Position numbers and translations under genes: made by a program. Shown in pieces: positions 1-25,843 of a stretch of DNA of 25,843 nucleotides (the first letter of the stretch is position 1; each line of letters opens with the position of its first letter). The notes beneath the pieces are model-generated. The model was not told the DNA's origin and did no database searches. It worked only from the letters and a program-made list of their open reading frames with translations. Location: IMG/VR virus record IMGVR_UViG_3300020397_000579, positions 1 to 25,843 of that record; one strand, written 5' to 3'. The DNA comes from a virus. Lineage: Duplodnaviria > Caudoviricetes.

Positions 1-200
1 CCTGTGCGAGTCTTTCCCCACCCCCTTCCTGCAAGGATCAGCCAAATATTATAATCCGTGGGCGGTGCGAGTTGTTTAGTTCTTGCTGTATCTAACCAAT
101 CGGCATAGAGGCTAAGAGCTTGTTTCTCGCTTTCGCTCTCCAAGTTTGTCAAGCAAGTTAAAAGCTGACTGGAAAGCTCTGCTATCTCTGACATTGGCAT
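1..200 (-). CDS. terL: Terminase large subunit, N-terminal part (runs off window)
   Basis: Not in ORF track. Manual translation from ATG 200 (or 194): MPMSEIAELSSQLLTCLTNLESESEKQALSLYADWLDTARTKQLAPPTDYNIWLILAGRGWGKTRT, with the Q motif and Walker A AGRGWGKT typical of TerL; follows the terS-like gene. Confidence 0.9.
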   Translation of the reverse strand, partial: MPMSEIAELSSQLLTCLTNLESESEKQALSLYADWLDTARTKQLAPPTDYNIWLILAGRGWGKTRT

Positions 201-624
201 TGATGCTCATGTTGTCGGTGGATTCTCCCAAAGCTAACTTTGCGAGCTTTTGGGCTGATAATGCCGCGTTGCTTAACGCTAGAACCTGATGGCCGGATAA
301 ATCATCAAGGCATTTTAGCTGGTCGCTGACTGCCCCCATGATTGTTTCCGCTATTGTAATGCTCTGGCTATCTAGCTTCTTGCCATGCTGTACAAGACTG
401 AGTTGCCTTTCCTCGTCCATCTTTTGAAGCAAACCATCTTGAAATAACTTTCTTTGATCCTTCCAGCCCTCATCCTTGGCATAACGGTAAAGGGTAGTTT
501 TGGGAATTTGATGTTGTTGTACCAAATGCTCAATGGTTGGATATTTGCGCCGTCCTAGCTCATCATCTAAGCCCTGAACAAACTCAATTCGGATTTTTTC
601 TTTCAATTCTTCGGTAAATCTCAT
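112..624 (-). CDS. terS: Terminase small subunit (putative)
   Basis: N-terminal HTH-like segment (TIEHLVQQHQIPKTTLYRYAKDEGW), helical body, position directly before terL. ATG 624 preferred over 657 because it follows AGGAAAGAAACC. Confidence 0.75.
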   Translation of the reverse strand: MRFTEELKEKIRIEFVQGLDDELGRRKYPTIEHLVQQHQIPKTTLYRYAKDEGWKDQRKLFQDGLLQKMDEERQLSLVQHGKKLDSQSITIAETIMGAVSDQLKCLDDLSGHQVLALSNAALSAQKLAKLALGESTDNMSINANVRDSRAFQSAFNLLDKLGERKRETSS

Positions 625-668
625 GGTTTCTTTCCTAAATTTCCCAATTTTTCCCAAAAGATTCCCGC

Positions 669-697
669 ATCATCCAACCAAATATCACGTTGGTCAA
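669..697 (-). promoter_or_regulatory. Possible sigma70-like promoter for packaging genes
   Basis: TTGACC-17 nt-GATGAT on - strand in the gap upstream of terS. Confidence 0.35.
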
Positions 698-703
698 GAT
701 GAA

Positions 704-1087
704 TTACTTAACTTTTCTTAGACTGACTTCCTTAGATCGTTCTGTTTCCCACTTCGCTTCTGCTAATCTCACCATTTTTTTTGCTTTCTCTGCTACGATG
801 TTGGCTGTCTGCACGTTGATATATCTATCTTTCCACTCTACTTGACTTCGTACCGCCGCTTCTGCCATGACTGCGCTGATCTTCTGTCCATCACATATTG
901 CTTTTTTGCTTGCCGCTTCAAAGGCTTTGAACAGTCCATCATACTCTGCGGCGTCTAATGCTTTGTCTTCCCAAAGTTGGATTGCCTCTTCCCATTCCTG
1001 TATGCACCTATCCAGAGGACTAGATTCAGACATTGATGGTATCGCACCGGAAATTTCTTTCGCTCTTCTGATTTCTGATTCACTCAT
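704..1087 (-). CDS. Hypothetical helical/coiled-coil phage protein
   Basis: 127-aa ORF coupled to neighbours, Ala/Glu/Lys-rich, ends in WETERSKEVSLR. Confidence 0.7.
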   Translation of the reverse strand: MSESEIRRAKEISGAIPSMSESSPLDRCIQEWEEAIQLWEDKALDAAEYDGLFKAFEAASKKAICDGQKISAVMAEAAVRSQVEWKDRYINVQTANIVAEKAKKMVRLAEAKWETERSKEVSLRKVK

Positions 1088-1322
1088 CAGTTAATGCAAT
1101 TTCTACTTTGTTATCATCCAATACAGCCTGAGCCTTTTTTCTTAAAACTTGCGCCTCCCAAATAATATCGTCCATCCAATCAATAACCATTACAGGGTGT
1201 TGGCTCATGAATTCTTTATCCATTTCTAGTTTACATTCGCTATCACCGCCATAATAGTAGACAGTTCCCACCGGACGTTTTGCCAGTTCTTCAATTATTT
1301 CTTTGCTAATTTCTTCATCCAT
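1080..1322 (-). CDS. Hypothetical protein
   Basis: ORF 1080..1349; ATG 1322 (MDEEISKE) overlaps the end of the upstream gene and is the likelier start. Confidence 0.6.
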   Translation of the reverse strand: MDEEISKEIIEELAKRPVGTVYYYGGDSECKLEMDKEFMSQHPVMVIDWMDDIIWEAQVLRKKAQAVLDDNKVEIALTDE

Positions 1323-1677
1323 TTGTTCGCACCTTTTTGTTTGCTTCACTGTATTTTTTCCTGTGATCCCTCATTTGAATCGCAAATATATCTTTCACCA
1401 CCTGATCGTTTATCTGCCCTGTTCCATAACGTAAAACACGCCATCCCAGAATAGTTGCGGCATTGTATTTCTGCATATCCTGAATATAGCCTCTTCCTCT
1501 GGTATGCCTTCCCTGCGTGAATAAACCGCCCTCCACTTCTATCGCTATTTTGTCTTTAGGAAACGCAAAATCAAAACGCCATTTTCTATCGGGATGGAAC
1601 TTATATTCGGTTTCAAACTCGTATTCCTCCGACTTCAAAAGAAATTCCATTTCCATTTCACCGACTGATTTTTTCAT
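1315..1677 (-). CDS. DUF559/Vsr-like PD-(D/E)XK endonuclease
   Basis: EYKFHPDRKWRFDFAF...IAIEVEGG...GRHTRG...D..KYNAA..LGWRVLRY signature. Confidence 0.85.
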   Translation of the reverse strand: MKKSVGEMEMEFLLKSEEYEFETEYKFHPDRKWRFDFAFPKDKIAIEVEGGLFTQGRHTRGRGYIQDMQKYNAATILGWRVLRYGTGQINDQVVKDIFAIQMRDHRKKYSEANKKVRTNG

Positions 1678-3347
1678 ACGCTGGCGGCATCCTCAAATCT
1701 AAACCTCTTAGAATTATACCAGAAAACCGCTTCCCCGATGTGTCCGTATAATCCCTGTTCTCTGATCTTCCTAGTTATCACCCTCATAGTGTCGGTTTCA
1801 AAATCCCTGTGAATCGTTATGACTGCATCAGCCTGATTTGACCAGTGAGCCGCGCCGGATATGTCATAAGCTGTCGGGGGCGCATAACCGCCGCTTTCCT
1901 GCTTGGGCATTTTCGTAGGATGTGCCACTACAAAGGTGGTCACATCCATCAACTTGGAAAACCGCTTACACTCACTTATGAAGTTCTTGATGTGTTCATC
2001 TTCCCTTTGTGATCCTCTTCGGCTTGCGTCCACCTCATTGTATGGGTCTATCACCAAACAATCGCAACCGAATTTCTTTATCGCTCCCCTAGCGGTATCC
2101 AAGATCCTTTGAATGTTAGGCGTGTGTTCTCTTGTTTCTATGAAGAAAAAATGATCATTTATAAAGTTCATGGCTAAAGTGAGATCATTTTCTGTCATTC
2201 TGCCATGGATATTCGGATCAAATGATTTCCCAGAATACATCATAGCAAGACGGCGTATGTGCATCTTTGTAGAATGTTCCGGCGAGAACATTGCAAACTT
2301 CCATTGATGATTCTTTGCCAGTTCAATCAAGCACTGATCCAGAAATGAAGACTTGCCGTGGTTTGGAATCCCGGTCCAAACATGAAAAGTCCCTCGCATG
2401 ATTTTATAAATCTTATCAAGCGACTCATACCCAATTTCTACTGGCTTATCAAAGTTTCCGGCATAAAGATCAAAAACGTCATTCACATAAGCATAGGCGT
2501 TATACAAGCCATCCACTGGGTAAGCTCTAGCATTTTTTATTAGTTCGCTGAGTCTTAATCCACCATGCTTCAGCAATACGTCATTCGCATCCTTGCAATC
2601 TGCCGGAAGCCCCACACGCCAGCACTTATCCTTTCCAAACCTGTGTAATAATTCCGCTCTAAGATTTTTACCAGCGTCATCATTATCAACAAATAATATT
2701 ATCTTGTCAGCTTTCAAAGGGTGGGTCTGCAAAGGAATAAATCTTTTGTCACCTTCTTTGTATTTCGCTTCTGCTGGTGCCCCATCGGGTAGCGTTGTGA
2801 CGTTCATAAATCCCGCTTCTGCCACTGCTAAACAATCCATCTCACCCTCTACAAATATCACCTCTTTGGCGTCTTTGACGTTGCCGTAGTTGTAAAGGGA
2901 TTTCTTGGGGTTCTTGGTCTGCCTGAATTGCTTATCCTTTGAGCGGTATTTGATATTATCGCATTTCTTATCATATCCGTTATATGGGAATCCTATCCAT
3001 GTGCTGTCTTCCGAAAAGACATTAAATGCCTCATAAGTCTTTTTGCTGATGCCCCTGCTTTGAAAAAAATCTTGAAGAAATTTAGAGGTTGCCGGAATAA
3101 AACTAACTGGCTCCGGCATCTTTGGCTTTGGCCTATAGCCACTTGATTGTTTATCCACTACACCACCATCAAAACCACAATGATGGCAATGGAATAGAAT
3201 CTTGTCATAACCCACTTCTACAGATAATGGATTATCTTTTGGGTTATGTTGAGGTTGGCATTGTGGGCATTTGGTTTTCTGTTGCCCTTCTCTAAGGTTT
3301 CGGGATGGGATCTTGTATTCATCGTATAGTTTATCCAGCAAGCTCAT
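1674..3347 (-). CDS. Bifunctional primase-helicase (T7 gp4/Twinkle-like)
   Basis: Zn finger CPQC...CHHC, TOPRIM (FVEGEMD, DNDDAG, KDAND), SF4 helicase Walker A GIPNHGKS, VIDPYN, VAHP, DISGAAHW. Confidence 0.93.
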   Translation of the reverse strand: MSLLDKLYDEYKIPSRNLREGQQKTKCPQCQPQHNPKDNPLSVEVGYDKILFHCHHCGFDGGVVDKQSSGYRPKPKMPEPVSFIPATSKFLQDFFQSRGISKKTYEAFNVFSEDSTWIGFPYNGYDKKCDNIKYRSKDKQFRQTKNPKKSLYNYGNVKDAKEVIFVEGEMDCLAVAEAGFMNVTTLPDGAPAEAKYKEGDKRFIPLQTHPLKADKIILFVDNDDAGKNLRAELLHRFGKDKCWRVGLPADCKDANDVLLKHGGLRLSELIKNARAYPVDGLYNAYAYVNDVFDLYAGNFDKPVEIGYESLDKIYKIMRGTFHVWTGIPNHGKSSFLDQCLIELAKNHQWKFAMFSPEHSTKMHIRRLAMMYSGKSFDPNIHGRMTENDLTLAMNFINDHFFFIETREHTPNIQRILDTARGAIKKFGCDCLVIDPYNEVDASRRGSQREDEHIKNFISECKRFSKLMDVTTFVVAHPTKMPKQESGGYAPPTAYDISGAAHWSNQADAVITIHRDFETDTMRVITRKIREQGLYGHIGEAVFWYNSKRFRFEDAASV

Positions 3348-3714
3348 TTTTGTTTTTCCCTGTTTTAGTCTTTAGTATATCTTTAGTATTGGCGGTTACC
3401 AGTGACCTAACCCTCCGGTTGTCTGTAACCACCCCCCTCCGGTTATCAGTGACCACCCCTTGCGGCACTTTTAAAAAGTATCGGTTTGATGTTCCCAACC
3501 TGTGTTTGATGGTCAATAATCCGGCATCTTGCAACAGAGTAAGATTTCTCCTGATGCTTCTGTCGTTAATTTGACATATATCAGCCAAATGTCTTTCGGA
3601 AGGGTAACAGCTATGCTTCTCGTCTGCGTAATTCGCTAAAACAAAAAGCAAAAGTTTGCTGGTAGGGGTAGGACATTTTTGATTTTTCACCCATCCAAGT
3701 GCTTCAATACTCAT
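3331..3714 (-). CDS. HTH replication initiator-like protein (lambda O-like N-terminus)
   Basis: KLLLFVLANYADE..SCYPSERHLA..C.I..RSIRR.L..L...GLL winged-HTH motif; upstream of helicase; carries internal DNA repeats. Confidence 0.8.
   Translation of the reverse strand: MSIEALGWVKNQKCPTPTSKLLLFVLANYADEKHSCYPSERHLADICQINDRSIRRNLTLLQDAGLLTIKHRLGTSNRYFLKVPQGVVTDNRRGVVTDNRRVRSLVTANTKDILKTKTGKNKNELAG
3393..3458. repeat. Three iteron-like repeats inside the initiator gene (putative origin)
   Basis: CCCTCCGGTTGTCTGTAACCACCC (3411-3434), CCCTCCGGTTATCAGTGACCACCC (3435-3458) and partial CGGTTACCAGTGACC (3393-3407); adjacent AT-rich tract with three TTTAGT. Confidence 0.7.
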
Positions 3715-3974
3715 GCTGTCCCAGGATCTAAGTCATTGTTTTTTAAAGGCTTTTTCATGTCTTTTTCATTCCTTGTATATTCAAAGTCCATCACCGTAAC
3801 TTTTCCATCAGTGATTGATTGAAGCCTTTGAAGGTTAGTCCCTTTGGGTATCCTTTGGCCGCTGATCCACTTGTTGAGTGTGCCGATTGAGAAATGAAAG
3901 TCTCGCTGTTTGCAGAATTCTTGAAATCCTTTGTAAGTGATATTTTCCGACTTGAGAAATTGATTTAATTTCAT
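3711..3974 (-). CDS. Cro/XRE-like HTH transcriptional regulator
   Basis: MKLNQFLKSENITYKGF...SIGTLNKWISGQRIP...LQRLQSITDGKVTVMDF; ATG 3974 with AAGGAG upstream. Confidence 0.85.
   Translation of the reverse strand: MKLNQFLKSENITYKGFQEFCKQRDFHFSIGTLNKWISGQRIPKGTNLQRLQSITDGKVTVMDFEYTRNEKDMKKPLKNNDLDPGTA
3721..3743. repeat. 23-bp dispersed direct repeat, copy 1
   Basis: CCAGGATCTAAGTCATTGTTTTT, identical to 13001-13023. Confidence 0.9.
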
Positions 3975-4158
3975 GTTTTGCGCTTTGCTCCTTTTTCCAT
4001 AGACCAAAGATATAATGAGATTCGTCAAAGGTTAGCTTGAATTTAATTTTTAAAGCCAAAACCTTTTGATCTTCACTAAAATCTTTAAGGTCATCTAAAT
4101 AATCAAAATATTTGAACACCAAAAACCTCCGATATTTTAAGTTTCGTTTTGTTGACAA
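3835..4158 (-). CDS. Hypothetical protein
   Basis: First ORF of the leftward unit; YFDYLDDL...F.LT..ES..IF..W part looks protein-like; last 140 nt overlap the Cro-like gene in another frame; start uncertain. Confidence 0.45.
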   Translation of the reverse strand: MSTKRNLKYRRFLVFKYFDYLDDLKDFSEDQKVLALKIKFKLTFDESHYIFGLWKKEQSAKHEIKSISQVGKYHLQRISRILQTARLSFLNRHTQQVDQRPKDTQRD

Positions 4159-4204
4159 TCAACCCTGTTTGGGCATATCATACCCAACTGGGGTTTTATT
4201 ACAA
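4152..4204. promoter_or_regulatory. Overlapping opposite-strand promoters with two operator-like sites
   Basis: + strand TTGACA(4152)-18-TATCAT(4176); - strand TTGTAA(4204)-16-TATGAT(4182); AACCCTGTTTGGGCA (4161-4175) and TACCCAACTGGGGTT (4181-4195) occupy the spacers. Confidence 0.7.
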
Positions 4205-4231
4205 ACTTTATTTTAATCAGGAGAAAAAAAT

Positions 4232-5026
4232 ATGAAGCAAGCGAGCAACGATAGTTTTGCAGACCATGGCATTGACCATATTTCTGCAAGTCAAATTAAC
4301 CAATTTATAATGAATCCTTGTAGATGGATTCTCAGAGTTAGCGGATACACTAATCCGAATGGCAACGCCCATATGTGGCGAGGGACAGCAGTTGACAACG
4401 CTGTAAGTTCAATGCTGATGGATGGCTTGTCCAAAGAAAAGGCGATGGATTTAGGAAAAAGCGTTTTTGAAACGAACGTGGCCTATGCAAAAAAAGTAGA
4501 TCCTGAGAACATTGACTGGATGATTTTGCATGAAAATAGAGAAAAGCTGGAAAGATATTTGTCAGCCGCACTTGATTTTTTTGAGGGTAAAGGTAAGCCA
4601 AAATCAATACAGGAAAAGATTGAAGTCACTGATGAAAGCCTGTCAGTCCCTATCATCGGCTATCTTGATTTGAAATATGAAAGCACTATCCGCGACATAA
4701 AAACATCAGCGAAAAGACCAAATTTCGCGAAAATGCCCGACAATGTAAGCCGCCAAATGTCCGTCTATTGGAAAGCGACTGGTTTAATGCCTGTGGCTGA
4801 TTACATTATTGTTCGTATGTCTGACGTTTTGACTGAAACATATCCTGTTTATGACATCAATGAACACTGGGCGGTCACTCTGAGGGCCGCCCAAACTATG
4901 CAAAGGGTTCTCAGCATAAGCACCGATATTCAAGAGGTCGCATCTTTTTTCATGCCTGACTTTTCAACGTGGGATTGGGACGAAAGAGAGATTGAAGAAG
5001 CAAAAAAACTTTGGGGGATTAAATAA
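4232..5026 (+). CDS. PD-(D/E)XK exonuclease (RecE/Cas4-like recombination nuclease)
   Basis: HISASQINQF...PC, RGTAV, GYLDL...IRDIKT, QMSVY motifs; RBS CAGGAG. Confidence 0.85.
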   Translation: MKQASNDSFADHGIDHISASQINQFIMNPCRWILRVSGYTNPNGNAHMWRGTAVDNAVSSMLMDGLSKEKAMDLGKSVFETNVAYAKKVDPENIDWMILHENREKLERYLSAALDFFEGKGKPKSIQEKIEVTDESLSVPIIGYLDLKYESTIRDIKTSAKRPNFAKMPDNVSRQMSVYWKATGLMPVADYIIVRMSDVLTETYPVYDINEHWAVTLRAAQTMQRVLSISTDIQEVASFFMPDFSTWDWDEREIEEAKKLWGIK

Positions 5027-5703
5027 TGGAAGACAAATTATTAGCGGCAATCAAAGAATGTGAAGAACTGGACAAAAATCAAAAACAAAAAATAGGCAAT
5101 AAATATTATGCGCTGGTCCACACCCGCGTTCAGATTTTCAGAAAGCACCTTGGTTCTGATGGTAAAATTGAAACGATTATTTTGGAGCAAGACGATCACA
5201 AGGTAATCGTTCAAGCGGTTATCTCAATCTGGCGAAACGACAACTGGGTTCAGATAGCGAACGATTTTGCGGAAGAGTACAGGGACCAAGGCATGGTCAA
5301 CAAGACTTCTGCGCTTGAGAACTGCACCACCAGTTCAATAGGCCGCGCTCTTAGTGCTTGCGGTCTCACTGGTGGCGAGTATGCGTCTGCGTTTGAGGTA
5401 GACAATGCCATCAATTCCAAGCCGGAAGCAAAGCCCAAGAAGATCAAAAAGCCTGATACTTCTTGGAACTACACCGTAAGGATTGGCAAGGATGGCGATA
5501 CTTTATTCACCTCAAAACTTCAAAAGTTCGTTGCTTGGTGCGGTCAGTATATCCAAGAACCCGAAAACGAATTGCACGTAAAGCATTTCCAAGGAACTCA
5601 ACTTGAAATTGAAAAGGCTTTAAAAGATCACGAAATAAGCTCAGATCAAAAAGCTATATTGGAAGCGATTATGGATAAGTTCGGGGGTCAAAATGGAAAT
5701 TAG
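5026..5703 (+). CDS. Putative single-strand annealing protein (Rad52/Sak-like)
   Basis: Y..V..R...FR ... AEE......VNKTSALENCTTSSIGRAL...G motif; translationally coupled to the exonuclease. Confidence 0.65.
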   Translation: MEDKLLAAIKECEELDKNQKQKIGNKYYALVHTRVQIFRKHLGSDGKIETIILEQDDHKVIVQAVISIWRNDNWVQIANDFAEEYRDQGMVNKTSALENCTTSSIGRALSACGLTGGEYASAFEVDNAINSKPEAKPKKIKKPDTSWNYTVRIGKDGDTLFTSKLQKFVAWCGQYIQEPENELHVKHFQGTQLEIEKALKDHEISSDQKAILEAIMDKFGGQNGN

Positions 5704-5986
5704 CCAAAAGAAACTGGGCCTACTGGATTTTGTTTTTGCTGAAATGCGAAATTGTAAACCGTGGACGTTCTGGGAGCTTCAAGAAGCAATCAGAAACGAT
5801 TTTGGGAACTTTTACGGCGAGCCAACGATTTCAGCGGCAATTCGTGAGCTTAGGAAACCCCATGCTAGAATCAAATACAATCTCCCCCAATCGGGGGAAG
5901 TTGTGTTGAAAGAAAGAAGGGTGAACGGCAAGGGGTACACTTATCGGCTTGCTCCTTCAGTTCTAAGCCATTGGAAAGAGTCTTAA
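5693..5986 (+). CDS. Winged-HTH DNA-binding protein (putative)
   Basis: WTFWELQEAI....YGEPTISAAIRELRK...V.KERR.....YTYRL pattern. Confidence 0.6.
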   Translation: MEISQKKLGLLDFVFAEMRNCKPWTFWELQEAIRNDFGNFYGEPTISAAIRELRKPHARIKYNLPQSGEVVLKERRVNGKGYTYRLAPSVLSHWKES

Positions 5987-5987
5987 T

Positions 5988-6443
5988 ATGCAAGTTGGAT
6001 ATATAGGCTTGTTGATCTTAGAAAACAGAAATTGGCTAGAAGATAATTTTATAAATTGGCCGATACACGAAAACGTATATTTTCACCATTGCACTGTCGC
6101 GTATAAACCTTCAGCGGAAAAAATTGAACAATACAAGCCAAAACTAGGCAAGGTGTTCCAATTAAACGTCAATGGCTTTGTATTAACAAATGAAATCGCT
6201 GTTTTGATGATTGACAATGTTAAGGGTCTTCCGATTGAAAATCGTCACCCTCATATCACCGTGAGTTGTGCGGAAGGCATAAAGCCTTTTTACAGCAATG
6301 AGGTGCTAGAAACAGTTACGCCTGTTGATATATCAGAGCAAAAATTTGTCCTTCATGGGGTTCTTTATTTCCATGAATGGAAAGAGGTGCGCACCGAACC
6401 ACCGGATGCCAGTGAACGGTTCCCGAAACAAGGGTCTGTTTAG
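5988..6443 (+). CDS. 2H phosphoesterase (2',3'-cyclic phosphodiesterase-like, tRNA-ligase CPD type)
   Basis: Two HxT motifs (HHCTVAYKP, HPHITVS) followed by KPFYSNEVL. Confidence 0.75.
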   Translation: MQVGYIGLLILENRNWLEDNFINWPIHENVYFHHCTVAYKPSAEKIEQYKPKLGKVFQLNVNGFVLTNEIAVLMIDNVKGLPIENRHPHITVSCAEGIKPFYSNEVLETVTPVDISEQKFVLHGVLYFHEWKEVRTEPPDASERFPKQGSV

Positions 6444-6530
6444 AAAAGGCATTGAGTCTGGTTGGCTCGTTACGTCAAACCGTGTAACGATCCGGTGGGG
6501 GTCAGTGAAAAAGGGGGGCGTTAGTCCCCC
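6386..6530 (+). ncRNA. Candidate structured RNA (multi-stem junction plus hairpin)
   Basis: CCACCGGA(6399)/UCCGGUGG(6498) encloses UGCC/GGCA with GAACGG/CUGUUU and CCC/GGG, then GAGUC/GGCUC and CGUUAC/GUAACG; G-U pairs favour the + strand. Confidence 0.55.
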
Positions 6531-6566
6531 GAACTAAATATAAATAATTTAATAAAGGTGGTTTTT

Positions 6567-6908
6567 ATGGAGTATGAGCAAAAAGAAGGACAAGGCGCAT
6601 TGTGGAGCCAGCCAAGCGCAGAAGTTTTAGGCAAGGGGGAAGTATTGCTGGATGGGAAAAAGGTCTGGGTGTACGTCCTGCAAGAGTTTGACAGGGAAGG
6701 AAAGCCACGCTTTTCAATCTTGTCAGAAGCGGGGAGAATCTTTTTCAACCCACAAGAAGAAAAAAGAAACCCCAAGGGGCCGGATTTCGGCGGTTCAATC
6801 AAATCGGAAGGCATTGAATATCAAATGGCGATGTGGCAAAAAACAGCTTCAAATGGCAATTCTTTTTTGAGCGTAAATGCAGAAAGAAAAGAGGGTTTTA
6901 AACGCTAG
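6567..6908 (+). CDS. DUF736-like protein, candidate ssDNA-binding protein
   Basis: K.NPKGPDFGGSI......YQMAMWQKT..NG..FLSV motif preceded by a similar degenerate repeat; in recombination operon; ATG 6567 after AAGGTGG. Confidence 0.65.
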   Translation: MEYEQKEGQGALWSQPSAEVLGKGEVLLDGKKVWVYVLQEFDREGKPRFSILSEAGRIFFNPQEEKRNPKGPDFGGSIKSEGIEYQMAMWQKTASNGNSFLSVNAERKEGFKR

Positions 6909-7188
6909 GCATTTGGCTTGGGTCCGATCAAGGCCGTGTGCGGCTCTGTCGCTAAGTTGCAACGGCCCGATTCAAGCTCATCATCTTCTTAAACCTTGGG
7001 CTGGTGGCCGTGGTATGTCCTTAAAATCAGACGATAGAAACGTGATTCCTTTGTGTCAATATCATCATTCTCAGCTTCATACGAAGCATGGTTCTGAAAA
7101 ATCCTTTTTTCACGTTCACGCCAGATCAGAAAACTTTGCGAAACTGGTGGCAAAAGAACTTTGGGAAAACTCCCCATTTAATAAATAA
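6877..7188 (+). CDS. DUF968-like / HNH-type Zn-binding protein
   Basis: HLAWVRSRPC....C....QAHH......GMSLKSDD..VIPLC..HH..LH. Confidence 0.8.
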   Translation: MQKEKRVLNARHLAWVRSRPCAALSLSCNGPIQAHHLLKPWAGGRGMSLKSDDRNVIPLCQYHHSQLHTKHGSEKSFFHVHARSENFAKLVAKELWENSPFNK

Positions 7189-7357
7189 TATTATTTAGTC
7201 GGTTATTATCTTCCACACAATAGAGATTAAATTCTAAAGTTTCATCATACCGATAATCGTCTTTCACTTTCTTTCCCGCTTCCATGCAATCTTCCAGAGT
7301 TGAATAGATTCCAAGTTCAGTTACAAACGCAAAAGTGAAGAGATAAAGTTTAAACAT
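7178..7357 (-). CDS. Small hypothetical protein (59 aa, below ORF-track cutoff)
   Basis: MFKLYLFTFAFVTELGIYSTLEDCMEAGKKVKDDYRYDETLEFNLYCVEDNNRLNNIIY; starts 2 nt after the upstream stop and fills the gap. Confidence 0.65.
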   Translation of the reverse strand: MFKLYLFTFAFVTELGIYSTLEDCMEAGKKVKDDYRYDETLEFNLYCVEDNNRLNNIIY

Positions 7358-7359
7358 TC

Positions 7360-8598
7360 TTAATTGCCCTCTTCTGCAAAAACATAATCTTTTCTGATAA
7401 CGCCCAAGGTTTCATCGCCTCTTGCATGGGATGAAATGAAAACTCTTGTTTTACCTACATTCGGGCCGCTACGAATTGGCCTTTTATAGTTCCTATAAAA
7501 ACCTCTGACCATGTGCCGCCTTTGCTTAACGCCTGTCTTTCCGTTTTCAGATTCGCTTTTTAGCGTCACGTTGGGTTTTATTTCCAGCAAATGATATTCA
7601 TAATGGGGATGTTTCTTCTGCTTCTTGGGAGAACGTGCCTCAACCTGTGCTGGTTTTTTGAAACCATGTTTGCTCTGGGTTGCTTGGCCCTCTTTTTTGA
7701 AATAGAGCATCTGGAAAAACTTATAAATTTTGACATGAAAATTTTGCAACATTCCAGAATTTCCCATTTCTTCCCCTGCCTTCAATATGTCCTCGCAAAT
7801 AGGAACGAACTGTTTTCCAATGGGGATGAATTGAATATCCATAGAACGAAAGGTTCCCTCTTGTTCCTTTGGAATATACCCAAAAAAAGGCAAAAACCTG
7901 AAGGCCGAATATCCGGTTTTTGGATTTTCAATGAAAATTGCTATTTCTATTTGAGTGCTTAACAGAAGCAGATCCATCGGATTTCCCTGTTTTGCGAAAG
8001 GAGATAAAAGCTCATCTTTTTCATTTTTGTCAATCCAATTATTTCGGAAGAAAAATAAAGTGTGGGCGATTAAAATCTCCCCTTTATGCGGAACACCCGA
8101 TTCATGATATTTGTCATCAAAAGGTTGGGCAAAATCTAAAAATACATTATCAAATGGAAGTGACATTGGTATTTCTTGATTCAATCCCAAAAGCTCCCTC
8201 CACTCCCAATCTTTCTCATCATCAACAGCACTCAATAATACTTCGTCTGTGAAAGATTTTTTATCTTGCGTATTACCCTCATGGTCTAGCAATATCTTGT
8301 TATAGTCGGGCTGGTGCATTTGAAACTTAAAACTCTTTCTCAACGATTCGGCACTTCCACCTATTAAATTACGCATCAAACGAATTAGCTCGTTGTTTAA
8401 AGTCTCCCCAGTTTCACCGATCCTCTGCAAATCTTCCTCATAGTCAGCATGGCCATGAAAAGGAAAAACATCTGACAGGCTTGCACTTGTTTGAATTTTG
8501 TTAGCTAGTGCCGTCCTAGAATTTAGCTTTTCCAGATTTTCCGCTACATCAAGCCATTGGTTATAGCCCTGACTGAATTTTTTAAAATGATCTTTCAT
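7360..8598 (-). CDS. Hypothetical 412-aa phage protein with basic C-terminal domain
   Basis: Long ORF, RBS AAGGGG; C-terminus RRHMVRGFYR...FISSHARGD..LG.I.KDY resembles a recurrent phage motif of unknown function. Confidence 0.8.
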   Translation of the reverse strand: MKDHFKKFSQGYNQWLDVAENLEKLNSRTALANKIQTSASLSDVFPFHGHADYEEDLQRIGETGETLNNELIRLMRNLIGGSAESLRKSFKFQMHQPDYNKILLDHEGNTQDKKSFTDEVLLSAVDDEKDWEWRELLGLNQEIPMSLPFDNVFLDFAQPFDDKYHESGVPHKGEILIAHTLFFFRNNWIDKNEKDELLSPFAKQGNPMDLLLLSTQIEIAIFIENPKTGYSAFRFLPFFGYIPKEQEGTFRSMDIQFIPIGKQFVPICEDILKAGEEMGNSGMLQNFHVKIYKFFQMLYFKKEGQATQSKHGFKKPAQVEARSPKKQKKHPHYEYHLLEIKPNVTLKSESENGKTGVKQRRHMVRGFYRNYKRPIRSGPNVGKTRVFISSHARGDETLGVIRKDYVFAEEGN

Positions 8599-8614
8599 TT
8601 TGGTTTTCCCCTTG

Positions 8615-8640
8615 AAAAAAAGGGGGGATCGCTCCCCCCT
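8615..8640 (-). terminator. Rho-independent terminator
   Basis: - strand AGGGGGGA-GCGA-TCCCCCCT followed by a T run, 5 nt after stop 8646. Confidence 0.85.
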
Positions 8641-8645
8641 GATAA

Positions 8646-9014
8646 TTAACCCGCAAGCCTTTCAAGTGCATCGGCTTTACCGTATGAGATTTTTTTTAAA
8701 TAGCAATAATAATCAAAATCTCCATTGGCTCCTTCGGCTTCCATGTCCATCTGGAGAGCTTGCCGAAAGTCTTTAGCTCCAATTTCAACCAGTTTGGCAA
8801 AACACTTTTTAAGGAGAATCCAATTTTTTACCCGCCGAATACAGGACTGTCTGTACTGTTCTTCATATTGGTCGCAAAGCGCACTATGAACTTTTTTAAG
8901 TTCGTCTAAAGGAAGATCATCGTATAGCCCGCGTGGACGAGACCCCCAAACGTCTTTGTGAAGATCGCTGATAAAGGTGAGTAACTCTGCTTTTTGTTCC
9001 ATTTCGTTTTCCAT
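8646..9014 (-). CDS. Hypothetical early protein
   Basis: Start reassigned to ATG 9014 (CAGGAAAAACAAAATG); ISDLHKDVWGSRPR motif; the longer track start at 9083 lies inside the ribozyme. Confidence 0.8.
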   Translation of the reverse strand: MENEMEQKAELLTFISDLHKDVWGSRPRGLYDDLPLDELKKVHSALCDQYEEQYRQSCIRRVKNWILLKKCFAKLVEIGAKDFRQALQMDMEAEGANGDFDYYCYLKKISYGKADALERLAG

Positions 9015-9030
9015 TTTGTTTTTCCTGTGT

Positions 9031-9091
9031 TGGTTTCCTAAGACCCTTGGGGTTTCGGCGGGGTAACCAGCCCCGCATCTCATCAGTTAGG
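9031..9091 (-). ncRNA. Type I hammerhead ribozyme
   Basis: CCUAA CUGAUGA G(AU)GCGGGG CUGGUUA CCCCGCC GAAA CCC CAA GGG UC^UUAGG AAACCA: full catalytic core, stems I-III, and loop II UGGUU complementary to 3' AACCA. Confidence 0.9.
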
Positions 9092-9103
9092 TCTATTTAT
9101 GGT

Positions 9104-9328
9104 TTATTTTCCATAAAGATTGATCCTTTCTCTTTCCAACCAATCTGAAATTGTCATGTTTTGTTCTTTTTCACTCATTGAGGCTAAATAAGCATCATGT
9201 TTGGGAGCTTGCTCAACCACACTGAATTTTCCAGTTTTTGAAAAAGAGATGATGTACTTTTTGCCATCTTTCAAAGATCGCAATCGTTTTAATTCTTTGT
9301 TTGCTTCGTGAATATTTTTAAAAGTCAT
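9104..9328 (-). CDS. Hypothetical early protein
   Basis: 74 aa, RBS CAGGGAAACAAAATG, directly after a promoter. Confidence 0.75.
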   Translation of the reverse strand: MTFKNIHEANKELKRLRSLKDGKKYIISFSKTGKFSVVEQAPKHDAYLASMSEKEQNMTISDWLERERINLYGK

Positions 9329-9361
9329 TTTGTTTCCCTGTTTCGTTAATGTATGAGAAGG

Positions 9362-9403
9362 ATTATCGGTGAAATAATATTATTAGTCAACCCCTTTTGG
9401 GTT
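9362..9403 (-). promoter_or_regulatory. Sigma70-type promoter with operator
   Basis: TTGACT(9390)-17-GATAAT(9367); perfect AACCC-CTTTT-GGGTT at 9389-9403 overlapping the -35. Confidence 0.75.
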
Positions 9404-9421
9404 AAATAATTAAAAAAAGTT

Positions 9422-9448
9422 AAAAAAAAGCCCTCTTTTTGAGGGCTT
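9422..9448 (-). terminator. Rho-independent terminator
   Basis: - strand AAGCCCTC-AAAAA-GAGGGCTT plus T run, downstream of the DUF932 gene. Confidence 0.85.
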
Positions 9449-9465
9449 AATTAGGGGGAAGGAAG

Positions 9466-10413
9466 TCAAGCCGCCCTTCTCAGCGGCTTAAAGAACTTCC
9501 TGATGTTATCTTCTCGCGTTTTTTTGATTGAGACAATGTTTTCGGAGTAAGACTCTCCGGCTGGTGCATGAGTGGCCCAATGAGTACAAGCGTTGTATAA
9601 GGCCCATTCATTTTGCCCCAGTTCCCTTCGGTTAGCGTTCCACTGATTCCACAAGTGAACTAATGCTGGCTTGTCCAAAAATCTCTTGGTAGTCAAAGTT
9701 TCAGTCAAAGGCTCATCGGTGGGAAGGTCTTTCAAGTTATACCCAGCAACCGTCCAAAGTTGTCTGAACGCTTCTTTGTCTGTGATGCTGTTTTCTCGCC
9801 ATTGTTTCCATCGCTCACCCTGAACGGTGAACTGCTTGATGCAATCGGAGATTTGCCAAGTTGCCTGTTCGTGATCTAACGACTTTGTGTGCCTCTTCTT
9901 GAAATGTGAAATCCAATCTATAGACACTTGACCATTCAAGCAAAGTTCTCTCAGTCCCCCCACAAAAGCGTTGAACGCCCAACTGCCATCCATGCTGTCG
10001 TAAATTCCAATCTGAGCTTGGGTACGGTCACCGTTGCCCATGTCAATGACGAGGGAAGGAATGGTATAAACAGCTTTCATACGCGCACCATCGTGAGAAA
10101 AACTGATGTCTCGCTTGAGACCATCCAAGTCAATTTCGGAGTAAAGCAAGGCTTGTTCAATAGCATTTACGCCAACGTCATATTGAGCCAGTTCAAAGTT
10201 TTTGAAATCCTGCTTGACTACGTTCACCACGTTTCCAGATTTCTCGTTGAAAATCACGGTGCGGTCTGAGGACTCCAGCCCTTTTATTATGCCGTTGTCT
10301 TTCTTCTGAAATTGCAATGGCGAAATCCCAAAGGTTGGAAGATTCGTTGGGCCAAGTTTGTTGATGGCTGATTGATTGTTGAAGTAAGGGTTGTTAAGAA
10401 TTTTTACTGACAT
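9466..10413 (-). CDS. DUF932 family protein
   Basis: SMDGSWAF.....G.R..CLNG...KRHTK...EWALYNA.T.WATH motifs. Confidence 0.85.
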   Translation of the reverse strand: MSVKILNNPYFNNQSAINKLGPTNLPTFGISPLQFQKKDNGIIKGLESSDRTVIFNEKSGNVVNVVKQDFKNFELAQYDVGVNAIEQALLYSEIDLDGLKRDISFSHDGARMKAVYTIPSLVIDMGNGDRTQAQIGIYDSMDGSWAFNAFVGGLRELCLNGQVSIDWISHFKKRHTKSLDHEQATWQISDCIKQFTVQGERWKQWRENSITDKEAFRQLWTVAGYNLKDLPTDEPLTETLTTKRFLDKPALVHLWNQWNANRRELGQNEWALYNACTHWATHAPAGESYSENIVSIKKTREDNIRKFFKPLRRAA

Positions 10414-10443
10414 TTTGTTTTCCTGTTTTTTGAATGTCCAGAA

Positions 10444-10485
10444 ATAATATTATCTAATGATTTTAATTGCAACCCCTTCTGGGAT
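10444..10485 (-). promoter_or_regulatory. Sigma70-type promoter with operator
   Basis: TTGCAA(10472)-17-TATTAT(10449); AACCC-CTTCT-GGGAT at 10471-10485 in the same register as at 9389. Confidence 0.7.
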
Positions 10486-10495
10486 TATTTTTCAA

Positions 10496-11023
10496 TTATT
10501 TTTTAAATGTCTGCCCTACCTGACCATCGCCATCTTCTGATTCAATGTTTTTTTCCACGATTGCTCTTGATTGAAACCCAAACCCCAATCGCAACTCCGG
10601 CGGGAAGCACCAGAGATGGTACTGATTCGCGGTGTTGACTAAATTGCTTTCTTTAGGATAGACCTCCACCGCATCCACTTCTTGTCCCACCAGTTCGTTT
10701 TTGATCGCTTGGAAATCTGCCCAAGACTTACATGGCCGCTTGTCTTTCCTCTTGATACTTAAGTGAGTTATCTTGTTTTTAAATTCGCCTTCTGCGAGAT
10801 CCGTTTGCCGATCTACAAAAACCATGTAGATTGAATTGGCATAAACTTCCAACGTCTCGTTGCGTTTTTCTTCTCTGAAAAAACTTTCTTTGATTTGCTC
10901 CAGCGTGAAGTTAACGTTGGTCTTTGAGTCGTTGAAGAATTTAATTGCTTGCGCTTCAACCGCTTCTTTTTTTCGGGGAGCAAGGGAAACTCGTTTGAGC
11001 TTCCCCCCTTTTAGTTGACTCAT
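10496..11023 (-). CDS. Conserved phage protein (DUF7694-like)
   Basis: HLSIKR.D......WADFQAIKNELVG....AVEVYP.ES.LVNTANQYHLW; ATG 11023 gives ATGA overlap with upstream stop. Confidence 0.75.
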   Translation of the reverse strand: MSQLKGGKLKRVSLAPRKKEAVEAQAIKFFNDSKTNVNFTLEQIKESFFREEKRNETLEVYANSIYMVFVDRQTDLAEGEFKNKITHLSIKRKDKRPCKSWADFQAIKNELVGQEVDAVEVYPKESNLVNTANQYHLWCFPPELRLGFGFQSRAIVEKNIESEDGDGQVGQTFKK

Positions 11024-11226
11024 AGTTGAAACTCCTTCCAGTCTACTCCTTTGCCAGTCAGAGAGAGTTTCAGCGGAGATCCGCAAGCGGCTTTGCGTCC
11101 CTTAGCCCACTTCCTGCCGATTGACGTTAGGTAACCCATGCGCCATCCATTGTCCCAGTAGGTGACGCAAGTGTGACCACGCCGTTTGATCTGTTTACTC
11201 GTTAAAATGTGTTTGCTTCTTTTCAT
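11020..11226 (-). CDS. Small basic hypothetical protein
   Basis: ATG 11226 after AAGGAAAACAAA; first gene after a promoter. Confidence 0.7.
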   Translation of the reverse strand: MKRSKHILTSKQIKRRGHTCVTYWDNGWRMGYLTSIGRKWAKGRKAACGSPLKLSLTGKGVDWKEFQL

Positions 11227-11258
11227 TTTGTTTTCCTTTATTTTTCTAACCAACCCCG

Positions 11259-11328
11259 ATTGTACAGGAGTTCTTTCTTAAAGTCAAACCCCTTGAGGGT
11301 TGACACCTTTTTAAAACTTCGCTATTCT
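11259..11328. promoter_or_regulatory. Back-to-back divergent promoters sharing one operator
   Basis: - strand TTGACT(11287)-17-TACAAT(11264); + strand TTGACA(11300)-17-TATTCT(11323); AACCC-CTTGA-GGGTT (11287-11301) bridges the two -35 boxes. Confidence 0.8.
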
Positions 11329-11357
11329 TCCCAAACAATTTGAAACAGGAAAAAAAA

Positions 11358-11531
11358 ATGAACACAAAAAACATAATCACAATTTCAATCATTCTTCTTA
11401 TCTTGGGGATTGTTGGAAACATGGATTTCCAAGATGAGTTAAATGAAGAGCGAATTTACCGCGACAATTTTTGTCAAGGAGTTCACCCCGATTATAAAAA
11501 TCTGAATCCAGATTGCGGGGGTGCGCAATGA
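11358..11531 (+). CDS. Small membrane-anchored hypothetical protein
   Basis: N-terminal hydrophobic stretch then GNMDFQD...C.G.HPDY.....C; RBS CAGGA. Confidence 0.7.
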   Translation: MNTKNIITISIILLILGIVGNMDFQDELNEERIYRDNFCQGVHPDYKNLNPDCGGAQ

Positions 11532-11902
11532 ACATGGAAGGATTGTTTGATTTGAAAATCGCGGAAATTGCGTTTCAAGAAATGTTGAAAGATTGGGGAA
11601 TATCTGAGGACGATTGTTTGGATCTTCTCTCATCAAAATGGCAAACTAGCGAAAAAGAGTTGGGGTTTGATTTGGCAAATGAAGCCTTGGCAAAAAGATA
11701 CGGCGTTTGTTGGTTGCTCCGGCGGGAAGTGGTTTGGCAAAAACTTGATGAAAAATTTTTGAGCAAGCATTGGTGTCACACTGATGAAATTTGGTTCGCT
11801 GAAAATTCAATGGGTGATCCGATTGGGTCAAAGAGTAGATGCCCCGAATGTGTAGATGCCAAAGAAAGACTCAACAAAATAGCAGGATTCTTGAAACACT
11901 AA
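11528..11902 (+). CDS. Hypothetical protein
   Basis: ATGA overlap with upstream gene; HWCH...CPEC could bind metal. Confidence 0.65.
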   Translation: MNMEGLFDLKIAEIAFQEMLKDWGISEDDCLDLLSSKWQTSEKELGFDLANEALAKRYGVCWLLRREVVWQKLDEKFLSKHWCHTDEIWFAENSMGDPIGSKSRCPECVDAKERLNKIAGFLKH

Positions 11903-12013
11903 ATCATCGTGCGGAGATTTCAAACTTCGCCCTGAGAGGTTGCCGTCAACCTTGCGATGGAAATGGCGGCACTTTCTCGCTAGAATTCTAATTTTCCAAT
12001 CAAGGCGAACAGC

Positions 12014-12166
12014 ATGGAAGATGAAGAAGTACGTCAATTTGTCAGACAGCTTGTTAGTTCAATCAGTGAAATTCAGATTGAGCTAAGAAACATTAGACTT
12101 TCTTTAGAAAAAATTAACGACTCAATTTCTGAGGGATTTTATCTTGATTGGGAAGAGGAAGAATGA
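12014..12166 (+). CDS. Small acidic coiled-coil protein (50 aa, not in track)
   Basis: MEDEEVRQFVRQLVSSISEIQIELRNIRLSLEKINDSISEGFYLDWEEEE, with AAGGCG upstream. Confidence 0.6.
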   Translation: MEDEEVRQFVRQLVSSISEIQIELRNIRLSLEKINDSISEGFYLDWEEEE

Positions 12167-12217
12167 TATTTTTAAAAACGCACGAATCTCCTATTTAGTG
12201 CAATCATGGATGTCACC

Positions 12218-12463
12218 TTATATGTGCCCCCCTTCTGGGGGGCTTTCTTTTTCAAAGGCATATTTGATGTTAAGTCCGGCCAAAGCGCATAACCTGTTCT
12301 TTTCGTCCATGCCCCTGTGGGATAACCCCAGAGTGCCGTCTGTCCCTTCATTGATAAGCTCTTCTGCTTTTGCCTGATCCTTGATCCAATCGGGTAGCTT
12401 TTCTCCGGCCATGACAGCGAGCAAGGTGGCGAGGCGTTTGGATTGGGTTTTGCTTAAAGCCAT
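12218..12463 (-). CDS. Hypothetical protein
   Basis: 81 aa, TAATG coupling to the lysozyme stop. Confidence 0.7.
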   Translation of the reverse strand: MALSKTQSKRLATLLAVMAGEKLPDWIKDQAKAEELINEGTDGTLGLSHRGMDEKNRLCALAGLNIKYAFEKESPPEGGHI

Positions 12464-12936
12464 TATTCTGAGAGAGCCGCCATTCTTGAACTAAGTCTTT
12501 TTGAGCGATTCGGCGTTTGCCTAGCCCACTTGGAATCAAGCATCTCTTCGCTTGCTCCCAGATAATCCTTATCTTCAATGCACTTCTTCATGGCTTTAAA
12601 CTTACTGACACCGCCAGTCCCCATTTGAAAAACCATGTTGATTAAAATGTGCTGAAGCTCATCGGTGAATTCATCAAAGTCATCATAAATGTGTCTGCAC
12701 CCTTCAATGGCGGTCATGATATCTTTTTCAAATAATTCTTCACATCGTTCTTCTGTGATGGTGTGAAACGAAGGGGCATCCCTGTCAGAGTCGTAGGCAA
12801 GCCAAGTGCTTTCTGGGTCGCTTTCCAAGAGTTTGTGCCCTATGCCTATCGTCAGATGATTTTGGCTACACAAATAAGGGGATAACCTCTTGCCTTCATC
12901 TGATGCAATCTCTTGATATAAAATTTTTAAATTCAT
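12463..12936 (-). CDS. Endolysin, T4-like lysozyme (GH24)
   Basis: EG.RL.PY.C.....TIGIGH (E-x8-C-x5-T triad), LINMVFQMG..G..KF..M, EMLDSKWA.QTPNR..R. Confidence 0.93.
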   Translation of the reverse strand: MNLKILYQEIASDEGKRLSPYLCSQNHLTIGIGHKLLESDPESTWLAYDSDRDAPSFHTITEERCEELFEKDIMTAIEGCRHIYDDFDEFTDELQHILINMVFQMGTGGVSKFKAMKKCIEDKDYLGASEEMLDSKWARQTPNRSKRLSSRMAALSE

Positions 12937-12992
12937 CTTCCATATTTTCCGATTAAGTAACCAACAATAAAAACTAAAGCTAATTCAATCAT
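12933..12992 (-). CDS. 19-aa hydrophobic micropeptide (putative)
   Basis: MIELALVFIVGYLIGKYGR; stop overlaps the lysozyme ATG (ATGA). Confidence 0.5.
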   Translation of the reverse strand: MIELALVFIVGYLIGKYGR

Positions 12993-13000
12993 CTGATGAT

Positions 13001-13023
13001 CCAGGATCTAAGTCATTGTTTTT
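13001..13023. repeat. 23-bp dispersed direct repeat, copy 2
   Basis: Identical to 3721-3743. Confidence 0.9.
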
Positions 13024-13038
13024 AAACAAGTTTTTATA

Positions 13039-13380
13039 TTATTTTCCGTTTCGCTTCTGATATGAATCTGCCCCAAAGTACACACTAACGATGCCCCCAA
13101 TCGTGAGGAAAAAAATTGAAGACATGGCACTGAGGTGTTTTCCACTATCTTCCAAGCCAAAAACAGAGCTTATCATCAGCAAGAGCGGGAACACCATCAA
13201 CGAGAAAAGCGAATACCAAACCATCTTCAGTTTAGAATCTTCTTTCTGATCCTGATTTCTTAGAAGCTCCAATCGGATAGCTCTTTCAGACTCCTCGTAT
13301 TCTTTCTGCGAAATAATATTGTCTCCGTTGGTGTCCATCTTAGAAAGTTCACTGTTTGGCTCTACCGTTTTATTTTCCAT
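13039..13380 (-). CDS. Two-TM membrane protein with EF-hand loop (holin candidate)
   Basis: DTNGDNIISQKE EF-hand-like loop, two hydrophobic helices, basic tail; within lysis cassette. Confidence 0.6.
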   Translation of the reverse strand: MENKTVEPNSELSKMDTNGDNIISQKEYEESERAIRLELLRNQDQKEDSKLKMVWYSLFSLMVFPLLLMISSVFGLEDSGKHLSAMSSIFFLTIGGIVSVYFGADSYQKRNGK

Positions 13381-13972
13381 TTTTTCGCGCCTCAAGCTCT
13401 TTTATGTAACTCATGTTCTGATAGTGGATCATCAAATGATCTTTTATAAATGAAGTTGGCTGACCAAATCTTTTGTTTGGTTTATGCCTTCGCATGAGCG
13501 GGGGAAGTAGAGGCACAATGTCTCTGCCGTGTCGGTACATTGTGACAGCGGTGTTGTCTAGTATTTTTAATCTTCCGCATCTTGGCGCACCAAAGGTCAC
13601 AATTTCGCTGGGGTAGAATTCATCTCGCACCATTAAAGCCCCAACGATCAACGCACACGCACCGCCTAAGCTGTGACCAGTTAAAATCATATCTTCCGGC
13701 TTGATCCCGCGAGTCCAACACTCAGACATTACCTTAGTGATTAATCGCTTGCTGGCTTTTAAAAATCCTGCTGGACACCATCCAAGCTCTTTCGTCCAGA
13801 GGGGAAAGATTCGCAAATCTCTCACGGCGTCCATCGGCTCATCAGTTCCGCGAAAAGCAATCACATTTCTATCAATAAAGACTTCAATGTTTGCTTCTTC
13901 AAACGTAGTGTCAAAATAAGCCCGATGGCAAATATCACTTATTTCCTGATGACTGATCTTCTTCTTTTTCAG
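13370..13972 (-). CDS. Class 3 lipase / alpha-beta hydrolase
   Basis: IAFRGT, GHSLGG, VTFGAPR, DIVP..P, DH motifs; frame open upstream to CTG 13972 preceded by AAGGAG (track start GTG 13864). Confidence 0.88.
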   Translation of the reverse strand: MKKKKISHQEISDICHRAYFDTTFEEANIEVFIDRNVIAFRGTDEPMDAVRDLRIFPLWTKELGWCPAGFLKASKRLITKVMSECWTRGIKPEDMILTGHSLGGACALIVGALMVRDEFYPSEIVTFGAPRCGRLKILDNTAVTMYRHGRDIVPLLPPLMRRHKPNKRFGQPTSFIKDHLMIHYQNMSYIKELEARKNGK

Positions 13973-14324
13973 AGTTTAACTCCTTGTAATAATTTACGAT
14001 GGAAAGCACTTGTTTGATGTAGCGTTTAATCTCTGCCATGTTCAGCGAAAGGTTTTCATAACCTGTCGGGCTAACGCCATAATAAACATTTGTGGGGGCT
14101 TCGCCTTTTTCCAGATCATCCAAATATTCATCCATCACCGCCGGAGTAAGAACCTTCCACTCTACAGGCTTCGTCCTGACCTTTGATGGTAAAGGCGGGT
14201 GGTAAACTGCCTGTTTCTTTTGGATTTGCACCACCTCCACAGGCTTGACCTCTGGGATGAAGTTGCCAAGACTTGAGCAACCGCTAAGGACTAGGCTTGC
14301 TATCAGTAAGAATCTCAAATTCAT
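13935..14324 (-). CDS. o-spanin (Rz1-like lipoprotein)
   Basis: Signal peptide with lipobox LSGC, Pro-rich segment, overlaps 3' end of the i-spanin candidate. Confidence 0.75.
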   Translation of the reverse strand: MNLRFLLIASLVLSGCSSLGNFIPEVKPVEVVQIQKKQAVYHPPLPSKVRTKPVEWKVLTPAVMDEYLDDLEKGEAPTNVYYGVSPTGYENLSLNMAEIKRYIKQVLSIVNYYKELNSEKEEDQSSGNK

Positions 14325-14688
14325 TTAGAACCCCTTTAGTTCCTTTGTTAATGATGTTTTCTATTAACTTCGGTTTTCTTAAACTGAGCAAATTCATATC
14401 ATGCTTTTGGAATTTATCTTTTAAGTTTTGGACTTGCTCCCTTGCCTCTTCGTTTTGTTCCTGCAATACGTTGATTTTCTCAAATGCGATTTTCTTCTCT
14501 TCCTCTGCCGCTATTACTTGATCGTTTAACCCTTTAATGCTGTTTTCCAAAAGCACTTGATTATCTGCCGCCTGTCTGAGTTGCAATGCTATCGCCTCTT
14601 TTTCTGCCTCCGATTTATCATAATATAGTTTGAAAGCCCCGCCAGTGATGGCTAGAGCCAAACCAAGACCACCTGTCAGATACCACAT
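14284..14688 (-). CDS. i-spanin (Rz-like)
   Basis: ATG 14688: N-terminal TM helix then long coiled coil. Confidence 0.75.
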   Translation of the reverse strand: MWYLTGGLGLALAITGGAFKLYYDKSEAEKEAIALQLRQAADNQVLLENSIKGLNDQVIAAEEEKKIAFEKINVLQEQNEEAREQVQNLKDKFQKHDMNLLSLRKPKLIENIINKGTKGVLNEFEILTDSKPSP

Positions 14689-14707
14689 AATTTTATGTCC
14701 TTCCGTT

Positions 14708-15118
14708 TCATGTGGAACTTGGTGGAGTCGGAAACGTGACTTGAGATATTTCCACGATATCTGTGCCAATCGTTGCCGGAAAATCTCTGATACTTTGTCG
14801 GTAATTTTTCCACGAATCCAGCTTTTCAGAAATATAATTTGGCGCATCTGGTAGCATCCATTTGTCGCTGTCTTGAAGAATCATCCGGCATTGTTCGCGA
14901 ACCTCTAGCATAAGTCTTGCGTGTTTCTCAGAATCAGATAATTCGGGTTGTTGTAGCTTGCCATCTTTCACATAAGATGGTCGGGTGAAGTCTATCTCTA
15001 CATCATCAGCAATTTCTAAATGATTTTCGTAGAGAGTTTTTAAATTAGCTATTGAAGTGGGATCACCTGAATAAACATTTAAAACCAACCCATCATCGTC
15101 AAAAACTGCTAGTCTCAT
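14708..15118 (-). CDS. Tail fibre assembly chaperone-like protein
   Basis: R.....L..SD...LPDAP......W..YRQ..RD.P......V.FP.PP C-terminal motif; follows tail tip gene. Confidence 0.8.
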   Translation of the reverse strand: MRLAVFDDDGLVLNVYSGDPTSIANLKTLYENHLEIADDVEIDFTRPSYVKDGKLQQPELSDSEKHARLMLEVREQCRMILQDSDKWMLPDAPNYISEKLDSWKNYRQSIRDFPATIGTDIVEISQVTFPTPPSST

Positions 15119-18100
15119 CTTTGCCTCGCAATAGCGTTCATGGAGCCTGTGCCGCGCCGATAACTAATAGATGTGTCACTTCCACCTGCTACCCAAGTAA
15201 TATAGTAGTAGTATGTTTGTGCGCTTGATGTGTTTGTAAATGTGGCGGCGGTTGAAAGTGAAACCGAAAAACCTGCCGTCACCGATGTGGACTGTGCGTT
15301 TGTGACGCTTGTTGATCCAATTAGAGTTCCTACGCTTTTGGCCGTGGTGCTTTGGTGAATTCCGATCCGCACTGTCCCTTGAGGGCTTCCTGTGTTCGCC
15401 AAAAAATTTAGATTAGCTTCAACATAAGTCACGGTTGGCCTCAATGAAGCATCCGCGCTTGTCGTTACGGTCAACGCTGGGCTGGCGATATATTGTTGCG
15501 TATCCGTCCGATGGGTGGTATTTACGCTTGAATCTGCCGATACTGATGACCCAACAGCCCAAGTTGCCGCGTTATTGCCTAACTGTGTGGCCGAAACCCC
15601 CGCCTGTCTGATGATCAAACTTTGATTCCCTGCCGATCCTGTTGTATCTAGTGTCACGCCGTCAATGCTTATGTAATCGGCTTTTAAAGATCCTGCGGAA
15701 ATATCATTCGCTGATATCACGCCAAACACACCGCTGGCAGAACTCAATGAGCCAGCGACTATCTTAGTGGCTCCAAGCGTGCCATTTACCACTTGATCTC
15801 CTGTAAATACCTCCGTGATTTCTGCAAAGGAGCCACCGCCCCCACCAGAATTTGCCGATCCATATTTATATGATTTGCTCACCTTTGGATTGGCGCTTGT
15901 ATTCTGCACAATGACGAAATCCTCATCCATCGGCAATCTACCAAAAGCCGTATTAAATGCTGAATCACTTGGAGCGTTGGTATTCCCAGCAACATCCAGA
16001 TGGAAGAATCCCGCAACCGGAAAATCAATAACAGAGCTATTGACACCTGTAAAGGCTCCTGACACCTGTGAGGAAAGGGCTGATTCTTGCCCTGTATGGG
16101 TAACCCCTCGCACTTTGTAATAATAAGTAGTTCCAGCCGTGAGGCCGTTTGTATCTCCTCGCGTAATGACCATCTTTTTATTTGGCTCACCTGTCAGCGT
16201 AGCGACAACCAAAGATTCGCTTGGGCTTGCGCCGATGGAGCTTGATGATTCGTAAACTTTGATGCTTCTCAGGTTGGTGTTTGAAGGGTTCGTCCAAGAG
16301 ATGCTCAAAGCCAAAGGTTTGTTGTTCACCACCGCCAAGCCGGACGGTGCGTTGAACGTGTCAGTGTGGCTTGGTGTTATGGTTGCTTCGGAGCTAAATG
16401 CTGAAACAATCCCCCCTTTCCCTCTATGCCGCACCCTGAAAACATACGCCTGATTGTTTGTTAAATCAGCCACAACGAGATTTGATTGCCCCTTTCCCGC
16501 AATACCAGCGGAAAGATAAGTCCCTCCAGAGAGCTTGTACTGCACCTCTGTGCCTGTAATATCGTCCGAATTAGCGTTTGTCCAGTTCACCGTGATGTTG
16601 ATCTTGACTGTTGGCCCATCAACCACGCTGGCAACTGAGGGAGTGCCGATAGTTGGCGCGGTTATTGTCATGACCCCTGTGGTTCTTTCGTTCCCTTCCG
16701 TTATTGGCGTTGTATAATCTGATGTAGCAAAACTGAAAACTGAAGACGCTGTTTCCCTAAGCGATAAACTGACCGTTGCCAAGGCTCCTGATCCATCATC
16801 TGCGGCATCAAGCTCCAAACGCATATCTTCAATTTGAAAGATTTTAGAACTGAAACCAAGGCGTGAGTTTGTCACATAAATCCAATCGTTTGGCTGACAT
16901 TGAATGTATTTGATGGGAACCCTAACGGCCACTCTAGTAGTTTGTCGCTGATCTAAAAGCTGGATCTTTTGAATTCGTTGCGCGGTGTCAGTGTCCGTTG
17001 TAAACCCTAGAGAGATTTCCATTTCCTTGGCAAAATTTGGGCTTCCTGCGCCGCCTACCCTGTCGCCCACTGGGGTATCTTCTAACAGCATACTAGCAGA
17101 TTTAAAAACTGGTGTTTCTGTAGCGACAAATTTTTGGCCGCTATCTGGGAATATAGCCTTGATTTGATTGTACATATCACCGCCACGTTTCTTAGTGACA
17201 ATCTCAAACGGTCCTAGCGCATCGGCATCTGTGATTGTTAGCTCTGGTGTTTGCGCCGCCCCTGCAAATACTTGAAAAGATCCGTTAACAAATCCTACCT
17301 TTCCACACATAGAACCGACAATTCCTTGAATCACTGATTCGCCTGTAGCTTGCATATTTGTGAAACCGTTACAGGTGTATCGGGTTTGTTGGGTTGAGCC
17401 ATCGCCTAGTGTCACTTGTTGATCGCAGATATTCGCCGCCGCTGATATGCCTCCGGCGTTTGTACTGGTGTTTACTTCATCAGATTTTGCTTTCAGACCG
17501 TAAGTGGTATCCGTTAAATAATCATGTAAACAAAGAGCCGGATTACTCCTTTGAGCGTCTGTCGTTGCCGCCGCATTTGTGCGGGGATCAAAAACATTCT
17601 TCCCTTTCATCAAAAAAGAAATCTTGGGCATTGAAAAGTTTTTTTCTGAATCTATCGCGCATTGAAAATAAAAATAAGCGCAATTCGTATATTTATGGGT
17701 GTTTGGAATTGCGGTGGTGCCTAGCTGATTTTGAGCCAATCCATCACAAGCGGTCTGTGTGCCATCGTGAAATGTAAATCTCACTAAATAACCAGATGAT
17801 CCGCTGTAAGTGAAAGTGCTTTTATTCTCGCCTGTTAAGTCTCTCAAATCGTTTTGAGTGGCGTAAAAAACTGTTTCGCCTTGTTCTGTTTGGGTTGCGG
17901 TGGTCAGTTCTAGGTCATTATAAAAAACCTTCTCAAACCCCTCTACCGGATGCCCTGATACAACGATAATTAGATTTAAAAAAGCCCCATCGTTGCCTGT
18001 AGTTTCAACGTGTGCGAATGTCCCGCCCACCCTGCATTTACCATAAATGATTTGTCTCGCAACGGCGGTTCCGGCCCCTGAAACTTTGGTTCCCATATTT

Positions 18101-18378
18101 CCAAGTGATCCATCCAGCCCAGAACCCATCTTTGGTGATAATAAAGAGGTAACTAAAGCCCCAGCCCCCGCTATTGCTAAGGCTCCGTAAAAAGATGGTG
18201 AAAGTAACAATCCAGAGAACCCGCCAAAAAGACCTCCCGCCCCTATCGGCGCTGTAGACAATATGGTGCTGGTTCCTAAAAACGTGCCGCCAAACGCTTG
18301 AACTACCGCCCCAGCCGTCACCAGAACTAAAGCCGTGACAACGACTGCTGTTAGAACTGCCTTAATGATCTTGCCCAT
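15115..18378 (-). CDS. Tail tip / host-specificity protein (lambda J-like) with fibronectin-III-like domains
   Basis: IIYGKCRVGG, KGKNVFDPR, SNPA..L.DYL....YG, FN3-like segments (VNWTN...YVFRVR; ISWTNP...YYYKVRGV). Confidence 0.88.
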   Translation of the reverse strand: MGKIIKAVLTAVVVTALVLVTAGAVVQAFGGTFLGTSTILSTAPIGAGGLFGGFSGLLLSPSFYGALAIAGAGALVTSLLSPKMGSGLDGSLGNMGTKVSGAGTAVARQIIYGKCRVGGTFAHVETTGNDGAFLNLIIVVSGHPVEGFEKVFYNDLELTTATQTEQGETVFYATQNDLRDLTGENKSTFTYSGSSGYLVRFTFHDGTQTACDGLAQNQLGTTAIPNTHKYTNCAYFYFQCAIDSEKNFSMPKISFLMKGKNVFDPRTNAAATTDAQRSNPALCLHDYLTDTTYGLKAKSDEVNTSTNAGGISAAANICDQQVTLGDGSTQQTRYTCNGFTNMQATGESVIQGIVGSMCGKVGFVNGSFQVFAGAAQTPELTITDADALGPFEIVTKKRGGDMYNQIKAIFPDSGQKFVATETPVFKSASMLLEDTPVGDRVGGAGSPNFAKEMEISLGFTTDTDTAQRIQKIQLLDQRQTTRVAVRVPIKYIQCQPNDWIYVTNSRLGFSSKIFQIEDMRLELDAADDGSGALATVSLSLRETASSVFSFATSDYTTPITEGNERTTGVMTITAPTIGTPSVASVVDGPTVKINITVNWTNANSDDITGTEVQYKLSGGTYLSAGIAGKGQSNLVVADLTNNQAYVFRVRHRGKGGIVSAFSSEATITPSHTDTFNAPSGLAVVNNKPLALSISWTNPSNTNLRSIKVYESSSSIGASPSESLVVATLTGEPNKKMVITRGDTNGLTAGTTYYYKVRGVTHTGQESALSSQVSGAFTGVNSSVIDFPVAGFFHLDVAGNTNAPSDSAFNTAFGRLPMDEDFVIVQNTSANPKVSKSYKYGSANSGGGGGSFAEITEVFTGDQVVNGTLGATKIVAGSLSSASGVFGVISANDISAGSLKADYISIDGVTLDTTGSAGNQSLIIRQAGVSATQLGNNAATWAVGSSVSADSSVNTTHRTDTQQYIASPALTVTTSADASLRPTVTYVEANLNFLANTGSPQGTVRIGIHQSTTAKSVGTLIGSTSVTNAQSTSVTAGFSVSLSTAATFTNTSSAQTYYYYITWVAGGSDTSISYRRGTGSMNAIARQR

Positions 18379-18795
18379 TTAGGGAATCCTCCAAGCGGCT
18401 TCAATGGTGCTTGGTAAGCTGAAAGCATAGCCGCCATCTGTGGGCGACATCACCCTTACCCCATCCGATATCCCTGCCACTGGTTTGTTATCATTCATTA
18501 CAACAACCAGATCGCCTGTCGTGACGTACTGTGGTTCAACTGGAACCATGCCAGCCGCAAGCGCGGCTTTTTCAAGAGCTTTGTCCAAAGTGCCGCCGTA
18601 ATCTTTGATTGCTTTGTAGGCGGTTTTTTCGTCTTTCCATTTTAAAGTTTTGGGGATCACATTCTTTCCGCTTATTACCTTTAGACAAGCGTTTGCGAAA
18701 ATACAACAATCCCATGTGCCCCATTCAAAGTCACGCTCGCGGTTCTCTTTTAAGAACTCCGCCAATTTTATTTCCCAATCTGGAAGCCTTTTCAT
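18379..18795 (-). CDS. Tail tip assembly protein, NlpC/P60-like (DUF6950-like)
   Basis: RLPDW...L......F.WG..DC..FA, GDLV, AWR; position before tail tip. Confidence 0.8.
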   Translation of the reverse strand: MKRLPDWEIKLAEFLKENRERDFEWGTWDCCIFANACLKVISGKNVIPKTLKWKDEKTAYKAIKDYGGTLDKALEKAALAAGMVPVEPQYVTTGDLVVVMNDNKPVAGISDGVRVMSPTDGGYAFSLPSTIEAAWRIP

Positions 18796-19463
18796 CAGAA
18801 AGGTACTTGCGGGATGATTTCGTCAATGCTTGGAATAGCTGGGGTTTGTCCTTCCATCAAGCCTAACCCTGATCTTTCCTTGCCCCACAAGATTTCAGCG
18901 GTCTGAATTCTTTCCATGCGGTTGAATCCTGTATCAGTAGGATCAATCAACTTCTGCGATTCTTTTAAGTACCTCAGATTACAAGGCCGCTTCAAATCCA
19001 CCAATCGGTTTTCACAATTTACTGTTATGGTGTTCGCTCCTTGTGGTTCTTCGGTGATCTGCATACTCGTCATGCGTCCTTTGAAAGAAGTCATGACGGC
19101 ACCAGCGTTTTCACCACCGCCATCTAAAAAACCAGTAAAAACAGTAATTGGGCGATTGTGATAATCGTTTGTTAAAGAATGAGAGAGAATTGATGGGTCT
19201 AAGCCTGACAGCCCAATAGTAAGGCCAGCGGATTTTAATTCTGCGGTATCCTCAAAGGCCGACATGGATAAAAGAGTTCCAACCCCTTGGTAAGTGTTGC
19301 CATCAAAAACAACGTCCCCAGCGGTCGTATTTACCCTGAGAACGTCATTATCAAATTCAGCTTGAACCGCGAAAAACATAAAAGAATGTTTCTCTGCGTT
19401 TAATCTCGCCTCCGCGACTGTTTTATTTACTATATCCGAATCAGAATCAAACCGCGTAGCCAT
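18795..19463 (-). CDS. Minor tail protein (hub component)
   Basis: G...FDGNTYQGVG.L, F.GRM, Q....P.D.GF, I.WG motifs; position between Dit and tail tip. Confidence 0.75.
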   Translation of the reverse strand: MATRFDSDSDIVNKTVAEARLNAEKHSFMFFAVQAEFDNDVLRVNTTAGDVVFDGNTYQGVGTLLSMSAFEDTAELKSAGLTIGLSGLDPSILSHSLTNDYHNRPITVFTGFLDGGGENAGAVMTSFKGRMTSMQITEEPQGANTITVNCENRLVDLKRPCNLRYLKESQKLIDPTDTGFNRMERIQTAEILWGKERSGLGLMEGQTPAIPSIDEIIPQVPF

Positions 19464-20369
19464 TTAGATTACCTCTGCACAACTGAACGCCAATGTGTAA
19501 AGAGAGTTTCTATCTGTGTCCCAACCAACTGAATTTCCAATCAAACGAAATCTGCTTTCATTCGCTCCGTTCTTAAATCCCGCGTAAAACCCATCCGCAA
19601 AATTGAATCTAAGTTTTGGTTCAATGGATACAGAGAAATGATTATTTCCACCGCCGACAACTGTTTCAGTAGCGTTTTCGGTACACATCACTAACTGTTT
19701 CGGTGTTGCGGTGGTCAGTGAAGCTCCGTCATACAAAGCTAAGTAATCGCCCCTTTTCAATAAGCCAGCAGATGTTCCATCAGATGACTCAAGAGAAAGA
19801 GCCGTTGCACCTTTGACGTTCACCTTTACCGAACAGCCTGATGTACTTGTTTCCGAAACTAAATCCCTGTCTACCACCGCCACTGTTTGAGAGTTTGAAG
19901 CGTTCTGAACAATTTTAAACGTGCCATTGTTGTCATCATTCACTGCCCCAGAGACAAAAAAGAAATCGCCTGTGACTGCGGAAAAAGCATTGTTGTTTGA
20001 TGTGATGGTATTGCCAGAAAAACTTAATGTGAGGCTAGATGCGTCCATCCTTGGGTCAGCTATAAAGTAATCGGCTGAATAAATACCCTCACCTGTGGCG
20101 GCTCTGTTTTTTGAGGGGTCCCGCCCATCTGGATCAACAAATTTAAAAAAGTTAGTCGGCCCCTGCATTTTGGTAAGGAAAGAAAGCCACTCTGTCGCCT
20201 CTGGGCGTTTCAATGGCGGGAGTGATACCTCTGCTACCCACCCAGCGTAATCAAACTCCTGAGTCCTCGTTTGGCCTGTAAAAGGAGACGCTACAGCACC
20301 AATCGCCCTATCAAGCTGGAAAGCTGACCTTACAAAATTAGGGCTTGATGGCATGGTAATTTCTCGCAT
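19464..20369 (-). CDS. Distal tail protein (Dit-like)
   Basis: SPFTGQ.......W.A..SLPPL......W..FL..M.G; immediately after tape measure. Confidence 0.7.
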   Translation of the reverse strand: MREITMPSSPNFVRSAFQLDRAIGAVASPFTGQTRTQEFDYAGWVAEVSLPPLKRPEATEWLSFLTKMQGPTNFFKFVDPDGRDPSKNRAATGEGIYSADYFIADPRMDASSLTLSFSGNTITSNNNAFSAVTGDFFFVSGAVNDDNNGTFKIVQNASNSQTVAVVDRDLVSETSTSGCSVKVNVKGATALSLESSDGTSAGLLKRGDYLALYDGASLTTATPKQLVMCTENATETVVGGGNNHFSVSIEPKLRFNFADGFYAGFKNGANESRFRLIGNSVGWDTDRNSLYTLAFSCAEVI

Positions 20370-22238
20370 TTATCCCCCTAATAATCCACGGCGATATGTG
20401 CCGCCCCTTGATGCCGCCTCTAATACAGATGCCTTCGTTACGTCTGAAATCGTAGGCAACATCTTCATAACCTCCTGTCTTACCGTAGGAACCACGCCTG
20501 TGCTAAAGTTAAGGTTTTGGTTGATGACTATTCCATCGCCGCCCATAGCCATCCGGCTTGAATGATTGTTCATAATTCTACCGCCAGTATTGGGTATAAA
20601 AAGCTCTGGCCCTCTTTCTCCTACTAACATCGGGCCACTTCCTCTTCCCCCTGTGGCTCTTTTGGGCATCCCTGTAAAGGGGAAATTCTGGGGTGAGAAC
20701 CCTGCATTTACAGATCCACCGCTGGCATCACCCCCACCACCGAATAAAGAAATTTCTGGAAGTTGGGTGAAACCTGTTACATTGCCAAAAATAGAGTTCA
20801 ATATTTTATTAACAATAGCCATTTGCAAGAAAGTTGAAATAATTTGGGCTACGATGTTTTTAGCAAAATTTTTGAAAGCGTCCAAAGCATTTTGCCCATC
20901 CATCAAAGCGGTTACAAAAGTCGTTGTGAACTGTTGAGATTGTTGCGCTATAGAGTTGGTCATGTCTCCGATTTCTTCCGTGGCTGTTTTAACTTTTTCT
21001 CCCAAATCGTCATTGCCCTTACCAGCGGCGTTCATTCCTTCCAGCATATTTTTTAAAGCCTCATCTAGCTCTTGCTGGTTTTTAGTATTCTCTTGCGTAA
21101 CTAAGGACAATTTTTCAAATATAGTAGAGATGCCTGTTACTTTCAGAGCTTCATCCACAAAGCCAGCAATCTTTTCTTCTGCGCCTTCTATGCTTTTTGC
21201 CGCCAAACCAGCCGCGACTGCTAATCCTGCAAAAATTACATTCTTTTTCGTCACTTTGTTCAAAATAGCTATTGCCGCCCCTGCACCGCCCACGGCTCTA
21301 GCCATGTTCACAAAAGCCTTTCCGGTTGAAAGAGCCAATGAACCTAACTGTAAAGCCGCAAAAGTTCCTGCCGCTATACTTAAACTATTCAAATTAGCCC
21401 TTGCGATTGCTACCGCTTGCCCTAAAACATTGAAAGCAGTTGCCAACGCACCGCCAGCCAATGAAGCTAATGGTGTGAGAGACTTAACCAAAGAAATCAA
21501 GCTACGGTTGACTCCAACAATTACTTGATTCAAACCGCTGTCACCAATAGCTTTTGATGTTTCTGCTAACGCATCCTTTAAATTAGAAAAAGAACCCGAT
21601 ACAGTTTTTGAAGTTTCTTCCAATGCGGTAGGAAATTTCTCGCTTCCGATTTTCCGAATGAAATCAATTATTGATTGTCCATCTCGTTCTATCAGTTGGG
21701 TATTGTTTTGGAAAGTAACCGCTAATTTGTCGCCTTCCACTTTTGCGATAATACCGAACTGTTTGAGCATTTCCATTTCGCCAGTGGTGGCGTTGAACGC
21801 CGCTTGGGAAATCTGCGTTATGTCTTTTCCGAACGCCGCCGCTACATTACCAAAATCCTGTAAAACATCGGTGGTCGGTGTGATTCCAGCATTTAATAAG
21901 GTTGTAAATGCGCTTGATACGTTTTCAAGCTGGAAAGTTGTCCCTGCTGTAAAAGCTCTGATTACATCAAAAGACGCTCCTGCCGCCTCTGCGGAGCCTG
22001 TAATAGCCCTTAGAGATGCCTCAAGGGTTTCAAACTTTGCCGCTGTAGAAACTACGTTTGCGCCTATCGCACCGATACCAACTGCGGCAAGAACACCGCC
22101 AAGCCTTTTGAACGATAAAATGGACGTATTTGTGCGCTTGTCAAGAGCCGCCATACTCCCCTGAACAGTGGCAAGCCCTTTTTGAAGCTGTCGGGTGTCG
22201 GCCCTTATTTGAACGATTAATTCGTCAACGGTTGCCAT
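20370..22238 (-). CDS. Tape measure protein
   Basis: 622 aa Ala/Gly-rich helical protein, N-terminal L.VQI.AD, C-terminal RATGG.....LVGERGPELF.P. Confidence 0.92.
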   Translation of the reverse strand: MATVDELIVQIRADTRQLQKGLATVQGSMAALDKRTNTSILSFKRLGGVLAAVGIGAIGANVVSTAAKFETLEASLRAITGSAEAAGASFDVIRAFTAGTTFQLENVSSAFTTLLNAGITPTTDVLQDFGNVAAAFGKDITQISQAAFNATTGEMEMLKQFGIIAKVEGDKLAVTFQNNTQLIERDGQSIIDFIRKIGSEKFPTALEETSKTVSGSFSNLKDALAETSKAIGDSGLNQVIVGVNRSLISLVKSLTPLASLAGGALATAFNVLGQAVAIARANLNSLSIAAGTFAALQLGSLALSTGKAFVNMARAVGGAGAAIAILNKVTKKNVIFAGLAVAAGLAAKSIEGAEEKIAGFVDEALKVTGISTIFEKLSLVTQENTKNQQELDEALKNMLEGMNAAGKGNDDLGEKVKTATEEIGDMTNSIAQQSQQFTTTFVTALMDGQNALDAFKNFAKNIVAQIISTFLQMAIVNKILNSIFGNVTGFTQLPEISLFGGGGDASGGSVNAGFSPQNFPFTGMPKRATGGRGSGPMLVGERGPELFIPNTGGRIMNNHSSRMAMGGDGIVINQNLNFSTGVVPTVRQEVMKMLPTISDVTKASVLEAASRGGTYRRGLLGG

Positions 22239-22456
22239 CAGTCGGGATATAGCTCCATCAAGTCTTTTAGCTCATTTCTGGTCATGGGTTGCTTTTGTTC
22301 CTGTCCGTTAAACTCCATGAACCCTTCAATCACTATGTAAATTTCCTGTGGTGACATATCCCAAAATGTTTTTGGATCAAGCCCAATCATTCCCACACAA
22401 ATGGCATAAAATCTACGCCAAGGGAGTGTCTTTTCTTTTATGTCACCGCTAGGTCT
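22238..22456 (-). CDS. Tail assembly chaperone C-terminal extension (-1 frameshift, gpGT-like)
   Basis: -1 frame after GAA AAA AAA GAC reads RPSGDIKEKTLPWRRFYAICVGMIGLDPKTFWDMSPQE...MTRNELKDLMELYPD; stop overlaps tape measure ATG. Confidence 0.85.
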   Translation of the reverse strand, partial: RPSGDIKEKTLPWRRFYAICVGMIGLDPKTFWDMSPQEIYIVIEGFMEFNGQEQKQPMTRNELKDLMELYPD

Positions 22457-22779
22457 TTTTTTTCGTTTGAACCTGTATCTGTCAAAACAGACGCAAGCAA
22501 CTCAGCAATCACGCGACAAACTTCCGTGAAAGGGTTCTCCGAAATTATTTTTTTAATTCCAGAGTCATCTATGTCCTTACCACCACCGCGTAATGCGGCT
22601 TTGAGAATGACTACAACATAAGATGTGCGGATCTTCGCTTCTCCGATTTCCGTCATTATTTCAATGATGCCCTTATCAAGCTCGTCCTCAATGTTGATAA
22701 TCGCATCAACAGTGAGTCTAGCTTTATAGGTTTCATTCCCCAGTGTTATTTGGGTCTCCCCCCTCATCGGGTTGGTCAT
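22438..22779 (-). CDS. Tail assembly chaperone (GTA gp10-like, gpG)
   Basis: M.NP.RGE....LG...Y..RLT..A...IE motif. Confidence 0.85.
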   Translation of the reverse strand: MTNPMRGETQITLGNETYKARLTVDAIINIEDELDKGIIEIMTEIGEAKIRTSYVVVILKAALRGGGKDIDDSGIKKIISENPFTEVCRVIAELLASVLTDTGSNEKKDLAVT

Positions 22780-22999
22780 CGTTTTCCTCCTGTGCTATCT
22801 GCACGTTTTTAAAGTCGGCATCTGCCAACGTAAGATATATAACATCATCTCGCTCATCTACACGCCAATCTTCTACCGCATAGCTTGCCCCATTTACGGT
22901 GACGCTTGTGGGATCTTCACCGATGGCGTTTGGGCAAGTGACTTCGTTGCCCCTTGCCATCCCATCAATCCCTTCAATCTCAACCACTATCCAAGACAT
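22733..22999 (-). CDS. Acidic hypothetical protein
   Basis: 88 aa, RBS AAGGGGG, between tail tube and chaperone. Confidence 0.65.
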   Translation of the reverse strand: MSWIVVEIEGIDGMARGNEVTCPNAIGEDPTSVTVNGASYAVEDWRVDERDDVIYLTLADADFKNVQIAQEENDDQPDEGGDPNNTGE

Positions 23000-23011
23000 T
23001 TAAAGCCCCCT

Positions 23012-23416
23012 TTACGCCGCCGCGAATGTAACCGCGCCGCCACTTTCAAAAGTAACATCGTAAGTAGCTTCGCCATTGTATTCGCCAGCATAGCTCAGAG
23101 TCGTTATTTGAAAGTTGCCTGAGTAAGTTCCAAGGTCGGGGATTACGAAAGAACAAGCTAATAATGCCGCGCCTCCAAAAGCAGTTCTCAAAGCAACTTC
23201 AGAAGCCGCGTCCGTGAATACGCCTGATCCGGCTATCGTCACGCTTTGAACGCCCGCCGCTGGAAGCAATATCCTTTGGTTTGAGCTATCTTTGTTAGTT
23301 ACGTCAACGGTTTCTTCGTTCAAGGTTATGGTGCTTGAACGTAAACCGCCAACTGTTACTTGCGAGCCTGACACGTTGATCTTGACCAGAACCGCGCTAC
23401 CTTTTTGTGCCGCCAT
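23012..23416 (-). CDS. Major tail (tube) protein, TP901-1/GTA type
   Basis: MAAQKG, GLRS......E.VDVT.KDS, G.F.IT.L.YAGEYNGEATY...FES.G. Confidence 0.92.
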   Translation of the reverse strand: MAAQKGSAVLVKINVSGSQVTVGGLRSSTITLNEETVDVTNKDSSNQRILLPAAGVQSVTIAGSGVFTDAASEVALRTAFGGAALLACSFVIPDLGTYSGNFQITTLSYAGEYNGEATYDVTFESGGAVTFAAA

Positions 23417-23430
23417 TGTTTTCTCCTAAA

Positions 23431-23838
23431 TTAAGAGGTTCCTAAAATTATAGCGCGGAATCTCATGATTCCGTGTCTGGTGATCCCGTCTGGATCGCGC
23501 ATTACATCTGAAAATTCAAATCTACAGTTGACAAGATTGAAACCTGTCACTGTTAGACTTGAATCATGCAATAAACTGTGAATCCTGTCCATTATATTCT
23601 TTGTTTCGGCTGAACCAAACTGTCTTGACCACACATGAATAACCAAGGTTGTATCGCTTCCGGCCAAGTCTTTGGTGCTAAAATCTACGACATTATCATC
23701 GCCTATTTGCACCACTGGATAGTTTGTGCCGCTAGGCACTTCGTCTTGTACTGTAGCCCCTAAAGTTGAGGTCAAGTTATTGTCGGTGCTTAAAGCCGTG
23801 AATATAGCGGTTTGAAGTGCTGTTTGTCCTACGCTCAC
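23431..23838 (-). CDS. Tail terminator (DUF3168)
   Basis: ALQ.AIF.AL, YP.V.IG, IHVWS...G..E.K.I, DPDG.TRHG..RFRA. Confidence 0.9.
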   Translation of the reverse strand: MSVGQTALQTAIFTALSTDNNLTSTLGATVQDEVPSGTNYPVVQIGDDNVVDFSTKDLAGSDTTLVIHVWSRQFGSAETKNIMDRIHSLLHDSSLTVTGFNLVNCRFEFSDVMRDPDGITRHGIMRFRAIILGTS

Positions 23839-24248
23839 AATAACCCTTCTCTCATAAATATCTTTCTTATCTTGTTTTGAGACTTTCTCAATGCTGGTTG
23901 CAAAAATGGCCTTGCCGCCATCGTAGTTGTGCCAAATTCAAGAGCGGCAGAATAAGGGGCTGAAGAAATTACTTTTCCCACTTTATTAGAAACCTCTTGC
24001 GTGATTTGGCTGACCAAGAATCCTGTATCGCTTGCGGGTGCCTCACCAGCCGAACTAGCTATGTGTTCTCTTCGTGGTTGATATTTTTGGTAAGTTATTC
24101 CAGATTTATTGCCTGATACGATGGATTTCACTGCTTCATCTATTACTTCGTTGCAAGCAAGAAAAAGTGCGCGGTTTATTTTTTTGGTTGCTTTAGAGCC
24201 AAAGCGTTCAACGATACGAACTCCAACTTGTTTAGCATTGTCCGTCAT
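23835..24248 (-). CDS. HK97 gp10-like neck protein
   Basis: AS..GEAPASDTG.L, Y...LEFGT..MAARPFL.PA. Confidence 0.9.
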   Translation of the reverse strand: MTDNAKQVGVRIVERFGSKATKKINRALFLACNEVIDEAVKSIVSGNKSGITYQKYQPRREHIASSAGEAPASDTGFLVSQITQEVSNKVGKVISSAPYSAALEFGTTTMAARPFLQPALRKSQNKIRKIFMREGLL

Positions 24249-24586
24249 GCCGCCACGCCCCTTTCTCCGCGAATCACGATGTATCTGTTTCGCTCGTCCA
24301 GATTAATGCTTGAAATAATATTATATACCTTTGAGTTGTATAATATTCTTTTCGTTGGGTCTACTGTCTTATCGCTTCTGTACCGAATGACAAAATCAAA
24401 AATGATTGTTTCCGTAAGCTGGCCCTGAAGGAAGGGATCTTGGCCGCGCAATGGTTTGACATAGGCCATAGCTGTAAAGTCCGTTGAATAGGCTTTGGTG
24501 AACCCTCCGGCCCCATCTGCTGTCCTTGCTTCAACCTGTATTGTAATAAGCTCTCTCATTGAGCCTATCCCATAATCTACAGCCAT
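24245..24586 (-). CDS. Head closure / head-tail joining protein (SPP1 gp16-like)
   Basis: IG.MR..ITIQ.....DG.GG, IRYR, RI.Y....YNI. Confidence 0.88.
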   Translation of the reverse strand: MAVDYGIGSMRELITIQVEARTADGAGGFTKAYSTDFTAMAYVKPLRGQDPFLQGQLTETIIFDFVIRYRSDKTVDPTKRILYNSKVYNIISSINLDERNRYIVIRGERGVAA

Positions 24587-24589
24587 AAT

Positions 24590-25252
24590 TTACCCCAAAG
24601 CTGAGAATTTAGATCCTGCCAAACCGTCCAACACTTTAAATCTTGCGTATAACTGCTTGACCATTGGCGGCACGTTTATCGTTTCTTGGTAATTCTTCAT
24701 ATCTCCCCTTTGGTCATACATATAAGCGATGTGCATCAACATACCAACCTTTATATCTTGGGGAACTGCCGCCGCCGCACCATATCCCGCGACATACTTT
24801 ATTTCAACGGCGTTTGCAACTCTAAGAGCCGTCGGGAAGGTCTCACCAGTTCTTAAAACGATTCTTGCGGGTTCCCTCACCTTATCCAAATAATATTTTG
24901 AAGCGGCAAAAGTCGTTGCATTGTCGCTGTCATCATAAGTCTTTATGTGGGTTACTGATTGAACTGGCGGGCTGGGGAGAACTATGTAATTTTTATAAAA
25001 ATTTATATCTGGCTTGTCATAAATCCCTTCGTAAATGGGATCATTAACGTCATTAACGTCATCAAGGAAAAGTGTAAGCGTTTGTGTAAGGACGCTCCGG
25101 CCTGTGTAGCTTTCAAAAAATCTTCTTGCCGCTACCCTTAAAAGCTGAAGCGTTGCAAGTTCGTTAACATCATCAACCCTTAGATAATTTCGTATTTCCG
25201 CTTCTGTTAGCGTTTCTCCTGTCGGGGCGGTGGTAATTTCCAAACCAGACAT
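24590..25252 (-). CDS. Head-tail connector/adaptor (gp6/gp15-like)
   Basis: E.LT..E...YLRVD, AAR...E.YTGR....QT, PPVQSV, I.YVAGYG....VP..IK. Confidence 0.88.
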   Translation of the reverse strand: MSGLEITTAPTGETLTEAEIRNYLRVDDVNELATLQLLRVAARRFFESYTGRSVLTQTLTLFLDDVNDVNDPIYEGIYDKPDINFYKNYIVLPSPPVQSVTHIKTYDDSDNATTFAASKYYLDKVREPARIVLRTGETFPTALRVANAVEIKYVAGYGAAAAVPQDIKVGMLMHIAYMYDQRGDMKNYQETINVPPMVKQLYARFKVLDGLAGSKFSALG

Positions 25253-25260
25253 TTTGCCTC

Positions 25261-25491
25261 CTAGCTAAAAATTTGTGTCCCCTTTGGAACCATCTTTGGA
25301 ACGCAATACGATGTCACGTTCTGCTGTCTATAGTATGGCCTGTCAGTTGGTGACCATTTCCCTTGCTCTATTGCTGAACTAAAGATATTACAGCGATAGA
25401 TTGACCGAAATAACATCCTATTATCCGACACAATTTCATTATCCACAACCACAACGAGCAAAAATGCCATCAACATTTGAATCTTCCGCAC
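25261..25491 (-). CDS. Small hypothetical protein
   Basis: 76-aa ORF with hydrophobic N-terminus and two Cys (F.SI..C ... YCVP); start may be 25476 or 25470. Confidence 0.6.
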   Translation of the reverse strand: MRKIQMLMAFLLVVVVDNEIVSDNRMLFRSIYRCNIFSSAIEQGKWSPTDRPYYRQQNVTSYCVPKMVPKGTQIFS

Positions 25492-25843
25492 TTCCTCATA
25501 TTACGCTGACGTTCTTTGGCCTGTTCTAACCGTTGTTTGGCCGAATCAATTTTCCGTTCCATGACGGCATCATAAACGTACCAACTCGCCCAACCCACAA
25601 AAGCTATAGAACAAATGATATAAAGGACAGCAAGACGCTCTTTCATTTTCCGTTGTCGTTCTTTACGTTTCTTGTGGATGTCTTTTAGATATTGCTGATG
25701 TGAGCGTTCACTCTCCTTTCGTATGCGCTCCGCGTCCTTCCATACGCTAGACATCCCAAGCATCATAAGGTGATCTTTTATTTTGGTCTCTACAGCCTTG
25801 ATTTCTCTACGTTTAATAGAGAGATCCATCGCTTCTTTCGGGG
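25470..25843 (-). CDS. Hypothetical membrane protein (probably 5'-truncated)
   Basis: Frame open to window end; coiled coil plus one TM helix. Confidence 0.6.
   Translation of the reverse strand, partial: PKEAMDLSIKRREIKAVETKIKDHLMMLGMSSVWKDAERIRKESERSHQQYLKDIHKKRKERQRKMKERLAVLYIICSIAFVGWASWYVYDAVMERKIDSAKQRLEQAKERQRNMRKCGRFKC

Follow-up and report, generated by a model that had tools for sequence, protein, structure and literature searches.

The window, i.e., the whole stretch of DNA analyzed here, is an IMG/VR record of 25,843 bases from an uncultured marine phage and is estimated to be 52% complete. It encodes siphovirus-type tail genes, a lysozyme, a primase/helicase, and a PD-(D/E)XK nuclease. 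The nearest matches of the primase/helicase among cultured phages (Tenacibaculum, Synechococcus, and Flavobacterium phages) are ~30% identical or less, and no match was returned by blastn when positions 8600-9480 were compared with cultured phage records. In this region, two small protein genes lie on the minus strand with a hammerhead ribozyme motif between them. The features are as follows, in the 5′ to 3′ order of that strand.

9428..9448, minus strand: terminator-like hairpin (8 pairs, 5 of them GC) followed by TTTTTT, which ends the transcript of a DUF932 gene
9362..9390, minus strand: sigma-70-like promoter, TTGACT-17 nt-GATAAT (10/12, a consensus match only)
9104..9328, minus strand: gene for a 74-aa protein, the upstream cistron (no family match)
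9096..9117, minus strand: 7-bp hairpin UUUAUGG/CCAUAAA around the stop codon of the 74-aa gene (predicted by folding, z-score −3.27; kept in the loci L002-L006)
9031..9091, minus strand: type I hammerhead ribozyme motif, including a 3′ tail pairing with loop II (from the core, the helices, covariation, and model alignment)
9015..9041, minus strand: leader of 27 nt that the 3′ cleavage product is predicted to have; AGGA lies at 9026-9023
8646..9014, minus strand: gene for a 122-aa all-helical protein, the downstream cistron (phrog_21968, E-value 1.5e-9)
8621..8640, minus strand: terminator-like hairpin AGGGGGG-AGCG-AUCCCCCCU with a T run (consensus match)

Both genes are bracketed by the promoter-like and terminator-like sites, and thus a single transcript would carry the 74-aa and 122-aa genes with the ribozyme mid-way. 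On the minus strand from 9362 to 8640, no further promoter-like site was found. The predicted two-gene transcript with the ribozyme would therefore run from the promoter-like site (9390) as far as the terminator-like hairpin (8640-8621). The original prediction, which was made from the letters of the window, had put a promoter at 9390 and a terminator near 8615-8640, and consensus matches were indeed recognized there, at 9390-9362 and 8640-8621. Among the RNA runs searched, one metatranscriptome contained 4% of the sampled words, and two 151-nt contigs from it correspond to 8988-9023 and 9389-9480. Both contigs fall outside the ribozyme, and three other runs did not include the region; these data are silent on expression or cleavage. 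The genes for the DUF932 protein (9466-10413) and a DUF7694 protein (10496-11086), also on the minus strand, adjoin the ribozyme operon upstream.

Structure of the Predicted Hammerhead Ribozyme

The motif begins 12 nt past the stop codon of the 74-aa gene, and its predicted cleavage site is 27 nt ahead of the start codon of the 122-aa gene. Its parts, all on the minus strand, can be read as follows.

9091-9087 with 9041-9037, minus strand: stem I, CCUAA/UUAGG, 5 bp (read from the sequence)
9080..9086, minus strand: core C3-A9, CUGAUGA (identical in all 34 family rows having letters there)
9057..9079, minus strand: stem II, comprising G10.1 at 9079, an AU bulge at 9078-9077, GCGGGG at 9076-9071, CCCCGC at 9063-9058, and C11.1 at 9057
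9070-9064, minus strand: loop II, CUGGUUA, capping stem II
9042..9056, minus strand: G12, A13, and A14, stem III, and C17 (GAAA at 9056-9053, C17 at 9042)
9053-9050 with 9046-9043, minus strand: stem III, ACCC/GGGU with the loop CAA (4 bp counting A15.1-U16.1)
9042/9041, minus strand: predicted scissile bond, 3′ of C17
9036, minus strand: linker A between the stem I 3′ strand and the pseudoknot tail
9031..9035, minus strand: pseudoknot tail AACCA, complementary to UGGUU of loop II (9069-9065), 5 bp

Stems I, II, and III are 5, 7, and 4 bp long. The three pairs flanking the core are all standard: U9041-A9087 (1.1-2.1), G9079-C9057 (10.1-11.1), and A9053-U9043 (15.1-16.1). Both the sequence and the alignment to RF00163 indicate the type I topology, in which stem I is open and loops cap stems II and III. 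Nucleotide 17 is C (9042), i.e., not G, and C is found at this position in 34 of 35 family rows, the remaining one having A. A pseudoknot is predicted between UGGUU (9069-9065) in loop II and AACCA (9035-9031) in the 3′ tail.

Two characters count against the hammerhead reading. The closing position of loop II is a C-A mismatch in the window, while three relatives have G-C there, and the 2-nt bulge of stem II adjoins the 10.1-11.1 pair.

The original prediction described a type I hammerhead with a pseudoknot, and the stems, the core, the GUC, and the loop-tail pairing that it listed match the minus strand at 9091..9031 exactly. The topology, all core positions, and the cleavage-site nucleotides are present, and the pseudoknot covaries among relatives. 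The coordinates given for the cleavage site (9042/9041) and for the 27 nt to ATG 9014 also agree.

Chance Expectation and Rfam Models

The bare core pattern is common, with 22 overlapping matches at 7 places in the window (shuffle mean 6.25). A structural scanner was used which requires the core, the 10.1-11.1 pair, and at least 4 bp in each of stems I, II, and III (stem III counting A15.1-U16.1). A single site in the window passed, its three stems measuring 5, 7, and 4 bp and its pseudoknot 5 bp, and no three-helix hammerhead was found on either strand of 1000 dinucleotide-preserving shuffles. The motif is well beyond chance.

The original prediction had proposed Rfam hammerhead models as a check. 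At the gathering scores, Rfam returned no match in the window, and none of 20 family loci had a hammerhead match in this mode. In E-value mode over 231 bases, Hammerhead_1 (RF00163) scored 13.0 bits against a gathering score of 34, and RAGATH-1-hammerhead (RF03152) scored 17.8 bits against 56.3; both models align in the predicted register. The check thus failed at the gathering scores, while the register of the prediction was reproduced. Only two weak and unrelated sRNA matches were obtained for the whole window in E-value mode. The scores below the cut-off are attributable to the long and bulged stem II, and the gathering score of RF00163 is a cut-off set by curators, not a biological criterion.

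Minimum free energy (MFE) folding of the 101-nt stretch 9125-9025 gave a z-score of only −1.53, and in the predicted fold a GACCU/GGGUC helix replaces stems I and III. With this z-score and this alternative helix, thermodynamic folding alone would have missed the ribozyme.

A Phage-Borne Family with Covarying Helices

Relatives were collected with the pattern CTGATGAGA..CGAAACCC..GGGTC. Its fixed parts, CUGAUGAGA, CGAAACCC, and GGGUC, represent the core and three stem III pairs, while stem I, stem II, and the pseudoknot are left free. The pattern was found at 46 loci of viral contigs, and the reversed control pattern at none. In prokaryote genomes (one per species, ~185,000 species), only two matches were obtained. 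The covariance model described below matches L056, from a Clostridia MAG, in full (67.6 bits). L055 is a partial match of 19.7 bits without stem I, and it was read as chance. L054, the sole addition from a pattern with the AU bulge and a free stem III, was also read as chance; it is high in G+C, its stems are not visible, and it is unmatched by the model.

The 46 loci and the window represent 30 distinct sequences. Stem I is 4-5 bp long in all 30, with 13 different 5′ strands. For stem II, 16 different 5′ strands were counted, and each is complementary to its partner strand. A bulge of A or AU in stem II is common to 16 of the 30.

A covariance model, designated R1, was built from the family sequences with L053 left out, and was run over 36 sources. 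It recovers its training sequences, including the window at 58.1 bits, as is expected by construction. Beyond the training set, it matches L053 (46.5 bits) and second copies in L051 (54.0), L022 (42.8), L046 (37.3), and L044 (22.4, clipped by the contig end). There was no second copy in the window, and no match in L002-L006. Whole-record searches of five related contigs revealed 1, 1, 2, 4, and 1 copies per contig. In the R1 alignment, all 34 rows have standard pairs at the four inner positions of stem I, each position showing 2-5 pair types, and 25 of the 34 have a standard pair at the outermost position. The core does not vary; all 35 rows have GAAA and A15.1-U16.1, and 34 of these have U16.1-C17. 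Stem II is misaligned in this alignment, because the bulge and loop lengths differ, and therefore stem II was analyzed with a parse of each sequence.

The closest subfamily consists of the window, L053, L012, and L013 (alignment A6). In this small sample of four sequences, 98.9% of 88 cells form standard pairs, and the sole exception is the C-A at the loop closing of the window. Five double-sided changes were recognized: one in stem I (C-G to U-A), three in stem II, and one in the pseudoknot (G-C to A-U). The change in the pseudoknot is compensatory, with UGGUU/AACCA in the window and UGAUU/AAUCA in L013. When columns were shuffled, the share of paired cells was matched in 0 of 500 shuffles and the count of double changes in 1 of 500. 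When the structure was slid by 1-3 columns, 35-55% of the cells were paired.

Across the 30 distinct sequences, the loop II and the 3′ tail of the same member form on average 3.53 contiguous Watson-Crick pairs, with at least 4 bp in 14/30 and at least 3 bp in 28/30. The controls gave lower values: 2.69 bp on average for loops combined with the tails of other members (804 pairs; 14.7% with at least 4 bp), and 2.44 bp for shuffled tails (12.5%). The pseudoknot is only 2 bp in L018 and L045.

These comparisons place the window element in a phage-borne family of putative ribozymes in which the helices and the pseudoknot covary. Loss of the core and of stem covariation in related phages had been named as an outcome that would speak against the hammerhead; both are kept across the family.

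The Downstream Gene and Its Leader

The 122-aa protein has no Pfam family, and its sole PHROG, phrog_21968, is of unknown function. Seven homologue clusters were found (69-98% identity). Six of them are 122 aa long and start with MENE or MQNE, while one is recorded as 145 aa. Only viral hypothetical proteins were found in the Atlas. The structure model is all-helical (pLDDT 76.9), and Foldseek against PDB returned no match at an E-value of 0.001 or less. When the protein or its alignment was used as the query, no relatives were found in the viral contigs. A metagenome scan with the 122-aa protein revealed at least one locus, with L053 among the matches listed.

AGGA is located 8 nt ahead of ATG 9014. 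The first 60 nt of the predicted product (9041-8982) have an MFE of −0.5 kcal/mol and are predicted to be unstructured. The leader is conserved up to the start-codon position in L012, L013, and L053.

The reading frame of the 122-aa gene can be extended to ATG 9083, which is the AUG within the core CUGAUGA. It is extremely unlikely that 9083-9015 is protein-coding and specifies the N-terminal 23 residues of a 145-aa protein. The frame 8646..9083 is open, one of the seven homologue clusters has this length, and L053 also has an open extension, giving 143 aa. However, the extension in L053 starts from a different ATG and its first part is in a different frame owing to a 1-nt indel, the substitutions compensate base pairs and are not codon-like, and AGGA precedes ATG 9014 at 8 nt. 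As six of the seven clusters are 122 aa with the MENE/MQNE start, the 145-aa ORF is an over-extension. The false N-terminal extension suspected in the original prediction is borne out by these cluster lengths and by the indel of L053 inside the extension.

Conservation Boundaries at the Ribozyme

The 74-aa gene has relatives on five viral contigs (L002-L006, 89-93% identity), all without the ribozyme. At the DNA level, homology to the window is confined to the stretch from 9349 (or 9338) down to 9096 (or 9099), and it ends 5 nt before stem I. After ...AUGGAAAAUAAACCAU, another gene follows in these contigs, with its start overlapping the stop codon, and the same hairpin as in the window encloses the overlapping stop and start. 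The hairpin at 9117-9096 is a part of the upstream module. For this reason, and because a z-score below −2 was obtained in only 7 of 34 family members, its inclusion in the ribozyme was considered and rejected. Just 5′ of stem I, the window (9096-9117, z-score −3.27) and L053 (66-95, z-score −3.43) each have a strong hairpin whose loop is 8 nt long, and the two sequences are unrelated.

L053, from a metagenome, has the ribozyme, the leader, and the gene in common with the window, and its 122-aa protein is 88% identical. In its ribozyme, a G-C pair of stem II is changed to C-G, and a UUCG loop is placed on a shortened stem III. The DNA 5′ of stem I is unrelated to that of the window, and homology begins at the 5′ edge of stem I. 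Past the terminator, the window has a 412-aa ORF (7360-8598, minus strand) with no Pfam or PHROG match. This ORF is absent from L053 (532-760), where the 122-aa gene is followed by homologues of the window ORFs at 7357-6521; the difference is a whole-gene insertion or deletion at a module boundary.

In the closest subfamily, conservation begins with the 5′ strand of stem I and stops after the start-codon position. L013 has a different gene behind the leader. At the start-codon position, the window and L013 have ATG, while L012 (516-600, minus strand) and L020 have ATC. A crude scan found no ORF of at least 40 aa starting within 120 nt; the downstream gene may have been lost, or may have a later or an unusual start.

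For the whole family, 118 locus pairs with ribozymes at least 85% identical were compared in their 150-nt flanks. Both flanks are kept in 56 pairs, neither in 49, only the downstream flank in 5, and only the upstream flank in 8; the pairs share ancestry and these counts are not independent. Among 75 pairs of 39 non-redundant loci, which share ancestry likewise, 41 lose upstream identity within 12 nt of the core. On the downstream side, 31 of these pairs lose identity within 20 nt of the cleavage site, and 12 do so at 21-40 nt. By a crude ORF call, the upstream stop codon is −9 to +12 nt from stem I in 39 of 47 loci, and the downstream start is 19-49 nt past the cleavage site in 36 of 47. The downstream ORFs fall into 23 unrelated clusters. 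Among 22 representatives, 17 have no PHROG match at 1e-5, and the other five match an anti-restriction protein, an ATPase, a transcription regulator, and two families of unknown function. Sequence conservation thus has sharp boundaries around the predicted ribozyme, which is often a conserved island between unrelated flanks.

Proposed Function and Alternative Explanations

It is likely that the locus contains a complete type I hammerhead with a loop II/3′-tail pseudoknot, whose predicted self-cleavage after C9042 would cut the two-gene transcript. Cleavage would take place 3′ of C17 by internal transesterification, as established for the hammerhead class. The upstream RNA would then have a 2′,3′-cyclic phosphate end behind the hairpins of stems II and III, the former being G+C-rich. 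The 5-bp stem I and the 5-bp pseudoknot would separate after cleavage. The downstream mRNA would have a 5′-OH and a short, unstructured, A-rich leader of 27 nt with a ribosome-binding site. Decay and translation of the two cistrons could be uncoupled in this way, and the downstream gene would obtain an identical 5′ end in any upstream context, like a natural counterpart of engineered ribozyme insulators. A GACCU/GGGUC helix at the 3′ end of the upstream product after cleavage was also considered, and it was dropped because GACC is absent in L012 and L013.

A context-independent 5′ end would fit the constant ribozyme and leader beside changing genes. It is possible, though it must be considered doubtful, that the ribozyme and its pseudoknot tail, joined in the closest subfamily by the leader with the ribosome-binding site as far as the start codon, act in marine phages as a portable junction cassette. 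Such a cassette would supply whichever gene follows it with a standard mRNA 5′ end independent of context and, being the sole conserved DNA between otherwise unrelated flanks, would also be the site of gene-module exchange.

Three other explanations were weighed. One is a role at the DNA level, in which the conserved island of ~65-90 bp is a homology patch for mosaic module swaps and RNA cleavage is secondary or incidental. The boundaries agree with it: the homology between the window and L002-L006 ends at 9096, 5 nt before stem I, that with L053 starts at the 5′ edge of stem I, and neither flank is kept in the 49 of 118 pairs (with only the downstream flank in 5 and only the upstream flank in 8; non-independent). 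The breakpoints of the 75 pairs agree as well, 41 of them within 12 nt of the core upstream and 43 within 40 nt of the cleavage site downstream. Yet breakpoints at the edges are also expected if selection keeps the ribozyme while neutral flanks swap, a pure recombination linker needs no invariant catalytic core, and the compensatory changes in all helices and in the pseudoknot indicate selection on the RNA fold, not merely on DNA identity. A DNA-level role is therefore considered improbable. A conditional ribozyme is similarly improbable; here, ribosomes reaching the end of the upstream gene, or an alternative fold, would control cleavage, and the amount of processed downstream mRNA would follow upstream translation. 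The stop codon, 12 nt before stem I in the window and at −9 to +12 nt in the 39 of 47 loci (crude ORF call), is so close that a terminating ribosome would cover stem I, and the MFE fold of 9125-9025 uses the alternative GACCU/GGGUC helix. However, genes are expected to be tightly packed behind stop codons wherever a phage genome is compact, L012 and L013 do not conserve the alternative helix, the upstream hairpin has a z-score below −2 in only 7 of 34 members, and no ligand-binding or switch element is evident.

The least probable of the three, with a very small chance of being correct, is that the motif is an inactive relic or a look-alike that arose by chance and does not cleave. The scores below the Rfam gathering cut-offs, the C-A mismatch closing loop II, and the AU bulge of stem II could be taken in this sense, as could the contig pieces from the RNA runs, which fall outside the ribozyme. 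The bulge, however, is shared as A or AU by 16 of the 30 distinct members. None of the 1000 shuffles yields such a motif, 46 viral loci were found against none for the reversed control, the helices covary, and in L053 the ribozyme is kept upstream of the same gene. Self-cleavage of a type I hammerhead accounts for these observations and is preferred here.

Comparison with Known Hammerhead Ribozymes

Elements of this kind have been described before: Perreault et al. (2011; PMC3088659) reported hammerheads with pseudoknots next to phage genes, and the window element is an ordinary but very clear phage hammerhead. According to that paper, thousands of hammerheads exist, and pseudoknots occur in all three types and are predicted in ~40% of representatives. 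The pseudoknot keeps stems I and II parallel, which results in fast cleavage at low Mg2+, and activity is lost upon its disruption. Hammerheads flank genes in phages and prophages, and a halovirus hammerhead lies 13 nt before a start codon, with a mapped 5′ end within 3 nt of the cleavage site. As stated in a 2019 review (PMC6765202), the purpose of such bacterial and phage ribozymes is still to be defined. A literature search on phage hammerhead function found nothing later than these two papers.

Type I pseudoknotted hammerheads (PMC3088659; RF00163) share with the window element the catalytic core, the three-helix junction with an open stem I, base pairing between loop and tail as a tertiary contact, and a position between varying phage genes. 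Multiple copies on one strand are a further likeness, seen in related contigs (four in G004, two in G003). Differences are that the window (13.0 against 34 bits) and 20 of 20 family loci are below the gathering score of RF00163, that stem II of the window is long (7 bp) with an A/AU bulge by 10.1-11.1, and that the window has a single copy in its contig. HHphage of the haloviruses HF1 and HF2 (PMC3088659) likewise precedes a start codon by a few nt (13 nt, against 27 nt in the window) and likewise occupies a phage region with replication-type or early genes. Unlike the window element with its canonical core, HHphage has core insertions, and it belongs to an archaeal virus of high-salt habitats. 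The RAGATH-1 hammerhead model (RF03152) aligns end to end, and its upstream hairpin falls on 9117-9096. However, the score is 17.8 against 56.3 bits, the window hairpin comes from an upstream module that occurs without the ribozyme, and for such a hairpin the z-score falls below −2 in no more than 7 of the 34 family members.

Engineered ribozyme insulators such as RiboJ place a self-cleaving hammerhead before the ribosome-binding site, by which the mRNA obtains a constant 5′ end. They are synthetic constructs derived from a plant satellite RNA ribozyme. A hammerhead ahead of the ribosome-binding site is common to these constructs and the window, where the natural element may have an insulating effect.

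The role of self-cleaving ribozymes in phages and bacteria is treated as an open question in PMC6765202, and the locus is an unusually clean test bed for it. It combines one promoter-like site, two small genes, one ribozyme, and one terminator-like hairpin, and natural comparison cases are available: the upstream gene without the ribozyme in L002-L006, and the ribozyme and downstream gene behind other DNA in L053. A portable junction role at mosaic boundaries may be a new aspect. If the ribozyme indeed acts as a junction cassette, it would help to build the mosaicism of phage genomes. For annotation, a well-populated subfamily of phage hammerheads is missed at the Rfam gathering scores, and gene callers render the ribozyme as a false N-terminal extension.

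Two other arrangements were observed among the relatives. In G004, the 40-kb viral contig of L051, hammerhead-model matches lie on the minus strand at 35378-35453, 38742-38810, 39184-39252, and 39772-39836; four copies within 4.5 kb correspond to the clustered arrangement described for prophages. Twister-P5 exceeds the Rfam gathering score in L022 (908-963, 57.2 bits), L030 (904-961, 40.8 bits), and L018 (287-344, 39.7 bits). It is ~300 nt from the hammerhead in these three loci, and thus one small gene would be framed by two ribozyme classes.
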